Shown: piece after piece, positions 1-64,000 of the stretch
Numbering within the stretch: position 1 is the stretch's first letter
How the letters are laid out: the number at the start of each line of letters is the position of its first letter
Origin: an uncultured Clostridia bacterium
GTDB taxonomy: Bacteria > Bacillota > Clostridia > TANB77 > CAG-465
Direction of reading: 5' to 3'
DNA length: 64,000 nt
Assembly (NCBI GenBank): GCA_944386635.1
Contig: CALXBV010000021.1
Span: 293 to 64,292, forward strand
Notes under the pieces: generated by a model
Database searches by the model: none
Seen by the model: the letters and a program-made list of their open reading frames with translations, nothing else
Told to the model about the DNA's origin: nothing
Translations under genes and position numbers: made by a program

Positions 1-201
1 TTTTATTGTACCTTGCATCCCATATGAGAAAAATACTTTATCAATTGCTTCTTTAGATTCGCTATTTGATGAATTTGCTCCCATCTTAGGTACTATTCCT
101 TCTTTTAATATCTTATTTATAGTTGATTTATCTCTATTTGTAAAATGAAATCCTATATTTTTTCTTAGATCCTTTACATTATCCAAATTTAAATATTTCA
201 A
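1..201 (-). CDS. hypothetical protein, N-terminal part only (gene runs off the left edge)
   Basis: Own minus-strand translation: a GAGGTGA RBS is followed by TTG at 201..199, and the frame stays open to position 1 (KYLNLDNVKDLRKNIGFHFTNRDK...). No family recognised. Confidence 0.3.
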   Translation of the reverse strand, partial: MKYLNLDNVKDLRKNIGFHFTNRDKSTINKILKEGIVPKMGANSSNSESKEAIDKVFFSYGMQGTIK

Positions 202-217
202 TATATCACCTCTTAAT

Positions 218-1360
218 CTAATTACATATATCCACTAAATCATCCATAAAATTCCAATAGATACTATCTCTTCCTTGGTAATTAATAGCATTATTTCTAT
301 TACTTGTAAATACTACTATTAAATCTAGTTGTGGTACTACATAAATATATTGTCCACCAAAACCTTGTGCCCAAAAAGCGGTATAACCATTTTGTCCATA
401 TTCATCTATCCACCATTGATATCCATAATCTGCATATCCAGATGATCTATCAAATTGAATTCTTGTAGATTCTTCTATATATTCTTTAGATATAATTTGA
501 TTTCCTTCCCATTCTCCACCATTAAGGTATAATCTTCCAAATTTTGCCATATCATATGCAGTCATAGAAAAACCATTTCCACCATCGCATATTCCTTGAG
601 GATCAGTTTCACACTGTACACTGTTCATTCCAATTAAATCAAATAAGTTGGCTTTACCAAATTCATATGCTGACATTCCTGTTGCTTTTTCAAGTATTGC
701 TGCAAGCAAATGTGTACCAGCAGTTGAATAATCAAACACCTCTCCTGGAGCAGCTATACTTGGTTGATTAAGAGCAAAATCCACCCAATTATCCGAAGAA
801 CGCCATTCATACCAAATTGCATCATCACTAATATTAAGTCCTGATGTGTGAGTAAGTAGATGCCATATTGTAATATCTTTTAGATATTCATTATTAGAAT
901 TCTCTATTTGCGGAAAGTATTCTGAAATATGTACATTTACATCTTTGATATATCCCTTATCTATAGCAATTCCAATTAATGAACTTGTAATACTTTTTGA
1001 ACAAGACTGTAAAGTAAAAGTGCTATTTTTATCATACCCATCTTTATAATATTCACTTATAATATTATCATCTTTTACTATTACAGTAGAATACACCTGT
1101 GTAAAATCATATCTACTATATAATGAATTTAAAGCTGAACTGTCTAAACCATGATTTTCTGGCGTATCATATTGCCATGTCCATCCATACTCTGCTATAG
1201 AAAATGTCTCTTCTTCATTATTGTTTATTTCTATTTGTATATTTGATAAGTTTATTTCTATATCCTTTTTGTATATTAGAAATGTAGTAACTATTAATAA
1301 AAGTATTATAATTAAAATTATAAAAATAATAATATTTCTTTTTGTTAAAAATTTCTTCAT
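218..1360 (-). CDS. membrane-anchored serine hydrolase, beta-lactamase/DD-peptidase family
   Basis: 380-aa ORF with an N-terminal TM helix. S-x-x-K motif present in LQSCSKSITS. Overall beta-lactamase-related pattern (YSTAG, GGQYIYV). Confidence 0.75.
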   Translation of the reverse strand: MKKFLTKRNIIIFIILIIILLLIVTTFLIYKKDIEINLSNIQIEINNNEEETFSIAEYGWTWQYDTPENHGLDSSALNSLYSRYDFTQVYSTVIVKDDNIISEYYKDGYDKNSTFTLQSCSKSITSSLIGIAIDKGYIKDVNVHISEYFPQIENSNNEYLKDITIWHLLTHTSGLNISDDAIWYEWRSSDNWVDFALNQPSIAAPGEVFDYSTAGTHLLAAILEKATGMSAYEFGKANLFDLIGMNSVQCETDPQGICDGGNGFSMTAYDMAKFGRLYLNGGEWEGNQIISKEYIEESTRIQFDRSSGYADYGYQWWIDEYGQNGYTAFWAQGFGGQYIYVVPQLDLIVVFTSNRNNAINYQGRDSIYWNFMDDLVDICN

Positions 1361-1421
1361 ATGTATATTATATTATTTTTATATAATAAATTCAATTAAT
1401 TTCAGTATTGTGAATAAAAAT

Positions 1422-1949
1422 TCACAATACTTTATTTATTTGCCTTTTAAGTAAATCTTCAAAAATCTCTTTATGAACTTTCTCATCAATTATTATTCTT
1501 TTTATATTATCAATTATATTAGTATCATAAGTTTTACAAATTAAATTTCTATATTGAGTTATTGCATCCTGTTCTTGAATAATATTATTTTTAAGTACAT
1601 CTCTTATATCATCTATTTGATAATAAACATTACTGGCATCCCAAAAAGTACAATGATTACTAGATATATAACAAGATTTCATACCTAATTGATTTATTAT
1701 TGTTCCCAATATTTCTAAATGATGCATTTCTACAATAGATATTTTACCAATTATTTTTGCTATATCCTTATCTTTTAAATTTATATTTTGATAAACATAC
1801 TTTAAAACAGCAGTAAGTTCACTAACTTTTCCTGAAAAATCGTCTAATATTATATTGGCTAATATAATATTTTTCTTTTCTACATTTATTTTAGGATAAG
1901 AAATTTTGGCAACTTCTTCTAGTTTATTAAGCAAAAAATCATATTCCAT
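1422..1949 (-). CDS. ferritin-like protein of the Mn-catalase/CotJC family
   Basis: 175 aa. Paired E..H helices (IVEMHHLEILG and IDEKVHKEIF) plus SELTAVLKYVYQNI and QEQDAITQYRNLI align by eye with CotJC-type proteins. Confidence 0.55.
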   Translation of the reverse strand: MEYDFLLNKLEEVAKISYPKINVEKKNIILANIILDDFSGKVSELTAVLKYVYQNINLKDKDIAKIIGKISIVEMHHLEILGTIINQLGMKSCYISSNHCTFWDASNVYYQIDDIRDVLKNNIIQEQDAITQYRNLICKTYDTNIIDNIKRIIIDEKVHKEIFEDLLKRQINKVL

Positions 1950-1994
1950 ATTATCTCCCCCCTAACTAATAATATGTTAATATTTTTTATATAT

Positions 1995-2027
1995 GAAAAA
2001 AGCCTGAAAATATTAAATTTTCAAGCT
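1995..2027 (-). terminator. intrinsic terminator after the phosphoesterase pair
   Basis: On the minus strand, AGCTTGAAAA/TTTTCAGGCT form a 10-bp stem with one G-U pair, followed by a T-run. Confidence 0.55.
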
Positions 2028-2034
2028 TTTAATT

Positions 2035-2997
2035 TTACATTATAACATTTTTAGCACTAGTCACATTCTCAGTAACAAATTTAAGAACTTTTCCTTTACA
2101 AATAACAGTCTCAGAAAATTTAGCCGAAGGATAGCTAGTATTTTCATTTAAAAGACCTTTACTATCAAACACCATACCAGATGTAGAAGTTATCATAATA
2201 CCACCAAGTTCTTGTAAACAATTAACATGATAATGACCAAACTGTACGAAACGGATATTATAATTTCTGTTTTTAATAATAACATTATCCGACATATTTT
2301 CAAATTGCTGCCACATTTCTTTTTCTATTTTATAAGATTTAGTGTATGCAAGTTTACCAGTTCCATGTTGTAATCTTTTTACAACTCCTCTTATTACAAG
2401 ATTTGCTACAATTTCATTTATATGATGAAACTCTATTCCCTTTTCATTTAAGCCTCTTTGTACAAGAATAATAGGATTTATTGAATCACTTTTTTCAAAA
2501 GAAATATCCCTTTCTCCATTTATACAATAATATTTAAATTCTGGATATTTTGAAAATAAATCTATAGCAATCTGAGCCTGATCTTGTGCTGTTTTAGCTG
2601 TCAAATATAAATCTTGCTTTTTATAGCTTGGATGTCCCGCACATAAGTCACCAGATATATGAACATTTTGATAGCCACGTTCTTTTGCTAAGTCTAACAT
2701 ATATTTTAATGTACCATAGTCACAAAATGTACTACCAAAATATATATCGCTTAGCTCTAGCCATTTTTCTGTTACTTTCTCTTTACTTGCAAAAGAAATT
2801 ATTTCATAGTTTTTCTCATTAAATTTAGTTATATAATATGTTTTATTATTACTATTATACTTTATATTTCCAGTTGCTCCAATTAATTCTTCAATTTCTT
2901 CTTTTGTTAGCTCTAATTCTTTTAATGTACACTCCTTTAAGCGCATTTTAGAAAGTGCATTAGTTGCTTTTTGTGAGGTTAAAAAATCTTCTTTCAT
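2035..2997 (-). CDS. metallophosphoesterase-fold protein with degenerate catalytic motifs (paralog of the upstream gene)
   Basis: 320 aa. Motif I reads SDIY rather than DxH, and motif III reads GERD rather than GNHD/E. GD (ISGDLCAG) and GHxH (FGHYH) are retained. The N-terminal ~75 aa look HTH-like. Same length and layout as 3002..3961. Confidence 0.7.
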   Translation of the reverse strand: MKEDFLTSQKATNALSKMRLKECTLKELELTKEEIEELIGATGNIKYNSNNKTYYITKFNEKNYEIISFASKEKVTEKWLELSDIYFGSTFCDYGTLKYMLDLAKERGYQNVHISGDLCAGHPSYKKQDLYLTAKTAQDQAQIAIDLFSKYPEFKYYCINGERDISFEKSDSINPIILVQRGLNEKGIEFHHINEIVANLVIRGVVKRLQHGTGKLAYTKSYKIEKEMWQQFENMSDNVIIKNRNYNIRFVQFGHYHVNCLQELGGIMITSTSGMVFDSKGLLNENTSYPSAKFSETVICKGKVLKFVTENVTSAKNVIM

Positions 2998-3001
2998 ATA
3001 A

Positions 3002-3961
3002 CTACACCTCCTTTTGCCATGGACGATAAAATTCTATTTTTTCTCTTACTATTTTGTCGCCAACTATTGTAAGCTCTCTAAATACTCCGCCTGTTTTCCC
3101 AGTAATTCCCATACGCTTTTCTAGATCTCCATCATGTTGAAAGTTACCTGGCATAATAATAGTTACACCACTTATAGATAATGAGTATGTTGTATGAAAA
3201 TGTCCCGCTTGTATACTTCTTAAATTATAACATCTTCCACCAATATACACATCATTTAAATTACTTTCAAACACTCTAGAAAGATAAACTTGTACCTTAT
3301 ATGATGCTGCTCTTGCTGCGCCACCTTGAAGATGAATTAATCTAAAAACTATACCTGCATGTATAATGTTTCCTTCATAAGCATTTAAATAAGTAAACCT
3401 TTTTCCGCTTTTTGCCATTTTCGCCTCTAAGTATTTTATAGGGTCAAGTCCTCCCTTCATGCAAAAAGATTGGTCATGATTTCCAACAGATGTAATATAC
3501 CATAAGTCATACTTTTCAAGAATAGACATAAGTTCAGACACTTGATCAATTGCTCTATTATTCTTTAAATTATTTTCTTGTCCCCTATACACTCCAAAAC
3601 CGTCAAGTAAATCACCTGAGATGTGAACAAACTCAACGCCTCTTTTTTTTGCTTCAAGAAGAGTTTTATCTAATCCTTTTTTATCAAAATTCTTGCATCC
3701 AGCATGTAAATCTGAAATTTCCAAAAGTTTTAATTTTACCTCCTGACCTTTAGCTGGCAAATCAGATATTTTTATATAGGCCATATCACCTCGAGGAACT
3801 ATATAATATACATAGTCTTTAACTCTTGGATCATATTGATCTTTTATATTATATCCTATGTCCTTTAGATAGATAATATCTTCCATTGAAATCCCGAGTT
3901 GCTTTAACGTGAGCTGTTTATTTGTTAAATTTGCAATAAGTTTTTTGTTATATTTCTTCAT
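3002..3961 (-). CDS. metallophosphoesterase with a complete motif set, resembling the PolD small-subunit (DP1) phosphoesterase domain
   Basis: 319 aa with SDLHAG, ISGDLLDG, VGNHD and AGHFH. The strings GDLLDGFGVYRGQENNL and PGNFQ recall the DP1/B-subunit family as I remember it. N-terminal HTH-like region. Confidence 0.7.
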   Translation of the reverse strand: MKKYNKKLIANLTNKQLTLKQLGISMEDIIYLKDIGYNIKDQYDPRVKDYVYYIVPRGDMAYIKISDLPAKGQEVKLKLLEISDLHAGCKNFDKKGLDKTLLEAKKRGVEFVHISGDLLDGFGVYRGQENNLKNNRAIDQVSELMSILEKYDLWYITSVGNHDQSFCMKGGLDPIKYLEAKMAKSGKRFTYLNAYEGNIIHAGIVFRLIHLQGGAARAASYKVQVYLSRVFESNLNDVYIGGRCYNLRSIQAGHFHTTYSLSISGVTIIMPGNFQHDGDLEKRMGITGKTGGVFRELTIVGDKIVREKIEFYRPWQKEV

Positions 3962-4038
3962 AACAATCCCTCCTTAAATTTAAATTTAGGAAACCAAGCA
4001 AATATTTATTTAGCTCATATTCGTTAACAACTGACTTC

Positions 4039-4067
4039 ATTATATAGTATAAAATTTTTAGTGTCAA
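4039..4067 (-). promoter_or_regulatory. consensus sigma-A promoter for the phosphoesterase pair
   Basis: The minus strand reads TTGACA, a 17-nt spacer, then TATAAT. Both hexamers are perfect. It lies about 75 nt upstream of the ATG at 3961. Confidence 0.65.
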
Positions 4068-4185
4068 TAAATTTCTAAATATTAATTTATTTGTAATTTT
4101 TTTATAAATATAATTAAACAAAATAAAAAATGTACCATAAACATTATAACAATTCTCTAACATTTATAGTACATTCTAAATTATA

Positions 4186-4908
4186 TTACTGTATGGTACT
4201 CTCATTTTCAAATATCACCATGTCACAACAATCTTTTATCTTCTCATATTCTTCTTTACTTCTTAGTGTCCATGCGATTACATCTCTATTTTTTCTTTTT
4301 TGCTTTTGATAAAATTTTTTATCAATACTTAGATATTGGTAAGATATAAAGTTTGGTTTAGTAATAACATTAAATACCATTTTTCCTAAAACTATTTTTA
4401 AAATTCTTGATTTTACTTCTCTAATATTTTTACTAGAAATCTGTCCTCTTAATATATGTGGCGTATTCTTTTTTAACCAATAAACAATTCTTGGATCAAA
4501 AGACTGTATACTATATTTTCCATTATACTTGTTTAATATATTAATTAATTTTTCAATTAATTCCTTATATTTAACATTCGGTTTGACTTCTATTAATATT
4601 GGCACCTTTCCTGATACTAGAAGTAATACCTCCTCAAATGTTGGAATTTTATTTTCTGTTCCAAGAAGTTTTAGTTTTCTTACTTCACTTAATGTTAAAG
4701 TTGTAATATCATTTTTTATTCCAGTCATTCTCTTTAAACTATTATCGTGAAATACGACTATATATCCATCTTTTGTCATATTTACATCTATTTCAATAGC
4801 ATAACCCTTTCTTAGTGCATTTTCAAAAGCAACCATAGAATTTTCTGGTATATCTTCCTTATTAAAAATTCCTCTATGTGCTATATATTTAAAATTATTT
4901 GATTTCAT
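4186..4908 (-). CDS. glycerophosphodiester phosphodiesterase
   Basis: 240 aa with GDPD signatures HRG..ENS..AF and EIDV..TKDG..VVFHD. Confidence 0.85.
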   Translation of the reverse strand: MKSNNFKYIAHRGIFNKEDIPENSMVAFENALRKGYAIEIDVNMTKDGYIVVFHDNSLKRMTGIKNDITTLTLSEVRKLKLLGTENKIPTFEEVLLLVSGKVPILIEVKPNVKYKELIEKLINILNKYNGKYSIQSFDPRIVYWLKKNTPHILRGQISSKNIREVKSRILKIVLGKMVFNVITKPNFISYQYLSIDKKFYQKQKRKNRDVIAWTLRSKEEYEKIKDCCDMVIFENESTIQ

Positions 4909-4933
4909 ATACTACCTCTTTTCAAAATACCAC

Positions 4934-5788
4934 TTACATATTATTTATAATATCTATATATTGCTTTAAATCTAATTGTTCAGCTCTAACATTAATATCT
5001 ATATTGCATTTAGTAAATAATTGTTCTATTTCCTTTTTAGTCATATTATTAAATTTATTCGATTCTAATGAATTAATCATTTTCTTTCTTCTTTGTGCAA
5101 AAGCTTTATGTATTAATTCAAATAATAACTTTTCACTTTTAACACTATATTTTCTGTTTTTCTTTAAACATATTACAGCAGATGTAACATTAGGCTCTGG
5201 TATAAAGCTAGATTTTGGTACATCAATTTCTATTTTAGCATCACAAAAATACTCCACCATTAATGTAAGAATTCCATAATCCTTAGTATTAGTATGTGCA
5301 ACCATTCTTTGAGCTACTTCCTTTTGTACCATAACTGTTATATCTGATATATTATTTTCATCTTGTAATAATTTAAATATAATAGGTGTTGTTATATAAT
5401 ATGGTAAATTTGCAACAACTTTTACTCTTTTATATTTAGTATTTTGTTTTATCTCTATCTCATTTGCAATTTTGTCTATATCTACCTTTAAAATATCTTC
5501 ATTTAATAGCATATAATTATTATATTCTTTAAATCTATCATTTAAAATATCTATCATTTTTTTATCTATTTCAATGAGTAAAGTATAACCAGCTGAATCT
5601 AATATATATTCAGTAAGGTTACCAAGTCCTGGTCCTATCTCAACTACTAAATCTTCTATGGTTATATCAGCAGCGCGCACAATATGTTGTAATATATCAT
5701 CATCTATTAAAAAATTCTGACCATATCTTTTATTTGCTTTTATATCAAATTTATTGATTATTTTTTTTGTTTTACTTAAAGTATTCAT
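4934..5788 (-). CDS. rsmA: 16S rRNA (adenine1518/1519-N6)-dimethyltransferase
   Basis: KsgA pattern: QNFL, SAM site VEIGPGLGNLT, NLPYYITTPI. I place the start at the internal ATG at 5788, which is preceded by AAAGGA. Confidence 0.9.
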   Translation of the reverse strand: MNTLSKTKKIINKFDIKANKRYGQNFLIDDDILQHIVRAADITIEDLVVEIGPGLGNLTEYILDSAGYTLLIEIDKKMIDILNDRFKEYNNYMLLNEDILKVDIDKIANEIEIKQNTKYKRVKVVANLPYYITTPIIFKLLQDENNISDITVMVQKEVAQRMVAHTNTKDYGILTLMVEYFCDAKIEIDVPKSSFIPEPNVTSAVICLKKNRKYSVKSEKLLFELIHKAFAQRRKKMINSLESNKFNNMTKKEIEQLFTKCNIDINVRAEQLDLKQYIDIINNM

Positions 5789-5846
5789 TATTATTTTCCT
5801 TTCAAAAAACAAAAAGAATAGCATATGCTATTCTCTTTTAACATCT

Positions 5847-6914
5847 TTATATTCCACCAGTATTAATCAATCTTTCCCTAGTCGAAAGTATATTATTACT
5901 ATATGCTCTATCTATTATTCCCTGACTAAAACAATTATTATAATACCCACTTTCTCCCATATTGTATGAGTTTAGTGCATATACTATTTTAGTCTGCTCA
6001 TCTGATACTTTAGTTGCAGCAATTTGCATATACAAATTAAGCATATATGCCCCTGCTGTCATATTATCATATGGATCTAATAAATCAGTTATTCCAAGCT
6101 TAGCATTTAAATTAGAATAATTTGATATACCTATTTGACAAAGCCCATATGCATATCCTCCAGCACCAATTACACTTGCATTAAATCCACTTTCTCTATA
6201 CATAAGTGCAATAAATAATGGATAATCTATACCATATCTTTTACACAAATTATATGCATATTGTTGATATTCTACTGGTAATGATATATTATAAGCTACA
6301 AAGCCACCGTCCACAACTTGAGTACTTATGGATGTAACTACTTCACTTCTTGAAACGGTTACTTTAGTTCCTACTTCAACTACTCTATTTTGCGCTTGAG
6401 CTAATATTTCTGATCCTATTTCATCTTTTTGAATTACTTTATCTTTTGTTGATTTTACTATATAACTTATTGATTTAGATCCTTCAACACCTTCTTGCAA
6501 TACTTGTGTTGTTCCAGAATCCACTTCTTCATTATTTACTGTTTCTTCTTCAAATGGTATTGTTTGTATTTCTTCTTTTACACTAGCAATTATTGGAGAA
6601 TATGACTCTCTAATGCTCTCAACATCAAAAGTACTTTCACTAGTATCCGAAATAGCTATTGTCATTCCGTTTACTAATCTTGAATCTTTTGATGGCTCCA
6701 CTAAAGCATCTTCATCTACAAATATATTATTTTGAAATAAAAACGCTTCTACTGAGCTAGCTAAAGTTTTAATACTTTTTACATCACCATAATAATTAAA
6801 TGTTACTGTCTTAAGTTGAGTTGTTATCGCAAGTAATCCTGCTGTAGCAAATATAAGGACAAGACTTACAACTGTAAGTACCTTTCTAATTATATATGCT
6901 TTATCTTCTTCCAC
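5847..6914 (-). CDS. YabE/RpfB-like cell-wall protein (DUF348-like repeat, G5 domain, C-terminal lytic transglycosylase)
   Basis: 355 aa. N-terminal TM, a G5-like segment (VLQEGVEGSKSISYIV) and an SLT-like catalytic region (LFIALMYRESGFN). Its position next to rsmA matches many Firmicutes. Confidence 0.7.
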   Translation of the reverse strand: MEEDKAYIIRKVLTVVSLVLIFATAGLLAITTQLKTVTFNYYGDVKSIKTLASSVEAFLFQNNIFVDEDALVEPSKDSRLVNGMTIAISDTSESTFDVESIRESYSPIIASVKEEIQTIPFEEETVNNEEVDSGTTQVLQEGVEGSKSISYIVKSTKDKVIQKDEIGSEILAQAQNRVVEVGTKVTVSRSEVVTSISTQVVDGGFVAYNISLPVEYQQYAYNLCKRYGIDYPLFIALMYRESGFNASVIGAGGYAYGLCQIGISNYSNLNAKLGITDLLDPYDNMTAGAYMLNLYMQIAATKVSDEQTKIVYALNSYNMGESGYYNNCFSQGIIDRAYSNNILSTRERLINTGGI

Positions 6915-7160
6915 AAAAATTCCTCCTAAGATTATTTAACAAGCTTATTATACTATATAATATATTCTTTGTCAAATTCTTTATGCATCATATATATTAG
7001 CACAAAATATTATTACCCGATTAATTACTAATTTTCTTACAACTTTAATATACTTATATTAAGTTAATATCTATGTGATTGTTCTGTGTTTTTTATTGCA
7101 AATAAATTAAATAAATGATAAAATATTTTTAGCACATTATAATATAAGGAGGTATGTTTT

Positions 7161-7709
7161 ATGTGGATATTAATTGTAGTTATAATCATAGTAGTAATCA
7201 TATTAGCTATTATAGGAATGTATAACAATCTAGTATCTTTAAAAATGAGAGTAAAAAATGCTTGGGCACAAATTGATACACAATTAAAAAGAAGATTTGA
7301 TTTAATCCCAAACTTAGTAGAAACTGTAAAAGGATATGCAAATCATGAGCAATCAACTCTTGATGAAGTAATCAAGGCAAGAAATAGTTATGTTTCTGCA
7401 ACTAGTGTTGAAGATAAAGCTTCTGCTAATAATCAATTAAATCAAACTTTAAAAAATTTATTTGCTTTATCTGAATCATATCCTGATTTAAAAGCAAATG
7501 AGAATTTTATGGCTTTACAAACAGAGCTTTCTGGAACAGAGGATAAAATTGCATACTCTAGACAATTTTATAACGATACAGTTCAAATGTACAATACAGC
7601 AATAATGAAGTTTCCAACTAACTTAATTGCAGGAATGCTTGGATTTAAAGAAGAAGCATTTTTCCAAATCGATGAAACTGAAAAAAATCCTGTAAAAATA
7701 CAATTTTAA
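7161..7709 (+). CDS. lemA: LemA family membrane protein
   Basis: 182 aa. N-terminal TM followed by the typical LemA pattern (NAWAQIDTQLKRRFDLIPNLVETVKGY). AGGAGG RBS. Confidence 0.85.
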   Translation: MWILIVVIIIVVIILAIIGMYNNLVSLKMRVKNAWAQIDTQLKRRFDLIPNLVETVKGYANHEQSTLDEVIKARNSYVSATSVEDKASANNQLNQTLKNLFALSESYPDLKANENFMALQTELSGTEDKIAYSRQFYNDTVQMYNTAIMKFPTNLIAGMLGFKEEAFFQIDETEKNPVKIQF

Positions 7710-7726
7710 TTTAATAAGGAATATTT

Positions 7727-8620
7727 ATGATTTTAAAAGCAGTAAGAGATAACAAAATTGAATCGTATGCCATAATATTAGGTTTCTTGTTTATAGTGAC
7801 TCTAATAATATACTTTGTATGTTATTATATGAATTTAGGACCATACTCTATAATTATAGCTTTAGCTTTTTCATCAGTAAGTTGTTTAATATCATATTAT
7901 AATTGTGATAAAATGGTACTCGCTATGAATGGAGCTAGACCCGCAAATGAAGAGCAAGATAAATTACTTAGTAGTATATTAGATGGATTATGCATTTCTT
8001 CTGGACTACCTAAGCCAAAATTATATATAATAAATGATCCATCTCCTAATGCTTTTGCTACTGGTAGAAATCCACAAAATGCTGTAATTTGTTTTACTAC
8101 TGGTATAATAGAAAAAATGGATAAATATGAATTAGAAGGCGTTATGGCACATGAGTTATCCCATATTAAAAATTATGATATTTTACTGTCAACTGTAATA
8201 TCTGTTTTTGCAGGATTTGTTGTTATGGTTGCTGATTTTGTATTAAGATTTGGATTTTTTAGAAGAAGACATTCTGACGATGATAGAGAAAGTGGACCAC
8301 TAGATGCAATTATAATGATTGTAGGATTAATTTTTCTTTTACTATCCCCATTATTTACTAAACTAATTCAGCTTGCTGTATCTAGAAAAAGAGAATACTT
8401 AGCAGATGCAACAGCAGTTGAATTTACTAGAAATCCCAAAGGGTTGATATCAGCATTAAAAAAATTACAAGCTGATGAATCTAGTATGAAAAATATAAGT
8501 AATGCAACAGCTCATATGTATATAAATGAACCGGATAAAAAGAAAAGAGAAAAAACTGATATTTTTTCTACACATCCCCCATTGTCTGAACGTATTGCAA
8601 GACTTGAAAATATACATTAA
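7727..8620 (+). CDS. htpX: M48 family zinc metalloprotease HtpX
   Basis: 297 aa. HELSHIKN (HExxH), four TM segments, and NAFATG upstream of the zinc site. Confidence 0.85.
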   Translation: MILKAVRDNKIESYAIILGFLFIVTLIIYFVCYYMNLGPYSIIIALAFSSVSCLISYYNCDKMVLAMNGARPANEEQDKLLSSILDGLCISSGLPKPKLYIINDPSPNAFATGRNPQNAVICFTTGIIEKMDKYELEGVMAHELSHIKNYDILLSTVISVFAGFVVMVADFVLRFGFFRRRHSDDDRESGPLDAIIMIVGLIFLLLSPLFTKLIQLAVSRKREYLADATAVEFTRNPKGLISALKKLQADESSMKNISNATAHMYINEPDKKKREKTDIFSTHPPLSERIARLENIH

Positions 8621-8626
8621 TATAAA

Positions 8627-8668
8627 AAAACACTTTAAAAAATTTTATATTTTTAAAGTGTTTTTTAT
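8627..8668 (+). terminator. intrinsic terminator after htpX
   Basis: AACACTTTAAAA / TTTTAAAGTGTT stem followed by a T-run. Confidence 0.75.
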
Positions 8669-8732
8669 TAGTTTACTATTTAAAAACGTACTTGTATATG
8701 ATATACTTAAACTTGTAATTAAGGAGGGCAAA

Positions 8733-9191
8733 ATGAAATTAAGAGGATTTGAAGTTGCAAAAGGATTTGAAGATAAACAAATTAATCTTCCTGAAAGAAA
8801 AACTAAATACTCTGCAGGATACGATATAGAAGCTGCAGAAGATACAATTGTTACTAGTATAAAAAAACAAAGTACACCTACATTAATAAAAACAGGGCTA
8901 AAAGCATATATGCAAGATGATGAAGTGCTTCTTTTATATAATAGAAGTTCTAATCCTAAGAAAAAAGGTCTTATTATGGCAAATAGTGTTGGTGTAATAG
9001 ATAAAGATTATTATGGAAATCCAGATAATGATGGACACTTTATGTTTTCTTTCTATAATATAAAAGATGAAGATATATTAATAAAAAAAGGTGAATGCAT
9101 AGGACAAGCCATTTTTCAAAAATATCTAATAGCTGATAATGATAATGCTGAAGGTATTCGCATTGGTGGATTTGGAAGCACAACAAAATAA
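8733..9191 (+). CDS. dut: dUTP diphosphatase (trimeric dUTPase, YncF-like)
   Basis: Start moved to the ATG at 8733, behind AAGGAGGG. Motifs: SAGYDI, NSVGVIDKDYYG, C-terminal GGFGSTTK. The upstream 69 codons of the track ORF run through the htpX terminator. Confidence 0.85.
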   Translation: MKLRGFEVAKGFEDKQINLPERKTKYSAGYDIEAAEDTIVTSIKKQSTPTLIKTGLKAYMQDDEVLLLYNRSSNPKKKGLIMANSVGVIDKDYYGNPDNDGHFMFSFYNIKDEDILIKKGECIGQAIFQKYLIADNDNAEGIRIGGFGSTTK

Positions 9192-9214
9192 GAAGCAACA
9201 GCTTCTTTTTTTTT
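9191..9214 (+). terminator. intrinsic terminator after dut
   Basis: AGAAGC-AACA-GCTTCT followed by T8. Confidence 0.7.
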
Positions 9215-9284
9215 CGATTTATTTAATATTATTAACTTTTTGAAATATATATGTTATAATAAAAGAACTTAGGAGTGATATAAA

Positions 9285-9869
9285 GTGCAAGACTTATATA
9301 TATATATCAATAAGGATAATGTTGACACTTGTCTAAAATATGGAATTAAACTCTCTGAATATAGTAATAAAATTCTTAAGTTACAAAATACAGAAAAAAG
9401 AGGAATCTTGGCTTTTCTTTCACCAAAAGATTCTGATTTATATACAGATGAAAATTATGAATGCATCAGAGTAATACCAAATAGTTTAAACATAGTAATA
9501 TATAATAAAATATGTGAAGATACACCACTTATTGATAACTTTTATTGTGATATATCTGAGTATACTATTGGAGACTATGAGCTCCCAGAAGCCATTATTT
9601 GTTCATCTATTTTACAAGAAAACTTATCGGCTTATAATAAAATTTTAGACAAACCATTATTAGTACAAAATTCTCGTGAATTTTATTATGAAAAAAGCAT
9701 AAATGATATTTTAGACTCTGATAAATTCAGTAAATATGAACTATATCAAACTCTTTTAATACTTGGAGATCAAAAAAAGGTATTTGATGTAAGCAAAGAA
9801 GGAGATCTAAAGCTATATAAAGATTCTATAAGTGGCAAAACATATACCAAAAGGAGCAATTTCTATTAA
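9285..9869 (+). CDS. hypothetical protein
   Basis: 194-aa ORF. GTG start behind AGGAGTGA. Composition is not low-complexity. No family recognised. Confidence 0.55.
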   Translation: MQDLYIYINKDNVDTCLKYGIKLSEYSNKILKLQNTEKRGILAFLSPKDSDLYTDENYECIRVIPNSLNIVIYNKICEDTPLIDNFYCDISEYTIGDYELPEAIICSSILQENLSAYNKILDKPLLVQNSREFYYEKSINDILDSDKFSKYELYQTLLILGDQKKVFDVSKEGDLKLYKDSISGKTYTKRSNFY

Positions 9870-9882
9870 TTGCTCCTTTTAC
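9849..9882. terminator. hairpin shared by two convergent genes
   Basis: AAGGAGCAAT / ATTGCTCCTT is a 10-bp perfect stem spanning the stop codon at 9867..9869. The flanking A/T runs are weak. Confidence 0.45.
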
Positions 9883-9884
9883 TT

Positions 9885-11096
9885 TTATTGTATTATAAGT
9901 TCATCATATAATTCTAATATAAATCCCCTATCATATCCAATATTATCTAGCTCTTCTTGAGACAAATTATCTACTATTGCAATACTATCACTACTTTGCA
10001 ATATATTTATTGGAACTTCTACATACTCAGCACCATATACCATTAACACATAATGATATCCTTTTTCTTCATTAGTGTAAATTGCATCTATTGGAATTGC
10101 CATTCCAGAAAAAGTATTCCATACTACCTCACATGACAATTTTCTATAATCAATTATATCATCAATTTCATTATCCAATTCAAATAAAGAATAGTTATAT
10201 TCATCAGTTTGAATATTTTTTACTAAATCAGCTCTTATGCTCTTATTTTCTAAATCAGATATTCTAATATTATAGCTATCTCCTTCAATTATATATTGAT
10301 CATCGTCACTTCTTTTAGTCTTTATTAAAAAGTATACATCATAATTATCTACAATTTTTATTCCAAACTCACTATCTATAGTTCCATCATATTTAGTTAT
10401 TATATTCTCGAAATCATCCACATCATACTCTTCAATACTTGCATAATCATATATATTTTCAAGACCATCTATCTTATATGTCACAAGTCCTGAAATTGGA
10501 GCCCAAATAGTATTTGAAGATTCTTTACTCATGGAAACTAGATTCTCTCTTTGACTGACCAAATCACGTATAGCAGAGCTATCTGGTGTCGAATTAGCAA
10601 GTACTGTTATCTTTTTATATGCTAATTCATCCAACTTAGACTTATATTCTTGCATTTTAAGATATGATGTAGTATTCTGTACTTCAATAAAGTACTTTAA
10701 TATTTCATTATCTATGTTAGAAATGTCTGCAGAATAAATCGGTGGCAAATCCTTTACCAAAGTCTGAATTTGTTTATCTATTTGAGCTATTTGATTTTGA
10801 TAATCATCATAACTATCACTTTTATATGTTGCTATAGCCTCATTTTTTGAAGCTCTATTTCCTTGATCCACTATAGCAGTAACAGCTTGAGTTGTATCAT
10901 AATCTACTAAGCTTTCATTTTTTAATACATATAAATTTGTTTCTTGAGACTGTTCAATCGTTCCATTTACAACAGTATAAGTTGTTTTCTTTTTAAAGCT
11001 ATCCTTATTTAAAAATAAAATCAAAAAACAAAAAATAAGTATTATTATAATAATTGTTTTCATGTTAGACTTTAAAAAGTCAATTATTTTACTCAT
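9885..11096 (-). CDS. membrane-anchored coiled-coil protein (possibly HlyD/membrane-fusion-like)
   Basis: 403 aa. N-terminal TM, a central coiled-coil-like region and a beta-rich C-terminus (ISGLVTYKIDGLE). Family assignment is weak. Confidence 0.4.
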   Translation of the reverse strand: MSKIIDFLKSNMKTIIIIILIFCFLILFLNKDSFKKKTTYTVVNGTIEQSQETNLYVLKNESLVDYDTTQAVTAIVDQGNRASKNEAIATYKSDSYDDYQNQIAQIDKQIQTLVKDLPPIYSADISNIDNEILKYFIEVQNTTSYLKMQEYKSKLDELAYKKITVLANSTPDSSAIRDLVSQRENLVSMSKESSNTIWAPISGLVTYKIDGLENIYDYASIEEYDVDDFENIITKYDGTIDSEFGIKIVDNYDVYFLIKTKRSDDDQYIIEGDSYNIRISDLENKSIRADLVKNIQTDEYNYSLFELDNEIDDIIDYRKLSCEVVWNTFSGMAIPIDAIYTNEEKGYHYVLMVYGAEYVEVPINILQSSDSIAIVDNLSQEELDNIGYDRGFILELYDELIIQ

Positions 11097-11113
11097 ATGT
11101 ATCTCCTAGCTAT

Positions 11114-12049
11114 TTATATATAATCAATAATTTCTTTTACTAGTTCTTCTTTTTTCTTACTTCCATCTAGTTTTATAACATTTAACTTGTTATTAAACCA
11201 TGTCATTTGCCTTTTTGCATAATGTCTAGTTTGCTTTTTTAACTCATCTATTGCGTCTTGTAATGTAATCTTACCTTCAAAATATGGGAAAAACTCCTTA
11301 TATCCTATGGCTTGCATACATGTACTATCTTTAGGTAATTTCATATCATATACTTTTTTCGCTTCTTCCACTATTCCATCTTTTACCATTAAATCTACTC
11401 TAAGATTTATTCTATTATATAAATATTCTCTATCTTGTTCAATACAAAACACAATAAATTCATATTTAGGACTACTTTTCTCTAACCTATCCTTTTCTCT
11501 TCTAATATGTTCAGACTTTAAAATATTAGTTTTATGTGCCATTTCTAATGCTCTAATTACTCTTTTAACATTATTCATATGAATTTTTTGAGCAGCCTCT
11601 TTATCTATCTCAATTAGCATGTTATACAAATATTCATTTCCTTTTTTGTCAGCTATATCTTCAAGTTCTTTTCTATAATTCATATCTATCTGTTCATCTT
11701 CAAAGTTCATATCATAAACAACGGCATTAACATATAGTCCTGTCCCGCCAGCAATAATTACCTTTTTTCCTCTTTTTATAATATCTTCAATCTTATCATA
11801 GCACATACGTTTAAAATCTGCAACGCTAAATTTATCCTGAGGATTACATATGTCTATCATATGATGAGTTATTCCTTGTGCTTCCTCTTTTGTAACTTTT
11901 GCAGTACCCACGTCTAATCCTTTATATATTTGCATAGAATCAGCAGATATTATCTCAGCATTTATTTTTTTTGCAAGCTCTATTGCAAGACCTGTTTTTC
12001 CTGAAGCAGTTGGTCCTACTATACAAATTATTTTCTCCACTTTATTCAC
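11114..12049 (-). CDS. miaA: tRNA dimethylallyltransferase
   Basis: 311 aa. P-loop GPTASGKT, SADSMQIYKGLDVGTAK, and mutS-mutL-miaA synteny. Confidence 0.95.
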   Translation of the reverse strand: MNKVEKIICIVGPTASGKTGLAIELAKKINAEIISADSMQIYKGLDVGTAKVTKEEAQGITHHMIDICNPQDKFSVADFKRMCYDKIEDIIKRGKKVIIAGGTGLYVNAVVYDMNFEDEQIDMNYRKELEDIADKKGNEYLYNMLIEIDKEAAQKIHMNNVKRVIRALEMAHKTNILKSEHIRREKDRLEKSSPKYEFIVFCIEQDREYLYNRINLRVDLMVKDGIVEEAKKVYDMKLPKDSTCMQAIGYKEFFPYFEGKITLQDAIDELKKQTRHYAKRQMTWFNNKLNVIKLDGSKKKEELVKEIIDYI

Positions 12050-13999
12050 CTATTTTCTTAAAAATCTTCTTTCTATTTCATATTTGGAAATAGGATAAGC
12101 TGTTGGTCTTCCATGAGGACAAGTAAATGGATTATCTAACTTAACCATTTGATCTATAAGACTTATCTGTTCCTTTGTATCTAGCTTCATATTTCCTTTT
12201 ACTGCAGCTTTACAAGCAAGAGTTGCTAAAAATCTAAACTCTTTTTCTGATTTTTCAGTTTTGCTTGCACCCATCATCTCTTCTATAATATCTCTAAACA
12301 TTGACTTATAGTCTATATCATATCCTATATTTGGCACTCCCGATATTTTTATTGTATCATCACCAAATTCTTCAATCATAAATCCACTTTTTTCAAACAT
12401 TTCTTTATTATTTAATACAATATCCATTTCTTTTGTAGATAATTTTACAAGAATTGGTATAAGTAATAGTTGAGTTTGCCTATCTTTAGAATAATATGCT
12501 TCTTTTATTTGTTCATATAATAATCTTTCATGTGCAGCGTGTTGATCAATTATATACATTTTATCTTCTATTTGGATAATTATATATGTATCAAATACAT
12601 TTCCAATATATTTATATAATATAGGTTCTTTCTCATCTTGTAACATTTCAGGCTTTTCTTCATATGTTTCAGTTTCAAATTTTGGTTTTTCTTCTAACTC
12701 CACTTGCTGTTCTTCAGATTGAGTATCTTGTGAAATATTATCTTGCTTTTCCACATTGTCCACAACTTCATTTTCTTTCTTATTTTCTTCTAATACTTCT
12801 GCATTGATATCTCCAATCTTTTCATTTAAACTTTCTATTAAACTATTACTATTACTTTGTTCAATAGGTTTATTATATAATTTTTTAGTTGCAGCCTCAA
12901 AATCGAACTTTTTCTCTTCTTTTTGAATTACTCCATTATTAATTAAATCTTTTGATATCTGCTCAACCTTTTGCTCTTCCTTTACAATAGAAAAAGGACT
13001 TGTCTCTTTATTATTCTTCTCCAAAGCACTTCTTACAGCATGATATATTATATCAAAAACTTTAGATTCATCAGAAAATTTTACTTCTAATTTTGCTGGA
13101 TGCACGTTAACATCTATATATGCTGGATTCACCTTTAAATCACACACAATAAATGGATGTTTATTTATAGCAAATTTCTGCTCACATGCCTTATCTATTG
13201 CTGTTGATATTGTTTTATCTTTTACATATCTAGTATTTATAAATGTATACTGATGCATTCTTGTAGATCTAGAAATAGAAGGGAGTCCAATCATTCCAGT
13301 AACTCTCATATCATCCATTTCATATTCTATTGGAACTACAGCATTATATATTTCTTTTCCAAATATATCATAAATAGTATCACGTAAATTTCCTGTTCCA
13401 GAAGTCTGAATTATTGTTTTTCCGTTATTTATATATCTAAAGCTTATATAAGGATTAGATAAAGCAATTCTTGTTACGACATCTTCTATATACCCTGCTT
13501 CTGTATAATCTTTCTTTAAAAATTTAAAACGTGCAGGTACATTATAAAAAACATCTCGTATTTCAATTTGTGTACCATCAACAGCTGGCACTTCCTGTTT
13601 TTCAACTATATTTCCAGCTTCAACTCTTACTTTTGTTCCAATATCTTCATTAATATTTTTAGTAGTAAGTGTTATTTTAGATATGGCTGCAACAGATGCT
13701 AGCGCCTCACCTCTAAATCCCATTGATGTTATTCTGCTCAAATCTTCTTCTTTTCTTATTTTACTTGTAGCATGACGCTCAAAAGCTAAATCTATATCAT
13801 CAGCTTTAAACCCAGTTCCATTATCGACAATTTTAATATAGCTAACTCCGCCTTTTCGTATCTCTATACTAATAGAAGTAGCTTTTGCATCTATTGAATT
13901 TTCAACTAGCTCTTTTACTATAGATGCAGGTCTATCCACAACTTCACCAGCAGCTATTTTATTAATTGTTTGTTCATCTAATAATACAATATCTCCCAT
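12050..13999 (-). CDS. mutL: DNA mismatch repair protein MutL
   Basis: 649 aa. N-terminal GHKL ATPase (NKIAAGEVVDRPASIVKELVENSIDA, GFRGEAL) and C-terminal dimerisation domain (QHAAHERLLYE). Confidence 0.95.
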   Translation of the reverse strand: MGDIVLLDEQTINKIAAGEVVDRPASIVKELVENSIDAKATSISIEIRKGGVSYIKIVDNGTGFKADDIDLAFERHATSKIRKEEDLSRITSMGFRGEALASVAAISKITLTTKNINEDIGTKVRVEAGNIVEKQEVPAVDGTQIEIRDVFYNVPARFKFLKKDYTEAGYIEDVVTRIALSNPYISFRYINNGKTIIQTSGTGNLRDTIYDIFGKEIYNAVVPIEYEMDDMRVTGMIGLPSISRSTRMHQYTFINTRYVKDKTISTAIDKACEQKFAINKHPFIVCDLKVNPAYIDVNVHPAKLEVKFSDESKVFDIIYHAVRSALEKNNKETSPFSIVKEEQKVEQISKDLINNGVIQKEEKKFDFEAATKKLYNKPIEQSNSNSLIESLNEKIGDINAEVLEENKKENEVVDNVEKQDNISQDTQSEEQQVELEEKPKFETETYEEKPEMLQDEKEPILYKYIGNVFDTYIIIQIEDKMYIIDQHAAHERLLYEQIKEAYYSKDRQTQLLLIPILVKLSTKEMDIVLNNKEMFEKSGFMIEEFGDDTIKISGVPNIGYDIDYKSMFRDIIEEMMGASKTEKSEKEFRFLATLACKAAVKGNMKLDTKEQISLIDQMVKLDNPFTCPHGRPTAYPISKYEIERRFLRK

Positions 14000-14082
14000 A
14001 GTAATCTCCTTTTTTTCATACTAATTATACTATTTTTTTATGATTTTTACAACAGACAGAAAAAAGCACAATAAATTTGTGC

Positions 14083-16686
14083 TTAATCTAACTTTTCTTT
14101 TAATTTATACAATACTTCCAAAGCATCTTTTGGTGTTAACTCATCTAAATCAATTTTTTCAAGCATACTTGTTACTTCTGCCATTTTATAATTAAACATA
14201 TCTACTTGCACTTCTTCTGTAGTTATTTTTTTCCTTTTTTCATCAATTGTCTTTTTAGCTAAATCTACATTTTCAAGATATTTTAGAATTTCTTTTGCAC
14301 GTGATATAACGCTCTTTTTGATTCCTGCTAACTTTGCAACATATATACCATATGACTCATCTGCTCCACCAGGCTTTATTTTCCTTAAGAAAATAACGTC
14401 ATCTCCTTTTTCCTTTACTTCAACTGAATAATTTTTTACTCCGTCTATTTTCTTTTCAAGTTCAATGAGTTCATGATAATGTGTTGCAAATAATGTTTTT
14501 GCACCTATTTTTTCTTTATCTGCAATATATTCAACTGTAGCCCATGCAATTGCTAGCCCATCATATGTTGATGTACCTCTTCCTATCTCATCTAATATTA
14601 CTAAACTATTTCTTGTAGCATTCTCTAAAATATTAGACAACTCTTGCATCTCAACCATAAATGTAGATTGTCCCATAGCCAGATCATCTGATGCGCCAAT
14701 TCTTGTAAATATTCTATCAACAATAGATATCTTAGCACTATCGGCAGATACAAAGCATCCAAGCTGTGCCATATACACAATCAGTGCTACCTGTCTCATA
14801 TACGTAGATTTACCAGCCATATTAGGTCCTGTTATTATTAAGAATCTATCATTATCATTACTTAAGTATGAATCGTTTGGTATAAATTGCTCATCTTTTA
14901 ATGCTTTTTCAACAACAGCATGTCTACCGTTTTTTATATCAATAATACCATCTTCTGTAATTTCAGGTTTTACATATTTATTATTTACAGCAACTGTTGC
15001 AAATGAACATAGAACATCTAATATTGACAAAATAGATGCTGTTTTTTGTATTCTTATTACTTGCTGTGCAACTTCTTCTCTTATCTTACAAAATAAATCA
15101 TATTCAACATCAACAAGTTTTTCCTTTGCTCCAAGTATTTTTTCTTCTATCTCTTTTAACTCTTCTGTTACATACCTTTCAGCTCCTGCAAGTGTTTGCT
15201 TACGAATATATCTATCTTCTGGTACTTGGTTTTTGTATGCGTTTGTTACCTCAATATAATATCCAAATACTCTATTATATCCAATTCTTAGCCACTTTCC
15301 TTTTATTCCTGTACGTTCTTTTTCTTTAGCTTCAAGTTCCATTAGCCAATCTTGTCCTTTAGAAGAAGCTAGCCTATATTCATCTACTTGCTTACTAAAT
15401 CCATCTTTGATTATTCCGCCTTCTTTTATAGTAACACTGGCATCTTCTATAATAGCTTTATCTATAAGTGTGTATACATCTTCTAATGTATCAATTGAAC
15501 TTAAAAATTCGCTAAAATAATTATCCTTTGTTTCACTTACAATTTTTCCTAGCAATTTCTTCAAGTCAGGTAATTTCATTAGTGAATTTTTAAGCGATAT
15601 CATTTCTCTTGCATTTACACTTCCACCTACAACTTTAGATATTAATCTTTCAATATCATATACAGACTTTAGTATCTCTTGTAACTCATCTCTATATATA
15701 TTATTTTTATACAATACGTCTACTGCATCTTGTCTTTTTTTAATTTCATTTATATTTAATAATGGTGACTCTAGCCAATGTCTTAGTGCTCTTCCCCCCA
15801 TTGCAGTTACAGTCTCATCCAATACCCATAAAAGACTTCCCTTCTTGGTCTTTTCTCTGTTTGCTTCTAATATTTCAAGATTTTTACGTGTTGTAGTATC
15901 TAATTGCATATACTTTTCAATCTCATATTTCTCTATATTATTTATTTGCTCAACTGAACCTTTTTGTGTCTCTTCTATATAATTTAATAATAGAGTTGCA
16001 GCAGCATTTTCTATTTGGCTTAATTGTATATCTTTATTTGTCATTATTTTGGATAATAATTCATTTTTTGAATCATTATTATATTTAGATATATATATAT
16101 TAAAAATTTTATTAATCTCTTTTAAAAATATAGCATTTTCTTTAGTATTATCAGATAAAATTATCTCAGATGGAGCGATTCTAGAGATCTCATTTAATAT
16201 TTTTGTATTTACATCTACTCCTTTAATACTAGAAATAAAAAACTCTCCTGTTGATATGTCACAAAATGAAATTGCACACTCTTTTTTTTCCATGTATATA
16301 CATGCAATGTAATTATTTTTCTTTTCATCCAACATTGTTAAATCTGTTATAGTTCCTGGAGTCACTATTTTAACAACATCTCTTTTTACAATACCTTTTG
16401 CATAACGAGGATCTTCTAGTTGCTCACAAATAGCTACTTTATATCCTTTCTCAATAAGTTTAGGAATATATGTATTTATTGCGTGATGTGGAATTCCACA
16501 CATTGGAGCTCTCTCCTCAAGTCCACAATCTTTACCTGTTAAAGTCAACTCCAACTCTTTACTAACAGTTATAGCATCATCAAAAAACATTTCATAAAAA
16601 TCACCAAGTCTATAAAATAAAATACAATCTTTATACTTTGCTTTTGTATCCAAATAATTTTGCATCATTGGTGTAACTGTTGCCAT
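14083..16686 (-). CDS. mutS: DNA mismatch repair protein MutS
   Basis: 867 aa. TPMMQQY-like N-terminus, Walker A GPNMAGKST, DEIGRGTSTYDG. Confidence 0.95.
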   Translation of the reverse strand: MATVTPMMQNYLDTKAKYKDCILFYRLGDFYEMFFDDAITVSKELELTLTGKDCGLEERAPMCGIPHHAINTYIPKLIEKGYKVAICEQLEDPRYAKGIVKRDVVKIVTPGTITDLTMLDEKKNNYIACIYMEKKECAISFCDISTGEFFISSIKGVDVNTKILNEISRIAPSEIILSDNTKENAIFLKEINKIFNIYISKYNNDSKNELLSKIMTNKDIQLSQIENAAATLLLNYIEETQKGSVEQINNIEKYEIEKYMQLDTTTRKNLEILEANREKTKKGSLLWVLDETVTAMGGRALRHWLESPLLNINEIKKRQDAVDVLYKNNIYRDELQEILKSVYDIERLISKVVGGSVNAREMISLKNSLMKLPDLKKLLGKIVSETKDNYFSEFLSSIDTLEDVYTLIDKAIIEDASVTIKEGGIIKDGFSKQVDEYRLASSKGQDWLMELEAKEKERTGIKGKWLRIGYNRVFGYYIEVTNAYKNQVPEDRYIRKQTLAGAERYVTEELKEIEEKILGAKEKLVDVEYDLFCKIREEVAQQVIRIQKTASILSILDVLCSFATVAVNNKYVKPEITEDGIIDIKNGRHAVVEKALKDEQFIPNDSYLSNDNDRFLIITGPNMAGKSTYMRQVALIVYMAQLGCFVSADSAKISIVDRIFTRIGASDDLAMGQSTFMVEMQELSNILENATRNSLVILDEIGRGTSTYDGLAIAWATVEYIADKEKIGAKTLFATHYHELIELEKKIDGVKNYSVEVKEKGDDVIFLRKIKPGGADESYGIYVAKLAGIKKSVISRAKEILKYLENVDLAKKTIDEKRKKITTEEVQVDMFNYKMAEVTSMLEKIDLDELTPKDALEVLYKLKEKLD

Positions 16687-16756
16687 TATTTTGCCCCCTT
16701 AAAACAAATTAATTATATCAAAAAATGTAGAAAAAATCAATAAAATATAATACTCA

Positions 16757-16790
16757 GTAAAAAAGAAAGACTGAAAAATATTCAGTCTTT
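16757..16790 (-). terminator. intrinsic terminator after the small zinc-ribbon gene
   Basis: On the minus strand, AAAGACTGAA-TATTT-TTCAGTCTTT is followed by CTTTTTT. Confidence 0.7.
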
Positions 16791-16941
16791 ACGCATTATT
16801 TTTATTAGCTTTTCTTGCATCTCTGCAGGCTTTACATCTAACAGGATCTGAAAATCCTTTTTGACTATAAAACTCTTGTTCTCCAGCTGTAAAAACAAAT
16901 TCATTTTCACAGTCTTTGCAAACAATTTTTTTATCTTCCAT
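16789..16941 (-). CDS. small zinc-ribbon protein (50 aa), missing from the ORF track
   Basis: Own translation: MEDKKIVCKDCENEFVFTAGEQEFYSQKGFSDPVRCKACRDARKANKNNA. Contains CxxC...CxxC. AAGGAGG RBS and its own terminator. Confidence 0.7.
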   Translation of the reverse strand: MEDKKIVCKDCENEFVFTAGEQEFYSQKGFSDPVRCKACRDARKANKNNA

Positions 16942-17203
16942 AATTTACCTCCTTTAAGAAATTTGTTATTATACTTTTTTAAATCTTCTTTAAAATATAG
17001 TTTTCTTAAAGGATATTTAAAACTTTCTAATTAACATACACAAATTATATAACAGATATATCAAAATATCAACAATTATATTGACTACTATTGTATAATC
17101 TAAATAAATTAATTATTATTTTTAATTTTTTCATAATTTTTGTTATCTTTTATATTTTTTCTCGTTATATTAAATGTAAAGTTTATTTATGGAAGGAGGA
17201 GTT

Positions 17204-17728
17204 ATGAGTATTGAATATTTAGTGCAAAAGTATACAAATTTAATATATAAAATATGTTATGATATGCTCAATTCTTCTCCTGACGCACAAGACTTATCTC
17301 AAGAAGTATTTTTAAGTTTTTATTTACATTTAGATGAATATATAAATTTACCTGAAAAAGAGATAAAAAATATACTTTGTAAAATTGCACTTAACAAATG
17401 TAAAGACTTTCTAAAAAGCAAATCATATAAGTTAAAACTACTTACAAATGATGATAGTACAGAATTAGAGAAATATGAAGAAAATAATAATATACTTGAA
17501 GAAATAATAAAAAAGGAAGAACAAAATTATATTCAAAAAATAATAAATGGACTTAAGGAACCATACAATAATATTCTGTGTCTATATTATTTAAAAAGTT
17601 TTACCTTGGATGAAATTAGTGTTAAATTAAATATAGCAAAGCCTACTTTAAAAGTACAACTTTATAGAGGAAAAAAACTATTAAAAAATACACTTGAAAT
17701 TAATGATGGAGGTGGTTATATATCATGA
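17204..17728 (+). CDS. ECF-type RNA polymerase sigma factor
   Basis: Region 2 (AQDLSQEVFLSFY) and region 4 HTH (FTLDEISVKLNIAKPTLKVQLYRGKKLL). Start placed at the ATG at 17204, behind GGAGGAG. Confidence 0.8.
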   Translation: MSIEYLVQKYTNLIYKICYDMLNSSPDAQDLSQEVFLSFYLHLDEYINLPEKEIKNILCKIALNKCKDFLKSKSYKLKLLTNDDSTELEKYEENNNILEEIIKKEEQNYIQKIINGLKEPYNNILCLYYLKSFTLDEISVKLNIAKPTLKVQLYRGKKLLKNTLEINDGGGYIS

Positions 17729-18135
17729 AAAATTTAAAAGAAGAAAATGAACAATTAGACATACTAAATACAATTTTAAATAATGATAATGCTTTTAATA
17801 CTTATATAAACAGCATCGAAAAAGATATTGATATAAAAACACCAGATAATTTAGAAAACAACATCCTAAGCTATATAAATAATAGCAAAGCAAAAACGAT
17901 AGAAAAAACAAAGTCTAAAATTAAAAAGTTTAAGCCAATTGATATATTAAAAATTGCTGCGTGTACTATACTTTCTGTTTTATTATGGCAAACTATGTCA
18001 CTGCCACCAGAAAGTGTTATGGCTAATAATGAAGAGCCAAAAACATACTTTACCATTAACACAAGTGATTTTTATAGGAAGATAAATCAATTTATGTTTA
18101 AACAAATAAATATAGAAAGGGGAGAAAATCAATGA
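17725..18135 (+). CDS. putative anti-sigma factor (single TM)
   Basis: ATGA overlap with the sigma gene. 136 aa with one TM segment (ILKIAACTILSVLLW). Confidence 0.5.
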   Translation: MKNLKEENEQLDILNTILNNDNAFNTYINSIEKDIDIKTPDNLENNILSYINNSKAKTIEKTKSKIKKFKPIDILKIAACTILSVLLWQTMSLPPESVMANNEEPKTYFTINTSDFYRKINQFMFKQINIERGENQ

Positions 18136-18629
18136 AGAAAAATATATTTTTAACATTTTGCTTTAGTTTTATACCAGGTGCTGGTCAAATGTACCAAGGA
18201 TATATGAAAAGAGGTTTATCTATACTAATATTATTCTCTGCTTTTGCCGCAATATTCGGCACTATTTCAATTCCTCTTTTTATAATACCATTACCAGTTA
18301 TATACATCTATAGTTTCTTTGATACATTTTATATTAGAAATTCTTTTTCAAAAGAGGAAAAAATTGAAGATAAATTTATATGGAATGATATGAATTTAGA
18401 TTCAATTCAAAAATCTCTTAATATTTCTAACAATAAGAAACTTATAGGAATTATCCTTATATTTGTCGGACTATATATTATAATTTCAAATATCTTACCT
18501 CAATTATTTTATGACTTAGATTTAAAAATATTTAGTAACATATTATATACACTAAGCTCATATATAACTCCTATTGCTATTGCAGCTTTATCTATAGTTA
18601 TTGGAGTTAAATTAATAGGTAAAAAATAA
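18132..18629 (+). CDS. integral membrane protein
   Basis: 165 aa, four predicted TM segments, ATGA overlap with the upstream gene. Confidence 0.6.
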   Translation: MKKNIFLTFCFSFIPGAGQMYQGYMKRGLSILILFSAFAAIFGTISIPLFIIPLPVIYIYSFFDTFYIRNSFSKEEKIEDKFIWNDMNLDSIQKSLNISNNKKLIGIILIFVGLYIIISNILPQLFYDLDLKIFSNILYTLSSYITPIAIAALSIVIGVKLIGKK

Positions 18630-18644
18630 TAGGAGGTTAGTTCA

Positions 18645-19304
18645 ATGGAAAATAAAAAAACAAAAATAATTGGTAGAATTACTTTTGGAATTGCTTTAGT
18701 TTTATTTGGTATATCTTTAGTTGTTCAAACATTATTTACCATAGATATATTAAGATATGTATTAATGCTATGGCCACTTATAATAATATCAATCGGAATA
18801 GAAATTATATACTACTCTAATAAAAGTGATGTTGAAATAAAATATGATTTTCTAGGAATCATTCTTACAGGTCTTATAATATTCTTTGGAATAATATTTA
18901 GTTTATTTAACTATGGAATTAATAAAATATTATATAATGATGATGTAAAAGAATATCTTCAGCAATCCAGCGAAGATTATATAAATTATACTTTTGATTC
19001 TAACTTAGCAATTACAAATATGGACGAAACACCAGTTAACATTCATATAATTGAAGATTCAGAATACCATGAAACAAAAGTAGTAATAAAATATAATAAA
19101 AAAGCAAAAGAAACAGATAATATACTAGAGCTATTTGAAAATGGTGACTCTTTATATAATTATGTTGATGTAGATAATTTAGATTCTGACATAGCAACAC
19201 TAGAGATTTTAGATATTCCTAATACATTTGAAAATGTAGAAATAGTAATTCATACTAGTTCAAAAGACAACATATCTTTAAATGGCAGTTTCAATAATCT
19301 TTAA
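18645..19304 (+). CDS. integral membrane protein with a soluble C-terminal domain
   Basis: 219 aa. AGGAGG RBS, four N-terminal TM segments. Last gene of the ECF cluster. Confidence 0.6.
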   Translation: MENKKTKIIGRITFGIALVLFGISLVVQTLFTIDILRYVLMLWPLIIISIGIEIIYYSNKSDVEIKYDFLGIILTGLIIFFGIIFSLFNYGINKILYNDDVKEYLQQSSEDYINYTFDSNLAITNMDETPVNIHIIEDSEYHETKVVIKYNKKAKETDNILELFENGDSLYNYVDVDNLDSDIATLEILDIPNTFENVEIVIHTSSKDNISLNGSFNNL

Positions 19305-19342
19305 CTATACAAAAAGGTAAGCACATGCTTACCTTTTATTTT

Positions 19343-19828
19343 TTATAATATAAAATTTACTATTACCATTGTAGAAATAACAGCTGCCAAATCTCCTATT
19401 AACCCTGCTATAACAACTATTTTCATATCTTTTATCTTAACTTTGCTAGATAAAATAGATATAACATATAATGTAGTTTCAGTAGATGCCATAAGTATAG
19501 ATGCCACCATTCCAATAAAAGTATCTGGTCCAATATTTTTAAAAATATCTACTACTATTGATGTCGACGCTCCTCCAGATAAAGGTTTCATAAGTATTAA
19601 CGGTAATAAGTTCCCAGTTATTCCAAAAATAGAAATGTTCTCTAATATTTTTGTGTCATTTATAAGACCTGCTATTATAGTTATTGCAAAAATATATGGA
19701 AATATATTATATACAGTTTTTACGCCGTCTTTTGCTCCTTCTATAAATAATGAATATACATTCTTTTTTTCAAATATTCCAACTAATATAATTATTAAAA
19801 TGAATATAGGAACAATATAATTACTCAT
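19343..19828 (-). CDS. spmB: spore maturation protein B
   Basis: 161 aa. Polytopic nucleoside-recognition-type membrane protein overlapping spmA. Confidence 0.75.
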   Translation of the reverse strand: MSNYIVPIFILIIILVGIFEKKNVYSLFIEGAKDGVKTVYNIFPYIFAITIIAGLINDTKILENISIFGITGNLLPLILMKPLSGGASTSIVVDIFKNIGPDTFIGMVASILMASTETTLYVISILSSKVKIKDMKIVVIAGLIGDLAAVISTMVIVNFIL

Positions 19829-20396
19829 AAAATCTCCATAATATTTTTAATGCCACAAAAGCAATTATTAACGATATAAAAGATACACATATAACTGGTA
19901 ATATAATTTCACTTGGATTTTGTGAATTATACAATGTACGTAAAGATATCATACTAGTTGGAATTATCTGCATTGATGCTGTATTTAAAACTATAAACGT
20001 TGCCATAGATCTATTTAATCTTTTCTTATCTTTGTTACTATTTTGCAATTCTTCTATTCCTTTTAGACTATTAACTGTTGCTGCATTTCCTACTCCCATT
20101 AAATTAGAAGCTATATTTAAACTTATATATTCTTTTGCCTTATCACTTACCTCATCCTTTTTAAATAAAAAAGATACTAAACTATATAATTTTTTAGAAG
20201 CTTTACTTAAAATATTACAATTAGATAATATATTAAACATACCACTCCAAAATATTAACATACTAGCAATTACAAATATATTTTCTATTGCTCCTTTTGA
20301 ACTGTTAGAAATTGATTCAACTACAACTTCAGGACTTAAAAATATACATGAAAAAATTATACATATTATTAAAAAAGCAGACCAAATAAAAGACAT
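19821..20396 (-). CDS. spmA: spore maturation protein A
   Basis: Start placed at the ATG at 20396, behind GAGGTG (MSFIWSAFLI...). Gate-domain membrane protein. Confidence 0.75.
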   Translation of the reverse strand: MSFIWSAFLIICIIFSCIFLSPEVVVESISNSSKGAIENIFVIASMLIFWSGMFNILSNCNILSKASKKLYSLVSFLFKKDEVSDKAKEYISLNIASNLMGVGNAATVNSLKGIEELQNSNKDKKRLNRSMATFIVLNTASMQIIPTSMISLRTLYNSQNPSEIILPVICVSFISLIIAFVALKILWRFYE

Positions 20397-20688
20397 ATAA
20401 CACCTCATTAAATTATATGTGCTATACTTTGTTCTATTCAATCTTATAATTGAAAATTATTAGTTAAATATATAAAACGAAGAAAGACCTATTTTTTGAT
20501 GTTGGTATTTTTTTCCCATTTTATATCCTTGTAAAAAATAGATTTATTCTACTAAATCGTCCCAAAATATTAAGCAATATTGATATAGAAGAATTTAAAA
20601 AATCTAATAAAATCTTATTTGAAATAGCTTTAAAACATATAATTATAAATAGCAATAAAGGAAGTGAAAATCACTTCCTTTATATTTA

Positions 20689-21135
20689 TTAAGTATAATC
20701 TGAAAAATCTATTAATCTATAAGTATACGCAACTTGAATTCTATTATTATTTTCTCTTTTTTTGCTTTCTACTCCACCAGAACTAGATAAGAATTTTCTC
20801 ATTTTTTCATTTTTTTCATCACACCAAACAATTAAGCTTCTATATCCTTTATCAAATAGTTGCTTCTTAGTTTCAAAAAGGACTTCTGAATTTACTATAT
20901 CCTTATTTTTTATATTTCTTGTATAAATACCATATATTTCTGAATCGTAATCATCATCATCCACATCATCAGATCCAAAAAAAGTCGCATTGACTATATT
21001 ATTGTCTTCATTCTCATATACATATAAATATTTATCATCATTTTTCATAAATTCTTTTATTTCTTCTCTTGAAAACCCTATATTTGGTATTTCTGCTATT
21101 TTATCTATATCATTTATATTAGCTTTTCTATACAT
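20689..21135 (-). CDS. GNAT-like N-acetyltransferase (tentative)
   Basis: 148 aa. The size and the N-terminal pattern MYRKANINDIDKIAEI are typical of GNATs. Followed by a hairpin at 20657..20682. Confidence 0.45.
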   Translation of the reverse strand: MYRKANINDIDKIAEIPNIGFSREEIKEFMKNDDKYLYVYENEDNNIVNATFFGSDDVDDDDYDSEIYGIYTRNIKNKDIVNSEVLFETKKQLFDKGYRSLIVWCDEKNEKMRKFLSSSGGVESKKRENNNRIQVAYTYRLIDFSDYT

Positions 21136-21146
21136 CTTACCTCTCC

Positions 21147-21608
21147 TTAATATATTATTCCATTATTTCCTTTATATTTTTCAAAAAGTTTATTACATTC
21201 ATCATGATCTATTTGAACCATATTTATATCTAAACTGCCTTTTCCTTTAAGATAATCATATAATGCACTATCTCTAAATCCTATTTGAGCTGCATCATCT
21301 CTTGTAGCACCATAATATACTTTTTTTATATTTGCCCAAGCAATTGCACAAAAGCACATTGGACATGGTTCACAACTAGTATATAAAATATAATCTGACA
21401 AATCATATGTATTCAATACATTACATGCATTTCTTATAGCTTGTATTTCTGCATGAGCTGTAGGATCATTATTTTTTAATACTTGATTATTTCCAGTAGC
21501 TATTACATTTCCATCTTTGTCTACAACAACAGCACCAAAAGGTCCACCTTCATTATTTAGCATACCCTTTTGTGCCTTTTCATTTGCTATCTGCATATAC
21601 TTATTCAT
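21147..21608 (-). CDS. CDA-fold nucleoside/guanine deaminase
   Basis: 153 aa. Zinc site HAE...PCPMC. The N-terminus GGPFGAVVV..DG is like GuaD-type guanine deaminases. Confidence 0.75.
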   Translation of the reverse strand: MNKYMQIANEKAQKGMLNNEGGPFGAVVVDKDGNVIATGNNQVLKNNDPTAHAEIQAIRNACNVLNTYDLSDYILYTSCEPCPMCFCAIAWANIKKVYYGATRDDAAQIGFRDSALYDYLKGKGSLDINMVQIDHDECNKLFEKYKGNNGIIY

Positions 21609-21914
21609 ATTTTCCCTCTTTTTATATTTATGCTATATTCTTTATACCATTAATATCAAAAAAAATCAATTATATTTATATAAACATATTCTAAATTTCT
21701 CAACTTGTTACTATTTATTTATATTATTTATTATACAGAATAATATGATACAAAAGACATATATTATTGAATACTTTAATTATCATTATTAATTTTATAA
21801 CAATTATTGAACTAAAAAAAATACATAATAAAATTTTAATACTCCAGTAATATATAATTGAAAAATAAGCTTATGTTTGATATAATATTTATATAATTAA
21901 AGTAAAGGAGAAAA

Positions 21915-22715
21915 ATGAATTCAAATACTAAAATAGAAGAAGAAATGGTAAATTTTGCAAAAGAAAGAGCAGAAGAAATTATACAGCCATCTTCCATAAG
22001 CATCGGAAATAATATTGGTCTATTAGTCGACGGTGTTTTTGGATGGTTAGGCGCTTGGGGACAAAAGCAAAAAATAAAACAAGAAAAATACATAGAAAAT
22101 TTTAAAAACACAATTAACAAAAAAATTTCTGATATTCCAAAAGAAAACTTAAAAGAGCCTAAAATGTGTGACATAGGACCAATAATAGATGCAAGCAAAT
22201 ATTATTATGAGAATGATTATTATGTAGAAATGTTTTCCGATTTACTGCAATCAGCTTGCGATACTAATTTTATATATAAAATACATCCATCATTTGTAAA
22301 CTTTATTAAAGAATTATCACCACTAGACGCAAAACTTTTAAATTCATTCAATTATAATAAAACCTATCCAATTGCAGATATTTTAGAAATTGATAAAGAT
22401 AAAAAAATTACTCCGTTTTATAAAAGCTTATTTTATTTTTATGATATTAATAATCATTTTACTATACTTGAACATTTAAATTTGACAAATTCTTTAAATA
22501 ATTTGATCAGATTAGGATTAGTAAAAAAAAATAAAGATATATTGAAATTAAATTACAATTATGATGATTTTAAGAATCATTTTTTATACAAAATTTATGA
22601 AAATTTAAAGGAAAACCCACAAAATCAGTTAAAAATTGTAAAATATAGAATAGAATTAACTGAAACTGGTATAAACTTTTTAAACTGTTGTATTAAAAAT
22701 AAAAAAGTTTTATGA
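21915..22715 (+). CDS. Abi-alpha (DUF4393) family protein, putative abortive-infection gene
   Basis: 266 aa. The family-typical core YYVEMFSDLLQSACD....IHPSFVNFIKELSPLDAKLLN matches my memory of DUF4393 (EMFANLLA...HPSFVEIIKQLSPDEAKIL). AAGGAG RBS. Confidence 0.65.
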   Translation: MNSNTKIEEEMVNFAKERAEEIIQPSSISIGNNIGLLVDGVFGWLGAWGQKQKIKQEKYIENFKNTINKKISDIPKENLKEPKMCDIGPIIDASKYYYENDYYVEMFSDLLQSACDTNFIYKIHPSFVNFIKELSPLDAKLLNSFNYNKTYPIADILEIDKDKKITPFYKSLFYFYDINNHFTILEHLNLTNSLNNLIRLGLVKKNKDILKLNYNYDDFKNHFLYKIYENLKENPQNQLKIVKYRIELTETGINFLNCCIKNKKVL

Positions 22716-22740
22716 CCATTACTTATCATAAAACTTTTTT
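22706..22740 (+). terminator. intrinsic terminator after the Abi-alpha gene
   Basis: AGTTTTATGA / TCATAAAACT stem containing the stop codon, followed by T7. It abuts the 3' end of the tRNA on the other strand. Confidence 0.65.
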
Positions 22741-22817
<77 letters not shown>

Positions 22818-22860
22818 AATAACATAATATATTATACAACAAATATCTATATAATTCAAG

Positions 22861-23274
22861 TTATTCCTTTCTTAACTCCTTAAAAAAATCTCTTAATATT
22901 TGAGAACATTCATTATTTTCTATGTATTCAAATAAATCTTTATCATATTCATAAGTATTACTATCTAATGCACCAAAGAATACTTTTTCAACACGTGATT
23001 GTTTTATTGCTCCAAAACACATTTGACAAGGATATAGAGTAACATACATTATACATCCATCAAGTCTCCATGACTTTAATTTTTTACATGCTTTATCTAT
23101 ACATAAAATTTCCGCATGTGCTAAAACATTTTTTTTAGTTTCACGTAAGTTATGTGCTCTTGCAATTATTTTATCATCTTTTACAATGACAGCCCCAACT
23201 GGTACTTCTTTTTTAGCATATGCTTTTTTTGCTTCTTTTAATGCTTCAATCATATATTTATCCACATTATTCAC
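22861..23274 (-). CDS. tadA: tRNA-specific adenosine-34 deaminase
   Basis: 137 aa. MIEALKEAKKA, VPVGAVIV, HAEI...PCQMC. Size and motifs are typical of TadA. Confidence 0.85.
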   Translation of the reverse strand: MNNVDKYMIEALKEAKKAYAKKEVPVGAVIVKDDKIIARAHNLRETKKNVLAHAEILCIDKACKKLKSWRLDGCIMYVTLYPCQMCFGAIKQSRVEKVFFGALDSNTYEYDKDLFEYIENNECSQILRDFFKELRKE

Positions 23275-23427
23275 CTTTTTAATTATACAATATATTGAAT
23301 AAAAAATAAAGTATCATTATACTTGAATTTTAAATGAAAAATGATATAATAATAACGTATACTTATTTAGCTAGTTAATAGACTGGTAATCTCTAAGTTA
23401 TTTATCTAATGCAAAATCTTTAAAAAT

Positions 23428-23504
23428 GACTTTGTAACTCAGTTGGATAGAGTGCTTCCCTCCTAAGGAAGAAGTCGGCGGTTCAAATCCGCCCAAGGTC
23501 ACCA
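23428..23504 (+). tRNA. tRNA-Arg (anticodon CCT)
   Basis: GACTTTGTAACTCAGTTGGATAGAGTGCTTCCCTCCTAAGGAAGAAGTCGGCGGTTCAAATCCGCCCAAGGTCACCA. Anticodon stem CTTCC/GGAAG, loop CT-CCT-AA, encoded CCA. Confidence 0.9.
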
Positions 23505-23513
23505 ATTAAAAAA

Positions 23514-23552
23514 AACATAGTAAATTTAATATAAATTTACTATGTTTTTTAT
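23514..23552 (+). terminator. intrinsic terminator after tRNA-Arg(CCT)
   Basis: AACATAGTAAATTT-AATAT-AAATTTACTATGTT is a 14-bp stem followed by a T-run. Confidence 0.8.
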
Positions 23553-23677
23553 TTGTGATAATAAAAATATAACAAAAAATAAAAATAAATTAAATATCAA
23601 ATATTACTAAAACTAAATTAAAGTATATTATGATACATTAAAACATAAATAAAAAACTATTACTTAATTTTTCATAT

Positions 23678-24160
23678 TTAAACAATATATTGTTCTAAAA
23701 ATATAAGTAACCCACAAATTATATATGTTGAAATAGCTAAAATTGTCATATAAATACAAGAATATTTTTGTGAATACGGAGCTGAAAATTTTAGCCATTC
23801 ATCGAAATTCTCAACTCTTACCATACCTTTCTTATTGCACTTTGGACAAACAATTTTTTTTGCGTATTTTTTATATTTTGGATAAAAACCAATATATTTT
23901 CGTCCAGAAGAGTTTATCTCAAACATTTTAACATTTTTTATTGAATTTATAAAATAATTCTTTTGTATAAATTTGTAAGGAAAAATAAAAGTTTCTTTAC
24001 ACTCATCACAAACACATCTAAATTGAAAATTAAGATTGCAAAGCATTTTATATATTTTTTTAGCAATAATTATTAATCCTATTATAAACCATAATCCAAT
24101 TATTATAATTGATACTACTACATATGTTCTTGAATCCATAATAACACTCATCGTCCTCAC
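23678..24160 (-). CDS. membrane protein with a cytoplasmic zinc-ribbon
   Basis: 160 aa. TM segments at both ends. CVCDEC...CPKC cysteine pairs. Confidence 0.5.
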   Translation of the reverse strand: MRTMSVIMDSRTYVVVSIIIIGLWFIIGLIIIAKKIYKMLCNLNFQFRCVCDECKETFIFPYKFIQKNYFINSIKNVKMFEINSSGRKYIGFYPKYKKYAKKIVCPKCNKKGMVRVENFDEWLKFSAPYSQKYSCIYMTILAISTYIICGLLIFLEQYIV

Positions 24161-24240
24161 TTTTTTATATTATAATTTAAATTGTATTATATTAAATTAT
24201 AGCATTTAATATATTTTTATTCCATATATTTTATATAAAG

Positions 24241-24273
24241 TATGAGACTGTTTGTTTTTCAAACAGTCTCATA
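24241..24273 (-). terminator. hairpin terminator after the activase-fusion gene
   Basis: TATGAGACTGTTTG / CAAACAGTCTCATA is a 14-bp perfect stem 3 nt past the stop codon. The downstream T-tract is only moderate. Confidence 0.6.
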
Positions 24274-24275
24274 CT

Positions 24276-27200
24276 TTACTTTTTCACTTTCATTTTTTTA
24301 GTTTTTACTTTATATTTAGAAAGATTCTCTCTTATCTTCAAATTATCTTTAGCCACAGTAATAAGTAACTTGATTCTATTAATCTGATTTGTTTGACTAG
24401 CACCCGGATCGTAATCTACAGGTGATATATTTGCTTGTGGAAATTTCTTTCTTATTGTTTTTATAACACCTTTTCCAACAACATGATTTGGAAGACAAGC
24501 AAATGGTTGTACACATATTATATTTGGTATACCATTTTCTATATATTCAATCATTTCAGCTGTAAGGAACCATCCTTCACCTGTTTGATTTCCAATAGAT
24601 AACACATTTTGTACTTTATCTTCAAGTTCCCATATATCACAAGGTGGCATGTATCCTTTTTTAGATTTTGCAAGTGCTTGTTTTGCATCCTTTTCAAATC
24701 CATCTATTAAATTTATAGCTAATTTACATATTTGTGCAGCTAATTTATCCTTTTTAAGTAATTTATTATTAGTTATACTATGTGTTGCCATGTATTTTAC
24801 AAACCCCATAAAATCTGGCATTACAACTTCTGCACCCTCATTTTCTAATACATCTATAACATAATTATTTCCAAATGGATGATATTTAATTAATATCTCT
24901 CCTACAACTCCAACTCTTGGCTTTACTAGTTTTTTATTTATTTGAATATTTTCAAAATCATCTACCATTTGGTATATACCTTGTTTAAATTCTTTCATAT
25001 TACCATTAGCTATTATATCTTTTCCTTTTTCTAGCCATTTATTATATACCTTTTCAGATTCACCCTTTTTAACTTCATATGCTCTATTTTTAAGTAACAT
25101 TTTTTGTAAAAGATCACCATATACAACACCTTTAATAAGCTTTATTGCAAGAGAAGGAGTAATTTTAAATCCAGAAGTTTTTTCCATTCCTTTTACATTA
25201 AACGAAATAATAGGAATATTACTATATCCAGCATCTTTTAAAGCCTTTCTAATAAATCCAATATAATTAGTAGCTCTGCATCCTCCTCCTGTTTGAGACA
25301 TTATTAATGCTGTTTTATTTAAATCATATTTTCCAGAATCTAATGCTTCGATCATTTGTCCTGTCGTTATAATAGATGGATAACATGCATCATTATTTAC
25401 ATACTTTAATCCTGTTTCTATAGTATGTTCTGTACACTCTCTTAATAGTTCTACATTATATCCTTCTGATTTCATTGCAGCAAGTAATAATTCAAAATGT
25501 ATTGGTGCCATTTGAGGTACTAAGATTGTATATCCTTCTTCCTTCATTTCTTTTGTAAACTTAACTTTATTTATTTCATAATTTCCTAAATCAGATTCTT
25601 TTTCTATCTCTTTATTAGTATTATTCTTATTTAGCTTTTTCTGTTGTAATCTTTTGTTCATACTAGCAAGTAATGACCTAATACGTATTCTTACAGCGCC
25701 CAAATTATTTATTTCATCTATTTTTATCAAAGTATACATTTTATCATAACTTGTTAATATTTCTTCAACTTCATCCGTTGTTACAGCATCAACCCCGCAG
25801 CCAAATGAATTTAGTTGTACTAACTCAAGAAAATCATGTTTTCCAACATATTCTGCAGCAGCATATAATCTAGAATGATATACCCACTGATCTACAACTC
25901 TTATTGGCCTTCTAACCTCAGCTTTATCTGACACGCTATCTTCAGATAACACACATAATCCCAAACTAGTTATCAATGTATCTATTCCATGATTAATTTC
26001 GGGATCTACGTGATATGGACGACCAGCAAGTACAATACCTCTTAAGTTATTTTCTTTTATATAGTCTACAATTTCTTGTCCTTTTTTATGAACATCATCT
26101 CTAAATTTTTGATATTCTTTTTCTGCCTCTTTAGCTGCTTTTAAAACTTCAGATTTTTTAAAATTATATTCTTTAAATTCAGGTAATTCCATTACAACTT
26201 CTGTTAATTTTTTAGCATCAAAAGGTAAAAATGGATTAATATATTTAACATCTTTAAGCTCTTCAACATTATTTTTAATAACTTCTGAATAAGATGCAAC
26301 TATTGGACAATTGTATGAATTATCTGCTCCCTCAAATTCCTTACGAGAATTAGAAATGCATGGATAAAATATAGTTTTTATCCCCTGTTCTATTAAACTC
26401 ATAATATGACCATGTGCAAGTTTGGCAGGATAACATACTGATTCAGAAGGCATAGACTCCATTCCTTTTTCATATGTTTTTCTTGTACTTTTTTCAGAAA
26501 TTATTACTCTAAATCCTAAATTTGTAAAGAAAGTAAACCAAAATGGATAATCTTCATACATATTTAACACTCTAGGTATTCCTATTGTACCTCTTTTAGC
26601 CTCTTCTTCAGATAAAGGTTTATATGAAAATAATCTCTCATTTTTATACTTATACATATTAGGTAAATCATTTTGAGCATTTGTATTTCCAGCACCTTTT
26701 TCACATCTATTACCAGATACAAAAATCTTTCCATTTCCAAACTTATTTATTGTTAATCTACAATTATTTTCACATTTTCCACATCTTGCATGTGTAATTT
26801 TTATATCTAATTTATCTATCTCATCTGGATGTAACATTGTAGACTTATAATAATCATCTTCATTTGCTATAAATTGTTCTTTTGCAAGAAGAGCAACACC
26901 ATATGCTCCCATAAGGCCCGCTATATCTGGTCTTATTACATTTCTACCTGTTATTTTTTCAAAGCTACGTAATACAGCATCATTATAAAAAGTACCACCT
27001 TGAACAACTATATTTTTCCCAAGTTTTCTTACATCACGTATCTTCATAACTTTTTGTATAGCATTTTTTACAACGGAATAAGATAATCCACTAGATATAT
27101 CTCCAATAGTAGCTCCTTCTTTTTGAGCTTGTTTTATCCTAGAATTCATAAATACTGTACATCTAGAGCCCAAATCTACAGGCGCTTTAGATTTTATTGC

Positions 27201-28610
27201 TTCATCTACAAATTCTTCTATACTTACGCCTAAACTTTTAGCAAAAGTCTCAATAAAAGATCCGCATCCTGATGAACAAGCTTCATTTAACATAATATTA
27301 TCTATAGCATCATTTTTTACCCTAATGTATTTCATATCTTGTCCACCAATATCTATTATACTACTTACATTAGGCATAAATTCTTTAGCAGCAGTATAGT
27401 GTGCTATAGTCTCAATTTCACTAAGATCAATATTTAATGCTGTTTGTATTAATTTTTCTCCATAGCCTGTAACGCCAACATATCTTAATACAGCTGCCTT
27501 TGGAATATTAGAATACAATTTTTTAACCATAGATATTACACTTGCAAGTGGATTACCTTTATTATTCTCATATAAAGAATATAATAATGCCCCATCTTTG
27601 TCTATTGCAACTAATTTTGTAGTAGTAGAACCAGCATCTATTCCCACAAATATATCTCCTTTAGTATCTTCTAATTTTGCTCTTTTTACTTTATCTTTTT
27701 CATGACGCTCTTTAAATTCTTTATATTCTTGCTCATTAGCAAATAGTGGCTCTAAGGGTTTTGTTTCTGTATATTTTGCATCTTTAAATACTTCTAACTT
27801 TTCTTTTAACTCTTTTGTTGTAATCTCCTTTGTATCTATTGAAGCAAGAGCTGCTCCTTTTGCAACTAGTAAGTGAGCTTCTTCTGGTACTATTACCTCA
27901 TCATCTTTTAATTTCAATGTTTCTATAAATCTTTTTCTAAGTTCTGGTAAATAGTTAAGCGGACCTCCCAAAAAAGCTACTTTACCTTTTATTGGTCTGC
28001 CACAAGCAAGGCCGCTTATTGTTTGATTTACAACAGCTTGAAATATAGATGTAGCTATATCTTCTTTTCTTGCTCCTTCATTTATTAATGGTTGTACATC
28101 AGTTTTGGCAAAAACTCCACATCTTGATGCAATCGGATATATTATTTCATGTCCCTTAGATAACTCATTTAAACCTTGAGTATCTGTATTAAGAAGTGAT
28201 GCCATCTGATCTAAGAACGCACCTGTTCCTCCTGCACATGTTCCGTTCATTCTTTGTTCTATAAATTTATCAAAATATATTATTTTTGCATCTTCTCCAC
28301 CAAGTTCTATTACCACATCAGTCTGCGGAATATATTTTTCTACTGCCTTTTTACAAGCAATTACTTCTTGTATAAAAGGTATTCCGAGTACCTTAGATAT
28401 TTCTAATGCACCAGAACCTGTTAAAGACATTGTAAATGTACTATTTGGAAAATCTTTAATAAGTTTCTTTAAAACTTCATATATGGTATTTTTTGTATCT
28501 GAGTGGTGTCTAGTATAACTTGTATATAAATTCTCTAATTTATCATTCATTACTACAATTTTTACTGTTGTTGATCCAACATCTAGACCAACATGTAATG
28601 TCTTTTTCAT
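24276..28610 (-). CDS. acyl-CoA dehydratase activase-related fusion protein (two BadF/BcrA/HgdC-type ATPase modules plus a dehydratase-component-like domain)
   Basis: 1444 aa. Two acetate/sugar-kinase-fold starts (VGLDVGSTTVKIVV and VGIDAGSTTTKLVA), each followed by activase cysteine regions. The large C-terminal domain is typical of this clostridial fusion family. Confidence 0.8.
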   Translation of the reverse strand: MKKTLHVGLDVGSTTVKIVVMNDKLENLYTSYTRHHSDTKNTIYEVLKKLIKDFPNSTFTMSLTGSGALEISKVLGIPFIQEVIACKKAVEKYIPQTDVVIELGGEDAKIIYFDKFIEQRMNGTCAGGTGAFLDQMASLLNTDTQGLNELSKGHEIIYPIASRCGVFAKTDVQPLINEGARKEDIATSIFQAVVNQTISGLACGRPIKGKVAFLGGPLNYLPELRKRFIETLKLKDDEVIVPEEAHLLVAKGAALASIDTKEITTKELKEKLEVFKDAKYTETKPLEPLFANEQEYKEFKERHEKDKVKRAKLEDTKGDIFVGIDAGSTTTKLVAIDKDGALLYSLYENNKGNPLASVISMVKKLYSNIPKAAVLRYVGVTGYGEKLIQTALNIDLSEIETIAHYTAAKEFMPNVSSIIDIGGQDMKYIRVKNDAIDNIMLNEACSSGCGSFIETFAKSLGVSIEEFVDEAIKSKAPVDLGSRCTVFMNSRIKQAQKEGATIGDISSGLSYSVVKNAIQKVMKIRDVRKLGKNIVVQGGTFYNDAVLRSFEKITGRNVIRPDIAGLMGAYGVALLAKEQFIANEDDYYKSTMLHPDEIDKLDIKITHARCGKCENNCRLTINKFGNGKIFVSGNRCEKGAGNTNAQNDLPNMYKYKNERLFSYKPLSEEEAKRGTIGIPRVLNMYEDYPFWFTFFTNLGFRVIISEKSTRKTYEKGMESMPSESVCYPAKLAHGHIMSLIEQGIKTIFYPCISNSRKEFEGADNSYNCPIVASYSEVIKNNVEELKDVKYINPFLPFDAKKLTEVVMELPEFKEYNFKKSEVLKAAKEAEKEYQKFRDDVHKKGQEIVDYIKENNLRGIVLAGRPYHVDPEINHGIDTLITSLGLCVLSEDSVSDKAEVRRPIRVVDQWVYHSRLYAAAEYVGKHDFLELVQLNSFGCGVDAVTTDEVEEILTSYDKMYTLIKIDEINNLGAVRIRIRSLLASMNKRLQQKKLNKNNTNKEIEKESDLGNYEINKVKFTKEMKEEGYTILVPQMAPIHFELLLAAMKSEGYNVELLRECTEHTIETGLKYVNNDACYPSIITTGQMIEALDSGKYDLNKTALIMSQTGGGCRATNYIGFIRKALKDAGYSNIPIISFNVKGMEKTSGFKITPSLAIKLIKGVVYGDLLQKMLLKNRAYEVKKGESEKVYNKWLEKGKDIIANGNMKEFKQGIYQMVDDFENIQINKKLVKPRVGVVGEILIKYHPFGNNYVIDVLENEGAEVVMPDFMGFVKYMATHSITNNKLLKKDKLAAQICKLAINLIDGFEKDAKQALAKSKKGYMPPCDIWELEDKVQNVLSIGNQTGEGWFLTAEMIEYIENGIPNIICVQPFACLPNHVVGKGVIKTIRKKFPQANISPVDYDPGASQTNQINRIKLLITVAKDNLKIRENLSKYKVKTKKMKVKK

Positions 28611-28791
28611 ATCTATTTCACCTCAATTTATATCTTTTTTCGACATATATATTATACCATAACTTTATGAAAAGTAAATAAACAAAAATTACAGTATTGT
28701 CACATATTGAATATCATTTTATACTATGTTATAATTAATCTACATTTCAAATATTTAACTACAAAATAATTTTAGAAAAGAGGTGTTTATT

Positions 28792-29463
28792 ATGACTAAT
28801 AATAAAAATAATACTATATTAAGATTTTATTTACTAACAACAACTTTAAAAAATAAAATACGTCAAGGCTCAATATACTGGAATGTTACATCAAATAGAA
28901 GAGAAAGTATAGCTGAACATGTATATGACACTTGTATGCTTGCAATTGCAATAGACTCAGAATATGATTTAAAAATAGATATAAAAAAAGTAATAGAAAT
29001 GCTTGCTATACATGAGTTAGAAGAAATAATAATAGGTGACATTACTCCATTTGATAATGTAAGTAATGAAGAAAAGCTAAAAATAGGTAAAAAAGCTGTG
29101 CTCGATATTCTTAATGGTATGAAAAAAGAGCAAGAATATACTAAACTTACTGATGAGTTCAATTCTAGAGAAACTAAAGAAGCAAAATTCGCTTATTTAT
29201 GTGACAAGCTAGACTTTGACTTACAAATGAAACTATATTCTGACCAAGGCTATATAAATCTAGATACAAAATCTAATAGTCCAGTTTTCAGAAATAAAAG
29301 AGTACAAAATATTCTTAAAAATGGTGCAACTTCAGCTCCTGAAGTATTTTATAATTATGATGTCGATAAATATATTAATTACCCTGAATTTAAGAGATTA
29401 TTAGACTATGCATATTCTAATAATCTTAATGATTTATTAAATAATTATTTAAAAAATATATGA
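28792..29463 (+). CDS. HD-domain 5'-deoxynucleotidase (YfbR-like)
   Basis: ESIAEHVYDTCMLA ... AIHELEEIIIGDITP (H..HD/HE..D pattern). Start placed at the ATG at 28792, behind AGAGGTG. Confidence 0.7.
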   Translation: MTNNKNNTILRFYLLTTTLKNKIRQGSIYWNVTSNRRESIAEHVYDTCMLAIAIDSEYDLKIDIKKVIEMLAIHELEEIIIGDITPFDNVSNEEKLKIGKKAVLDILNGMKKEQEYTKLTDEFNSRETKEAKFAYLCDKLDFDLQMKLYSDQGYINLDTKSNSPVFRNKRVQNILKNGATSAPEVFYNYDVDKYINYPEFKRLLDYAYSNNLNDLLNNYLKNI

Positions 29464-29486
29464 GCTTGAAAAAACAAGCTCTCTTT

Positions 29487-30185
29487 TTATTTAAAAAATT
29501 CTTGTAGTCCTATATATATTCCCCAAGCAAGTTTTTCTTGATATTCTTCTTGTTCCAAATTTTTTGCCTCTTCTTCATTAGATAAAAATCCACATTCTAC
29601 TGTTACAGTTGTATTTTCTACATGATCCATTATATATATCCCTTTTAATACTAAAGGTACTCTATTATTAGGTGTTGATATTGTATTATTTAATGAATCC
29701 TGTATACATTTAGCAAGTCTTATACTTTCTTCATTTCCTTCTTGATAAAAAGTTTGCCATCCACTATAAATACTAGACGGGTACTTATTAAGATGAATTG
29801 ATATAAACGCATCAACGTCCTCTTCATTTCCTATTATCACTCTATTTTTTATATCGCTAACTTTTTTTTCTTTTAGTGTTGTAGCATCAGAAGAATATAT
29901 TCCATTTTCATCACTTCTGGTCAAGTATACTACTCCTCCACTTTGCTCAACAAGCTTTTGAAGTTTAAGAGCTATTTTTAAATTTATTGCCTCTTCAGTT
30001 GTACCATATATTCCAACTGCCCCCTCATCAGGCTTGCCGTGACCAGCATCTATTACTACAACATGAGATGTTACCGGAGTAGAATTAGTAACTACTGTTT
30101 CATGCTTATTATTTAAAAGCACTAAACTAAATACTACTATTAAACATATAAAAACTATTGTAAAAACTACTATATACTTTTTCAA
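29487..30185 (-). CDS. cwlD: N-acetylmuramoyl-L-alanine amidase, CwlD type (germination-specific)
   Basis: 232 aa. N-terminal TM, Amidase_3 motifs VIDAGHGKPDEGAVG, SIHLN and ECGFLSN. Confidence 0.8.
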   Translation of the reverse strand: MKKYIVVFTIVFICLIVVFSLVLLNNKHETVVTNSTPVTSHVVVIDAGHGKPDEGAVGIYGTTEEAINLKIALKLQKLVEQSGGVVYLTRSDENGIYSSDATTLKEKKVSDIKNRVIIGNEEDVDAFISIHLNKYPSSIYSGWQTFYQEGNEESIRLAKCIQDSLNNTISTPNNRVPLVLKGIYIMDHVENTTVTVECGFLSNEEEAKNLEQEEYQEKLAWGIYIGLQEFFK

Positions 30186-30323
30186 ATAATCACCTAATAT
30201 AATTTATGTTTAATAATATTTTTAATTACACCTAAATTAATTTAAACTTTTACTATTATATTATTGGAATATTATCTTATACTAAATAATATAATATACT
30301 ATTATATTTTAAGGAGAGTGCAT

Positions 30324-31226
30324 ATGAATAATAATTACCCAACTATCCCTTATGTGGGATATAAAGACAAAAATGTAAAAGTACCTATTACCTTTCAAGC
30401 TCAACATCAGCCTATACAGCCGGGCATGGAATACAAAATGAATCCATTACCTATATTTGAAAATCCAAATTATGTGCCAAGTGGAAAATTAAAAAATAAA
30501 GTAGTAATTATTTCTGGTGGAGATAGTGGTATTGGGAGAGCAGTAAGTGTTATGTTTGCAAAAGAAGGAGCAGATATTGTAATTAACTATTTAAATGAAC
30601 ACGAAGATGCTAATTATACTAAAGATCTTATAGAAAAATGTGGTAGAAGATGTATTCTTATTCCAGGTGACTTAAGAGATGAAAAATTATCTGAAGAAAT
30701 AGTAGATAAAACAATTGCTGTATTTGGAAAAATAGATATCTTAGTTAATAATTGTGGAGTTCAATATCCTCAAAATAGTATATTGGATATATCTAGTAAG
30801 CAATTAAAAGATACATTTGAAACTAATATTTTCACGTTTTTTTATTTGACTAAAGCAGTATTACCTCATTTAAAGGAAAATAGTAGTATTATAAATACCA
30901 CATCAATCACAGCATTTGCTGGTAAAAAAAATCTAATAGATTATTCTGCAACTAAAGGTGCAATTATGGTGTTTACCAAATCTTTAGCACTTTCGCTCGC
31001 AGATCAAAAAATTCGTGTTAATGCGGTAGCTCCTGGTCCTATATGGACTCCACTTATTCCATCATCCTTTAGTAGAGAAGAGGTAGAAATATTTGGTACA
31101 GAAACGCCTCTTAAAAGAGCAGGTCAACCATTCGAACTAGCTCCTGCATACTTATATCTTGCAAGTGATGATTCTAGATATGTAACAGGCCAAGTAATAC
31201 ATGTAAATGGTGGTACAATTGTATAA
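30324..31226 (+). CDS. SDR family oxidoreductase (YhdF/YghA-like)
   Basis: GGDSGIGRA cofactor site, YSATKGA catalytic YxxxK. Start placed at the ATG at 30324, behind AAGGAGAG. Confidence 0.8.
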   Translation: MNNNYPTIPYVGYKDKNVKVPITFQAQHQPIQPGMEYKMNPLPIFENPNYVPSGKLKNKVVIISGGDSGIGRAVSVMFAKEGADIVINYLNEHEDANYTKDLIEKCGRRCILIPGDLRDEKLSEEIVDKTIAVFGKIDILVNNCGVQYPQNSILDISSKQLKDTFETNIFTFFYLTKAVLPHLKENSSIINTTSITAFAGKKNLIDYSATKGAIMVFTKSLALSLADQKIRVNAVAPGPIWTPLIPSSFSREEVEIFGTETPLKRAGQPFELAPAYLYLASDDSRYVTGQVIHVNGGTIV

Positions 31227-31259
31227 TAGCCAAATATACTAAAATATGATATAATATAT

Positions 31260-31736
31260 TTGGTGATAAAATTGGAAGAATTAATTCAATATTTTAAGCA
31301 ATATAATTTGGATTCTAGGATAAAAACATTTTCTTCTTCTTCAGCAACAGTTGAACTTGCAGCAAAAGCTTTAAATTGCAATCCAGAAAATATTGCCAAA
31401 ACACTATCATTTGATGTAGATAATAATACCATATTAATTGTAACATCTGGAGATATGAAAATAGATAATGCAAAATTTAAGAATAAATTTAATGTAAAGC
31501 CTAAAATGCTAAAATTAGAAGAAGTTGAAGAAAAAACAGGATATCCTGTTGGTGGAGTTTGTCCATTTAATTTAAAAAATAATATAAATGTATTCTTAGA
31601 TATATCATTAAAAAGATTTCACGATATATATCCTGCATGTGGAACTCCAAATAGTGCAATATCACTTTCTATCGACGAGCTCGAAAAGTATTCTAATTTT
31701 AAAGAATGGGTAGATGTATGTAAAAAGAAGTCATAA
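31260..31736 (+). CDS. YbaK/EbsC-type aminoacyl-tRNA editing domain protein
   Basis: 158 aa. KTL..D, YPVGGVCPF. Non-ATG start (TTG/GTG). Confidence 0.7.
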   Translation: MVIKLEELIQYFKQYNLDSRIKTFSSSSATVELAAKALNCNPENIAKTLSFDVDNNTILIVTSGDMKIDNAKFKNKFNVKPKMLKLEEVEEKTGYPVGGVCPFNLKNNINVFLDISLKRFHDIYPACGTPNSAISLSIDELEKYSNFKEWVDVCKKKS

Positions 31737-31750
31737 TAAAATGACTTCTT

Positions 31751-31981
31751 TTATTTTATGTTTATATAATATTCAGTTAATAAGATATCTTGATATACAT
31801 CTAATTTTATAACAATACACGTTAATGATAAAGCTATTACTAATAAAATACAAGCTGTAACTTGCAATATTTTATTTAAATATTCTTTCCTTTTTATTAT
31901 ACTATATGTATTAAACATATTACTTGGTATAACTACTTCATCATATTTTTGCTTCAATATATCATCTATTTTTACCCTCAT
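31751..31981 (-). CDS. putative anti-sigma factor (single TM)
   Basis: Start placed at the ATG at 31981, behind GGAGGA. Overlaps the sigma gene by 20 nt. One TM segment (ILQVTACILLVIALSLTCIVI). Confidence 0.5.
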   Translation of the reverse strand: MRVKIDDILKQKYDEVVIPSNMFNTYSIIKRKEYLNKILQVTACILLVIALSLTCIVIKLDVYQDILLTEYYINIK

Positions 31982-32504
31982 AAATTTTTCCTCCATATTT
32001 TTCTTTAATCTTCATCTTTATTCTTCTTATTTTTGTTCTAATTGTATTTTCATTAATATTTAAAACTTGTCCTATTTCTGCAGTAGTGTATCCGCGAGAA
32101 AAATATAAAACAACTATTGTTCTTTCATCTTTAGATAAAAAATCTATTAAATTAAAAAAATCCATGTCACTATCTACTTCTATATATTCATCATTTACTT
32201 CAAAATAATTATCACATTCTAAGTCGTCATATGAATAAAAGTTCCTTACTTTATCTCTTAATATATTATTACAATTGTTAATTAAAACTCTAGTTATCCA
32301 TCCATTGAAAGAATCATTATTTTTTAAATTAATTATGTTTTTATATGCTTGATATATGGTTTCTTGTACAGCATCCTTAATATCGGCATCTTGATCTAAT
32401 CTACTTTTAGCAATAACATATAATTTTCTCTCATATAGTTCAATTAATTTAGCAAAGGCATCCTTATCTCCTTCTTTTGATTTTTTAATTAAATTTTCTT
32501 CCAT
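31962..32504 (-). CDS. ECF-type RNA polymerase sigma factor
   Basis: 180 aa. Region 2 (DAVQETIYQAY) and region 4 HTH (GYTTAEIGQVLNINENTIRTKIRRIK). Confidence 0.8.
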   Translation of the reverse strand: MEENLIKKSKEGDKDAFAKLIELYERKLYVIAKSRLDQDADIKDAVQETIYQAYKNIINLKNNDSFNGWITRVLINNCNNILRDKVRNFYSYDDLECDNYFEVNDEYIEVDSDMDFFNLIDFLSKDERTIVVLYFSRGYTTAEIGQVLNINENTIRTKIRRIKMKIKEKYGGKIYEGKNR

Positions 32505-32599
32505 ATTTTCCCCTCTTCTTTATTCCACAAAAATTATATCATAAAAAATAGGATTTAGGTATTTCTTTCCTAAATCCCAATAATGATTTTAGAGTAAAT

Positions 32600-33361
32600 T
32601 TATTCATTAGTAATATATGTATCTATATACTCTTGTAATGATTCGTACTCTCCAGTTTCATTATTTTTTATCTTCAATGAAGATATGTCTAGATTCTGAA
32701 CAGCAACCCTTGATTTATTTTGTTGTATATTTAGTTCTCTCAAACCATTTCCAAGTCCTATTACCTCGTATTGACCATCTGCATTTTCTTTCAAATATAC
32801 TAAATAGCTCTTTCCAGATTCTATTTCTATATCTCCAGATATTAATACATTAATGTAAGTGTTATTTAAGTCTATATCAACATTATTTTCTGAACGTAGA
32901 TATTCACGCTTTAAATTAGCTGCTTCTGGTTGATATTCTTCCCACTCAGACATTTTCATTACTCCTCCTGGTTTAGTATATTCTATAACTTGTCCTTGCT
33001 GTAAATCCCCTTGAAGTACTGTATCAATGAGCATTTTACCATCTGTCATGCCTATTAAACTACCTTCAGGATCTGCACCATCTAATGATATAACAGTAGC
33101 TAAAGCTATACAATCAGCATCCTCACCTAATTTATTTGGTGTAAATTCTTCTGTTAAACAAAGTTCAGTAACACAATCATAAGTGGATTTTTTAACATCA
33201 TCTGTAATATAACTTGTTACTTCATATGTTTGTTCTTCAACATTCGAATCCTCTTTAACCTCACCATATAGATTGTCATTTTTTATTTTGTACCCAACTA
33301 ATGCTGTAAAATACATTAGTATAGTAATACTTGCAACAACAATAACAATCTTCTTTTTCAT
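32600..33361 (-). CDS. secreted or membrane-anchored protein of unknown function
   Basis: Start placed at the ATG at 33361, behind AGGGGAGGA. Signal-anchor sequence MKKKIVIVVASITILMYFTALV. Lies directly upstream of the ECF sigma gene. Confidence 0.55.
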   Translation of the reverse strand: MKKKIVIVVASITILMYFTALVGYKIKNDNLYGEVKEDSNVEEQTYEVTSYITDDVKKSTYDCVTELCLTEEFTPNKLGEDADCIALATVISLDGADPEGSLIGMTDGKMLIDTVLQGDLQQGQVIEYTKPGGVMKMSEWEEYQPEAANLKREYLRSENNVDIDLNNTYINVLISGDIEIESGKSYLVYLKENADGQYEVIGLGNGLRELNIQQNKSRVAVQNLDISSLKIKNNETGEYESLQEYIDTYITNE

Positions 33362-33516
33362 AAGCATTCCTCCCCTTTTTAAATAACTTACATTTGATAA
33401 CATGTGAGCTAAACACAAAGCTGTATAAATCAATATTGCCAATCTTTAACTGCATCTACTATAATAGACGAATAACTTTTATATTTTGTTTCAAGGGCAA
33501 AAAAAAATCCTAAAAA

Positions 33517-34014
33517 TTACTTTTTAAGATTTTTTTCTATTATTTTGTTATTTTTTATTATAATATGTTCCAATTTATTTGGTAAATTATTTAACACATT
33601 ATTTTTTAAAAATTCAGGTTTAAAATTAGCAATACTATTAATATCTAGCCATTTAAACTCTAAATATGTATTATCCCACTCTATTTTAGTAAAATTATTA
33701 ATATTTATATTATCTTTTGTATCTAATAGATAGTAAAAACCTAACTCATGACATTTAACATTATTACTATCAAAAAAATTTTCAACTACATATAGCAATC
33801 TTTTTACATAAACATCTATACCTGTTTCCTCTTTAAATTCTCGTATAATTGCATCTATAGTATCTTCATTTAATTCAACATGTCCACCAGGTAAGCAAAA
33901 AAACTTATTATTATTTATTCTAACGCATAAAACTCTATCATTTTTTATCAATATACCTGACACTCTATATTTAAATCTATAATTTTGTTTTTCTATCTCT
34001 ATATCCATATTCAT
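33517..34014 (-). CDS. Nudix hydrolase
   Basis: 165 aa. Nudix box GGHVELNEDTIDAIIREFKEETG. Begins 10 nt after the radical SAM gene. Confidence 0.85.
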   Translation of the reverse strand: MNMDIEIEKQNYRFKYRVSGILIKNDRVLCVRINNNKFFCLPGGHVELNEDTIDAIIREFKEETGIDVYVKRLLYVVENFFDSNNVKCHELGFYYLLDTKDNININNFTKIEWDNTYLEFKWLDINSIANFKPEFLKNNVLNNLPNKLEHIIIKNNKIIEKNLKK

Positions 34015-34024
34015 TATTTTCTCA

Positions 34025-34921
34025 CTAAATTGACTTTGTATCTATATATTTAGCTGGCTTAACATTAAAATTAACAGGTTGTGATAGAGCAGCTATTATA
34101 TTTTTTCTAATATTACCATCTAGATATTTTATATCATTTTCATCAGATTGTATACACTGTTTTAGCTTTCCAGAACTTGTTACCCTCAAATGCATTTTTT
34201 TGCAAACATCACACTCTCTTATTCTACAATGTGAATGGAAAAATGTTACAGCAGTAAAACCGTTTTCATCTATACCATGATATTCTTTAAATACATCATC
34301 AAACTTAGAAATAAGTTTAAAATCTGATAATACTCTATCTTTCATCTTTAAATATTCTATATCAGTAGTTTCAGCTACTTCATTTTTTACTTCCTCTAAT
34401 ATTTTTATTCTTATTTTATTGTGTATTGCCCAATTAACTAAATTATATAAATTTTCATAATCACCATTATACACAGTAGAAATTGTAACATTAACACCTG
34501 TATTCTTTACTTTTAATATATTTTCTAAAGCTTGCTTAGAACTTATTCCAATAGGTGATTGTTTAGATACTGGAGCATCGTAGTAATCTAATCCTACCAC
34601 TACTCTATATATCCATCCCTTCTCAATCATATACATTAATTTATCTATTTCCACTATATTTGTATTTATTCCCACCTTTAAATGATATTTTTCAGCAAGC
34701 ATTTGACAGATATCATAAATTTCTTTATGAATAAGTGGCTCTCCTCCAGTAAGTCTCACTTGCTCTAAGCCCAATCCATATGAATTTTGTATTAGCTTTT
34801 CAATATCATCTTTAGATAATTGATTGATTACCTTATTACCCTCATTATGACAATATACACATTTCATATTACATCCTGATGTTATAGATATTCTATATTC
34901 ATTTTTTGGCAACTGTAACAT
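34025..34921 (-). CDS. MoaA-like radical SAM enzyme
   Basis: 298 aa. CNMKCVYC (CxxxCxxC), LTGGEPL, and a C-terminal second-cluster region HCRIRECDVCKKMHLRVTSSGKLKQC resembling the MoaA C-terminus. Confidence 0.75.
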   Translation of the reverse strand: MLQLPKNEYRISITSGCNMKCVYCHNEGNKVINQLSKDDIEKLIQNSYGLGLEQVRLTGGEPLIHKEIYDICQMLAEKYHLKVGINTNIVEIDKLMYMIEKGWIYRVVVGLDYYDAPVSKQSPIGISSKQALENILKVKNTGVNVTISTVYNGDYENLYNLVNWAIHNKIRIKILEEVKNEVAETTDIEYLKMKDRVLSDFKLISKFDDVFKEYHGIDENGFTAVTFFHSHCRIRECDVCKKMHLRVTSSGKLKQCIQSDENDIKYLDGNIRKNIIAALSQPVNFNVKPAKYIDTKSI

Positions 34922-34940
34922 TTTAATTCCCCTCTTTCTA

Positions 34941-35714
34941 TTAATATCTCTTTTTTCCCAAATCTATTCTTAAATCACTAAAATCTATATTATATTTACG
35001 AGTAGCATATTTATATAATTGCCTAATTCTTTCAATCTTATCTTCTTTTGATATTCCCTCTTCTATTGCATTAAAAAATAGTTGTATAAATTCTTTTTCG
35101 GGTATTATCTTATGTTGTGCTTTTTGTAACTTTTCATTTGTATATAACTTATATATTTTCGTTTGAGATAAATTAGAAAATCCATTTAATTTATGATAAA
35201 AATCTCTTATTCTTTCAACAGTTAAAAAATAATAACTTTCAAAATAAGGATCATTTTGTATCTTTAATTCATTTAATGCCAGTACTGCTTTATGAATTCC
35301 AGCAATTTGATATATTGCTTCATGTTTAGTATAACATGGAAGTGGTCTAGAATATTTTTCCTTTATATAACTAACCAAATCTGCTACTTTTCCACTTCTA
35401 TCAAAAATTACTTCTCCGTATCCAATTATTGATAATAATGAATCTTCACATTTCATATAATCAGAATTAGCTCTTTCATATATCTTTGATATAGTTCTTT
35501 CAAAATACTCAACTTGCATTCCATTTACATCTTTATATCCTTTTATTTGATTTGTATCTGAATCATCATTATATAATACCATTAAGTCTATATCTGAAAA
35601 CTCATTTGCAGTTTGAGTATGAAAACTACCATAAAAAACTATTCCTTCTACTTCATCATTTTTAAGATAGTTCATATCATCAATAAACTTATTTAAAGCT
35701 TCTCTATAATTCAT
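34941..35714 (-). CDS. Pol-beta-fold nucleotidyltransferase with a helical C-terminal domain (Lnu/KNTase-like)
   Basis: Start placed at the ATG at 35714, behind GAGGTG. FYGSFHTQTANEFSDIDLMV (GS...DxD). The ~150-aa helical C-terminal domain contains RIRDFYH. Confidence 0.7.
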   Translation of the reverse strand: MNYREALNKFIDDMNYLKNDEVEGIVFYGSFHTQTANEFSDIDLMVLYNDDSDTNQIKGYKDVNGMQVEYFERTISKIYERANSDYMKCEDSLLSIIGYGEVIFDRSGKVADLVSYIKEKYSRPLPCYTKHEAIYQIAGIHKAVLALNELKIQNDPYFESYYFLTVERIRDFYHKLNGFSNLSQTKIYKLYTNEKLQKAQHKIIPEKEFIQLFFNAIEEGISKEDKIERIRQLYKYATRKYNIDFSDLRIDLGKKRY

Positions 35715-35767
35715 AAAACACCTCAAAAAAAATCCAATAGAAATAAAAATTATTTCCACTGGACATA

Positions 35768-35796
35768 ATTATAACATATAATGCTATGTTTTTCAA
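35768..35796 (-). promoter_or_regulatory. sigma-A promoter of the NTase/radical-SAM/Nudix operon
   Basis: The minus strand reads TTGAAA, a 17-nt spacer ending TGT, then TATAAT (extended -10). It lies about 55 nt upstream of the ATG. Confidence 0.6.
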
Positions 35797-35835
35797 TACT
35801 GCAATAGTAATATTTTACATAAATTAATTGCATAA

Positions 35836-35994
35836 TTATTTAAGCTTTATTATTATTTTTTTATGATCTATTTTCATATCTTCAATTTCTCGCTCTTTTA
35901 GCTCTAAAGGTACATTATCTATATTCCCCGAATAAATAATATCATTATTTTGATATATATCTACATTATAACATCTTATATCTTTAATCCACAT
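35836..35994 (-). CDS. small hypothetical protein (52 aa), missing from the ORF track
   Basis: Own translation: MWIKDIRCYNVDIYQNNDIIYSGNIDNVPLELKEREIEDMKIDHKKIIIKLK. The ATG lies 8 nt after the stop of the YlbF-like gene, behind GGTGA. Confidence 0.35.
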   Translation of the reverse strand: MWIKDIRCYNVDIYQNNDIIYSGNIDNVPLELKEREIEDMKIDHKKIIIKLK

Positions 35995-36002
35995 AATATC
36001 AC

Positions 36003-36341
36003 CTAAAATTTAACTAGTTCTTCAATAGCTTCACCCATAGACTTTTGTAAATCAGCTAATATAACATTTATTTTCATTTCACATTCTAAAATTTTTCTAC
36101 AATCTTCATTTTGTATGACAATAGAATATAAATTCTCCATTTCTTGTTGTTTTTCTTTTGTTATATCTTTTCCATTTATGTAGCTAATTTGAACTTCATT
36201 TTGCTTTTCTTTGAAATCTTTTAGCATGTTATATACATTCTCATCTTTTTTTAAATCTTCTTTTAATTTTAAATACTCTTTATATTCTTGTGTTTGCTTA
36301 AATGAAGACACAAGATTGCTAATATCATCATGAAAACTCAT
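36003..36341 (-). CDS. YlbF/YmcA family regulatory protein
   Basis: The family pattern fits: FKQTQEYKEYLKLKEDLKKDENVYNMLKDFKEKQ plus a C-terminal helical region. Start placed at the second ATG, at 36341. Confidence 0.6.
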   Translation of the reverse strand: MSFHDDISNLVSSFKQTQEYKEYLKLKEDLKKDENVYNMLKDFKEKQNEVQISYINGKDITKEKQQEMENLYSIVIQNEDCRKILECEMKINVILADLQKSMGEAIEELVKF

Positions 36342-36404
36342 TAATATCATCCTTTCTTTAGGATAATATTATATATCATTTTTTTCTTTTTTTAAATGTT
36401 TTAT

Positions 36405-37097
36405 TTAAAATTCATCTAAACTAGTACAAATATCATACTGCACTTTTGTAAGCTTTTGTTTTCTTCTATTTACAAGTTCAGTTATATTTTGAATTATATT
36501 ATTCTCGTTTATACAATCATTATTAAATAATACTTTTGATTTTAATTTATTTAACTTACCAGCTATATTTTTTATTTCATTAATATTAAAACTATCATAT
36601 GCATCATACCAATCATTACATAGCTCTTTAAAATCATCCACTTTATTTAAGCACTTTTCCACACTAGAATATATTTTCTTTTTAAATTCAGTACTTGAAA
36701 TAAAATTTTTTATTCCTCCAAAGAAATCATCTATATAATTAAAAAATATATTACCATATTTTTTTCCAGCACTTACTATATCAATTCCTAAATTTATACA
36801 ATTTGTAAGTCCACCTTTAAAAGCAGTATCTATCATTTTATTGATTTCTTTTATATTATCATCTGATATTCCCATCATTTCTAAGCCTTCTCTTATACTA
36901 CTTGTAAGTGCCACATTTAATATTTGTAAAAAATCCTTTTCTTTTAATACTTTTTTTACATCAGATAAAATCTCTTTAATATGCTCATTAACGGGCATTC
37001 CTTTTATTACGTAATTTGCACCCTTATCTATAACATTTAATATTATATTTATTATCTCTTCTTTATTTTTTTCTATTTCAACTTCTGATTCTTTCAT
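36405..37097 (-). CDS. hypothetical helical protein
   Basis: 230 aa. Begins 2 nt after the ATPase gene. No TM segment and no recognised motif. Confidence 0.5.
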   Translation of the reverse strand: MKESEVEIEKNKEEIINIILNVIDKGANYVIKGMPVNEHIKEILSDVKKVLKEKDFLQILNVALTSSIREGLEMMGISDDNIKEINKMIDTAFKGGLTNCINLGIDIVSAGKKYGNIFFNYIDDFFGGIKNFISSTEFKKKIYSSVEKCLNKVDDFKELCNDWYDAYDSFNINEIKNIAGKLNKLKSKVLFNNDCINENNIIQNITELVNRRKQKLTKVQYDICTSLDEF

Positions 37098-37099
37098 TT

Positions 37100-38227
37100 T
37101 TACTCCTCCTTCATATTTACTAACTTATTTATTATTTTGTTTTTCACATTTTCAAATCTTATAACTCCTATAGATTTTAATAACCTTTTTATATTATATT
37201 TAATGTAAATCTTATTATCAGTTGATATATACTTGTCTATAAAAATACTATTTTTTATAATACCATAAAAACTGATTCCAATTTTCTTTTCTAATAAATT
37301 TATTATATCTTTTTTTCCGCAAAACATATTTGCTATAAATTTACTTTTCTTTACAACTTTTTCATCTATAAATTTTGTCTGTATATTATATTCTCTTACA
37401 GTATTATGAGAAATCTTAATACAAAAAATAATATCTACATTTATACTTTCTAATACATTATAAATGTTATTTATCATAAGTGTAGATGTATCTACTATCA
37501 CATAATCATAAAATCTTTTTAAATATAATAATATCTCTATAATAATATCAGTACATAAAGTAGATACACATTTAGAATTTAATATGTATTTAAGATTCTC
37601 ATATTTATCACTATCACTTTGATAGTCTACTATGTCCTTTAGTTCATTATTTTTAATATCTTCTATTAAGCTACTTAAAGCATAATTTTTACTACTTTTT
37701 ACATATATATCTAAACTTGGATATATAAGATCTAGATCTACAACAACCACACTTTTATATGTATTTCTAGCTATTTCTTCAGATAATATTTTACAAAATA
37801 TTGTTTTACCGGACTTTCTTAAACCAGTCACAATTATAATATTACTTTTTTCCTCTTTAGTTTTATATATTACCATTTTAGGATTATTTATATTATCTAA
37901 AATTTCATCAAAAGGAACTGTATCTCCAACTATAATATTAAATATTTCTTTAGAAAAAAGTTTTTCTTTTATATCTTTTGTTATCTCTTTTAATATTACA
38001 ATAATTCTATTTTTACTGTTCTTATCTTTTATATTACATAGATAATCTATAAAACTCATTTTACCATGAAGAGCATCTCTTGTTATTATAATAAAAGATT
38101 CATTTAAATTAATCATTTCTAATACTTGTTCCTTTGTTTTTAAAATATAAACTTCATATTTATCACAATATACATCTTTAATTCTTTTTTCTAAATATTT
38201 ACTATTGATTGCTATTATCATTTTCAT
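37100..38227 (-). CDS. P-loop ATPase with an N-terminal pseudo-receiver domain (TadZ/CpaE-like architecture)
   Basis: 375 aa. The N-terminal ~115 aa are CheY-like but lack the acidic pocket (IIAINSK rather than DD). Walker A GLRKSGKT. VVVVDLDLIYPSLD and VIVDTS strings resemble MinD/ParA-class proteins. Overlaps the upstream ORF by 26 nt. Confidence 0.6.
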   Translation of the reverse strand: MKMIIAINSKYLEKRIKDVYCDKYEVYILKTKEQVLEMINLNESFIIITRDALHGKMSFIDYLCNIKDKNSKNRIIVILKEITKDIKEKLFSKEIFNIIVGDTVPFDEILDNINNPKMVIYKTKEEKSNIIIVTGLRKSGKTIFCKILSEEIARNTYKSVVVVDLDLIYPSLDIYVKSSKNYALSSLIEDIKNNELKDIVDYQSDSDKYENLKYILNSKCVSTLCTDIIIEILLYLKRFYDYVIVDTSTLMINNIYNVLESINVDIIFCIKISHNTVREYNIQTKFIDEKVVKKSKFIANMFCGKKDIINLLEKKIGISFYGIIKNSIFIDKYISTDNKIYIKYNIKRLLKSIGVIRFENVKNKIINKLVNMKEE

Positions 38228-40439
38228 TTAAAAGTATCCTTTCGTATTCATTTGCTATTACCACAATTGGTGCTTTATTGTTTGATACAGAAAGTATAGC
38301 CTCTCCCTTTTGCAAGCAATCCACATTAAAATCTGATAAATCTATAAATTTATTTAAACTATCTGTATCTTTATATGTCATTTTAAATATCAATTTAAAA
38401 GACGAATTATTTAATATGCTCTTTGCATAAATACCATTATCATAAGTAAAAAAATCGTTAATATCTTGAGTTATAGTTATAATTGAAGCTTTTCTTTTTC
38501 TTATTGTCTTATACATATTAGATATACTTAATAATAAGTCTTTGCTTTGTGCATATTTCCACATTTCATCTATATATATAATTGTATTTTTATCATTTAA
38601 ATAATTATTTGCCAAACTATCTAAGATATAACTTATAATTTTAGCATTATTTTTTAAATACTTTGTATCGATTACATATAAGCTATTATCTAAAGATATA
38701 TTTGTTATATTAGAAAAAAATTTAATATCATTTTCTATCATATCATTTAAAATATTTTTTAAATGATAGTTATCTATAATATTTAACAGATCATTTAATG
38801 TAGGAAATTTATCATTGTCTATAAAAACATTGTCTAAATATATTAAATTATCATCTTCATTTTTAAATATTGTACTTATATCATTAGTTATATTAAATTT
38901 ATTATATATTTCTTTTAATTTAATTTTTAAATATTCTTTATACGTATTTTCAATATCACATACTTTGATTAAAAAATTTACTATTTTTTCTATCTTTTCT
39001 TGTAAATAATTACTTACATCATCTACTTTATCAATATCTTTTTTAGTTATTTGTAATATATTAAAATACTTACCACCACTTATATTCTGTCCTTCTATAT
39101 TACTACAAAGCTTTATATACTCACTCTCGATATCAAAAACTATCTGCTTCATATTCTTAAAAAAGTTTCTTATAATGTTTAACTTAACAAAATATGATTT
39201 TCCACTTCCACTGCTTCCAAATATGCACATATTAGAATTTTCATATTTATCTGCGAATATGTCTAATATACATATTTTATTGTCCATTTTAGTATATCCT
39301 ACTAATACTCCATTTATATCTATAAAATTATTACTAATATATGGAAAAATATTTGCTAAACTACTACTGGTTAAGAAAATATTATACTTATTATTTTTTT
39401 GTAAAGGTAAATTAGAAAGATAATAATTTAAATGTCTGAAATTAGTAACTTCCGAAATAAAATTTTTTGAATAAAGTTTTGCTTTAAAATTTGATACACT
39501 CTTATATAAAGCTGTTAAATCCTCTGAATAAAAAGTTAATATAATATTTACATTGAATACTTCCTGATTTTCAATTTGTATCTTTTTACGTAATTCTTTT
39601 GCCTCCCTAGATGATTGATTTATTATATCCATATTATTTTGATTAACTTTAGTAGTATGCTTTTCACTCTCAGATAGACCTATTGTATAAGTAATATCAT
39701 TTAGTACTTTATATGTATCTAATTTTTTTATATAAATAGACATATCATAATCTATATTTTTATCTATATCATTTATTAAATCTAAAAAGAAAATGTACTC
39801 TGGCAAAGAAATAATATGTAAGGATATAACATATTTGTTACCTACTATGATATATTTAAAATTAGTATTGTCAACAAAATCTGGTAAAACCTCATTTATG
39901 TCTATAATATCACCTCTTTATTAATAGTCTCATACATTAATACTTGTAATTTTTTCTTAGATACTATTCTTTTAGTTTTGCATCCAATATTATCTATACC
40001 ACGTACTATATTATCTATACTATTAATGTCATATGAAAAATCTTCTTTCAACGAGACTACTAAATAAAACTTTGTAGTATATATTTTTTCTTTTTCTAAC
40101 TGGGCTCCAATACTATAAATATAATTATTAACATGTTCCAAATACTTTTTACTTCCATTTTTATTTATATAGATTTTAAGATTGGATATATATTTTTGAA
40201 TATTAATTTTTTTATTTGATATATAAATTTGAAAATCAAAATTAAGTTCACGAAGAAATTCACTATAAAGATTTAAAATATTAGATTGAACATCTATTGA
40301 AAAATTTAAAAATGTAACTGGTTCAACTTCATAAATATACACTTTTTTTACAATGTCTTTTTCTTTAACTAGTATATATTTATCTGTTATATCTATAAGA
40401 TTAAATATTTCTTTTACATCACCATATTTTATTAGTCAT
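38202..40439 (-). pseudogene. VirB4/TrsE-like conjugation-type ATPase, reading frame broken twice
   Basis: The C-terminal 534-aa frame has Walker A GSSGSGKS, IVFDIESEY, Walker B IIYIDEMWKY and ITITQD. The N-terminal domain (YIYEVEPVTFLNFSIDVQSNILNLYSEFLRELNFDFQI) is in another frame and ends with TAG at 39902. The only RBS-plus-ATG (GGAGGGG-ATG at 40439) reads MTNKIW-stop, and the long frame opens 1 nt later. Confidence 0.6.
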
Positions 40440-40460
40440 CCCCTCCATTCTTACAACAAA

Positions 40461-40527
40461 TTTATACCATTATTTTATATAGACGTCAATAGTATTTTAT
40501 TCACATTTTGTCGCAAGTTTCGACATA
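40461..40527 (-). promoter_or_regulatory. composite promoter, copy 1 (upstream of the VirB4-like gene)
   Basis: The minus strand reads TATGTCGAAACTTGCGA (17-mer containing TGTCGAA), 21 nt, TTGACG, a 17-nt spacer ending TGG, then TATAAA. The ATG at 40439 follows 21 nt later. Confidence 0.6.
40511..40527 (+). repeat. 17-nt perfect direct repeat, copy 1 (TCGCAAGTTTCGACATA)
   Basis: Identical to 41816..41832. Its reverse complement contains the Spo0A-box consensus TGTCGAA. Confidence 0.9.
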
Positions 40528-40605
40528 CATTATTTTACTTTTATATACTAAATTATCACAAAGTAAAAAGCTGTGCATATAATTTAGTATATAGGAGATG
40601 ATAAT

Positions 40606-40770
40606 ATGAATGATAACAATAATAACAACATGAACAAAAAATTAATGGACGTATTAGGCTCTTTAGATAAAGAGAAAATAGAACAAGTAACAAGAATGGT
40701 TCAAAATATGTCTAGTGAGGATTTAAATAATATAGCAAAAATGCTAGGTGTAAATAACAAGAAAAAGTAA
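40606..40770 (+). CDS. small Asn-rich protein (54 aa), missing from the ORF track
   Basis: Own translation: MNDNNNNNMNKKLMDVLGSLDKEKIEQVTRMVQNMSSEDLNNIAKMLGVNNKKK. AGGAGA RBS. The stop lies 1 nt before the next ATG. Confidence 0.55.
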   Translation: MNDNNNNNMNKKLMDVLGSLDKEKIEQVTRMVQNMSSEDLNNIAKMLGVNNKKK

Positions 40771-40771
40771 T

Positions 40772-41155
40772 ATGAATGAAGATAATAAAGATGCATTAAA
40801 TAATCTTATCAATAGTATACAAGAAAAGATGAATAATAATGAAAGCAGTCATAAAGAGGAAAATAATACTAGTTCTTTTGATATATCTTCTATTTTAAAT
40901 GCTTTTAGTGCCAATAAAGAAGAGAATGATAATACTACTAATAGTGAAAATAACGGAACAGGTTTTGATCCTTCTATACTTTTAAAAATGCAAAAAATCA
41001 TGAGTACTATGAACGGTAATAATCCTAAAAAAGAATTACTGCTTTCTCTTAAACCTTTTCTTAGAAAATCTAGACAAGATAAAATGAATGATTATCTAAC
41101 CATTCTAAATGTTATAACTGTTTTAGAGTCTTTTAAAAACAAGGATAGTGATTAA
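40772..41155 (+). CDS. Asn/Ser-rich hypothetical protein
   Basis: 127 aa. Low-complexity N-terminal half and a structured C-terminus (LLLSLKPFLRKSRQDKMNDYLTILNVITVLE). Confidence 0.55.
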   Translation: MNEDNKDALNNLINSIQEKMNNNESSHKEENNTSSFDISSILNAFSANKEENDNTTNSENNGTGFDPSILLKMQKIMSTMNGNNPKKELLLSLKPFLRKSRQDKMNDYLTILNVITVLESFKNKDSD

Positions 41156-41156
41156 T

Positions 41157-41618
41157 ATGTATTATTCAAATTATAATCCATTTTATATGCGTAATAGAAA
41201 TTATTATAATAGAGGAATACCAAATACATTAGTTAATAATACTCAAAATAGCAAAGAAAATAGTAAAGAAGAAGAAAAAAAAGATATTGAACCGCCTCAA
41301 AGCGATACAATATCTTTCCAAAAGTTTTACAATAATAATGCTAGTCAAAATAAAGAAGTTAATGATAGCAATATTAGCGAAAATGAAACTAATACACGCA
41401 CTAATAATTCTACAACTAGAAAGAGAAATAATAGATTTTTTTCATTTGATAAAAATCAAATTAATATTCTAGGTTTCTCTTTTGAAATAGATGATCTAAT
41501 AATAATAGGAATAATTATATTATTGCTATTAGAATCAGATGAAAACTATGCACTTATTATTATATTAGGATTAATACTGCTTAATGTAAACTTAAGTGAT
41601 ATCCTTAATATTTTCTAA
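41157..41618 (+). CDS. Asn-rich protein with a C-terminal TM segment
   Basis: ATG at 41157 behind AAGGATAG. C-terminal hydrophobic stretch LIIIGIIILLLLESDENYALIIILGLILLNV. Confidence 0.5.
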   Translation: MYYSNYNPFYMRNRNYYNRGIPNTLVNNTQNSKENSKEEEKKDIEPPQSDTISFQKFYNNNASQNKEVNDSNISENETNTRTNNSTTRKRNNRFFSFDKNQINILGFSFEIDDLIIIGIIILLLLESDENYALIIILGLILLNVNLSDILNIF

Positions 41619-41741
41619 ATAGTATTTTGTAAGTAGTACATCTATCTCTTCACTAGTTTTTAATATTCGTTCATACGAACAATTTTCTTCAATTTCTTTG
41701 TCTAACCTTTGTTTTAAAATCTCGATTTCGTCAGTTATCAT
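41592..41741 (-). CDS. Spo0E-family aspartyl-phosphate phosphatase-like protein (49 aa), missing from the ORF track
   Basis: Own translation: MITDEIEILKQRLDKEIEENCSYERILKTSEEIDVLLTKYYLENIKDIT. It fits the Spo0E pattern (IE.L+..L....... S.E.D.L...Y). GAGGAGA RBS. The 3' end overlaps the convergent 156-aa ORF by 27 nt. Confidence 0.6.
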   Translation of the reverse strand: MITDEIEILKQRLDKEIEENCSYERILKTSEEIDVLLTKYYLENIKDIT

Positions 41742-41765
41742 ACATATCTCCTCTTTTTTTACATA

Positions 41766-41832
41766 TTTATACCATTTGTTAAGCCAATAGTCAACATTTT
41801 ATACTTGCTTTTTCATCGCAAGTTTCGACATA
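41766..41832 (-). promoter_or_regulatory. composite promoter, copy 2 (upstream of the Spo0E-like gene)
   Basis: Same blueprint as 40461..40527: the 17-mer, 21 nt, TTGACT, a 17-nt spacer ending TGG, then TATAAA. The ATG at 41741 follows 24 nt later. Confidence 0.6.
41816..41832 (+). repeat. 17-nt perfect direct repeat, copy 2 (TCGCAAGTTTCGACATA)
   Basis: Identical to 40511..40527. Confidence 0.9.
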
Positions 41833-41912
41833 TAAAACTATGTGGTATAAAACTAGTGTATGTAAAAAAAGTATTTAAATTTAATATATATGAAAAATAG
41901 TGTTTTTTCTTA

Positions 41913-43202
41913 CTATTTTGCTATTATTTTTGAAGATACTTGATTTTCTTTACCAAGTTTACCTAAAAATTCTTTTATATCTTCTTTAGTTATATTTTTC
42001 AAAGCTTCTATTTGATAATATACATCTGTTTTATTTAATATAGAATCTATAATTCTTCTATAACTTACATTTAAATTATCTGATGATAAGATAGCCTCGC
42101 CTATCTTTTTCTTTTTTATTGTCTCAAATAATTCTTCATCAACAGGCATATTTTTTATCTGCTCAATATACTCCAAAATATCTTTTTCCACTTCATCAAT
42201 ATTTATTGAAAGTGTTGAAATAATGACATGTGAAAATGAGTCACTACCCTCATATTGCATATCTATGCTATCGTTTACTTTGCCTGAATTATACTCTTTT
42301 TCAAAGAAATCTGATTGCTTAGAAAAATACATATCTGATATTATATTAACCATAATTTCATTTTTTAATATTTCCTTTCCATCAACTAAATCCAATTTAT
42401 ATCCTATGCAAAGTTGAGGTAAATATATATCCATCTTTTGCACTATTTCTTTTTGTTCAATTTTTTTATCTTCTTCTACTCTAAACTTTTCAATTTTATT
42501 TTTAGGTATACTATTATTCTCATATTTTTTTAAGTTTTCCTCTATTAAACTTATAGTATGTTCTACATCTACATCTCCAACTACTATAAAAAACATATTT
42601 TGAGGACTATAAAATGTATTATAACAAGTATATAGTAGCTCTTTAGTTATATGTGATATTGACTCTATTGTTCCTGCTATATCTATTCTTACCGGATTTT
42701 GATTATACATTGCACGTAAAGCATTAAAGTACACCATAAAATTAGGATCATCATCATACATACTTATTTCCTGTCCTATTATTCCTTGCTCTTTTTGTAC
42801 ATTTTCATCCGTAAAATATGGTTCTTTAATAAGTTTTACAAGCATTGCAATAGATTCATCAAATTTTTCTGAAGTTTCAAAGAAATATACTGTTTGATCA
42901 AATGATGTATATGCATTAGATGATACTCCCATTTTTGAGAATAAATCTAGTGCATTTGCTCCTTCTTTTTCAAACAATTTGTGCTCTAGGAAGTGAGCAA
43001 TACCATCTGGTACTTTTGTTCTTTTATTTGTAGTTATATCTACAAAATCATTATCTACAGAGCCATATTTTGTTCCAAACATTCCTATTTTTTTTGAAAA
43101 TCCAGGCTTTTTGCAAATATATACTTCAAGCCCATTAGACAATGTTGTAGTAAATGTGCTTTCTCCCAATTCCTGTGAAGTCATAACAGCTATTTTATTC
43201 AT
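41913..43202 (-). CDS. M16 (pitrilysin) family zinc peptidase, active subunit
   Basis: 429 aa with the inverted zinc motif HFLEHKLF (HxxEH). Confidence 0.85.
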   Translation of the reverse strand: MNKIAVMTSQELGESTFTTTLSNGLEVYICKKPGFSKKIGMFGTKYGSVDNDFVDITTNKRTKVPDGIAHFLEHKLFEKEGANALDLFSKMGVSSNAYTSFDQTVYFFETSEKFDESIAMLVKLIKEPYFTDENVQKEQGIIGQEISMYDDDPNFMVYFNALRAMYNQNPVRIDIAGTIESISHITKELLYTCYNTFYSPQNMFFIVVGDVDVEHTISLIEENLKKYENNSIPKNKIEKFRVEEDKKIEQKEIVQKMDIYLPQLCIGYKLDLVDGKEILKNEIMVNIISDMYFSKQSDFFEKEYNSGKVNDSIDMQYEGSDSFSHVIISTLSINIDEVEKDILEYIEQIKNMPVDEELFETIKKKKIGEAILSSDNLNVSYRRIIDSILNKTDVYYQIEALKNITKEDIKEFLGKLGKENQVSSKIIAK

Positions 43203-44439
43203 TTACCTCACCTCCTAATAAGAAAACTTTTTCAATTTCTACTTTGTTTGCCATATTAACAACGTCTTGCATAGTAACATTTCTTATTCCATCTCTCATT
43301 TGTTCAATTGTTATACTTTCATCTTTAAATGCTATTAAATTAGATAATTTCATTTTTGCCATAGCAACTTTTGAATCTCTCCATTCTAAAAGATCTGCAA
43401 GTAAACTATCTCTTGCACTTTTAAATTCTATATCTGTTATATTTCCTCGTCTCATATCATCTAGTTGCTTCCTTATTACTTCTAAAGCTTTTTTATAATT
43501 TTCCTTATTTATTCCAGCATATATTACTATTATATCTTTAAATCTATAATATCTTGATCTTACAGTATATGCTAAAGATTCTTTTTCTCTTACATTTTGA
43601 AACAATTTTGAAGATGGCGTAGTACCTAAAATTGCATTATATACATTTAAAGCATAAAAATCTTGAGGTGTACAATTATTTATTCTAAGTCCTAATGCCA
43701 ATACACTTTGTGTTGTGTCTTGTACTTCTTTTACTTCTTCATATTTATAGTTCTCTTGTAATTTGACATTATACTTTAAATCTTCAATTACACTAGTGTT
43801 TTTATCATGCTCGTTAAATACTTTAGATATCTTATTATCTATATTGTCATATCCATCTAAGTTTCCTGATACTATTACAGTTATACATTGATTTATCAAT
43901 TCATTATATGCTTGCTTTATATCTTTTAGCTCTAATTTTTTCACAACATCAGCTTCACCATATAAATATGTACCAAAAGGCTCACCCTTACATAACAATT
44001 CTTCTGCTCTTTGTATACCGTATTTTAATTTTTCATCTTTTCTTTCATTAATTCTTTGTAATATAAAATCTTTTTCTCTATTTATGCTATCTTGCGTCCA
44101 GTCTAAAGGATTATATATCATTTCTTCTAAGAAATCTAATATCTTATCTAATAGTTCCTCTTTACTTGGTATAAACTCTCTATTTACAAACTCTATTCTA
44201 AATTCCAAATTATATAAATCTCCAAGTTTTTCAATATTTACATCAAAATTAGCACCATATAGTGAATTTAAATATTTTTCAATATCTTTTTGTGTAGGAT
44301 ATTTATTAGAGCTTTTTGCCATTAAAGACCCAAGTACTGCATAACTTGAAAAAATCTTGTTATCATTAACTTCTAATGTAAAGTTATATGATATATAAAT
44401 GCTCTTAAATTTTTTGTCATTAATCTTATAAATTCTCAT
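43195..44439 (-). CDS. M16 family peptidase-like protein, non-catalytic partner
   Basis: 414 aa. M16 fold pattern without HxxEH. Overlaps its partner gene by 8 nt. Confidence 0.75.
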   Translation of the reverse strand: MRIYKINDKKFKSIYISYNFTLEVNDNKIFSSYAVLGSLMAKSSNKYPTQKDIEKYLNSLYGANFDVNIEKLGDLYNLEFRIEFVNREFIPSKEELLDKILDFLEEMIYNPLDWTQDSINREKDFILQRINERKDEKLKYGIQRAEELLCKGEPFGTYLYGEADVVKKLELKDIKQAYNELINQCITVIVSGNLDGYDNIDNKISKVFNEHDKNTSVIEDLKYNVKLQENYKYEEVKEVQDTTQSVLALGLRINNCTPQDFYALNVYNAILGTTPSSKLFQNVREKESLAYTVRSRYYRFKDIIVIYAGINKENYKKALEVIRKQLDDMRRGNITDIEFKSARDSLLADLLEWRDSKVAMAKMKLSNLIAFKDESITIEQMRDGIRNVTMQDVVNMANKVEIEKVFLLGGEVNE

Positions 44440-44489
44440 TTAACCTCTCCTTTACAACAAATTAAGCCAAGATTTAACTTGGCTTTTCT

Positions 44490-44933
44490 TTACATATTAG
44501 CAAGTTTTTCTTTTACTATATCACTTACTAATTTACCATCTGCTTTACCAGCAGTTTTAGGTCTTAGAATTGACATTACTTTTCCCATATCTCTCATAGA
44601 TGTAGCATTAGAATCTATTATTGCTTGTTCAACTAATTTTTCTATTTCTTCTTGTGTTAATTGCTTTGGCAAATATTTAGATAAAACTTCAATTTCTCTA
44701 TTTAAATTTTCTACAATATCTTCTCTGTTTGCATTTTCATATTCTTTTATTGATTCTTTTCTTTTTTTAACTTCTTTTGCAACAATTGCACAAATCTCAT
44801 CATCATTTAATGTTTTTTGTGTATCTTTTTCTACTTGAAGTATGGCTGCTCTTAGCATAGTGATTGCATCTTTTTTTATAGTATCCTTTTCTTTCATAGC
44901 CTCTTTTAAATCTTGTAATAATTGGTCTTTCAT
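44490..44933 (-). CDS. GatB/YqeY domain protein
   Basis: 147 aa. LKEAMKEKDTIKKDAITMLRAAI and MGKVMSILRPKTAGKADGKLVS are family-typical. Confidence 0.85.
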   Translation of the reverse strand: MKDQLLQDLKEAMKEKDTIKKDAITMLRAAILQVEKDTQKTLNDDEICAIVAKEVKKRKESIKEYENANREDIVENLNREIEVLSKYLPKQLTQEEIEKLVEQAIIDSNATSMRDMGKVMSILRPKTAGKADGKLVSDIVKEKLANM

Positions 44934-44971
44934 TTATATTATCTCCCTTCATTTAAATTATATGTATATTT

Positions 44972-46045
44972 TTAAGTATTATTTACCTTAAAATTATTAC
45001 TTATCGTACTATCTGGTTTTATATCTCTATTTTTTATCATACTAATAATCCACAACACAATAAATATTGTTGACATTCCTATTAGCAATGCTAATTTCCA
45101 AATGTCTTGTGTAATTAAAGATATAGCTATAATACATAATGTACTAGTAATGGTATACAATATTAACACTGCTTGTCTTTGTGTAAATCCGGCCTTTATT
45201 AATCTATGATGAATATGTCCCCCATCCGGTGCAAATAATGGTTTTCTTTTCACAGCTCTTCTAATCATTGCAAAAATAGTATCAAATATTGGTACACCAA
45301 GTATTAATACAGGAGCTAAATATTCAACAGTTGTATATCCTTTAGAAAATCCAAGTATTGTAACACAAGCCATAGTAAATCCTAAGAAGTTTGAACTGCA
45401 GTCTCCCATAAAAGTCTTTGCAGGATTAAAATTAAATGGTAAGAATCCAAGGCCAGCACCTGCTATTGCAGCAGTTATTACTATTGCTTCCAAGCTTGAA
45501 GATGTTGATATAAATAGCATAAGTAATGATAAAGCTGAAATTGAAGTAAGTCCTGCAGCAAGTCCGTCAAGTCCATCTATTAAATTCATAGCATTTAGTA
45601 CAGTTATTATCCATAAAAATGTAACTGGTAATGAAAATATACCTAAATTTATACTTCCAATATTCTCTATTCTCACACCAAACAAAAATACAATAAATAT
45701 TGCAGCAAATTCAAATATAGCTTTATATCTTGCTTTTAGCGTAAATATATCATCAATAATCCCCATTATAAATATCAATATTGCTCCTATTAAATAGCCA
45801 TAAAATTGAGTATTAAAAGCTATAGATTCAACATCTTTTGTAATTATATAATATACAAATAATGCAATCATAGATGAAGCAAATATAGCGATTCCACCAC
45901 ATCTAGGCATTGGCTTTGAATGAACTCTTCTACTATCTTTAGGAATATCAACAAGCCCATGCTTTTTACACATCGATATAACAAATGGGGTTAATATAAT
46001 ACAGCATACAAAAGCTATTACAACTACACTATAAACTATTGCCAT
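44972..46045 (-). CDS. polyprenyl-phosphate N-acetylhexosamine-1-phosphate transferase (GT4, TagO/WecA-like)
   Basis: 357 aa. Polytopic membrane protein. MraY/WecA motifs NLIDGLDGLA and GDCSSNFLG. Confidence 0.8.
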   Translation of the reverse strand: MAIVYSVVVIAFVCCIILTPFVISMCKKHGLVDIPKDSRRVHSKPMPRCGGIAIFASSMIALFVYYIITKDVESIAFNTQFYGYLIGAILIFIMGIIDDIFTLKARYKAIFEFAAIFIVFLFGVRIENIGSINLGIFSLPVTFLWIITVLNAMNLIDGLDGLAAGLTSISALSLLMLFISTSSSLEAIVITAAIAGAGLGFLPFNFNPAKTFMGDCSSNFLGFTMACVTILGFSKGYTTVEYLAPVLILGVPIFDTIFAMIRRAVKRKPLFAPDGGHIHHRLIKAGFTQRQAVLILYTITSTLCIIAISLITQDIWKLALLIGMSTIFIVLWIISMIKNRDIKPDSTISNNFKVNNT

Positions 46046-46496
46046 ATTCTACACCACCCTTTTGAGATGCTTCGATCTTTTGTATCTTATCTACTCTTCT
46101 TTGATGTCTTCCACCAGTAAAATCTGTTGATATAAATGTATCTACTATATCTTCTACATCTATATTTTCAAGCCTTGAACCTAAGCATAAAACATTAGCA
46201 TTATTATCTTGCCTTGTCATTTTAGCCATATATTTATTTGTGCATACAGCTGCTCTTATACCATTTACCTTGTTACAAGCTATAGATATACCAATACCAG
46301 TACCACATATAGCTATTCCTAAACATCTTTCCTTCAATACATTTTTACTTATTATATAACCTATATCTGGATAATCATCTCCTGTTTGATCATCAAAATT
46401 AGTAACATCTTTTACATCAACACTTTTTTTCTTTAAATGCTCAATTATTCTTTTTTTAAGCTCTATTCCTGTATGGTCTGATCCGATTACTATCAT
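46029..46496 (-). CDS. rpiB: ribose-5-phosphate isomerase B
   Basis: 155 aa. IGSDHTGIELKK and GIAICGTGIGISIACNK. Confidence 0.9.
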   Translation of the reverse strand: MIVIGSDHTGIELKKRIIEHLKKKSVDVKDVTNFDDQTGDDYPDIGYIISKNVLKERCLGIAICGTGIGISIACNKVNGIRAAVCTNKYMAKMTRQDNNANVLCLGSRLENIDVEDIVDTFISTDFTGGRHQRRVDKIQKIEASQKGGVEYGNSL

Positions 46497-46509
46497 ATAT
46501 ACACTTCCT

Positions 46510-46968
46510 TTATATCATTTCAAGAAGTTTATCCACACAATCAACAATTTCTTTTGCACATGATTTATATATACTTAAATTATATCCCCATGGATCATCT
46601 ATATCTATATTTTCTATATCTTTTCCTAATACATACTCTTTAAGTGTGAATACTTTTTCTTTTAATTTTGGAAAATACGCTAAAATATTATATTTATGTT
46701 GTTCTGTCATACACAATATTAAATCATAGTTTTCAATATCTATATCAAACATATTAGTTGCTCTATGATTAGTTAAATCTACACTATAATCTTTCATTGC
46801 AAGTATGGCATTTTTTGTTGAAACATCTCCACTTACAGCAGATGTACCGCATGATGACACAACTATTTCATTTTCTCTTTTTAAGTCATAAACCCTCTTT
46901 TGCATATAATGATGCGCCATTGCACTTCTACAAATGTTTCCTGTGCATACAAACATAATCTTTTTCAT
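46510..46968 (-). CDS. low-molecular-weight protein phosphatase (Tyr/Arg)
   Basis: 152 aa. P-loop CTGNICRS and a D-P loop (DDPWG). Its position upstream of rpiB matches the ywlE-ywlF arrangement. Confidence 0.85.
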   Translation of the reverse strand: MKKIMFVCTGNICRSAMAHHYMQKRVYDLKRENEIVVSSCGTSAVSGDVSTKNAILAMKDYSVDLTNHRATNMFDIDIENYDLILCMTEQHKYNILAYFPKLKEKVFTLKEYVLGKDIENIDIDDPWGYNLSIYKSCAKEIVDCVDKLLEMI

Positions 46969-47119
46969 AATGTATCCTCCAACTAAATATACAAAAATAT
47001 ATTATCACATTTAACTTTCAAAGTCAACGTTCATTAAACTTACATAATTAATCCTATTTTTTATTATATACCAAAAATCTTTATATATAAAAAAATAACC
47101 CTTAATTTTTTATTAAGAG

Positions 47120-47920
47120 TCATTTTATCATTTTTTCAAACATATTTTTACTATATGTCTTTTCATCTAAATTTAGTTTATACAATTTTTTACTATCAAT
47201 TTCTACTAGAATTTTAGATAAATTTTTAAAATCAATATCTGTTTGTTGCCCATCAACAAACATTTCGATATCATCATAATTAGACAAAATTTTAATTTCA
47301 AACTTATTACCAACTAAAGAATTAGTTATATAGTCTTTTGTCTTACTATTTTGTATTGGTGCAAATAAAGTAGCACATATTGCATTTATTCCCTGACATA
47401 ATATTGGACCACCCAAACTTTTATTATATGCTGTAGAACCTAATGGTGTTGCAAATACTATTCCAGAAGATACAATTTTTTCTTTAAAATCTATTGTATC
47501 ATTTAGTTCAAACTCAATTCTTCTATATTTCTTTCCAGATATATGAAATTCGTTAATAGCATTGTCCGTTACTACACTTCCATCAAAATATAAATACGAA
47601 ATTTTAGCAAGAGGAATATCACTTATTTTTTCACTATTTATATTATTTTCATTTTGCTTTAAATAAGTTATTATTTTATCCATTTGTGCAAATGATATAT
47701 CTTGTAAGTATCCCAAATTTCCACTATTTATTCCTAGATACAAAGGAAATGGAGAATACTTTAATTTTCTAATTGAATTTAAAAATGTACCATCACCACC
47801 AATAATTATTACTAAATCTGCAAGATCATCTACTAAATTAAATCCATTAGATAGTAGTTTACTTTTTAAAATTCTAGCGTGGATTTTACTATTATCATTA
47901 TACATAATTTTTATGTTCAT
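47120..47920 (-). CDS. nadK: NAD kinase
   Basis: GGDGTFL motif. Start placed at the ATG at 47920, behind AAGGAGGTG. Confidence 0.85.
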   Translation of the reverse strand: MNIKIMYNDNSKIHARILKSKLLSNGFNLVDDLADLVIIIGGDGTFLNSIRKLKYSPFPLYLGINSGNLGYLQDISFAQMDKIITYLKQNENNINSEKISDIPLAKISYLYFDGSVVTDNAINEFHISGKKYRRIEFELNDTIDFKEKIVSSGIVFATPLGSTAYNKSLGGPILCQGINAICATLFAPIQNSKTKDYITNSLVGNKFEIKILSNYDDIEMFVDGQQTDIDFKNLSKILVEIDSKKLYKLNLDEKTYSKNMFEKMIK

Positions 47921-48061
47921 GTATAACACCTCCTTTAATATTAATTAGTAGATTAAGTTTATATATTTACATGCATATTTTAGCATAGTTTTTGCGGCTT
48001 TTCAATATTGAATAATTTATTTTAATATGATATATTTTTATTAAAAATAGGAGGTAATATT

Positions 48062-48598
48062 ATGCTAAATAATATAAAAAAATATGAGAAAATGTCAATT
48101 GCCACATCAATACTATTAATCATATTTGCTTTATGCTTAATATTTAGACCACAAGCGTCACTTAATTTTATGGTCATTGTAATTGGTGTGTTTCTTGCAC
48201 TATCTGGTATAGTTCACATAGTATCATACTTTACTTCAGATAATGAATTTAAATCAATAAGTACAGAACTAATAGAAGGAACTATATATACGGTATTAGG
48301 ATTATTCTTAATTTTTAAACCAGCTATATTAAATGAATTCTTAGCAATTATTGTTGGTGCTTGGCTTTTGATTCAATTTATAATAAAATTTCAATTCGCC
48401 TTTAATTTAAAATCACTTAATTCACCAGCATGGTCTTTAATGCTTATAAGCTCAATTGGGCATTTAATTTTTGGATTACTTATGATATTTAATCCATTTG
48501 CATCAATAGTTACACTAACAACAATAGCTGGTATTATACTACTTATATCTGAAATATCTAATATTTTTGAATCAATTTATCTTTTATCTAGGAAATAA
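48062..48598 (+). CDS. HdeD/DUF308 family membrane protein
   Basis: 178 aa. Six TM segments in the repeated DUF308 pattern. AGGAGG RBS. Confidence 0.6.
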   Translation: MLNNIKKYEKMSIATSILLIIFALCLIFRPQASLNFMVIVIGVFLALSGIVHIVSYFTSDNEFKSISTELIEGTIYTVLGLFLIFKPAILNEFLAIIVGAWLLIQFIIKFQFAFNLKSLNSPAWSLMLISSIGHLIFGLLMIFNPFASIVTLTTIAGIILLISEISNIFESIYLLSRK

Positions 48599-48619
48599 AA
48601 AACTAGGAAGTACTTCTTC

Positions 48620-49264
48620 CTAGTTTTTTAATATACAATTTAAATCTTCAATAGCTAAGTCTATATTTCTCATTCCATTTCCAATTGGATAAAAAACAGA
48701 ATATACACTATACTCCTTTCCCTTTATATTAAGTTTAAATTCTTTTTGTCTAACAGATTTTACACATATCTTCTGACTTAAAAAAATACTGCTTACTTGA
48801 TTTCCAAAAACTACTATCTTTTTAGGGTTAACAATATTTATCTCTTCATATAATAAATCTAAATATTGTTTTAATACTTTATCTGGAAGTGACCTTGCAT
48901 CTATTTGTGTACATTTTCCAAGATTTGTTATATATACCTTTTTCTCACTTATTTTTTGATATACATACTCTGCGAAATCCTCATTCCAATCACCTGGCTT
49001 CTTGCTTTGAATATTATTAAATAGTTCTTCATCAATTACTCCTATATTATAAAATAACTTCCAAATATTCTTAGTTCCAATCCATGGAGCTCTAATACCT
49101 TTCCAATCTTTTGTTGAAGCAATATTTTTTCCTGTAGGATTCATAAATACAAAGCATACATCAGGCTTTTTTTCACATCCACCATTATATATAGAACATA
49201 AACTTGGTTCCCCATATTCTAATTGTAATTTATCATAATACTTATTTAACTCTTTTACTTTCAT
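48620..49264 (-). CDS. uracil-DNA glycosylase superfamily protein (tentative)
   Basis: 214 aa. FVFMNPTGKN resembles the UDG motif-A position and VFYPIGNG the motif-B position. Not diagnostic. Confidence 0.4.
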   Translation of the reverse strand: MKVKELNKYYDKLQLEYGEPSLCSIYNGGCEKKPDVCFVFMNPTGKNIASTKDWKGIRAPWIGTKNIWKLFYNIGVIDEELFNNIQSKKPGDWNEDFAEYVYQKISEKKVYITNLGKCTQIDARSLPDKVLKQYLDLLYEEINIVNPKKIVVFGNQVSSIFLSQKICVKSVRQKEFKLNIKGKEYSVYSVFYPIGNGMRNIDLAIEDLNCILKN

Positions 49265-49305
49265 AATGATAGTATAATATCATATAAATTTAAAAAAATA
49301 AATAG

Positions 49306-49786
49306 CTACCACTCCATTAATATTTTTTCATACCACACTTTAATAAGTTGCTTTGGAACTTTAGTTTTGGTAAGCATACTAGAATAAAGCATTTGAGGAT
49401 TAGAAAATATTAAATTTAATGGTGAGCAACCTGAAAATAGTAAGTTTCTCAATTGAAGAGATGACAAATCTCCAAAATTAAAAATTATTGGATTAATTAT
49501 AATTTTTGTACTCTCAGAAATTTTTTTACCAAGTTCAATTTTCTCAGAATCGATCATTAAATCTTCAAATGGACTATCATATAACACATCATGTAAATAT
49601 TGGTTATATATGCCGAAACTCATCCACTAAAAATCCTTCTTTATACAATCCATTATTGTTTCTTATACACATGCAATGTGCATCTGCTAAATATAGTAAA
49701 CAATTTAATTTAATAAGATTAATAGTCTGTTTTTTTTCTTGATATAAAGAAATTATATAATAAGCATCTAATAGGATATTATTCAT
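49306..49786 (-). pseudogene. Panacea/DUF4065 (SocA/GepA-like antitoxin domain) gene split by a frameshift
   Basis: The 60-aa ORF (LIKLNCLLYLADAHCMC...GLYKEGFLVDEF) and the 105-aa ORF (preceded in frame by W: WMSFGIYNQYLH) together reproduce the L.KLQKLLY...F.AW..GP..P.VY pattern. The frames overlap by 20 nt at an A5 run (49629..49633). Confidence 0.5.
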
Positions 49787-49932
49787 ACCACAATACCTCC
49801 TTAAAATAATTTATTATTTAACGTACACATATTTATTATGTAGTGATATTATATCACAAAATAAGCAAAAAAAGAAGATGATATTAACATAAATTTTTAA
49901 AAATAAATGCAATTTATCTTCTTTTTTTACTC

Positions 49933-50691
49933 TTATTCAGTTTTCTCTTTTCTTTTTTGCCTTTTATATACAAATTTACTTATTATATTATCTGGTACTA
50001 TTTTCGCAATAATTCTAAGTAATTTAATATCAATACCTGGTGTAATGTCAGTTTTTCCCATTAGCATTTTATCTACAGTATATTTTGCAACATAATCACT
50101 AGACAATGAATTCATACTAAATTTTACATTTGCAACATTATCAAAATTTGTTCTAACAGGTCCAGGATTTAGTGTTCCAACTTTAACATTAGACTTATCT
50201 TTTTTTAGCTCTTCATTTATTGATTCAGATAAAATAAACACATATGACTTTGAAGCATAGTACGCATCCATAAGTGGTCCTGGCAGATGTCCCGCTATAG
50301 ATGATACATTTAAAATATATCCACTATTCTTTTTTACCATTTCTTTTAAAAATAATTTAGTAAGCACATGAACGGCCATTACATTTGTATTAATAAGTTG
50401 TATTTCTCTGTCTAAATCTGTAGATATAAATCTACCAAAAACTCCAAATCCTGCATTATTTACAAGTATATCTACATATCCTACTCTATTAAATAACTCT
50501 ATACAATTTTCTTTTATACTAATATCCATTGGTATTACTTCAACATTTGTATCTACTTCATTTTTTAATTCTTCAAGTTTTTCTTTAGTTCTTGCAACAA
50601 CAACTAAATCATATCCTCTTTTAGCAAGTTCTTTTGCAATATCTCTTCCAATTCCAGATGAAGCTCCTGTTATTAATGCTCTTTTTGCCAT
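49933..50691 (-). CDS. SDR family oxidoreductase
   Basis: 252 aa. ITGASSGIGRD and YYASKSY. Confidence 0.85.
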   Translation of the reverse strand: MAKRALITGASSGIGRDIAKELAKRGYDLVVVARTKEKLEELKNEVDTNVEVIPMDISIKENCIELFNRVGYVDILVNNAGFGVFGRFISTDLDREIQLINTNVMAVHVLTKLFLKEMVKKNSGYILNVSSIAGHLPGPLMDAYYASKSYVFILSESINEELKKDKSNVKVGTLNPGPVRTNFDNVANVKFSMNSLSSDYVAKYTVDKMLMGKTDITPGIDIKLLRIIAKIVPDNIISKFVYKRQKRKEKTE

Positions 50692-50744
50692 TATGATACC
50701 CCCTTACTAAATAATACCAAAAATTAAATAATTGTACAAGTTTT

Positions 50745-51164
50745 TTAAACATGTTTAGCCAAAATGTCATCTATATGTTCAAGTAATCTATATATTTTAT
50801 CTTTATCTTGTTCACCTTTTAATTTACTAACTTCATCAGTTATATAATCTTTGCCGACCACTTCAATGCCAGCTATTCGTATTAAAAATACCTTTATTGT
50901 TCCTAGTTTTGTGTTATAGTATTTTCTTTTACTATCAACATTTTCATCTATTTTGTCTTTTACATCTTCCTTTACCTTACCATATGAAAGTAAATCTAAC
51001 TTTTCTTTATACTTTTTTTCAAGTAAAAATATATTTTTTTCTTTATAATTTATATCATCTTCTACAATAGCACCATCTATTAAAATTATATCCTTTACTA
51101 TTTCATTTACTTTTGAATCTTTAATATCTCTTATTTTCTCTAAAATTTCTTCTGTTTTTTCCAT
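50745..51164 (-). CDS. hypothetical protein, paralog A
   Basis: 139 aa. Shares its layout with the upstream gene (MEK.E.I...I, DI.IID.AI...D..YK.K, KY...L...Y.K, IR..G, C-terminal IDDDIL-like). Confidence 0.55.
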   Translation of the reverse strand: MEKTEEILEKIRDIKDSKVNEIVKDIILIDGAIVEDDINYKEKNIFLLEKKYKEKLDLLSYGKVKEDVKDKIDENVDSKRKYYNTKLGTIKVFLIRIAGIEVVGKDYITDEVSKLKGEQDKDKIYRLLEHIDDILAKHV

Positions 51165-51174
51165 ATAATCCCTC

Positions 51175-51639
51175 CTATATACTATTTCTTAAACATGATA
51201 ATATGTCATCATCAATATCATTTAATCTTTCATTCAATGTATTAATATCTACGACTTCGTCAGTTATGGCATATTTTTTCATATATGCGTCTATACCGTC
51301 GACTACATTCTCTTCTGCTATCTTTTTTACACACATGTATCCACTACATCTTATTATCCATTTTCTTAATATACTTAAACTATTTCGTATTATAGACTCC
51401 TCAGATAAATTACTAGAAATATATTTGCTTGTCATTAACTCTAAAGCTTTATTATACCCTATCCTCTCTAGATCAAAATTATATTTGTCTTTCATTTTAT
51501 TATATATTTTCGTTTTATACTCCACATCCGAGCTTAGGATTGCAAAATCTATTATATTAATATCTCTTATTACATCTGATATAAAATATTCAAATTTTGT
51601 TTTTACAATAAAATCATATATATATTCTACCTTTTCCAT
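51175..51639 (-). CDS. hypothetical protein, paralog B
   Basis: 154 aa. Roughly 25-30% identity by eye to 50745..51164. Confidence 0.55.
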   Translation of the reverse strand: MEKVEYIYDFIVKTKFEYFISDVIRDINIIDFAILSSDVEYKTKIYNKMKDKYNFDLERIGYNKALELMTSKYISSNLSEESIIRNSLSILRKWIIRCSGYMCVKKIAEENVVDGIDAYMKKYAITDEVVDINTLNERLNDIDDDILSCLRNSI

Positions 51640-51833
51640 ATTATCCCTCCACTTTTTTTAGAATTATACTACTAAAAATTTTCTGTGCTATATTTTAGAC
51701 AAAACTTTTACTAACAAGACATTTTAAAGTAAATTCTCCCTTTGTATTACAAAAATATTAATTTTATTTAATATTTAACATTATATTGAAAATTTTTAAA
51801 ATTTCATTATATAATTTATGTATCGGTGATATT

Positions 51834-52538
51834 ATGGAAGAAATAGATTTAAAAGAAATTTTTTATTATATTTTTAAGAAAAAAATATTTGTTATACTCT
51901 CAATAATTGTATGTGCAATTGCTGGCATACTATACACAAAATTTATGGTTACTCCTATGTACTCATCATATACTACAGTTGTATTATCTAAACCAGAAGA
52001 TTCAAATAGCATAATTGAAAGTTCAACTAATAACTCGAATTCTGGATCAATTACTCAAAACGATATAACCTTAAACCAAAAATTAGTATCAACTTACAGT
52101 GAAATAATGAAAAGTAGATCTGTTGCTGAACAAGTAATTAATGAACTTAATTTAAATATTAGTGAAAACGAATTAATGTCTAATATTTCTATATCTACTA
52201 AAGATGATACAGAAATGCTAAAAATATCTGTATCAAATAAAGATCCACAAATTGCTGCACAAATCGCAAACTCTATAACAGAAGTCTTTAAAGTAAAAAT
52301 TAGAGAAATATACAACATAGAAAATGTCACAATAATAGATAAAGCAATTGCAAGTACAACTCCATATAATGTAAACTATTTAAAAAATAGTGCTATATTT
52401 GGTATTATTGGAGGAATTGCTTGTTGTGGTATATTATTTTTAATGTTCTACTTTGATACAAGAATAAAATCTAAAGAAGAAGTTGAAGAGCTTTTAAATC
52501 TTGAAGTTCTCGCTGTTATACCAGAGATTAAAGAATAA
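51834..52538 (+). CDS. polysaccharide chain-length determinant / BY-kinase transmembrane modulator (Wzz, CpsC/YwqC-like)
   Basis: Start placed at the ATG at 51834. IDLKEIFYYIFKKK followed by a TM segment, a periplasmic coiled region, and a C-terminal TM. Confidence 0.8.
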   Translation: MEEIDLKEIFYYIFKKKIFVILSIIVCAIAGILYTKFMVTPMYSSYTTVVLSKPEDSNSIIESSTNNSNSGSITQNDITLNQKLVSTYSEIMKSRSVAEQVINELNLNISENELMSNISISTKDDTEMLKISVSNKDPQIAAQIANSITEVFKVKIREIYNIENVTIIDKAIASTTPYNVNYLKNSAIFGIIGGIACCGILFLMFYFDTRIKSKEEVEELLNLEVLAVIPEIKE

Positions 52539-52549
52539 GAGGTGATTTA

Positions 52550-53299
52550 ATGAAAAAGGATTTAATAATTCATGAAGCTCCAAAGTCCCCAGTATCTGAA
52601 GCCATAAGGACACTAAGGACTAATATTACATATAAAATGACAAAAAGTCATGATAAGGTATTTCTAATTACTAGTTCATCAATGGAAGAAGGAAAAAGCT
52701 GGGTTGTATCTAATCTTGCAATAGCCTTCACACAATCTAAACAAAAAGTATTAATAATAGATGCTGATTTAAGAAAAGGTAGACAATCAAGCATATTTTC
52801 AATAGATAATTCTTATGGATTGTCTAATGCTCTAGATAATTCAAATATAAATCTAGATAATAATAACTTAGATGAAGAAATACAAAAAGCTATATTTAAA
52901 ACTAACATAGATAATCTATATCTAATGCCATCAGGTATATTTCCTTCAAAGCCATCTGAATTACTTGAAAATAGTCAATTTGATATTATATTAAATAATT
53001 TAAAAGACAAATTCGACATTATTTTATTTGATGCTCCACCTATTAATATAGTTACAGATAGTATGATTCTTTGCAATAAAGCCGATAGTGTAATAATTGT
53101 ATGTGCTATAGGAAAAACAAAAAGAGAATCACTAATTGAAACTAAGAAAAAGATTAAAAGTATGGGTGGAAATATACTTGGTGTAATAGTAAATAAAATG
53201 CCTATGGATAAATTAAAAGAATATACTAAAGATTATACTAAATACAGTAATAATAAGATTATTAAAGTGGATAATTCAAGATTTAAAAATATTTCTTAA
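52550..53299 (+). CDS. BY-kinase catalytic subunit (CpsD/YwqD-like tyrosine-protein kinase)
   Basis: 249 aa. EAIRTLRTNI, P-loop region SSSMEEGKSWV, Walker A' VLIIDADLRK, Walker B ILFDAPP, and a Tyr-containing tail KEYTKDYTKY. Confidence 0.8.
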   Translation: MKKDLIIHEAPKSPVSEAIRTLRTNITYKMTKSHDKVFLITSSSMEEGKSWVVSNLAIAFTQSKQKVLIIDADLRKGRQSSIFSIDNSYGLSNALDNSNINLDNNNLDEEIQKAIFKTNIDNLYLMPSGIFPSKPSELLENSQFDIILNNLKDKFDIILFDAPPINIVTDSMILCNKADSVIIVCAIGKTKRESLIETKKKIKSMGGNILGVIVNKMPMDKLKEYTKDYTKYSNNKIIKVDNSRFKNIS

Positions 53300-53338
53300 A
53301 GCAGCTTTTAAAAAGCTGCTTTTTTATGTCTAATTTTG

Positions 53339-53388
53339 TTGACATTTGAAATCTACTGTGATAAATTCTTTATGTACGAATCGTACAT
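53339..53388 (+). promoter_or_regulatory. promoter plus palindromic operator of the GH13 gene
   Basis: TTGACA, 17 nt, then TAAATT. It is followed directly by the perfect inverted repeat ATGTACG-AAT-CGTACAT (53372..53388), 40 nt before the ATG. Confidence 0.5.
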
Positions 53389-53427
53389 GGTAACATTAAA
53401 TTATTATTTATGTTAGGAGGATTCGAA

Positions 53428-55284
53428 ATGATTAATGAGATCTATTGCAGTATGGACCCGAAATGTAAAGATCCTATTGGACCAGTACAAGAAGGAACAA
53501 GAGTAAGGTTTAGCATTCGTCTAGATAAAGTTAGTAAAGTTGATTCGCCTAAACTTGTTATCTTTCAAATAGATAAATGGAACAACAGGCAAACAATTGA
53601 CTTAGCCCTTACGAACATTACAGGGACTAACAATTACTATTCATGCTACTTTACACCTAAAGAGGCCGACGTATATTTTTACTACTTTACTTTGTATATC
53701 AACGGAAAATACGTTGAACTTAGAAAAGGAAAATATTCCAAGAGCTTTTTTGGCGGAAAAGAAAACGAGTGCTTTCAGCTTACCGTATTCACAAAAGACT
53801 TGACCGTACCAGATTTTATGAAGGGCGCTATCTTCTATCAAATATTTCCCGATAGGTTTTATAACTCTGGTGAACCTAAAGAGAATGTTCCTCAAGATAG
53901 AAAAATTCATAATAACTGGTATGAAAATCCCAACTATTTACCCGAAAATGGCTTAATACTAAATGATGACTATTTTGGTGGTGACCTTAAAGGAATCACT
54001 CAAAAACTTGACTATATCAAGTCGCTCCATGTAACCATCATTTATCTCAATCCTATTTTCGAGGCTCATTCAAACCATCGTTACAATACCGCAGACTATC
54101 TCAAGATTGATCCGTTACTCGGAAAAGAAGAAGACTTTGTTGAGCTTTGTCAGGAAGCAAGAAAAAGAGGCATCCGAATTATTTTGGACGGTGTCTTTAA
54201 CCATACCGGTTCTGACAGTGTCTACTTTAATAAGGAAAGAAGATATGCAACTATCGGTGCATATAATAGCCCTGATAGCAAATACTACGATTGGTATTGC
54301 TTCTACAACTATCCTGATGGGTATGATTCTTGGTGGAACTTTGATACCTTACCCAAACTCAACAAAAATTCCAGAGAATGTCTTGATTTTATCTGTCAAG
54401 TGATTAAAAAATGGATTCGCCTTGGAGCTTCTGGTTTTAGATTCGATGTAATCGATGAACTCACTAACAATATGGTATACCATATTGCAAAAACTCTTAA
54501 AAGCGAAGAAACTTTTGACTCGCAAAAAGCTACGATGATCGGCGAAGTTTGGGAAGACTTGTCTACCAAAGAAGCATACGGTGAAAGGAAACACTATCTT
54601 ACTCACAACACTCTTGATAGTGCCATGAACTACGTTTATAAAGATGCACTTTTTGATTTCTTTGAAAACAAAAATGCAGAAAATCTTTTGGACAATATTC
54701 TTCGCATTATCGAGAATTATCCGAAAAATTGCTTAGATGCCATGATGAATATTATTTCTAGCCATGACATTGAAAGAGCAATCACGCGTCTTTCTAAAGG
54801 CCCAGCAAATGGCCATGATAGATACTGGCAAGCTCAAAATGACTTCTTAAATGAACATGAGTATAGGAAGGGAAAAGAACTGTTAAAGCTTATGGCAACA
54901 ATTCAATACTTTCTTCCTGGTAATCCTTGTATTTATTATGGTGATGAAGCTGGTGTCTATGGATTTAAAGATCCTTTCAATAGAAAGACTTATCCATGGG
55001 GACGTGAAGATGTTGAACTCATCAACTTCTTCAGAGCACTCGGTTCTATAAGAACTGACGAAGCATATTTAAAAGATGCAACGTTCTTACCGGTATTGTT
55101 CTATGGTGGAATTTGTGTCTTTGCAAGAGAATCACTAGATGAAAATCAAAGGATTTACATTGGAGTAAACATTTCTAATGCTCCTTTAGATTTGAGCTTT
55201 ATTGGAGCAAAAAAAGTATTATACTCCAGTGCCAATCCTAACACTATGATTCTCAGTCCGTACACGTCTATCATTCTCAAATAA
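53428..55284 (+). CDS. GH13 alpha-glycosidase (neopullulanase/cyclomaltodextrinase-like)
   Basis: Start placed at the ATG at 53428, behind AGGAGGA. GH13 regions DGVFNH, GFRFDVIDE, EVWE and SSHD. GC content is far above the flanks. Confidence 0.85.
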   Translation: MINEIYCSMDPKCKDPIGPVQEGTRVRFSIRLDKVSKVDSPKLVIFQIDKWNNRQTIDLALTNITGTNNYYSCYFTPKEADVYFYYFTLYINGKYVELRKGKYSKSFFGGKENECFQLTVFTKDLTVPDFMKGAIFYQIFPDRFYNSGEPKENVPQDRKIHNNWYENPNYLPENGLILNDDYFGGDLKGITQKLDYIKSLHVTIIYLNPIFEAHSNHRYNTADYLKIDPLLGKEEDFVELCQEARKRGIRIILDGVFNHTGSDSVYFNKERRYATIGAYNSPDSKYYDWYCFYNYPDGYDSWWNFDTLPKLNKNSRECLDFICQVIKKWIRLGASGFRFDVIDELTNNMVYHIAKTLKSEETFDSQKATMIGEVWEDLSTKEAYGERKHYLTHNTLDSAMNYVYKDALFDFFENKNAENLLDNILRIIENYPKNCLDAMMNIISSHDIERAITRLSKGPANGHDRYWQAQNDFLNEHEYRKGKELLKLMATIQYFLPGNPCIYYGDEAGVYGFKDPFNRKTYPWGREDVELINFFRALGSIRTDEAYLKDATFLPVLFYGGICVFARESLDENQRIYIGVNISNAPLDLSFIGAKKVLYSSANPNTMILSPYTSIILK

Positions 55285-55294
55285 TTCATTTTAC

Positions 55295-55330
55295 GCACTG
55301 TAGGTTTTTCCTGCAGTGCATTTCTCTTTT
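55295..55330 (+). terminator. intrinsic terminator after the GH13 gene
   Basis: GCACTGTAGG-TTTTT-CCTGCAGTGC is a GC-rich 10-bp stem followed by ATTTCTCTTTT. Confidence 0.7.
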
Positions 55331-55376
55331 AAACACAACATTTATGTCGAATTATGTAGTTTCTTTATCTTGAATG

Positions 55377-55405
55377 TTGACTTTTATAGCAAATTGTAGT
55401 AAATT
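55377..55405 (+). promoter_or_regulatory. candidate sigma-A promoter of the histidine kinase gene
   Basis: TTGACT, 17 nt, then TAAATT, 36 nt upstream of the ATG at 55441. Confidence 0.4.
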
Positions 55406-55440
55406 AATTTTGTCAATATTTAGAAAAGAGGGATACTTTA

Positions 55441-56769
55441 ATGAACACTCAGCTCATCTCACTTATTAATATTATAAGTCAGATAATTATATTTTTTTCA
55501 TTTATTATAACTATAAGTCAATCATATACTAATAAAAAAATAAATATATCTAAAAAAATATATGTCTTTTGCTTTAGTGTTATAATATCAGTAGTAATAA
55601 ATCTTTTAGACAAAGATTTATCTTTTTTAATATATAGTATTAGCATAATTCCTTTATTTGTAGTATTTAAGTATATATTAGGACAAAAAAATATTAATTC
55701 AATATTATGCATATTATTTTTCTATATAATGATATCTTTTAGTGAAGTGTTATCCTATTTTATAGTAAAAGGCTCATTTAATGCTAGTTTATCTAGCTTT
55801 TATTTTAACCTAAAAGTATTTATAACATATATAATTTTAAAAAATTTAATATTCATTTTACTTTTAATATTATTAAATGAATATATAAAGAAAAATAACA
55901 ATATACTTCACGAAATATTAAATACTCTTACTAATAAAGAAATATTACTCCTAATAACATTATACTGTAGTATTATAATACCAGGGCTAATAAGATTCTT
56001 TTATGAAAGATCTGAATATACATTTAATTTTTTAACAATTAATATAATACAACTTGCAATTACATGTATATTATTATTTTCATATTTTAGATATATACAT
56101 TTTTATAAATTAAGTCAATCAGAACTTACACAATCAAAATTATACAATAAAACTCTTATTGAACTTGTAGAAAATTTACGTGTTTTAAAACATGATTACA
56201 ATAATATTTTGCAATCTATAAATGGATATATAGTTACTAAACAATATGATCAATTAGAAAAACACATGAAAAATTTAACTAATGAGGCTAGTAATATTTC
56301 CGTTATTGAGTCTATAAATCCTGAAATTATTAATCAGCCAGCAATTTATGGAATAGTTGGTGCAAAATATTTTACTGCTAATTCCAAAAATATAAAATTT
56401 AAATTAGATGTGTTAACAGATATAAGTAAAATAGATTTTGATTTTACTGATCTTTCAAGAGTCCTTGGAATACTACTAGACAACGCAATTGAGGCGAGTG
56501 AAAAATCAGACGATCCTAAAATATCACTATCATTTACTTACAATAAAGCTAAACAGGCAAATATTATAGAAATTAAAAATTCTATCAATCCAAACTCGAA
56601 AATTGATGTATCTAAAATATTCAATAAAGGAGTATCTAGTAAAAAAGTAAAATCAGGGCTTGGGCTTTGGGAAGTAAAGAAAATAATATCATCTAAATCT
56701 AATTCTCAAATTTATGCTAATATAGAAAATAATATATTTTGTCAAACTATAATAATAGAAAAAATATAA
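55441..56769 (+). CDS. AgrC/VirS-type (HPK10) sensor histidine kinase
   Basis: 442 aa. About six N-terminal TM segments, H-box LKHDYNNILQSINGYI, N-box LGILLDNAIEAS and G-box SGLGLWEVKKII. Confidence 0.75.
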   Translation: MNTQLISLINIISQIIIFFSFIITISQSYTNKKINISKKIYVFCFSVIISVVINLLDKDLSFLIYSISIIPLFVVFKYILGQKNINSILCILFFYIMISFSEVLSYFIVKGSFNASLSSFYFNLKVFITYIILKNLIFILLLILLNEYIKKNNNILHEILNTLTNKEILLLITLYCSIIIPGLIRFFYERSEYTFNFLTINIIQLAITCILLFSYFRYIHFYKLSQSELTQSKLYNKTLIELVENLRVLKHDYNNILQSINGYIVTKQYDQLEKHMKNLTNEASNISVIESINPEIINQPAIYGIVGAKYFTANSKNIKFKLDVLTDISKIDFDFTDLSRVLGILLDNAIEASEKSDDPKISLSFTYNKAKQANIIEIKNSINPNSKIDVSKIFNKGVSSKKVKSGLGLWEVKKIISSKSNSQIYANIENNIFCQTIIIEKI

Positions 56770-56770
56770 T

Positions 56771-56806
56771 AAAAAATCCAAATTGATTTACAATTTGGAT
56801 TTTTTT
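56771..56806. terminator. bidirectional terminator between convergent genes
   Basis: ATCCAAATTG-ATTTA-CAATTTGGAT is a 10-bp perfect stem flanked by an A-run and a T-run. Confidence 0.75.
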
Positions 56807-56808
56807 GA

Positions 56809-57597
56809 TTAACTTAAACTTTCTAATTTATTATAAAATTTTTCATTTTCTTTCACATAATCTTTGTCAACATCTTTAATATAATTATAATGTAATTTAC
56901 AATAATGTATCATATAAAAATATGCTGTTGTAATTAATTGCTCAAAGAATAAATCAAAGTTAACAATTACATTGTCTACGCTAATTGATGTGTATGAATT
57001 TGTCATATTGTTTCTATATGGATACAAGTCTATATTTTCAACAATATTATACTTATTTTTAGTAAAAATTCTTCTAAAGTTATCTCTGTTAGTATTATAC
57101 TGTTCAAAATCTTGACTCAAAAATATATTTTTTACTTTTTCTTGATTCATGTCTAAAAGACTACTACTAGTATATTTTACATCAACCGCAATTTTTACAT
57201 CATCAAGTTCAGAATAAAATATATCTAATATTGCTTTGATTCTCTCATATTCGTTTTTTATATCTTCTATAACATAATCACTTAAAGAAAAAACACATTT
57301 AAAATTTATAGCTGAAACTTCTTCACAAGCTTCAATGTACATATAAATGTCCCTTTTAGTGTAAGATATTTTATTACTTCCTATATCCCATCCACTATTT
57401 AATAGATCTTTTTGTTTTTTCCTAATATATGCCTTAAATTTTTTAAAACTCTTATCAGCTCTAATAAAAAATCTTAAACATATTTGTGAATTATTGTTTC
57501 CGTACTATATGCTTTATTTTCCTTTCATTAGATTTTGCTTGCAAATATAAATTGCTAGCCTCCATTAATCTCTTTTGACCAACCAAATAATTGTTCA
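56809..57597 (-). pseudogene. unknown-function gene interrupted by a frameshift
   Basis: GGAGG-ATG at 57597 opens a 35-codon frame ending at TAA 57491..57493. The 177-aa track ORF is open upstream to 57504 without any start codon (…FIRADKSFKKFKAYIRKKQKDLLNSGWDIGSNKISYTKRDIYMYIEAC…). The frames overlap at 57494..57504. Confidence 0.45.
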
Positions 57598-57893
57598 TAA
57601 AAAAACCTCCTATTATTAAATATTAGCTAAAATATTAACTTACAGATATTATTATATCATATAATTTACATAAAATAAAGTAATTTTATAAAATATTATT
57701 ATTTTTATAAAAATTGCAAAACTTTAATCTTCTATATCCCGCAATGCTTAAACAATCTTTTAATTTTTTACAATATATATTTTTTAGCCTATAATTTTTA
57801 TTATAATTGAAAATAGCATATTCACACGTATTACATTTATATACATATCTCATATATATATTATCTGCAAAATAAAAAAGACCAAACGGTCTT

Positions 57894-58451
57894 TTACATT
57901 TTTGATTTAACTTTATCTTCAGCATATCTCATAGCTAAAATTGTTTGTTCAAATAATTTATCTAAATCCCAGCCCAACTGTTCTGCTCCTTTTTTTATAA
58001 CATCTCTAGAACATCCAGCAGCAAATTTTTTATCCTTGAATTTCTTTTTAAGACTTGATACTTCCATATCTTTTGTACTATGTGAAGGTCTCATTTTTGC
58101 AGCTGCCCAAATAAGTCCTGTAAGTTCATCTGTAGCAAATAATATTTTTTCCATCTCATCTGTAGGCTCAACATCACTACATAAGCCATATCCATGTGAA
58201 CATACAGCATGTATTATTTTATCATCTACATTTGCATTCTTTAATAACTCAATACATTTTTTACAATGCTCATCTGGCCACATTTCATAATCTATATCAT
58301 GTAGTAATCCTACAATTGACCAAAATTCTGGATCTTCATTATATTTTTTAGCAAAATATTCCATAACATAAGAAACAGTCAATGCATGCTCTATATGAAA
58401 CGGCTCTTTATTATATTTTTTTAATAATTCATATGCTTCATTCCAAGTCAT
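57894..58451 (-). CDS. HD-domain metal-dependent phosphohydrolase
   Basis: Start placed at the ATG at 58451, behind AAGGATGA. HIEHALTV...GLLHDIDYE. Confidence 0.75.
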   Translation of the reverse strand: MTWNEAYELLKKYNKEPFHIEHALTVSYVMEYFAKKYNEDPEFWSIVGLLHDIDYEMWPDEHCKKCIELLKNANVDDKIIHAVCSHGYGLCSDVEPTDEMEKILFATDELTGLIWAAAKMRPSHSTKDMEVSSLKKKFKDKKFAAGCSRDVIKKGAEQLGWDLDKLFEQTILAMRYAEDKVKSKM

Positions 58452-58538
58452 TTTTATCATCCTTTCTTTTAATATTATAATTATATTAACATACAATGTC
58501 AAATTATAATTTATGTTTTTGATACACATAATATATAC

Positions 58539-60032
58539 ATGGATATAAATTCAAAGTCTATTTGGGAATATAATATAAATAATAGTGAATTTAAAAAACT
58601 AGATAAAGATATTTCTACTGATGTATGCATTATAGGAGGTGGAATAGCTGGAATAAACATTGCATACAAACTATATAAAAATAATATAAATTTTATATTA
58701 ATTGATAAAAATAAAATATGTAATAAAACAACAAAATATTCAACAGCAAAAATTACAGCTCAACATGGATTAATATATTATAATATAATGAAAAAATATG
58801 GTTTAACTACAGCAAAAGAATATTTAGAAGCTAATTTGAGAGCAATTGATGAATTAAAAAATATAATATCAGCTGAAAATATTGACTGCGATCTTAAAAT
58901 TTGTGATTCTATTATATTTACCAATGACGATAATAGAAAAAAAGACATAGATAATGAATATAAATGCCTAAAAAAAATGGGATATAATGACGTTGAAATA
59001 ACTACAAATAATTCAATATTACCAAATATAAAATATAGTATAAAATTTAAAAATCAAGCAAAATTTAACCCTATAAAATATGTATTTTCAATAACTAACT
59101 TGTTTAAAGAAAATATATATGAATATACAAACGCAAAGAAAATAAAAAGAAAGAATAATAAATATATAGTATATACAAAAAATAATAAAATTATTTGTAA
59201 TAAACTAATTATAGCAACTCATTTTCCTATTAAGGATATACCTGGATTTTATTTTATTAAAATGTACCAAGATACATCTTATGTAGTTACAGCAGATATT
59301 GGAAAATTAGATTTTAATGATACATACTTAAATATAGATTCACCTACCATCTCACTTAGAACTGCTAAAATAGATAGTCATAATATTCTTATTGTAGGAG
59401 GAAACAACACTAAAACTGGAGATACTGCTCTAGATAAAAAATATGATTTTCTTGAGAGTATTGCAAAACAAATTTCACCAAACTGTAAAATACTAAATAA
59501 ATGGAGTACTCAAGATTGCATGACATTAGATCAAATTCCATATATTGGTACCTTTTCTAGTTTTACCCCAAATCTTTACATAACCACAGGATTTAACAAG
59601 TGGGGATTTACTACATCTATAATTGCTTCAAACATAATTATGGATAAATTATTAAATAAAAATACAAGGTTTTATAATACTTTCCTTTCTACAAGAATGC
59701 ATCCGATAAAAAATATAAAGAAACTATATTTTAATCTTAATCAGAGTGTTCAATCAATACTAATCAATAAATTTAAAATAAAAGAAGATATATTAAAAAA
59801 TATTCCTTGTGATACAGGTAGAATATTAAAGCTAAGCAATAAAAAAGTAGGAGTATATAAAGATAAAAATGGTAAAATATTTAAAGTACATCCATATTGT
59901 TCTCACTTAAAATGTGTATTAACATTTAATGATCAAGATAAAACATGGGACTGTCCTTGTCATGGGTCCAGGTTTGATATATATGGAAATATATTAAATT
60001 CACCAGCAAACATAAATATACATATAGAATAA
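58539..60032 (+). CDS. FAD-dependent oxidoreductase fused to a C-terminal Rieske [2Fe-2S] domain
   Basis: 497 aa. Dinucleotide fold VCIIGGGIAGI and Rieske motifs CSHLKC...CPCHGSRF. Confidence 0.8.
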   Translation: MDINSKSIWEYNINNSEFKKLDKDISTDVCIIGGGIAGINIAYKLYKNNINFILIDKNKICNKTTKYSTAKITAQHGLIYYNIMKKYGLTTAKEYLEANLRAIDELKNIISAENIDCDLKICDSIIFTNDDNRKKDIDNEYKCLKKMGYNDVEITTNNSILPNIKYSIKFKNQAKFNPIKYVFSITNLFKENIYEYTNAKKIKRKNNKYIVYTKNNKIICNKLIIATHFPIKDIPGFYFIKMYQDTSYVVTADIGKLDFNDTYLNIDSPTISLRTAKIDSHNILIVGGNNTKTGDTALDKKYDFLESIAKQISPNCKILNKWSTQDCMTLDQIPYIGTFSSFTPNLYITTGFNKWGFTTSIIASNIIMDKLLNKNTRFYNTFLSTRMHPIKNIKKLYFNLNQSVQSILINKFKIKEDILKNIPCDTGRILKLSNKKVGVYKDKNGKIFKVHPYCSHLKCVLTFNDQDKTWDCPCHGSRFDIYGNILNSPANINIHIE

Positions 60033-60053
60033 GAGTTAGAAAAAGTCTAACTC

Positions 60054-61409
60054 TTATTTTATAAAATCTATTAATCTATCTGATAGTCCTATATATGTTG
60101 ATGGTTCTAGGTCTAGTAATTTTTTCTTATCTTCTATATTTATATTAAGTCCATTTATGTATTCTCTTAATATATCAATTGTAATATTTTTTCCTCTTGT
60201 AAATCTCTTTAATTGCTCATATGCATCGTTATATCCATTCTTTCTAAGTACTGTTTGTATTGCTTCTGCTAACACTTCCGGATTTTTATCCAAGTCTTCT
60301 TTTAAAACACTACTATCTATATCCATTTTTTCAAAAGCCTTTATACTTTGTACAATAGATATTAGTGTATGAGATAAACCAACACCAATATTTCTCAAAT
60401 TTGATGAATCACTTAAATCTCTTTGCATTCTTGAGACTTGCAAATTATTAGTAAAATTATCTATTACACTGTTTGCTATATGAACATTTGCCATGGAATT
60501 TTCATGATTTATTGGATTAACTTTATGTGGCATTACAGAAGAACCAACTTCTGTATTTATAACTTTCTGCTTAAAATATCTTGCACTTATATACATCCAC
60601 ATATCACTATTAAAATCTAAAGTTATGTTATTAAATAATTTTATATAACTTAAGTATTCACATAAAACATCATGTGACTCTATCTGTGTAGTTAAAGGAT
60701 TAAATTTAATACCTAAAGATTCAACAAACTCTTTATTAAACTCTATCCAATCTATATTTTCATATGCTGTTACATGAGCATTATAATTTCCTACTGCTCC
60801 ACTAAATTTTCCACAAAATTCTATTTTGGATAATTTATCTACTATATATTCCCATCTATATACAAATATAGCTAGTTCCTTTCCCACAGTAGTTGGAGTT
60901 GCTGGCTGTCCATGAGTATGAGAAAGCATTGGTACACTTCTATATTCAATTGCTTTTTCCTTAACATTATTAATTAGTTTTCTAATATTAGGTATTAATA
61001 TTTTTTCTCTACTATCTTTACACATTAAAGCGTATGCCAAATTATTAATATCTTCTGAAGTACATCCAAAGTGTACAAAGTTTTCATATTTTTCAATTCC
61101 TATTTTATCAATTTCTTCTTTTATATAATATTCTATTGCTTTTACATCATGATTTGTAATTTTTTCTATTTCTTTTACTCTGTTAGCTGCTTTTATATCA
61201 AATTTATTATATATTTTATCCACATTTTTCACTATACTATTGTCTACACTACAAATTTTACTTTGTAATATATATTTTAACCATTCAATCTCCACTCTTA
61301 CCCTATATTTTATATATGCATATTCACTAAAATATTTACTTATATTATCAGTTATATTTCTATATCTACCATCAATTGGTGATATACAAAATAGTGTATC
61401 TATATTCAT
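60054..61409 (-). CDS. purB: adenylosuccinate lyase
   Basis: 451 aa. Fumarate-lyase signature GSSVMPHKVNP. Synteny with purA. Confidence 0.95.
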   Translation of the reverse strand: MNIDTLFCISPIDGRYRNITDNISKYFSEYAYIKYRVRVEIEWLKYILQSKICSVDNSIVKNVDKIYNKFDIKAANRVKEIEKITNHDVKAIEYYIKEEIDKIGIEKYENFVHFGCTSEDINNLAYALMCKDSREKILIPNIRKLINNVKEKAIEYRSVPMLSHTHGQPATPTTVGKELAIFVYRWEYIVDKLSKIEFCGKFSGAVGNYNAHVTAYENIDWIEFNKEFVESLGIKFNPLTTQIESHDVLCEYLSYIKLFNNITLDFNSDMWMYISARYFKQKVINTEVGSSVMPHKVNPINHENSMANVHIANSVIDNFTNNLQVSRMQRDLSDSSNLRNIGVGLSHTLISIVQSIKAFEKMDIDSSVLKEDLDKNPEVLAEAIQTVLRKNGYNDAYEQLKRFTRGKNITIDILREYINGLNINIEDKKKLLDLEPSTYIGLSDRLIDFIK

Positions 61410-61419
61410 ATTAAATCTC

Positions 61420-62691
<1,272 letters not shown>

Positions 62692-62720
62692 CTATCATCT
62701 CTCCTTCTATAAAATTACAA

Positions 62721-62756
62721 GAAAAAAAGATAAGAAGGTATTTTACCTTCTTATCT
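62721..62756 (-). terminator. terminator-type hairpin inside the purA leader (candidate attenuator)
   Basis: On the minus strand, AGATAAGAAGGT-AAAAT-ACCTTCTTATCT is a 12-bp perfect stem followed by T7. It ends 30 nt upstream of the purA ATG. Confidence 0.6.
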
Positions 62757-62870
62757 TTAACGTTCAGCAAAGAAGCAAGTTTTTTATTCTTGCATTTACA
62801 ACCTAATATATATATTCTAAAATTAAGTTTTCCTTGCATTACTATATCTCCTCATAATTTTTACATAACA

Positions 62871-62899
62871 AGTATATATTAATATATCAATTTTGTCAA
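62871..62899 (-). promoter_or_regulatory. sigma-A promoter of purA-purB
   Basis: The minus strand reads TTGACA, 17 nt, then TATACT, giving a leader of about 170 nt. Confidence 0.55.
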
Positions 62900-63298
62900 T
62901 TAATTTTTTATATTTTCTTCACCATTTACATCTAATTCATCATATAAATCCTCTGTTACTTTTACACTATCATTATTTTCTAACCTTACATAATGATATG
63001 TTCTATTTCTTCCTTCAGAATTACTATCTAATTCTACATAATTATCTATCACTCTGCCTTCTTCTATATGCCATGTATCTAGTGTATTAAGACTATATTC
63101 ACATAAAAAATATAACAAAAATAAATAATACTAATAAACTACCAATTACTATATATTTATTAAGTTTTTTACCAGTCTGATTATATTTATTCTTTCCAAT
63201 AATAAGTATTATAAAAGCTACTATAACATTAATATTGTCGAAATAATAAGTACAATAATACTTGTTAATATATTATCTAGTAACATCTCTGAAACCAT
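62900..63298 (-). pseudogene. remnants of a small membrane-protein gene spread over three frames
   Basis: Fragment 1 runs from the ATG at 63298 (MVSEMLLDNILTSIIVLIISTILML-stop). Fragment 2 is in another frame (…NVIVAFIILIIGKNKYNQTGKKLNKYIVIGSLLVLFIFVIFFM-stop at 63099). Fragment 3 is the 72-aa track ORF (soluble domain). Confidence 0.3.
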
Positions 63299-63338
63299 TC
63301 GATCGGTTAATTTCCTAATAATTAACACCTCCAAATAA

Positions 63339-64000
63339 TTATTTATTATACAAAGTAGTAATACTTATCTCTGGTGGATCAAAGATTCTAATAGGTCTAG
63401 TCGAATTTCCAACTCCTCTACTTACTATCATTTTACTATTATATCTTAAATGAATACCTGCAGAAAGTCGGGTAAAAAACCAATGTTTCCTTGCAGTTGC
63501 AACTCCAATCCCAAAAATTCTTATTCCACCACCATGTAAATGTCCTGAGAAAATAAGATCAAAGCCCATTCTTGCATACACTTCAAAATCCATAGGATCA
63601 TGAGATAATAATATGTTGTAAAAACTAGTATCAATTTTACCTATAGAATCTTCATAATCTTTTTTATATGACTGTATAACTTGTTCTGTTAATTCCTTCT
63701 TAGAAGCTATATGTCTAAATCTATATGAAAGTCCATATAAATTTATTTTACTATTATCTCTTATTAGTTCTATCTTTTTATTATCTAATACTACTACACC
63801 TATATCTTGTAATTTTTCTTTAAAATCTAATAACTCTTTATTACTTAAAGCTCTTTCATGATTACCATATGTAAAATATATTTTATCTAATTGTATCTTA
63901 CTAATAAATTCTATAGCTGGTTTATAATCTCTTTTTTGCCTAATAATAAAGTCTCCTGTAATTACTATTATATCTATTTTTTCTTTACTAATTTTTTTAT
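63339..64000 (-). CDS. metallophosphoesterase (YkuE/YaeI-like), C-terminal part; gene runs off the right edge
   Basis: The frame is open from 64000 with no stop. Own translation gives …ITGDFII…YFTYGNHE…LLSHDPMDFEV…SGHLHGGG. The track shows only the last 84 aa. Confidence 0.75.
   Translation of the reverse strand, partial: KKISKEKIDIIVITGDFIIRQKRDYKPAIEFISKIQLDKIYFTYGNHERALSNKELLDFKEKLQDIGVVVLDNKKIELIRDNSKINLYGLSYRFRHIASKKELTEQVIQSYKKDYEDSIGKIDTSFYNILLSHDPMDFEVYARMGFDLIFSGHLHGGGIRIFGIGVATARKHWFFTRLSAGIHLRYNSKMIVSRGVGNSTRPIRIFDPPEISITTLYNK

What the first reader, a model, noticed from the sequence alone, without database searches (positions are those of the whole stretch)
2035..4067. Tandem DP1-like phosphoesterase paralogs: one catalytically complete, one with degenerate metal-binding motifs
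Two adjacent genes of 319 and 320 aa are 4 nt apart and sit behind a perfect TTGACA-17-TATAAT promoter. They share an N-terminal HTH-like region and a calcineurin-type phosphoesterase domain. The upstream copy has every motif (DLH, GD, GNHD, GHFH). In the downstream copy motif I reads DIY and motif III reads GERD. The strings GDLLDGFGVYRGQENNL and PGNFQ resemble, from memory, the phosphoesterase domain of the archaeal PolD small subunit and eukaryotic B-subunit family rather than SbcD/Mre11. Pairing an active enzyme with an inactivated paralog echoes the inactivated eukaryotic B subunits. No large polymerase subunit or SbcC-like partner is nearby.
Basis: partly seen in the sequence, partly recalled or inferred. 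Interest (0 to 1): 0.6.

Follow-up and report, generated by a model that had tools for sequence, protein, structure and literature searches.

The report
DP1-like nuclease with dead paralog partner
Two adjacent genes in an uncultured gut Clostridia bacterium encode a probable nuclease, whose closest characterised relative is the proofreading subunit of archaeal DNA polymerase D, and a catalytically dead copy that almost certainly partners it; the pair belongs to an undescribed bacterial branch of a known enzyme family and no polymerase partner is evident.

Summary
Genes A (3002-3961, minus, 319 aa) and B (2035-2997, minus, 320 aa) lie 4 nt apart. They form a self-contained operon between a perfect TTGACA-17-TATAAT promoter and a hairpin terminator.

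A keeps all eight metallophosphoesterase catalytic and ligand residues. B keeps five (DxH is DIY, GNHD is GERD). More distant B orthologs keep almost none.

The DP1 hunch holds on three independent tests: NCBIfam (2e-17), a family profile against PDB sequences (DP1 4e-12, Mre11 4e-4), and Foldseek (top 10 hits are all DP1, for both proteins).

It is not a DP1 ortholog:
- Scores are far below the family cut-offs.
- A winged helix replaces the OB fold.
- The genome has no DP2.
- DnaE and PolC are present whether or not the pair is.

The pair is conserved in 22 species loci with differing neighbours and is fused into one protein in several lineages. Dead and active domains form mirrored clades. 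Both genes are under strong purifying selection (dN/dS about 0.07).

Most likely this is an obligate active/dead heterodimeric nuclease. Its substrate and cellular role are inferred, not shown. I class it as a new variant of a known kind, of moderate interest.

The parts
4039..4067 (-). Sigma-A type promoter: TTGACA (4067-4062), 17-nt spacer, TATAAT (4044-4039)
   Evidence: It scores 12/12 in the consensus scan. Both hexamers and the spacer length are invariant in 13 species.
3962..4031 (-). Conserved 5' leader. It holds an anti-SD TTTCCT (3993-3988) that can pair with the SD AGGAGG (3974-3969).
   Evidence: The alignment of 13 species has 74% mean identity although synonymous sites are saturated. 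RNAalifold pairs the anti-SD with the SD, with a both-sides change in L009, but the energy is weak at -3.65 kcal/mol. There is no Rfam match.
3002..3961 (-). Gene A, 319 aa: N-terminal winged helix plus a catalytically complete DP1-like metallophosphoesterase
   Evidence: ORF. All eight catalytic residues are invariant in 15 homologs. NCBIfam DP1 2e-17. AF2 pLDDT 85, pTM 0.88. Foldseek top 10 are DP1.
3764..3961 (-). A residues 1-66: winged-helix domain, basic (pI about 9)
   Evidence: AF2 topology is H6-14, H19-22, H26-34, E39-44, E49-54, E60-64. N-termini of relatives match HTH_11, TrmB and MarR models. Charge analysis.
3023..3742 (-). A residues 74-313: phosphoesterase domain (D84, H86, D117, N161, H162, H210, H254, H256)
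2035..2997 (-). Gene B, 320 aa: winged helix plus a degenerate (pseudoenzyme) phosphoesterase domain. Its RBS lies inside the 3' end of A.
   Evidence: ORF. 32% identity to A, E = 2e-32. Motif I is DIY and motif III is GERD, and distant orthologs lose motifs IV and V too. AF2 pLDDT 84.6. Foldseek top 10 are DP1. dN/dS is 0.07.
2794..2997 (-). B residues 1-68: winged-helix domain. It is acidic (pI 4.4-5.3) in 11 of 13 family members and near neutral (pI 6.3) in the window's own B.
1992..2030 (-). Intrinsic terminator: 14-bp AT-rich hairpin followed by a U run, directly after the stop codon of B
   Evidence: RNA fold gives -15.6 kcal/mol, z = -4.7, and 0 of 200 shuffles fold as well. The pattern scan missed it because the stem has fewer than 3 G-C pairs.

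Best explanation
A and B are the two subunits of one enzyme, an obligate heterodimer (a pseudo-dimer where the genes are fused).

A is a two-metal phosphodiesterase of the DP1/Mre11 nuclease branch of the calcineurin-like superfamily. It most likely acts as a 3'-5' exonuclease or endonuclease on DNA ends or single-stranded DNA. Its mostly basic winged helix probably helps hold the nucleic acid.

B has the same fold but lacks the motif I histidine, the motif III asparagine and the catalytic histidine. It cannot hydrolyse and probably serves as a structural or regulatory partner. Its winged helix is acidic in most orthologs, which suggests a protein-binding or autoinhibitory role and not DNA binding.

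The operon has a strong constitutive-type promoter, an RBS that may be sequestered, translational coupling between the genes, and its own terminator. It works without a dedicated polymerase or ATPase partner.

Shown here: gene structure, motif states, fold, DP1 affinity, co-inheritance, fusions and purifying selection. Inferred: heterodimer formation, nucleic-acid substrate, and the roles of the winged helices.
For: - Catalytic state: A has all 8 catalytic residues, invariant across 15 homologs down to 42% identity. B has 5 of 8, and its distant orthologs have 0-3.
- Nuclease affinity: the best NCBIfam hits are five DP1 models, up to 2e-17. The PDB profile search gives DP1 4e-12 and Mre11 4e-4. 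Foldseek against PDB returns DP1 as the top 10 for both A (1e-11, TM 0.55) and B (3e-10), followed by Rv0805 and Mre11 at about 1e-8. PHROG 7339 'DNA repair exonuclease' matches A at 1e-11 and B at 3e-7. Foldseek against viral models returns phage proteins annotated 'DNA polymerase II small subunit' or metallophosphatase.
- Partnership: the tandem A-B order is kept in 22 of 23 species loci, including distant ones with unrelated neighbours. Single-protein fusions exist in both A-B and B-A order, and each has exactly one intact and one degenerate domain.
- Co-evolution: dead domains form one clade (100/99) and their active partners another (100/99), with mirrored topology.
- B is functional: dN/dS is 0.07 for both genes against 0.19 for the neighbouring GDPD gene. 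Mean amino-acid identity is 85% and 83% against 68%.
- Operon boundaries.
- Winged-helix charge asymmetry.
- Inteins with LAGLIDADG endonucleases are inserted after GNHD in some relatives. From general knowledge, inteins typically target DNA-metabolism enzymes.
Against:
- No heterodimer model could be run.
- The Foldseek margin between DP1 (1e-11) and the cyclic-nucleotide or glycerophosphodiesterases Rv0805 and GpdQ (1e-8 to 1e-7) is modest, and TM scores are only about 0.55.
- No conserved neighbour points to DNA metabolism.
- Some relatives appear to lack a dead partner, namely the Saccharibacteria locus L023 and halovirus ORF43.
- In two genomes, G439 and G444, A carries an in-frame TAA while B is intact. 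This is odd if B is useless without A, unless these are assembly errors.
Confidence: 0.6

Rival explanations
1. Bacterial analogue of the DP1 / B-subunit system. The A/B pair docks onto a host DNA polymerase (DnaE, PolC or a repair polymerase), with A as a trans-acting proofreading exonuclease and B as a scaffold.
For: DP1 is the closest characterised relative by sequence and fold. Phage metallophosphoesterases with the same fold have been linked to replication: the Bxb1 RDF is needed for phage DNA replication and has weak 3'-5' exonuclease activity (PMC11795197). An active-plus-inactive phosphoesterase theme also exists in archaeal and eukaryotic polymerases (PMC7544198).
Against: The genome has no DP2 (77% complete). 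The OB fold is absent, and DP2-CTD docking could not be tested. DnaE and PolC are present in all 50 genomes of the genus whether or not they carry A-B, so no polymerase co-varies with the pair. No polymerase gene neighbours the pair at any locus. PolC already has its own exonuclease (general knowledge).
Confidence: 0.1
2. A small-molecule or nucleotide phosphodiesterase (cyclic nucleotides, 2',3'-cNMP, dinucleoside polyphosphates) whose winged helices couple the enzyme to transcription control. In this reading it is a regulator-enzyme and not a nuclease.
For: Second-tier fold hits include Rv0805 (a cNMP phosphodiesterase) and GpdQ. The N-terminal domain is a winged helix of the type used by transcription factors, and JGI names one relative 'biotin operon repressor/predicted phosphodiesterase'. 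There is no DNA-metabolism neighbourhood.
Against: Sequence profiles place A with DP1, then Mre11. YfcE, CpdA and LpxH models score E >= 0.09 or do not appear. The motif II extension GDxxDGxGxYxGQ is shared with DP1. Intein insertions occur in relatives. The winged helix of B is acidic.
Confidence: 0.15
3. An anti-phage defence or abortive-infection nuclease cassette.
For: It is a self-contained two-gene module with its own strong promoter. It is present in only 21 of 79 genomes of the GTDB family and 2 of 400 sampled from the class. A fused version occurs at other loci, one of them about 3 kb from an integrase gene. There are faint NCBIfam hits to DS9 and DS8 antiphage phosphoesterases, E = 0.055 and 0.0065.
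Against: There is no PADLOC match. The pair sits in a fixed syntenic position among housekeeping genes (rsmA, GDPD, thymidine kinase). It is kept in all 17 members of one subclade. It is more conserved than its neighbours, with dN/dS 0.07, whereas defence genes usually turn over quickly (general knowledge). The faint antiphage hits are 12-14 bits against cut-offs of 420-790.
Confidence: 0.1

Closest known systems
Archaeal family-D DNA polymerase small subunit DP1 (3'-5' proofreading exonuclease; PDB 5IHE, 6KNB, 8PPT; NCBIfam NF003116-NF003120)
   Same: Both are calcineurin-type two-metal phosphodiesterase domains with identical ligand and catalytic motifs. They share the motif II extension GD(L/V)xDGxGxYxGQ, and homology runs through the GHxH region to the C-terminal end of the domain. 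DP1 is the best sequence and fold match for both A and B.
   Different: Scores are 63 bits or less against family cut-offs of 425-993. There is no OB-fold insertion; a roughly 65-aa winged helix sits at the N-terminus instead. The genome has no DP2 partner. The proteins are about 320 aa against 450-700 aa. The host is bacterial and has normal PolC and DnaE.
Eukaryotic DNA polymerase B-subunits (Pol alpha, delta, epsilon; Pfam PF04042), the inactivated DP1 homologs
   Same: The concept is shared: a phosphoesterase fold that has lost its catalytic residues and is retained as a structural partner, as B is here (PMC7544198).
   Different: No sequence or fold hit to any B-subunit was obtained. B is paired with an active paralog and not with a polymerase catalytic subunit. 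Its inactivation is an independent event within a bacterial clade.
Mre11 / SbcD nucleases
   Same: They have the same fold and catalytic mechanism, and the enzyme works as a dimer of phosphoesterase domains. They are the second-best relatives.
   Different: The match is much weaker: 4e-4 against 4e-12, covering motifs I-II only. No hit exceeds the SbcD model cut-off in any of 50 genomes of the genus. There is no adjacent SbcC/Rad50-type ATPase. The dimer here would be an active/dead heterodimer and not a homodimer.
Phage DP1/Mre11-like metallophosphoesterases (for example the mycobacteriophage Bxb1 gp47 RDF; PHROG 7339; phage proteins auto-annotated 'DNA polymerase II small subunit')
   Same: They are stand-alone phosphoesterases of similar size with a DP1-like fold.
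   Different: They are mostly single genes without a dead paralog. Sequence similarity is too low for tblastn, apart from one haloarchaeal virus protein at 27% identity. No relative was found in IMG/VR.

Membership tests
Calcineurin-like metallophosphoesterase superfamily (Pfam PF00149 / PF12850) | Conserved motifs DxH, GD, GNH(D/E), H and GHxH that supply seven metal ligands and a catalytic His | tested here: met
   A has all eight residues present and invariant in 15 homologs, and its PF00149 score of 23.1 bits exceeds the 21.5 cut-off. B does not meet this feature: it keeps 5 of 8 (DIY, GERD) and has no Pfam hit, but it keeps the fold.
PolD small subunit DP1 / polymerase B-subunit family | Phosphoesterase domain specifically closest to DP1 | tested here: met
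   NCBIfam DP1 models are the top hits at 2e-17. The PDB profile gives DP1 4e-12 against Mre11 4e-4. The Foldseek top 10 are DP1 for both A and B.
PolD small subunit DP1 / polymerase B-subunit family | Score above the curated family thresholds (NF003116-20; Pfam PF04042) | tested here: not met
   The best score is 63.2 bits against a cut-off of 445. There is no PF04042 hit for A or B. None of the 10 wider relatives sampled from the top 150 reaches a DP1 cut-off.
PolD small subunit DP1 / polymerase B-subunit family | OB-fold domain inserted in the N-terminal part of the phosphoesterase domain | tested here: not met
   AF2 models show a three-helix plus beta-wing domain (winged helix) at residues 1-66 and no five-stranded barrel. 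The DP1 architecture is taken from PMC4996933.
PolD small subunit DP1 / polymerase B-subunit family | Partner catalytic subunit (DP2, or a PolB with a zinc-finger CTD) | tested here: not met
   PF03833 was not found in the window's genome, while the archaeal controls were positive. The genome is only 77% complete. No polymerase gene is adjacent at any locus.
PolD small subunit DP1 / polymerase B-subunit family | 3'-5' proofreading exonuclease activity | not testable with these tools
   This needs purified protein.
Mre11 / SbcD | Match to the SbcD/Mre11 family model above its cut-off | tested here: not met
   For TIGR00619, 0 of 50 genomes of the genus exceed the cut-off, and A and B are not among even the weak hits. 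PDB Mre11 matches at 4e-4 over motifs I-II only.
Mre11 / SbcD | Operonic SbcC/Rad50 coiled-coil ATPase partner | tested here: not met
   The ORF lists and Pfam scans of neighbours in the window, L019, L022, L062 and L063 show no such gene. A genome-wide SbcC search was not run.
Known anti-phage defence systems (PADLOC-DB v2) | Match to any defence protein model | tested here: not met
   There are no hits at E <= 1 for A or B.

The most novel reading that the evidence does not exclude
The A/B pair is a bacterial counterpart of the archaeal and eukaryotic DP1 / B-subunit module. In this reading, an active DP1-like exonuclease and its dead paralog dock onto a bacterial replicative or repair polymerase, or onto the clamp or SSB, as a trans-acting proofreader plus scaffold. 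This would show that the polymerase-accessory phosphoesterase is not confined to Archaea and Eukarya, and it would bear on scenarios in which a PolD-like replicase predates the bacterial one.
Probability: 0.07. Interest if true: 0.85.

Novelty: new variant of a known kind. Interest (0 to 1): 0.55.

Why it matters
DP1-type phosphoesterases are described in the papers read here as found exclusively in Archaea, where they proofread for PolD, with inactive descendants serving as eukaryotic polymerase B-subunits.

This finding shows a sizeable uncharacterised bacterial branch. A profile search found about 1,900 clusters (50% identity) at E <= 1e-3, in Clostridia, Patescibacteria and Omnitrophota MAGs and in one haloarchaeal virus. 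This branch fuses the DP1-like domain to a winged helix.

In one lineage the gene duplicated into a co-evolving active/dead pair that is sometimes fused into a single protein. That is a clean natural example of a pseudoenzyme partner, and an independent parallel to the inactivation of DP1 into B-subunits.

If the pair is a nuclease, it adds a DNA-end-processing activity to small-genome gut Clostridia that have no SbcD. If it touches a polymerase, it would matter for how replication machinery evolved.

Public records name these proteins only 'hypothetical' or 'metallophosphoesterase'. I found no paper describing them, though only two literature searches ran.

Tried and rejected
- DP2 (PF03833) in the window's genome: none, with archaeal controls positive.
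- SbcD (TIGR00619) across the genus: none over the cut-off in 50 genomes. The idea that A/B replaces SbcD only in carriers is therefore not supported, because carriers and non-carriers both lack it.
- DnaE and PolC (TIGR00594) across the genus: both are present in essentially all 50 genomes and show no correlation with A-B.
- PADLOC: no hits.
- IMG/VR scan with the A profile: no relatives.
- Phage GenBank tblastn: a single hit, Halorubrum tailed virus BLv36 ORF43. It sits between portal and capsid genes and not in a replication module, so it says nothing about function.
- Conserved-neighbour analysis: the neighbours differ in distant loci (truA, 3D-domain protein, YibE/F, CtpB, Hsp33; glycosyltransferases, CotF, DeoC, LexA; ABC transporter, SpoIID; LytR, SDR). 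No functional partner emerged. Spore-related neighbours (a Mn-catalase/CotJC-like gene in the window, CotF in L022, SpoIID in L062) recur loosely, and I judged this a coincidence in spore-formers.
- LexA box upstream: read by eye; there is only a poor half-match.
- Rfam on the leader: nothing.
- A small ORF in the leader: rejected because its ATG overlaps the -10 box and the frame is not conserved.
- Profile of B against PDB sequences: no hits, so the relationship of B to DP1 rests on fold and on its homology to A.
- Aravind and Koonin 1998 (PMC147763) is not held in the library. Literature searches for bacterial DP1-like proteins found nothing relevant, and one query was malformed.
- DP1 sequences could not be fetched for a joint tree, so no phylogeny of this family together with DP1 and Mre11 was built.
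Full report
**1. What is in the sequence**

Both genes lie on the minus strand.
- A runs 3002-3961 (319 aa) and B runs 2035-2997 (320 aa), 4 nt apart. The Shine-Dalgarno sequence of B sits inside the end of A.
- Upstream is the only perfect promoter match in the region: TTGACA, 17 nt, TATAAT at 4067-4039.
- Directly after the stop codon of B is a 14-bp AT-rich hairpin with a U run at 2030-1992. It folds at -15.6 kcal/mol with z = -4.7.
- The unit is therefore a self-contained two-gene operon.

A and B are paralogs, 32% identical over 295 residues with E = 2e-32.

**2. Active versus dead**

In an alignment of 15 A homologs down to 42% identity, D84, H86, D117, N161, H162, H210, H254 and H256 are all invariant. 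These columns align with the DP1 motifs that carry its published metal ligands and the proton-donor His451 (PMC4996933).

B reads D-Y-D-E-R-H-H-H at the same eight positions, so 5 of 8 are kept. Across 13 B orthologs the decay goes further:
- Motif I becomes GALY or GSLL.
- Motif III becomes GDAD, GVNE or GSRD.
- Motif IV loses its His.
- Motif V becomes GGAM or GNVL.

B is thus a pseudoenzyme throughout its family. It is not a decaying gene:
- dN/dS is about 0.07 for both A and B, against 0.19 for the neighbouring GDPD gene. dS is saturated, so these ratios are approximate.
- Mean amino-acid identity is 85% (A) and 83% (B), against 68% for GDPD.

**3. Fold and nearest relatives**

AlphaFold2 models are confident: A has pLDDT 85 and pTM 0.88, and B has 84.6 and 0.85. 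Each protein has an N-terminal three-helix plus beta-wing domain, about residues 1-66, which is a winged helix. A two-sheet phosphoesterase domain follows. N-termini of relatives match HTH_11, TrmB and MarR models, which supports the winged-helix reading.

Pfam sees only a marginal Metallophos match in A and nothing in B. Three independent tests place the pair with DP1:
- NCBIfam's best hits for A are five archaeal 'DNA polymerase II small subunit' (DP1) models, up to 2e-17. B hits one at 0.008. YfcE, CpdA, LpxH and SbcD models are absent or at E >= 0.09.
- Against PDB sequences, the A-family profile gives DP1 4e-12 and Mre11 4e-4. The single A sequence already ranks six DP1 entries first.
- Foldseek against the PDB ranks ten DP1 chains first for both A (1e-11, TM 0.55) and B (3e-10). 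Rv0805, Mre11, SbcD and GpdQ follow at about 1e-8 to 1e-6.

No eukaryotic B-subunit appears in any list. Foldseek against viral models finds phage proteins of 350-440 aa. Several are auto-annotated 'DNA polymerase II small subunit' or metallophosphatase, at similar scores. PHROG 7339 'DNA repair exonuclease' matches both A and B.

The B-subunit parallel remains an analogy.

**4. Why it is not DP1**

- Bit scores are 63 or less against cut-offs of 425-993.
- The OB fold that defines DP1 and the B-subunits is replaced by a winged helix.
- DP2 is absent from the genome, which is 1.46 Mb and 77% complete.
- All 50 genomes of the genus have both DnaE and PolC whether or not they carry the pair.
- No polymerase, helicase or SbcC-like ATPase is adjacent at any locus.
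- No genome of the genus has a true SbcD.

**5. Distribution and evolution**

Close homologs come only from uncultured gut Clostridia MAGs from rabbit, sheep, deer and human samples.

The tandem A-then-B order is kept in 22 of 23 species loci. This includes distant ones (A at 45-57% identity, B at 36-42%) whose neighbours are entirely different.

Presence by taxon:
- In the GTDB family, 21 of 79 genomes carry the pair.
- In a sample of the class, 2 of 400 do.

Within the genus, presence tracks one subclade exactly. All 17 genomes whose GDPD protein is at least 62% identical to the window's carry the pair, at the same syntenic position (G5/SLT transglycosylase, rsmA, GDPD, usually thymidine kinase, A, B). 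All genomes with GDPD identity of 49% or less lack the pair at that site. In one non-carrier, G433, about 0.6 kb separates the thymidine kinase gene from the peptidase gene that flank A-B in carriers. The pattern is a single gain, or an old loss, followed by stable vertical inheritance.

An exhaustive profile search finds 1,925 clusters (50% identity) at E <= 1e-3 and 592 at E <= 1e-10.
- Most are single proteins of 290-450 aa with intact motifs.
- Of ten sampled from the top 150, all have DP1 as their best NCBIfam hit and none reaches a DP1 cut-off.
- Named members come from Omnitrophota and Patescibacteria MAGs and are annotated only as metallophosphoesterases.

Several proteins are fusions.
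- A-B order: P0091, P0092, P0094 and P0095, plus the G405 and G469 genomes.
- B-A order: P0141, P0160, P0168, P0175 and P0233.
- Every fusion has exactly one intact and one degenerate domain.

In a maximum-likelihood tree, the 17 dead domains form one clade (100/99). Their active partners form another (100/99). The internal topology is mirrored between the two clades. This indicates one duplication and inactivation followed by co-diversification. Fusion in both orders plus co-evolution is strong comparative evidence that A and B act as one physical unit.

**6. Further details**

- The winged helix of A is basic (pI about 9 in 11 of 15 homologs). That of B is acidic (pI 4.4-5.3 in 11 of 13), although the window's own B is near neutral at pI 6.3. 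This suggests only A's winged helix binds nucleic acid.
- The leader from the -35 box to the RBS is conserved across 13 species even though synonymous sites are saturated. A TTTCCT element can pair with the Shine-Dalgarno sequence, with one both-sides change in L009. The predicted energy is weak and there is no Rfam match.
- Some relatives carry an intein with a LAGLIDADG endonuclease inserted right after GNHD.

**7. Mechanism and rivals**

The best-supported model is an obligate active/dead heterodimer in which A is a DP1/Mre11-type two-metal nuclease and B is a non-catalytic partner. Confidence in the whole statement is 0.6. I put the active-plus-dead partnership alone at about 0.85 and a nucleic-acid substrate at about 0.6.

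Rivals:
- A polymerase-associated proofreader (0.1). There is no co-varying or adjacent polymerase.
- A small-molecule phosphodiesterase or regulator (0.15). This is second-tier by fold and disfavoured by the sequence profiles.
- An anti-phage cassette (0.1). There is no PADLOC hit, the position is fixed and syntenic, and the genes are unusually conserved.

**8. Novelty**

I found no description of this family in the literature that could be searched. Public names are generic. Earlier notes of this scan on other genomes reached the same reading. I treated them as leads and re-derived each point here.

I class it as a new variant of a known kind: a bacterial, winged-helix-fused, DP1-like phosphoesterase with a co-evolving dead paralog.

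Noticed in passing
window 3962-4031 (minus strand); anti-SD 3993-3988, SD 3974-3969: The 5' leader of the operon is conserved in 13 species. It contains TTTCCT, which can pair with the Shine-Dalgarno AGGAGG. L009 has TTTTTT/AAAAAA at the same columns, so both sides changed. This may be RBS sequestration. The predicted energy is weak (-3.65 kcal/mol) and there is no Rfam match.
   Followed up: partly
relatives P0098, P0126, P0127, P0144, P0153, P0164 (not in the window): Single-domain relatives carry an insertion of about 300-400 aa. In most it lies right after the GNHD motif; in P0127 and P0153 it lies further downstream (A-profile position about 220-235). The three scanned against Pfam or NCBIfam (P0098, P0126, P0153) match LAGLIDADG, and P0153 also matches intein splicing models. 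It is an intein in the catalytic core.
   Followed up: partly
relatives P0141, P0160, P0168, P0175, P0233 (Omnitrophota and Patescibacteria MAGs): These are fusions in the reverse order, with the dead domain first and the active domain second. In four of the five, the active half has Ser in place of the motif III Asn. Their active halves fall in a different clade from the Clostridial pair, next to the halovirus protein, so this may be an independent active/dead arrangement.
   Followed up: partly
L003 5224-5805 (and L005, L012; non-carriers L058-L060): A thymidine kinase gene lies divergently just upstream of A in most carrier genomes, and next to GDPD in non-carriers. It is missing in the window and in L001 and L002, where GDPD abuts the A promoter.
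   Followed up: partly
G439:C38:1290-2223 and G444:C3:146365-147298 (same genus): In two genomes gene A is interrupted by a single in-frame TAA while B is intact. This is either early pseudogenisation of the active partner or an assembly error.
   Followed up: no
L024 (Halorubrum tailed virus BLv36, OQ850970.1) 7740-8900: The only relative in the phage GenBank collection is ORF43 (386 aa, 27% identity, all catalytic residues intact). It sits between portal and capsid genes and not in a replication module.
   Followed up: partly
G000:C69:12213-13259 (own genome, outside the window): The PolC-like reading frame (about 1485 aa) of the window's own genome contains one in-frame TAA according to the six-frame search. 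This is probably a sequencing or assembly error in the MAG.
   Followed up: no
window about 63762-64000 (minus strand, runs off the window end): Another metallophosphoesterase-like ORF (276 aa frame) gives a weak hit (2.7e-4, below cut-off) to the SbcD model. It is unrelated to the A/B pair.
   Followed up: no
window 1422-1949 (minus); L022 5405-5650; L062 8111-9538: Spore-associated genes recur loosely near the pair: a Mn-catalase/rubrerythrin-like (CotJC-type) protein in the window, a CotF-domain protein in L022 and SpoIID in L062. I judged this coincidental.
   Followed up: partly

Follow-up and report, generated by a model that had tools for sequence, protein, structure and literature searches.

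A rare gene cassette of uncultured gut Clostridia joins a MoaA-like radical SAM enzyme to a nucleotidyltransferase and a Nudix hydrolase, most likely for nucleotide modification

A cassette of three genes, encoding a nucleotidyltransferase (NTase), a radical SAM enzyme (rSAM) and a Nudix hydrolase, was analysed in a 64-kb stretch of clostridial DNA, referred to as the window. The cassette is rare and conserved in uncultured gut Clostridia, and most likely it makes or processes a modified nucleotide. Judging from its predicted structure, the rSAM has the MoaA fold and is of the twitch type; the family to which it belongs is uncharacterised. Its sequence features indicate that it resembles MoaA but is not a MoaA itself.

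The genes lie on the minus strand in the order NTase, rSAM, Nudix, separated by exactly 19 and 10 nt. The operon that the initial annotation had described with these gaps was found again as open reading frames at the same places:

34941-35714, minus strand: NTase gene, 257 aa
34025-34921, minus strand: rSAM gene, 298 aa
33517-34014, minus strand: Nudix gene, 165 aa
35768..35796, minus strand: sigma-70-type promoter, TTGAAA-17 nt-TATAAT with an extended -10 TG, 11/12 positions matching
35724..35764, minus strand: leader separating the promoter from the ribosome binding site of the NTase gene, with a 15-bp hairpin and then a U8 run

The true start of the NTase is the ATG of MNYREAL, with GAGGTG as ribosome binding site; a GTG further upstream, at 35759, was dismissed in its favour. 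Promoter-like hexamers are found at chance frequency in this DNA of 25% GC (25 observed for 26 expected). The near-consensus promoter noticed earlier is an intergenic site, and both its hexamers and the TG are kept in eight related loci with 75-91% rSAM protein identity, including L104, L112, L105, L110, L005, L017 and L108. With moderate confidence, the three genes can be read as a single transcription unit for a self-contained, nucleotide-centred pathway.

The rSAM matches the Pfam models Radical_SAM (74.5 bits) and Fer4_12 (30.3 bits). Both cluster regions reported initially are present: the N-terminal SAM-cluster motif C17-x3-C21-x2-C24 and the C-terminal C237-x2-C240-x15-C256, which aligns to C261/C264/C278 of MoaA. 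The CX3CX2C motif, the GGE(P) motif (here GGEP), the cysteine-rich extension after the barrel and the twitch/SPASM fold neighbours place the protein in the SPASM/twitch subgroup. In a 62-sequence alignment of the family, the invariant positions include C21, C24, HNEGN (25-29), R56-T58-G59-G60, S119-K120-x-S122, C232, C237, C240, R246 and C256; C17 is nearly invariant, and the C-termini vary. In Foldseek searches with the AF2 model (pLDDT 93.1), the highest TM scores were those of MoaA structures (0.71-0.77), and SuiB had the top E-value; viperin reached a TM of about 0.65 and AbmM one of 0.62. DesII and BlsE are also among the structural neighbours. The partial TIM barrel with twitch, CX3CX2C and GGEP are shared with the MoaA of S. 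aureus (1tv7, 2fb2, 2fb3), but the loops HNEGN and SKxSPxGxSSK are specific to the rSAM family and do not belong to MoaA.

Placed by profiles and structure relative to true MoaA, the enzyme has the MoaA fold but scores below all MoaA cut-offs: 118.2 bits for TIGR02666 (cut-off 284), 115.8 for TIGR02668 (325) and 102.1 for NF001199 (231). With the Pfam model Mob_synth_C, it reaches 16.5 bits for a cut-off of 37.4, and its identity to annotated MoaA proteins is 24-26%. Bacterial and eukaryotic MoaA alike cannot do without a C-terminal tail that ends in two glycines, the guanine-binding arginines R17, R266 and R268 are strictly conserved, and the auxiliary 4Fe-4S cluster has exactly three cysteines (CX2CX13C), with one iron free for N1 of GTP (PMC9026282). 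The MoaA proteins of Listeria and Geobacillus end in ...IGG, whereas the rSAM and the six family members aligned with them end about 35-40 residues earlier, none of them with GG. R17 and R268 are retained in the rSAM as R10 and R246, and R71/T73 as R56/T58. Behind an insertion of two residues, the position of R266 holds H in the window rSAM and H, Q or N across the family. MoaA has no equivalent of C232, which is found in 62 of the 62 family sequences as part of a CX4C upstream of the CX2CX15C, and this cysteine may complete the ligation of the auxiliary cluster. Several of the residues that bind the GTP triphosphate in MoaA (K69, N124 and K163) have no kept equivalents in the rSAM alignment. 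Among the MoaA-defining features tested, four are failed by the rSAM and a fifth, the three-cysteine cluster, is ambiguous; a housekeeping role in molybdenum cofactor (Moco) synthesis is therefore very unlikely.

The gene surroundings agree with the earlier remark that Moco genes are missing nearby: a tblastn of the 64-kb window with the Listeria modA, moeA, mobB, moaE, moaD, moaC, moaB and moeB products gave no match. Such genes were found in 0 of the 62 family loci, versus 30 (moaC), 26 (moaB), 25 (moeA) and 22 (moaE) of 88 true-MoaA loci used as a control with the same queries. A housekeeping MoaA merely distant from the other moa genes would be in line with the MoaA models as top profile matches, with the highest TM of the MoaA structures and with the name 'cyclic pyranopterin phosphate synthase', given to two relatives by one metagenome pipeline. 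Set against the scores under every curated cut-off, the missing essential GG and R266, the empty neighbourhoods and the presence of the family in only about 5 of 185,579 species genomes, this explanation is extremely improbable. Two relatives already bear that name, and automatic pipelines are at risk of annotating the rSAM family as Moco biosynthesis.

The family is small. About 30-45 clusters are found among 1.84 billion representative proteins, of which only 46 match at E <= 1e-30, and members were found in 5 of the 185,579 species genomes. Identity within the family is at least 40%, and to anything else in these genomes at most 31%. In an unbootstrapped neighbour-joining tree, the family is monophyletic with respect to MoaA. 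A megablast of the operon against plasmid and phage collections gave no match, and a tblastn with the rSAM against the same collections returned ordinary MoaA only (23-26% identity); no relative was seen in a scan of IMG/VR. The names of cluster members yielded no annotation. It is an evenly balanced judgement that the key enzyme of the pathway, the rSAM, branches off from the MoaA lineage of twitch-type radical SAM enzymes and had not been described before.

The NTase shows Pfam matches to Polbeta (32.9 bits) and NTP_transf_2 (29.8 bits), both covering residues 16-61 only. Its catalytic set is G29-S30...D41-x-D43...E69/E72; G24, Y28, G29, S40, D41, D43 and E72 are invariant in 58 homologues, and S30 and E69 nearly so. 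Single-sequence and profile searches against solved structures gave matches to the core motif only, with E above 1e-3, and structure prediction was hence needed to place the protein. The AF2 model (pLDDT 94.6) and Foldseek reveal an N-terminal Pol-beta NTase domain and a C-terminal helical domain. The best structural match is ANT(4') (6p06/1kny, TM 0.59), together with 3c18, ANT(4')-IIb and LinB; for 6p06, 1kny and 6un8, E is about 1e-8 to 1e-9 and TM 0.58-0.60. Hailong HalB is a weaker neighbour. The NTase is thus predicted to have the two-domain ANT(4')/KNTase fold, with a Pol-beta core carrying GS, DxD and a third carboxylate, and a helical domain. The KNTase/Lnu-like fold proposed at first is borne out by Foldseek, but the R-x5-H string pointed out in the helical domain does not stand as a feature, nor as a HEPN-like motif: it is not conserved, and its H is N or E in relatives. 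The NTase family is chromosomal and is also found without the rSAM, so that the link between the two is not obligate. Some members adjoin nucleotide phosphohydrolases of the Ham1, HD or HD_3 type.

Does this fold make the cassette an antibiotic-resistance locus, in which the NTase, as an ANT-type enzyme, would disarm an aminoglycoside or a lincosamide, with the two remaining genes as accessories? ANT(4')-Ia, ANT(4')-IIb and LinB are its best structural matches and share the Pol-beta core, the helical substrate domain and GS...DxD...E, but identity to them is only 10-15%, at a TM of 0.5-0.6, and the sequence match does not extend beyond the GS/DxD core. No Pfam or NCBIfam resistance model was matched, and no sequence similarity to resistance families was found beyond the catalytic core. 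Moreover, a search of 72,556 plasmids turned up nothing similar in DNA or protein, the window copy has no mobile-element genes on its flanks, and resistance ANTs act alone, whereas here an rSAM and a Nudix protein have been co-inherited over a long divergence. Resistance is accordingly a very improbable function.

The Nudix protein matches Pfam NUDIX with 52.9 bits, and its Nudix box (G-x5-E-x7-REUxEExGU), read from the sequence, is intact: GHVELNEDTIDAIIREFKEETGI. None of the substrate-specific equivalog models was reached. The best solved relative is a MutT/nudix protein of Streptococcus with an uncharacterised substrate (2pqv, 67.6 bits). The gene is co-linear with that of the rSAM in 31 of the 62 family loci.

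A survey of gene neighbourhoods found the trio linked in related as well as distant genomes, contrary to the unlinked genes that the initial annotation had named as a refutation. Metagenome-assembled genomes with the trio include GCA_949085955.1 and the CANRLG01 bin. The order NTase-rSAM-Nudix is kept over 43-100% rSAM identity and in at least five genomic contexts: the group of the window, L011, the group of L019, L100/L101 and L023 all share it. In a sixth context (L012), the rSAM occurs with a convergent NTase and without Nudix, and L120 has the NTase-rSAM pair with a kinase, again without Nudix. Identity falls in step: at 78, 58, 50 and 43% for the rSAM, it is 75, 42, 37 and 32% for the NTase and 54-57, 45, 44 and 37% for the Nudix protein. 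The gene of the L019 type contains a candidate +1 frameshift. In the window lineage, the neighbourhood is chromosomal and stable from 75 to 100% identity. An origin from a conjugative element or plasmid, considered for the TraC-like and VirB4-like genes upstream, was rejected, as in relatives this block belongs to the conserved chromosomal gene order, and the remaining contexts of the trio lack it.

Further partners are found in part of the loci. A P-loop kinase with the motifs IEGxDGxGKxT and DR joins the cassette in five contexts; no such gene accompanies the window cassette. The kinase shows weak similarity to dTMP kinase and to VakA, which is associated with viperins, and matches PDB entries at the adenylate-kinase/P-loop level only. 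Occasionally the cassette includes another radical SAM enzyme and a Ppx/GppA phosphatase, the latter for example in L100. In one sister branch, an NTP_transf_5-like protein (a weak match) apparently takes the place of the NTase, and the Nudix protein persists, either on its own or as a fusion with an S51 peptidase. In another, the partners are an APH-like kinase (a sub-threshold match) and a HIT nucleotide hydrolase. A 321-aa partner in YcaO-type cassettes (C34) can only tentatively be called an NTase, because PDB searches gave no match, hhalign against the KNTase-like family was negative (probability 0.2), and the matches to Pfam NTP_transf_5 and ANT(2'') are weak and limited to two of four members.

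The nucleotide-derived product suggested in the initial annotation gains from these findings: the dTMP-kinase-like kinase, the second rSAM, the Ppx/GppA phosphatase and the exchange of Nudix for HIT all strengthen the nucleotide theme. The folds closest to the rSAM likewise belong, without exception, to enzymes working on nucleotides. Of the three options offered there (a signal, an antimetabolite or antibiotic modification), the last is the least supported. Most likely, the pathway yields a non-canonical nucleotide or nucleoside that would serve as an antimetabolite in competition or antiviral defence, and not a cofactor precursor.

Sister architectures also sit among glycosyltransferase-like genes, and a sugar or sugar-nucleotide substrate, with decoration of the cell surface, is therefore conceivable. 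The cassette would then serve as a module that tailors or activates a sugar, a cyclitol or a cell-surface small molecule: the NTase, or the APH-like kinase of sister cassettes, would activate a hydroxyl or phosphate, the rSAM would perform a radical oxidation or elimination of the DesII/BtrN type on the sugar so activated, and Nudix or HIT would strip the nucleotide handle. The NTase fold is indeed that of the enzymes adenylylating hydroxyls of aminoglycosides and lincosamides, and DesII and BlsE are structural neighbours of the rSAM. Two sister architectures lie among glycosyltransferase-like (GT1-like), GT-D-like and DUF1919 genes, in addition to the APH-like gene. The variant of Endomicrobiellum combines a B12-rSAM with a pyruvate-kinase-barrel protein, NTP_transf_5 and an MFS transporter, and so resembles a biosynthetic cluster equipped with its exporter. 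The L023 cassette adjoins genes which, read by eye, are presumably a dlt cell-wall operon. The window-type cassette, on the contrary, has no glycosyltransferase, exporter or sugar-pathway gene, the recurrent kinase, Ppx/GppA and second rSAM point to nucleotides instead, and the equivalents of the nucleotide-contacting R17 and R268 of MoaA are kept. Such a module is unlikely.

Within the nucleotide explanation, a more specific sub-case is a viperin-like antiviral system. Upon phage infection, the rSAM would turn an NTP into a chain-terminating or toxic analogue; the kinase would feed it with substrate, and the Nudix protein and NTase would curb self-toxicity or amplify the effect. Kinase-linked prokaryotic viperins (pVips) resemble the cassette in being short radical SAM cassettes of patchy distribution, with a TM of about 0.65 to the rSAM, and by analogy the two likely share the logic of converting an NTP into a non-canonical nucleotide. 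With the pVip models of PADLOC, the rSAM reaches 50 and 49 bits, the match to the higher-scoring model ending at profile position 219 of 257. The Nudix protein matches the candidate PDC-S07 (41 bits), the NTase matches PDC-S09 weakly, and the NTase resembles the defence NTase HalB in structure. Furthermore, the family is rare and patchy, with at least five or six genomic contexts, and its nucleotide kinase recalls those of kinase-linked pVips, with the VakA match being weak. The PADLOC matches are, however, generic similarities at the domain level, and the viperin family model NF038283 gives 39 bits for a cut-off of 180. Viperins have no auxiliary Fe-S site, which contrasts with the four-cysteine C-terminal site of the rSAM, and pVip loci are not known to carry the pair of an ANT-fold NTase and a Nudix protein. 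Defence islands usually present another picture: the family was absent from the phage and plasmid collections searched, no defence system was seen when the partners and the proteins on the flanks were scanned with PADLOC, and known defence genes are absent from the flanks. The stable chromosomal position in the window lineage and the strong, constitutive-looking promoter also speak against it. This sub-case is doubtful, if somewhat less so than the tailoring module.

For the nucleotide pathway in general, the following steps can be envisaged. A nucleoside phosphate would be raised to the di- or triphosphate by the cassette kinase in the fuller cassettes, and by housekeeping kinases in the window genome. 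The rSAM would abstract a hydrogen, taken either from this nucleotide (in its ribose or its base) or from a nucleotide-linked small molecule, leading to a rearrangement or elimination; its nearest structural neighbours do so, namely MoaA (on GTP), AbmM (on a cytidine nucleotide), BlsE and viperin (on CTP). The NTase would use or install a nucleotidyl group, either by transferring the modified nucleotide to an acceptor or by providing a handle for the work of the rSAM. Finally, the Nudix protein would cleave a pyrophosphate, which would free the mature product or stop the build-up of a reactive triphosphate.

AbmM and BlsE are MoaA-related radical SAM enzymes whose substrates are cytidine nucleotides or nucleosides, in specialised-metabolism pathways from actinomycete antibiotic clusters; a role of this kind is suggested for the rSAM, in a three-gene cassette of gut Clostridia. 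AbmM (8wm2), of the albomycin thionucleoside pathway, is the best solved sequence match, with 49.8 bits over the N-terminal half of the rSAM. It and BlsE (7vob, blasticidin S) are fold neighbours of the rSAM, but with 14-16% identity over the fold and different partner genes. MoaA is usually regarded as a single-function enzyme. Few enzymes of its fold are known to have another chemistry, and viperin, AbmM and BlsE each brought a new radical chemistry on nucleotides together with a bioactive product. In the literature searched, no system combining radical SAM/MoaA/Nudix, a nucleotidyltransferase and anti-phage or conflict systems was described, and '8WM2' and 'AbmM' retrieved unrelated papers only. 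It is tentatively suggested that the cassette holds a new radical SAM route to a non-canonical nucleotide, unlike the cyclisation by MoaA or the dehydration by viperin in its chemistry; a MoaA-derived enzyme whose auxiliary cluster is ligated by cysteines throughout would catalyse it, and an ANT-fold NTase and a Nudix protein would turn the product into an antimetabolite or immune effector of gut Clostridia. Should an antimetabolite or an antiviral nucleotide prove to be the product, nucleotide-based immunity or competition among gut microbes would gain a second radical SAM arm. The small and clean family, with its diagnostic motifs and conserved three-gene context, and the three proteins of soluble size are well suited to in vitro work.

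The leader hairpin is the sole terminator-like site between 33200 and 36100. The leader RNA folds with -16.4 kcal/mol (z = -3.8), and no Rfam match was found in or around the operon, leader included. The hairpin may act as a 5' stabiliser or as an attenuator, or it may terminate the unit that lies upstream. Its stem is preserved in relatives with compensatory changes.

The three genes form a real, compact and conserved operon in AT-rich DNA (window GC ~25%). Three head-to-tail open reading frames cover 33517-35714 on the minus strand, separated by exactly 19 and 10 nt, as the initial annotation had stated. The elements are as follows:

35768-35796, minus strand: promoter, TTGAAA, 17 nt, TG-n-TATAAT (11/12 positions matched)
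35724-35764, minus strand: leader hairpin, 15-bp stem and U8, directly after the promoter and upstream of the ribosome-binding site
34941-35714, minus strand: KNTase/ANT(4')-fold nucleotidyltransferase (NTase), 257 aa
34025-34921, minus strand: MoaA-like radical SAM enzyme (rSAM), 298 aa
33517-34014, minus strand: Nudix hydrolase, 165 aa

The NTase start was placed at the ATG of MNYREAL (35714), which conservation and a GAGGTG ribosome-binding site favour over the GTG at 35759 of the ORF listing, and this second candidate was set aside. The resulting 257 residues equal the gene calls on identical metagenome contigs. Promoter-like matches occur in the window at chance level (25 found vs. 26.4 expected); the near-consensus promoter claimed for the trio is present and is kept in eight related loci, with proteins 75-91% identical. 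The leader hairpin, which with its U8 run occupies 35764..35732, is the sole terminator-like element of the region. Its stability exceeds that of shuffled sequence (z = -3.8), its stem is kept in relatives through compensatory changes, and no Rfam family matches it. Possible roles are stabilising the 5' end of the mRNA, attenuation, or terminating transcription of the upstream ylbF-like unit.

The rSAM is MoaA-like but is not MoaA, and belongs to a distinct family. Its predicted fold is closest to MoaA (TM 0.71-0.77), followed by SuiB, AbmM, BlsE and the viperins; however, it scores below the cut-off of all three curated MoaA models and is 24-26% identical to annotated MoaAs. A MoaA review (PMC9026282) names as defining features an auxiliary cluster held by three cysteines, with N1 of GTP as the fourth ligand, the arginines R17, R266 and R268, and an essential C-terminal GG motif. 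Alignment with the Listeria and Geobacillus MoaA shows that the family keeps the equivalents of R17 and R268 and the three auxiliary cysteines, whereas R266 is replaced by H, Q or N through a two-residue insertion. The family has an additional invariant cysteine, C232, as well as invariant loops of its own (YCHNEGN and SKxSPxGxSSK), and stops ~35-40 residues before the MoaA end, without the GG.

The absence of molybdenum cofactor (Moco) genes near the operon, reported by the initial annotation, holds: Listeria ModA, MoeA, MobB, MoaE, MoaD, MoaC, MoaB and MoeB match nothing in the window, and the same eight queries match in 0/62 family loci. As a positive control, these queries found moaC in 30/88, moaB in 26/88, moeA in 25/88 and moaE in 22/88 ordinary-MoaA loci. 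A housekeeping role of the rSAM in Moco synthesis, for all the likeness in fold, is close to excluded. Altogether, four of five features of MoaA membership are missing (model cut-offs, GG tail, R266 and Moco-gene association); for the fifth, the auxiliary-cluster cysteines, three align and one is extra.

The family is small. A word-indexed search gave 241 relatives (48-100% identical); almost all of them come from metagenomes of guts or digesters. Among 185,579 genomes, one per species, five members were found (three uncultured Clostridia and two Candidatus Endomicrobiellum), all other proteins being at most 31% identical. Among 1.84 billion representatives, searched exhaustively with HMMER, 46 proteins reached E <= 1e-30, of which ~30 are full-length and above 225 bits; under this value, scores blend with the MoaA continuum at about 120 bits. 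Searches of IMG/VR, INPHARED and PLSDB yielded no member. A rough neighbour-joining tree sets the family apart from MoaA as a monophyletic group.

Clustering of neighbours across the 62 loci, with added profile scans, distinguished six architectures (A-F). Architecture A is the trio, in the constant order NTase-rSAM-Nudix.

Loci with architecture A and related arrangements (rSAM identity)
Window lineage: 75-100%, flanks shared
L011: 58%
L019/L133 group: 50%
L100/L101: 46%
L023: 43%
L120: kinase, NTase and rSAM, without Nudix
L012: NTase convergent, without Nudix

The order persists in varied contexts down to 43% rSAM identity, in agreement with the treatment of the three genes as one unit. The flanking genes differ between the groups, and the cassette therefore moves as a unit; the NTase and Nudix identities drop in parallel with that of the rSAM. 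The three genes are co-inherited across deep divergence and genomic contexts. In the tree, architecture A falls on two or more deep branches, with B and C interspersed. Extended forms add a protein of 225-290 aa that carries a dTMP-kinase-type P-loop (L011, L019/L133, L120, L100 and L023), whose L019 copy weakly matches VakA, the viperin-associated kinase. A second, different rSAM is added in L100 and L023, and a Ppx/GppA phosphatase in L100. In the window lineage, the trio is followed by a membrane protein, an ECF-type sigma factor and a small membrane protein (31751-33442, minus strand); in L019, an unrelated context, an ECF sigma factor and a membrane protein likewise lie few genes downstream (L019:12763-14399). 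The recurrence may reflect a regulatory link or chance.

The L019-type rSAM gene (L019:8165-8180; also L131-L134, L144 and L157) carries one extra C right before the GGEP codons. The site, AC[TA] C GGA GGA GAA, is identical in seven independent assemblies. Frame 0 ends 11 codons past the extra C, and the +1 frame is open for 225 codons, under purifying selection (pN/pS 0.25) between two lineages 20% apart in nucleotides. A dead gene fits these observations less well. Judged from the sequence, the site is a candidate for programmed +1 frameshifting, in that the rare codon CGG precedes an SD-like GGAGGAG.

For the NTase, Pfam recognizes the Pol-beta/NTP_transf_2 core alone (residues 16-61). The label "Lnu/KNTase-like" is right at the fold level, because the confident AlphaFold model (pLDDT 94.6) best matches the kanamycin nucleotidyltransferase ANT(4')-Ia (TM 0.58-0.60), then the uncharacterised 3c18, ANT(4')-IIb and LinB; the Hailong defence NTase HalB is much weaker. 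An ANT-type resistance cassette is thus a rival explanation as far as the fold goes, but identity to these structural relatives is only 10-15%, and the NTase reaches none of the resistance-family models. Relatives keep the catalytic G-S, D-x-D and downstream glutamates without or almost without exception; the R-x5-H string pointed out earlier is not conserved. The NTase family also occurs without the rSAM: directly beside Ham1 (ITPase) and HD genes, or beside HD_3, in other genomes (L099, L102), or after rpsI. One such homologue is fused to a WDGH domain. These neighbours, together with an HD_3/YfbR-like 5'-deoxynucleotidase ~4 kb from the operon (28783-29463, plus strand), hint that the NTase family itself is tied to non-canonical nucleotide metabolism. 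The Nudix protein retains a complete Nudix box and is similar to 2pqv, a structure without assigned substrate.

The sister architectures surround the rSAM with other partners:

B (L009:1768-7826, L111, L113, L129): C39-like peptidase, conserved 111-aa protein, YcaO, 320-aa protein, rSAM, short Nudix, S51 peptidase
C: GT-like protein, rSAM, unknown protein, APH-like kinase, DUF1919
D (L122:2160-5441, L123-L127, L130, L138): DUF1919, rSAM, APH-like kinase, HIT hydrolase; adjoins argS
E: group beside a dicarboxylate symporter
F (L018:2541-8423 and L020; Candidatus Endomicrobiellum, termite gut): B12-binding rSAM, MoaA-like rSAM, pyruvate-kinase-barrel protein, NTP_transf_5, MFS transporter

The 320-aa protein of B, with an HHDIDL motif and weak NTP_transf_5 and ANT(2'') matches, is tentatively a third NTase family. 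For B, a pathway of the peptide-nucleotide or RiPP-like kind is possible; L111 has its Nudix and S51 as a single fused protein, and the cassette mostly adjoins a rel (RelA/SpoT) gene. In D, kinase and HIT occupy the places of NTase and Nudix. F, whose NTP_transf_5 nucleotidyltransferase scores 132 bits, resembles a cluster for small-molecule biosynthesis that includes an exporter; in L020, several of its genes are fragmented.

That the trio acts on a nucleotide or nucleotide-linked molecule is strongly suggested, because all recurrent partners work on nucleoside phosphates (at least two families of NTases, Nudix or HIT hydrolases, the dTMP-kinase-like kinase, Ppx/GppA), because the nearest folds (MoaA, AbmM, BlsE, viperin) act on nucleotides or nucleosides, and because the nucleotide-contacting R17 and R268 are retained. 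A sugar or cell-surface tailoring module, using the nucleotide as a handle, is a rival explanation within this chemistry. The step order, the substrate and the biological role we can only infer. The favoured reading, to which we give an even chance, is a pathway to a non-canonical nucleotide serving as antimetabolite; a viperin-like antiviral role would be a sub-case of it. The best-rated placement of the trio is among rSAM-centred nucleotide-modifying cassettes. No description of this gene combination was found in the literature searched, and curated models give none of the three proteins a specific name. For the specialist, it would be less a shock than a clean, tractable target.

RNA genes detected in the window are limited to a divergent pair of tRNA-Arg (anticodons ACG and CCT):

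22741-22817, minus strand: tRNA-Arg
23428-23504, plus strand: tRNA-Arg

Upstream of the operon, a gene block (36003-40342, minus strand) encodes a 146-aa ORF (L005 counterpart annotated TraC-like by Pfam), a 534-aa VirB4/TraG-P-loop ATPase, a 375-aa ATPase (L005 counterpart annotated AAA_31), a 230-aa unknown protein, a YlbF/YmcA-like protein and a 52-aa ORF. Its order is kept in all close relatives (75-91% rSAM identity), which rules out a recent conjugative insertion and indicates chromosomal synteny.

Follow-up and report, generated by a model that had tools for sequence, protein, structure and literature searches.

The window, a stretch of 64,000 nucleotides from an uncultured Clostridia bacterium, carries four closely packed open reading frames (ORFs) on its minus strand between positions 36405 and 40439, in the order g1-g2-g3-g4. 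A first-pass annotation, made from the sequence alone, had described tightly packed or overlapping minus-strand ORFs in this interval, and these are indeed found there, but it counted three genes where we read four, since g1 and g2 are separate ORFs. We conclude that the unit is an intact and functional operon of four genes, inherited vertically within a very AT-rich, uncultured lineage of gut Clostridia. The features of the locus are the following.

36405..37097, minus strand: g4, predicted conserved soluble all-alpha protein of 230 aa with 11 helices and no assigned fold family
37100..38227, minus strand: g3, TadZ/CpaE-type protein of 375 aa by its predicted fold, with a pseudo-receiver (residues 1-121) and a MinD/ParA-like P-loop domain (130-340)
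38202..39905, minus strand: g2, predicted VirB4 C-terminal motor ATPase, about 567 aa from an ATA at 39903-39905
39902..40432, minus strand: g1, predicted stand-alone VirB4 N-terminal-domain protein, about 176 aa from a conserved in-frame ATA at 40430-40432
40442..40446, minus strand: Shine-Dalgarno sequence GGAGG for g1, 9 nt ahead of its ATA start, from the sequence and a comparative table
40461..40489, minus strand: putative sigma-A promoter of the operon, with a -35 element TTGACG (40484-40489), a 17-nt spacer and an extended -10 element TG-g-TATAAA (40461-40469)
40509..40525, minus strand: operator TGTCGAAACTTGCGACA, a perfect Spo0A-box heptamer TGTCGAA (40519-40525) with an imperfect inverted copy
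40606..41618, plus strand: divergent small genes for proteins of 54 aa, 127 aa and 156 aa (the last with a C-terminal hydrophobic segment), co-conserved with the operon

The split ATPase and its start codons

Judged by profile comparison, g1 and g2 together constitute a VirB4-family ATPase that appears to have been two polypeptides since before the lineage diversified, with g1 predicted to be the N-domain and g2 the hexameric-motor domain with intact catalytic motifs. The NCBIfam matches of g2 include VirB4_plasma (8e-53), the CD1110 family (2e-38) and TraC (6e-28), the VirB4 models ranging from 8e-53 to 1e-16, whereas HerA reaches only 0.006; Pfam returns P-loop_TraG, AAA_10 and DUF87, and the sole PDB sequence match is 4ag5, a VirB4 C-terminal domain (E 1e-21). 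These searches bear out the earlier VirB4-like assignment and place the ATPase in the VirB4 family rather than in a non-VirB4 clade, with the qualification that the scores of all VirB4, VirB11 and TadA family models at these loci fall far under the curated cut-offs (188 bits against 590 for VirB4_plasma, 141 against 325 for CD1110, 57 against 643 for VirB4_CagE). Orthologues of g1 carry a precomputed PF26593 TraC-like match, and when g1 and g2 are concatenated the NCBIfam VirB4 alignments extend collinearly to profile positions 108 and 39 and the scores rise. Walker A (GSSGxGKS) and Walker B (hhhDExW) of g2 are invariant in 36 sequences, and both motifs named in the annotation, GSSGSGKS and IDEMWKY, are present (read as GSSGSGKS and IYIDEMWKY).

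The likeness to the VirB4/TraC/TrsE-PrgJ ATPases of type IV secretion systems (T4SS), among them the Firmicutes CD1110 family, the Mycoplasma ICE Mbov_0397 family and 4AG5 of Thermoanaerobacter pseudethanolicus (a solved C-terminal domain), thus extends over the whole VirB4 profile, with which g1 and g2 are collinear, and includes the C-terminal P-loop domain with Walker A and B in g2. The differences are that there are two genes throughout this lineage instead of an N-domain fused to the motor in a single polypeptide, that the scores of g1 and g2 lie 3-4 times under the curated family cut-offs, that the pair is chromosomal, vertically inherited and linked to Tad-type genes, and that a VirB6-like channel, a hydrolase, a coupling protein and a relaxase are all missing from the operon. 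Plasmid VirB4s share at most 26% identity with g2, and the best plasmid relative, on C. botulinum pINGR16-02E1, has ordinary Gram-positive T4SS-like surroundings that include neither TadZ-like nor g4 genes. A PHROG "terminase large subunit" match of g2 (5e-15) was set aside as the general likeness among P-loop proteins, the VirB4 matches being far stronger.

The first-pass annotation took the ATPase to be damaged and in need of conceptual repair, but the TGA at 40436-40438 and the TAG at 39902-39904 are not lesions in one long gene; the two-gene arrangement is old and conserved. At each of the 31 related loci with an examinable junction, g1 and g2 are separate ORFs, with frame offsets of 0, 1 and 2, and none of these loci has an unsplit gene. 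A frameshifted or pseudogene ATPase is rejected in view of this conserved split, of the lengths of the g2 homologues (all 512-561 aa) and of dN/dS. Programmed -1 frameshifting at the junction was likewise rejected, there being no slippery heptamer, an offset of 0, 1 or 2 depending on the species, and stops that are always present.

The first canonical start of g1 is a GTG at 40342, which would give 146 aa, and that of g2 a TTG at 39806, which would give 534 aa; the segments upstream of these codons show dN/dS of 0.02-0.25 and about 0.10, respectively. An in-frame AT[ATC] codon follows GGAGG of g1 by 7-9 nt in 17/17 window-clade loci. The "ATG GAG GGA" upstream of g1 is the Shine-Dalgarno site: seven loci have no start codon there, and in three an in-frame stop comes after this position, L026 being one of these and still having the ATG. 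In distant loci, g2 has a canonical ribosome-binding site (RBS) and ATG. Within the window subclade both genes appear to be AUA-initiated, the AUA lying 7-9 nt past strong Shine-Dalgarno sites, and the ATA of g2 overlaps the TAG stop of g1, which suggests translational coupling. AUA-initiated, coupled genes of this kind would exemplify how gene callers and readers can take intact genes for pseudogenes in very AT-rich genomes.

The TadZ-type and helical proteins and the upstream region

The third gene, which overlaps g2 by 26 nt, is predicted to encode a TadZ-type protein, that is, an atypical receiver joined to a MinD/ParA-like ATP-binding domain without the signature lysine. Its AF2 model (pLDDT 86.4) comprises a (beta-alpha)5 receiver-like domain and a MinD/ParA-like P-loop domain, and the alignment shows that the receiver lacks the usual acidic pair, Thr/Ser and Lys. 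The Walker A sequence, GLRKSGKT, is without the MinD signature lysine; across 19 aligned sequences of the family it reads G-x-x-x-x-G-K-T, with L, T, S, V, Q, G or A at the signature position. The best Foldseek match is 3fkq over its full length (383 columns), followed by MinD, FlhG, ParA and Wzc; this structure is the TadZ of E. rectale according to Xu et al. (2012), as cited in PMC6668835, and TadZ is described as having an atypical Walker A without the signature lysine (PMC6668835). Orthologues of g3 match AAA_31, CbiA and ParA, and the TadZ/CpaE models of Pfam and NCBIfam do not match g3, the sequence similarity being too low. Model, fold search and alignment thus agree with the TadZ/CpaE architecture, with a CheY-like domain lacking the acidic pocket, that had been read from the sequence of this 375-aa protein.

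The last gene, g4, is the operon's best-conserved member and is predicted to be a lineage-restricted, all-helical protein. Its AF2 model is all-helical (pLDDT 90.8, pTM 0.80), and there is no family match in Pfam, NCBIfam, PHROGs or PADLOC, in keeping with the earlier description of a 230-aa helical protein without recognisable motif. Against the PDB there is no sequence match, and the best fold match reaches only E 0.2. Only 112 representative clusters were found among 1.84 billion proteins, and the invariant residues include C160, W163, Y167 and an I-Q-N motif. Derivation, as a soluble protein, from the cytoplasmic domain of TadC/T2SSF was considered and rejected (hhalign probability 0.3%, no GspF-like fold match), and a 2,524-aa protein matched by the g4 profile is a saposin-repeat protein and a compositional artefact.

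Upstream of g1, the sequence TTGAC-N-TGgTATAA[AG] keeps its position throughout the window clade and in many distant loci, whereas a generic promoter scan is uninformative in DNA this AT-rich (63 sites against 55 expected). The operator lies 19 nt upstream of the -35 element, and its TGTCGAA heptamer 29 nt upstream of it. The 0A box bound by Spo0A~P has the consensus TGNCGAA and is expected near a sigma-A or sigma-H promoter; the second half-site of the operator is a poor 0A box, and the window contains 7 copies of TGTCGAA where 1.7 would be expected. The element TGTCGAAAnTTGCGA is kept in 15/17 window-clade loci, L015 and L017 having AGTCGAA instead, and it recurs in L028-L031, L035, L038 and L041 while the intergenic DNA on either side diverges. 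About ten distant loci lack it (L032-L034, L036, L039, L042, L043, L045, L050 and L053). A conserved 0A-box-like operator and a sigma-A-type promoter sequence are present where the annotation had placed a Spo0A box at the unit's own promoter, and they suggest, though only suggest, that the operon belongs to the sporulation regulon. A "terminator" call at 40509-40525, the sole such intergenic call, corresponds to the operator palindrome seen from the opposite strand, and another, at 36981-36998 on the plus strand, falls inside g4.

Genomic site, selection and relatives with six genes

The operon occurs in 41 species-level metagenome-assembled genomes (MAGs), all of uncultured gut Clostridia, at one fixed core-chromosome site (M16 peptidases, ymcA/ylbF, mutS/mutL), its position between the M16 peptidase genes and ymcA/ylbF being judged on all loci with enough flank. 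Species with 75-97% identity in the M16 peptidase share the same flanks throughout (M16 peptidases, a Spo0E-like gene, small divergent genes, YlbF/YmcA, NTP-transferase, radical SAM and NUDIX), and of these the more distant loci retain M16, YlbF and the small divergent genes. Further downstream in the window come MutS and MutL. Across all four genes dN/dS is 0.07-0.29, indicating purifying selection. The G+C content over the operon dips to 0.20-0.21 against about 0.26 around it. A search of 72,556 plasmids yielded no g4 homologue and only weak P-loop matches for g3. No integrase, relaxase or coupling protein was found near the operon, among the neighbours of the orthologous loci or among the window's large ORFs, and the same ORFs and the 10 kb around the orthologous loci contain no VirB6-like, VirB8-like or hydrolase gene. 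The genes occur together at one core site in the 41 genomes, a co-occurrence that the annotation had raised for relatives, and its statement that the window holds no further T4SS or Tad parts also stands: tblastn detected no T2SSE/T2SSF homologue there, and of the remaining ORFs the ten largest that were tested encode housekeeping proteins, for example MutS, MutL, PurA and PurB.

Basal relatives differ in having two further genes between g3 and g4, one for a VirB11/TadA-like ATPase (T2SSE; PF00437 6e-28, VirB11 3e-37, TadA family 1e-33) and one for a TadB/C-like platform protein (T2SSF; PF00482 8e-7). The pair, with a single T2SSF gene each time, is found in 15 loci, all distant orthologues and basal on the g2+g4 tree, and is absent from several separate branches including the entire window clade, while the four core genes are always kept; the number of losses is uncertain, as this is a midpoint-rooted neighbour-joining tree without support values. 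We take the ancestral cluster to have had two more genes in the interval from g3 to g4, one for a secretion ATPase of VirB11/TadA-like type and one for an inner-membrane platform of TadB/C-like type. Since deeper relatives keep these genes, the window form is best seen as a reduced chromosomal hybrid cluster and not as a deleted conjugative element. "Stripped-down", as the unit had been called, is accordingly apt for its reduction from the cluster of the six-gene relatives and wrong for a deletion from a conjugative element.

The six-gene relatives resemble the Tad/Epd-like core of the type IV filament superfamily (TadZ-TadA-TadB/C; Denise, Abby and Rocha 2019, PMC6668835) in the adjacency of a TadZ-like secondary ATPase, T2SSE and T2SSF. 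They differ from it in that they carry a single platform gene where that core has two, lack pilins, a peptidase and secretin-type parts, and add a VirB4 pair and the novel g4; their T2SSE, moreover, fits VirB11 models slightly better than it fits those of TadA. Pilin, prepilin peptidase, VirB6, coupling protein and relaxase genes are lacking within about 8-10 kb, six-gene loci included; a simple motif scan found no pilin-like ORF in the window or within about 8 kb of the six-gene loci, and peptidase A24 is absent from the annotated neighbours of the orthologous loci. As in TadZ/CpaE of Tad systems (E. rectale TadZ, 3FKQ), an atypical receiver is combined in g3 with a MinD/ParA-like ATPase of atypical Walker A, and TadA/VirB11-like and TadB/C-like genes come after it in distant orthologous loci; it differs in that the window clade has no TadA or TadB/C neighbour, that a split VirB4 always precedes g3 and g4 shares its operon, and that neither pilin nor prepilin peptidase is nearby. 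Only where the T2SSE/T2SSF pair is missing does g4 directly follow g3.

Competing explanations and a possible hybrid machine

That the unit is a remnant of a mobile element, namely a decaying conjugative element or ICE with a frameshifted ATPase pseudogene and neighbours left over as cargo, would fit the g2 family, otherwise typical of ICEs and plasmids, the low G+C of the operon, the missing canonical starts and the two in-frame stops. We regard it as very improbable, given that the same position and flanks recur in 41 species-level genomes, that every locus examined is split, with varying offsets and a proper RBS and ATG in distant loci, that purifying selection reaches the segments upstream of the canonical starts and the catalytic motifs are invariant, that g4 has no plasmid homologue and g3 only weak P-loop matches, and that integrase, relaxase and coupling protein were not found nearby; this part of the first-pass annotation is not upheld, while its alternative of an undescribed two-ATPase module comes close to the evidence. 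Equally improbable in our view is an anti-phage defence system with a HerA/VirB4-like ATPase at its centre. In its favour are weak single-gene PADLOC matches of g2 (mad8 2e-12, HerA models 4e-5), which do not amount to a match of the four genes with any defined system; against it, g3 and g4 have no PADLOC match better than 0.005, the operon has a fixed core-genome position without defence-island context, nuclease, Sir2, methylase and other effector domains are all missing, and slow vertical evolution is unlike that of defence genes.

We consider two further explanations unlikely. The operon may be part of a Tad-type (type IVc) pilus with genes for TadA, TadB/C, Flp pilin and prepilin peptidase elsewhere and the VirB4 pair as an accessory, as the TadZ-like fold and architecture of g3 and the TadA/VirB11-like and TadB/C-like genes directly after it in distant loci would suggest; against this stand the absence of a pilin-like ORF or prepilin peptidase in the window and within about 8 kb of the six-gene loci, and the presence of one T2SSF gene where Tad systems have two. 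Moreover, several separate branches lack the T2SSE/T2SSF pair while VirB4, the TadZ-like gene and g4 are always kept, which makes the pair, and not the VirB4 genes, accessory. A somewhat more doubtful proposal is a cytoplasmic DNA-handling or segregation module, in which a MinD/ParA-like positioning ATPase would cooperate with a motor of the FtsK/HerA superfamily, for instance to handle the chromosome in asymmetric division or sporulation. VirB4 is a member of the FtsK-HerA superfamily, and g2 has weak DUF87/HerA matches; the ATPase domain of g3 is MinD/ParA/Soj-like, the reduced operon encodes soluble proteins only, and it has a Spo0A-box-like operator and ymcA, mutS and mutL as neighbours. 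However, VirB4 models give g2 far better scores than HerA or FtsK models do, the full-length match of g3 is TadZ rather than Soj/ParA and the signature lysine of ParA/MinD dimers is missing, and a DNA-binding domain was detected in none of the four proteins.

The explanation that we favour as a whole, and hold to be reasonably probable, is a vertically inherited split-VirB4/TadZ-type operon that would serve as a localised ATPase module at the onset of sporulation. TadZ is a localisation hub, and by analogy g3 would position the complex at a membrane or polar site and dock the g1/g2 motor, which would power assembly or translocation of a putative substrate, with g4 as an adaptor or substrate-binding partner. 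Transcription would start from the sigma-A extended -10 promoter, and the Spo0A-box-like operator would turn the module on as cells enter stationary phase or sporulation. Since none of the proteins encoded by the window-clade operon is a membrane protein, a role in translocation calls for partners, and none was found; the reduced four-gene form would either depend on unlinked membrane partners or act in the cytoplasm.

More tentatively, the cluster may possibly represent a hybrid machine, in which a two-piece VirB4 motor is combined with a TadZ-like organiser of the Tad/archaeal-pilus type, ancestrally also with a VirB11/TadA-like ATPase and a TadB/C-like platform, and with a protein of new fold. 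Such a machine would be chromosomal, non-conjugative and pilin-less, would bridge the type IV secretion and type IV filament superfamilies, may act at sporulation onset, and would have a core that works without a platform of its own. Among ATPases, VirB4 counts as the signature of conjugation and of type IV secretion, TadZ is a signature of Tad pili, and the two are treated as belonging to unrelated machines; we found no description of such a cluster in the literature on VirB4 with TadZ, CpaE or Spo0A. Their linkage in a stably inherited chromosomal operon, with VirB4 permanently divided between two proteins and neither DNA-transfer genes nor pilins in the cluster, indicates that modules of this kind can recombine for non-conjugative, host-encoded use. 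The natural series from six genes to four offers a ready dissection of the core parts. Practical impact is limited for now, the hosts being uncultured.

The small divergent genes, which are conserved together with the operon, may have a functional link to it. None of the 54-, 127- and 156-aa proteins has a family match, and the 127-aa protein adjoins g1 in nearly all loci, the most distant included.

A VirB4 ATPase divided between two genes

The minus-strand unit at 36405-40439 is as tightly packed and placed as the first-pass annotation had it, but reading of the ORFs gives four closely spaced genes and not three. These are listed here as g1 to g4, with two extents for g1 and g2:

39902-40342, minus strand: g1, counted from the first canonical start
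39902-40432, minus strand: g1, proposed extent (176 aa; putative ATA start at 40430-40432)
38202-39806, minus strand: g2, counted from the first canonical start
38202-39905, minus strand: g2, proposed extent (567 aa; putative ATA start at 39903-39905)
37100-38227, minus strand: g3, overlapping g2 by 26 nt
36405-37097, minus strand: g4, starting 2 nt past the g3 stop

The ATPase motifs GSSGSGKS and IDEMWKY, reported earlier, are indeed present and lie in g2 (the second within IYIDEMWKY), and the proposed affinity to VirB4 holds. Against NCBIfam, g2 matches VirB4_plasma (8e-53), the CD1110 family (2e-38), TraC (6e-28) and VirB4_CagE (1e-16) versus only 0.006 for HerA, and because all family scores fall well under the curated cut-offs, we regard g2 as a divergent VirB4. 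Its Pfam matches are P-loop_TraG, AAA_10 and DUF87, and in the PDB its sequence matches one entry only, 4ag5, the C-terminal domain of a VirB4 (E 1e-21). Profile alignments of g2 alone begin at positions 349 of 894 and 233 of 752; when g1 and g2 are concatenated, they extend collinearly to positions 108 and 39 and the scores rise. Orthologues of g1 also carry a precomputed match to PF26593 ('TraC-like'). To judge from these alignments, g1 is the missing N-terminal part of VirB4.

The division is not peculiar to this genome. A stop codon always separates g1 from g2 in 31 loci from different species, with a frame offset of 0, 1 or 2, and in distant relatives a normal ribosome-binding site and ATG for g2 directly follow the g1 stop. 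The best 120 g2 homologues are all 409-561 aa long (512-561 aa for the complete ones). All 36 sequences compared keep Walker A (GSSGxGKS) and Walker B (hhhDExW) unchanged, and dN/dS against two relatives is low for every gene (g1 0.07-0.17, g2 0.13-0.21, g3 0.24-0.29, g4 0.09-0.26). The sequence comparisons identify g1 and g2 as a conserved two-gene VirB4 and the genes of the operon as functional. The supposed lesions that called for conceptual repair, the TGA at 40436-40438 and the TAG at 39902-39904, are gene limits of a conserved split, and a pseudogene is ruled out by the split in 31 loci, the invariant Walker motifs and the low dN/dS.

In a three-frame reading, this TGA is the upstream limit of the g1 frame, and the g2 frame is open upstream into an overlap with the g1 TAG. 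In the window subclade, g1 and g2 have conserved N-termini that lie upstream of every ATG, GTG or TTG. Since dN/dS is 0.02-0.25 in the stretches preceding the canonical starts, we consider these stretches translated, and therefore place g1 at 39902-40432 and g2 at 38202-39905. An in-frame AT[ATC] codon stands 7-9 nt past GGAGG at g1 in 17 of the 17 orthologous loci that form the window clade (ATA in 11). Within this clade, the upstream 'ATG GAG GGA' of g1 proves to be the Shine-Dalgarno site itself: seven loci have no start codon at that position, and in three an in-frame stop follows, one of these three (locus L026) still having the ATG. At g2, the ATA lies 7 nt past (A/G)GAGG and overlaps the g1 TAG in most window-clade loci, with TAATG or a nearby ATG as the start in some relatives instead. 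Hence AUA is the probable initiation codon of both genes, and translational coupling of g2 to g1 is likewise probable. AUU or AUC replaces AUA at the putative starts in relatives (equivalents in loci L001-L027). Gene-caller lengths vary widely between species (g1 20-214 aa, g2 516-611 aa), a truncation that we attribute to the putative AUA/AUU/AUC starts.

The TadZ-type protein and the helical orphan

In the AlphaFold2 model of g3 (pLDDT 86.4), residues 1-121 form a (beta-alpha)5 receiver-like domain, and a P-loop domain follows. Across 19 aligned homologues, the Walker A G-x4-GKT is invariant and is accompanied by a 'YDYVIVDTS' Walker B and a conserved 'KEKLFSKEIFNIIEG' motif; the acidic pair, Thr/Ser and Lys positions of receivers are not conserved as such, and the MinD/ParA signature lysine is lacking. 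The best and only full-length Foldseek match is 3fkq, the next ones (MinD, FlhG, ParA, Soj, Wzc) covering the C-terminal domain only. According to PMC6668835, 3fkq is the structure of Eubacterium rectale TadZ (Xu et al. 2012), and TadZ is a low-activity ATPase with an atypical Walker A, serving as the polar hub to which Tad components are recruited. By alignment and predicted structure, g3 is TadZ-type; the full-length match and the lack of a receiver pocket bear out the TadZ/CpaE architecture suggested for this 375-aa protein.

The 230-aa product of g4, described earlier as helical and devoid of recognisable motifs, keeps that description: its confident model (pLDDT 90.8, pTM 0.80) consists of 11 helices, none of the four libraries searched gave a family match, and the PDB matched it neither in fold (best E 0.2) nor in sequence. 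When its profile was run exhaustively against 1.84 billion representatives, only 112 clusters came back, nearly all of about 230-260 aa; one long match is a compositional artefact. By these searches and its model, g4 is an orphan, and no other protein of the operon is as well conserved.

Vertical inheritance and the six-gene form

A scan with the g4 profile, covering a single genome for each GTDB species, yielded 41 loci, all in uncultured gut Clostridia MAGs (hosts human, rabbit, ruminant and others), with gene order and flanks unchanged in tblastn wherever flanking sequence suffices. Orthologous loci with a g2 identity of 50-85% share the whole neighbourhood: two M16 peptidases, a Spo0E-like 49-aa gene, three small divergent genes and g1-g4, then YlbF/YmcA, a nucleotidyltransferase, a radical-SAM protein and NUDIX. 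In 72,556 plasmids, g4 has no match and g3 has generic P-loop matches only; plasmid VirB4s are at most 26% identical to g2, and the best of them sits in an ordinary T4SS-like context. The fixed neighbourhood, the 41 gut MAG loci and the plasmid searches thus speak against the stripped-down remnant of a mobile element that the first-pass annotation had offered as one reading, and we reject it; its other reading, an undescribed two-ATPase module, came nearest to the truth. What the window carries is an intact operon, under selection, passed on vertically and restricted to its lineage, in which a split VirB4 occurs together with a TadZ-type protein and a novel helical one. Despite this vertical inheritance, G+C dips to 0.20-0.21 over the operon (36001-40000) versus about 0.25-0.27 in the flanking genes. 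Downstream, the window contains:

36003-36350, minus strand: YlbF/YmcA-family gene, directly downstream of g4 (gap of 54 nt, in which no terminator was found) and possibly co-transcribed with the operon
12050-16686, minus strand: mutS-mutL

We take this arrangement to recall the ymcA-cotE-mutS-mutL region of Bacillus subtilis. The other large ORFs of the window are housekeeping genes.

In 15 more distant loci, two extra genes lie between g3 and g4. The first encodes a T2SSE-family ATPase of about 400 aa (PF00437 6e-28), with NCBIfam scores for VirB11 (3e-37), the TadA family (1e-33) and TrbB (1e-28) all under their cut-offs; the second encodes a membrane protein of the T2SSF family, about 265-290 aa long (PF00482 8e-7 in L044, one of these loci). 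On comparison, g4 proved unrelated to T2SSF. In a midpoint-rooted NJ tree of g2+g4, without support values, the pair occurs in all basal lineages, is patchy in the middle clade and is absent from the entire window clade, a distribution that points to a six-gene ancestor from which the pair was lost independently several times; the four core genes are never lost. The window operon is a reduced form of this six-gene VirB4/Tad-like hybrid. Several six-gene loci (L035, L031, L032, L036, L039, L041, L042) have extra genes between g4 and ylbF; those of L035 (8717-11881) encode a PGA_cap-like protein and an alpha-amylase. In distant species the upstream flank is thus the more constant of the two.

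We found no description of a VirB4-TadZ cluster in the literature, a search whose incomplete coverage makes this no proof of novelty. We regard the operon as a new variant assembled from families already known, and as moderately to highly interesting for the evolution of secretion systems.

Possible role and regulation

In the mechanism we propose, g3 would be the hub for localisation and assembly, the motor formed by g1 and g2 would work on a substrate, g4 would be an adaptor, and expression would set in at stationary phase or at the start of sporulation. Rival explanations are a Tad pilus whose other parts are encoded elsewhere in the genome, cytoplasmic DNA handling, and defence. The TadZ-type protein and the T2SSE/T2SSF pair of the relatives are what a pilus would share with the operon; no pilin-like ORF was found in the six-gene loci or, as already remarked in the first pass, in the window.

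The region upstream of g1 contains:

40461-40489, minus strand: putative g1 promoter (TTGACG, 17-nt spacer, TG-g-TATAAA)
40509-40525, minus strand: operator TGTCGAAACTTGCGACA, a Spo0A-box-like element
40606-40770, plus strand: 54-aa gene, divergent from the operon
40772-41155, plus strand: 127-aa gene, divergent from the operon
41148-41618, plus strand: 156-aa gene, divergent from the operon, with a C-terminal hydrophobic segment
41592-41741, minus strand: Spo0E-like 49-aa gene (motif SEEIDVLL)
41824-41830, minus strand: TGTCGAA copy, 83 nt upstream of the Spo0E-like gene

The Spo0A box attributed to the promoter of the unit is there, as a perfect heptamer inside the operator, which itself lies 19 nt upstream of the predicted promoter. 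Promoter and operator are kept in the window clade and several distant loci as the surrounding intergenic DNA diverges; some ten distant loci in which the intergenic region is short do not have the operator. The window contains 7 copies of TGTCGAA versus 1.7 expected, a count of 7 being reached in 0 of 100 shuffles. Heptamer conservation and enrichment are consistent with Spo0A control of the operon.

The three small divergent genes, which received no family assignment, are asparagine-rich and conserved together with the operon throughout the lineage. Before the 54-aa gene, on its strand (about 40545-40585), stands an [AT]TCACA-N13-15-TGCATATAA motif conserved in all related loci, the most distant included, whose 'AC ... 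CATA' spacing presumably resembles that of SigK/SigE-type mother-cell sporulation promoters.
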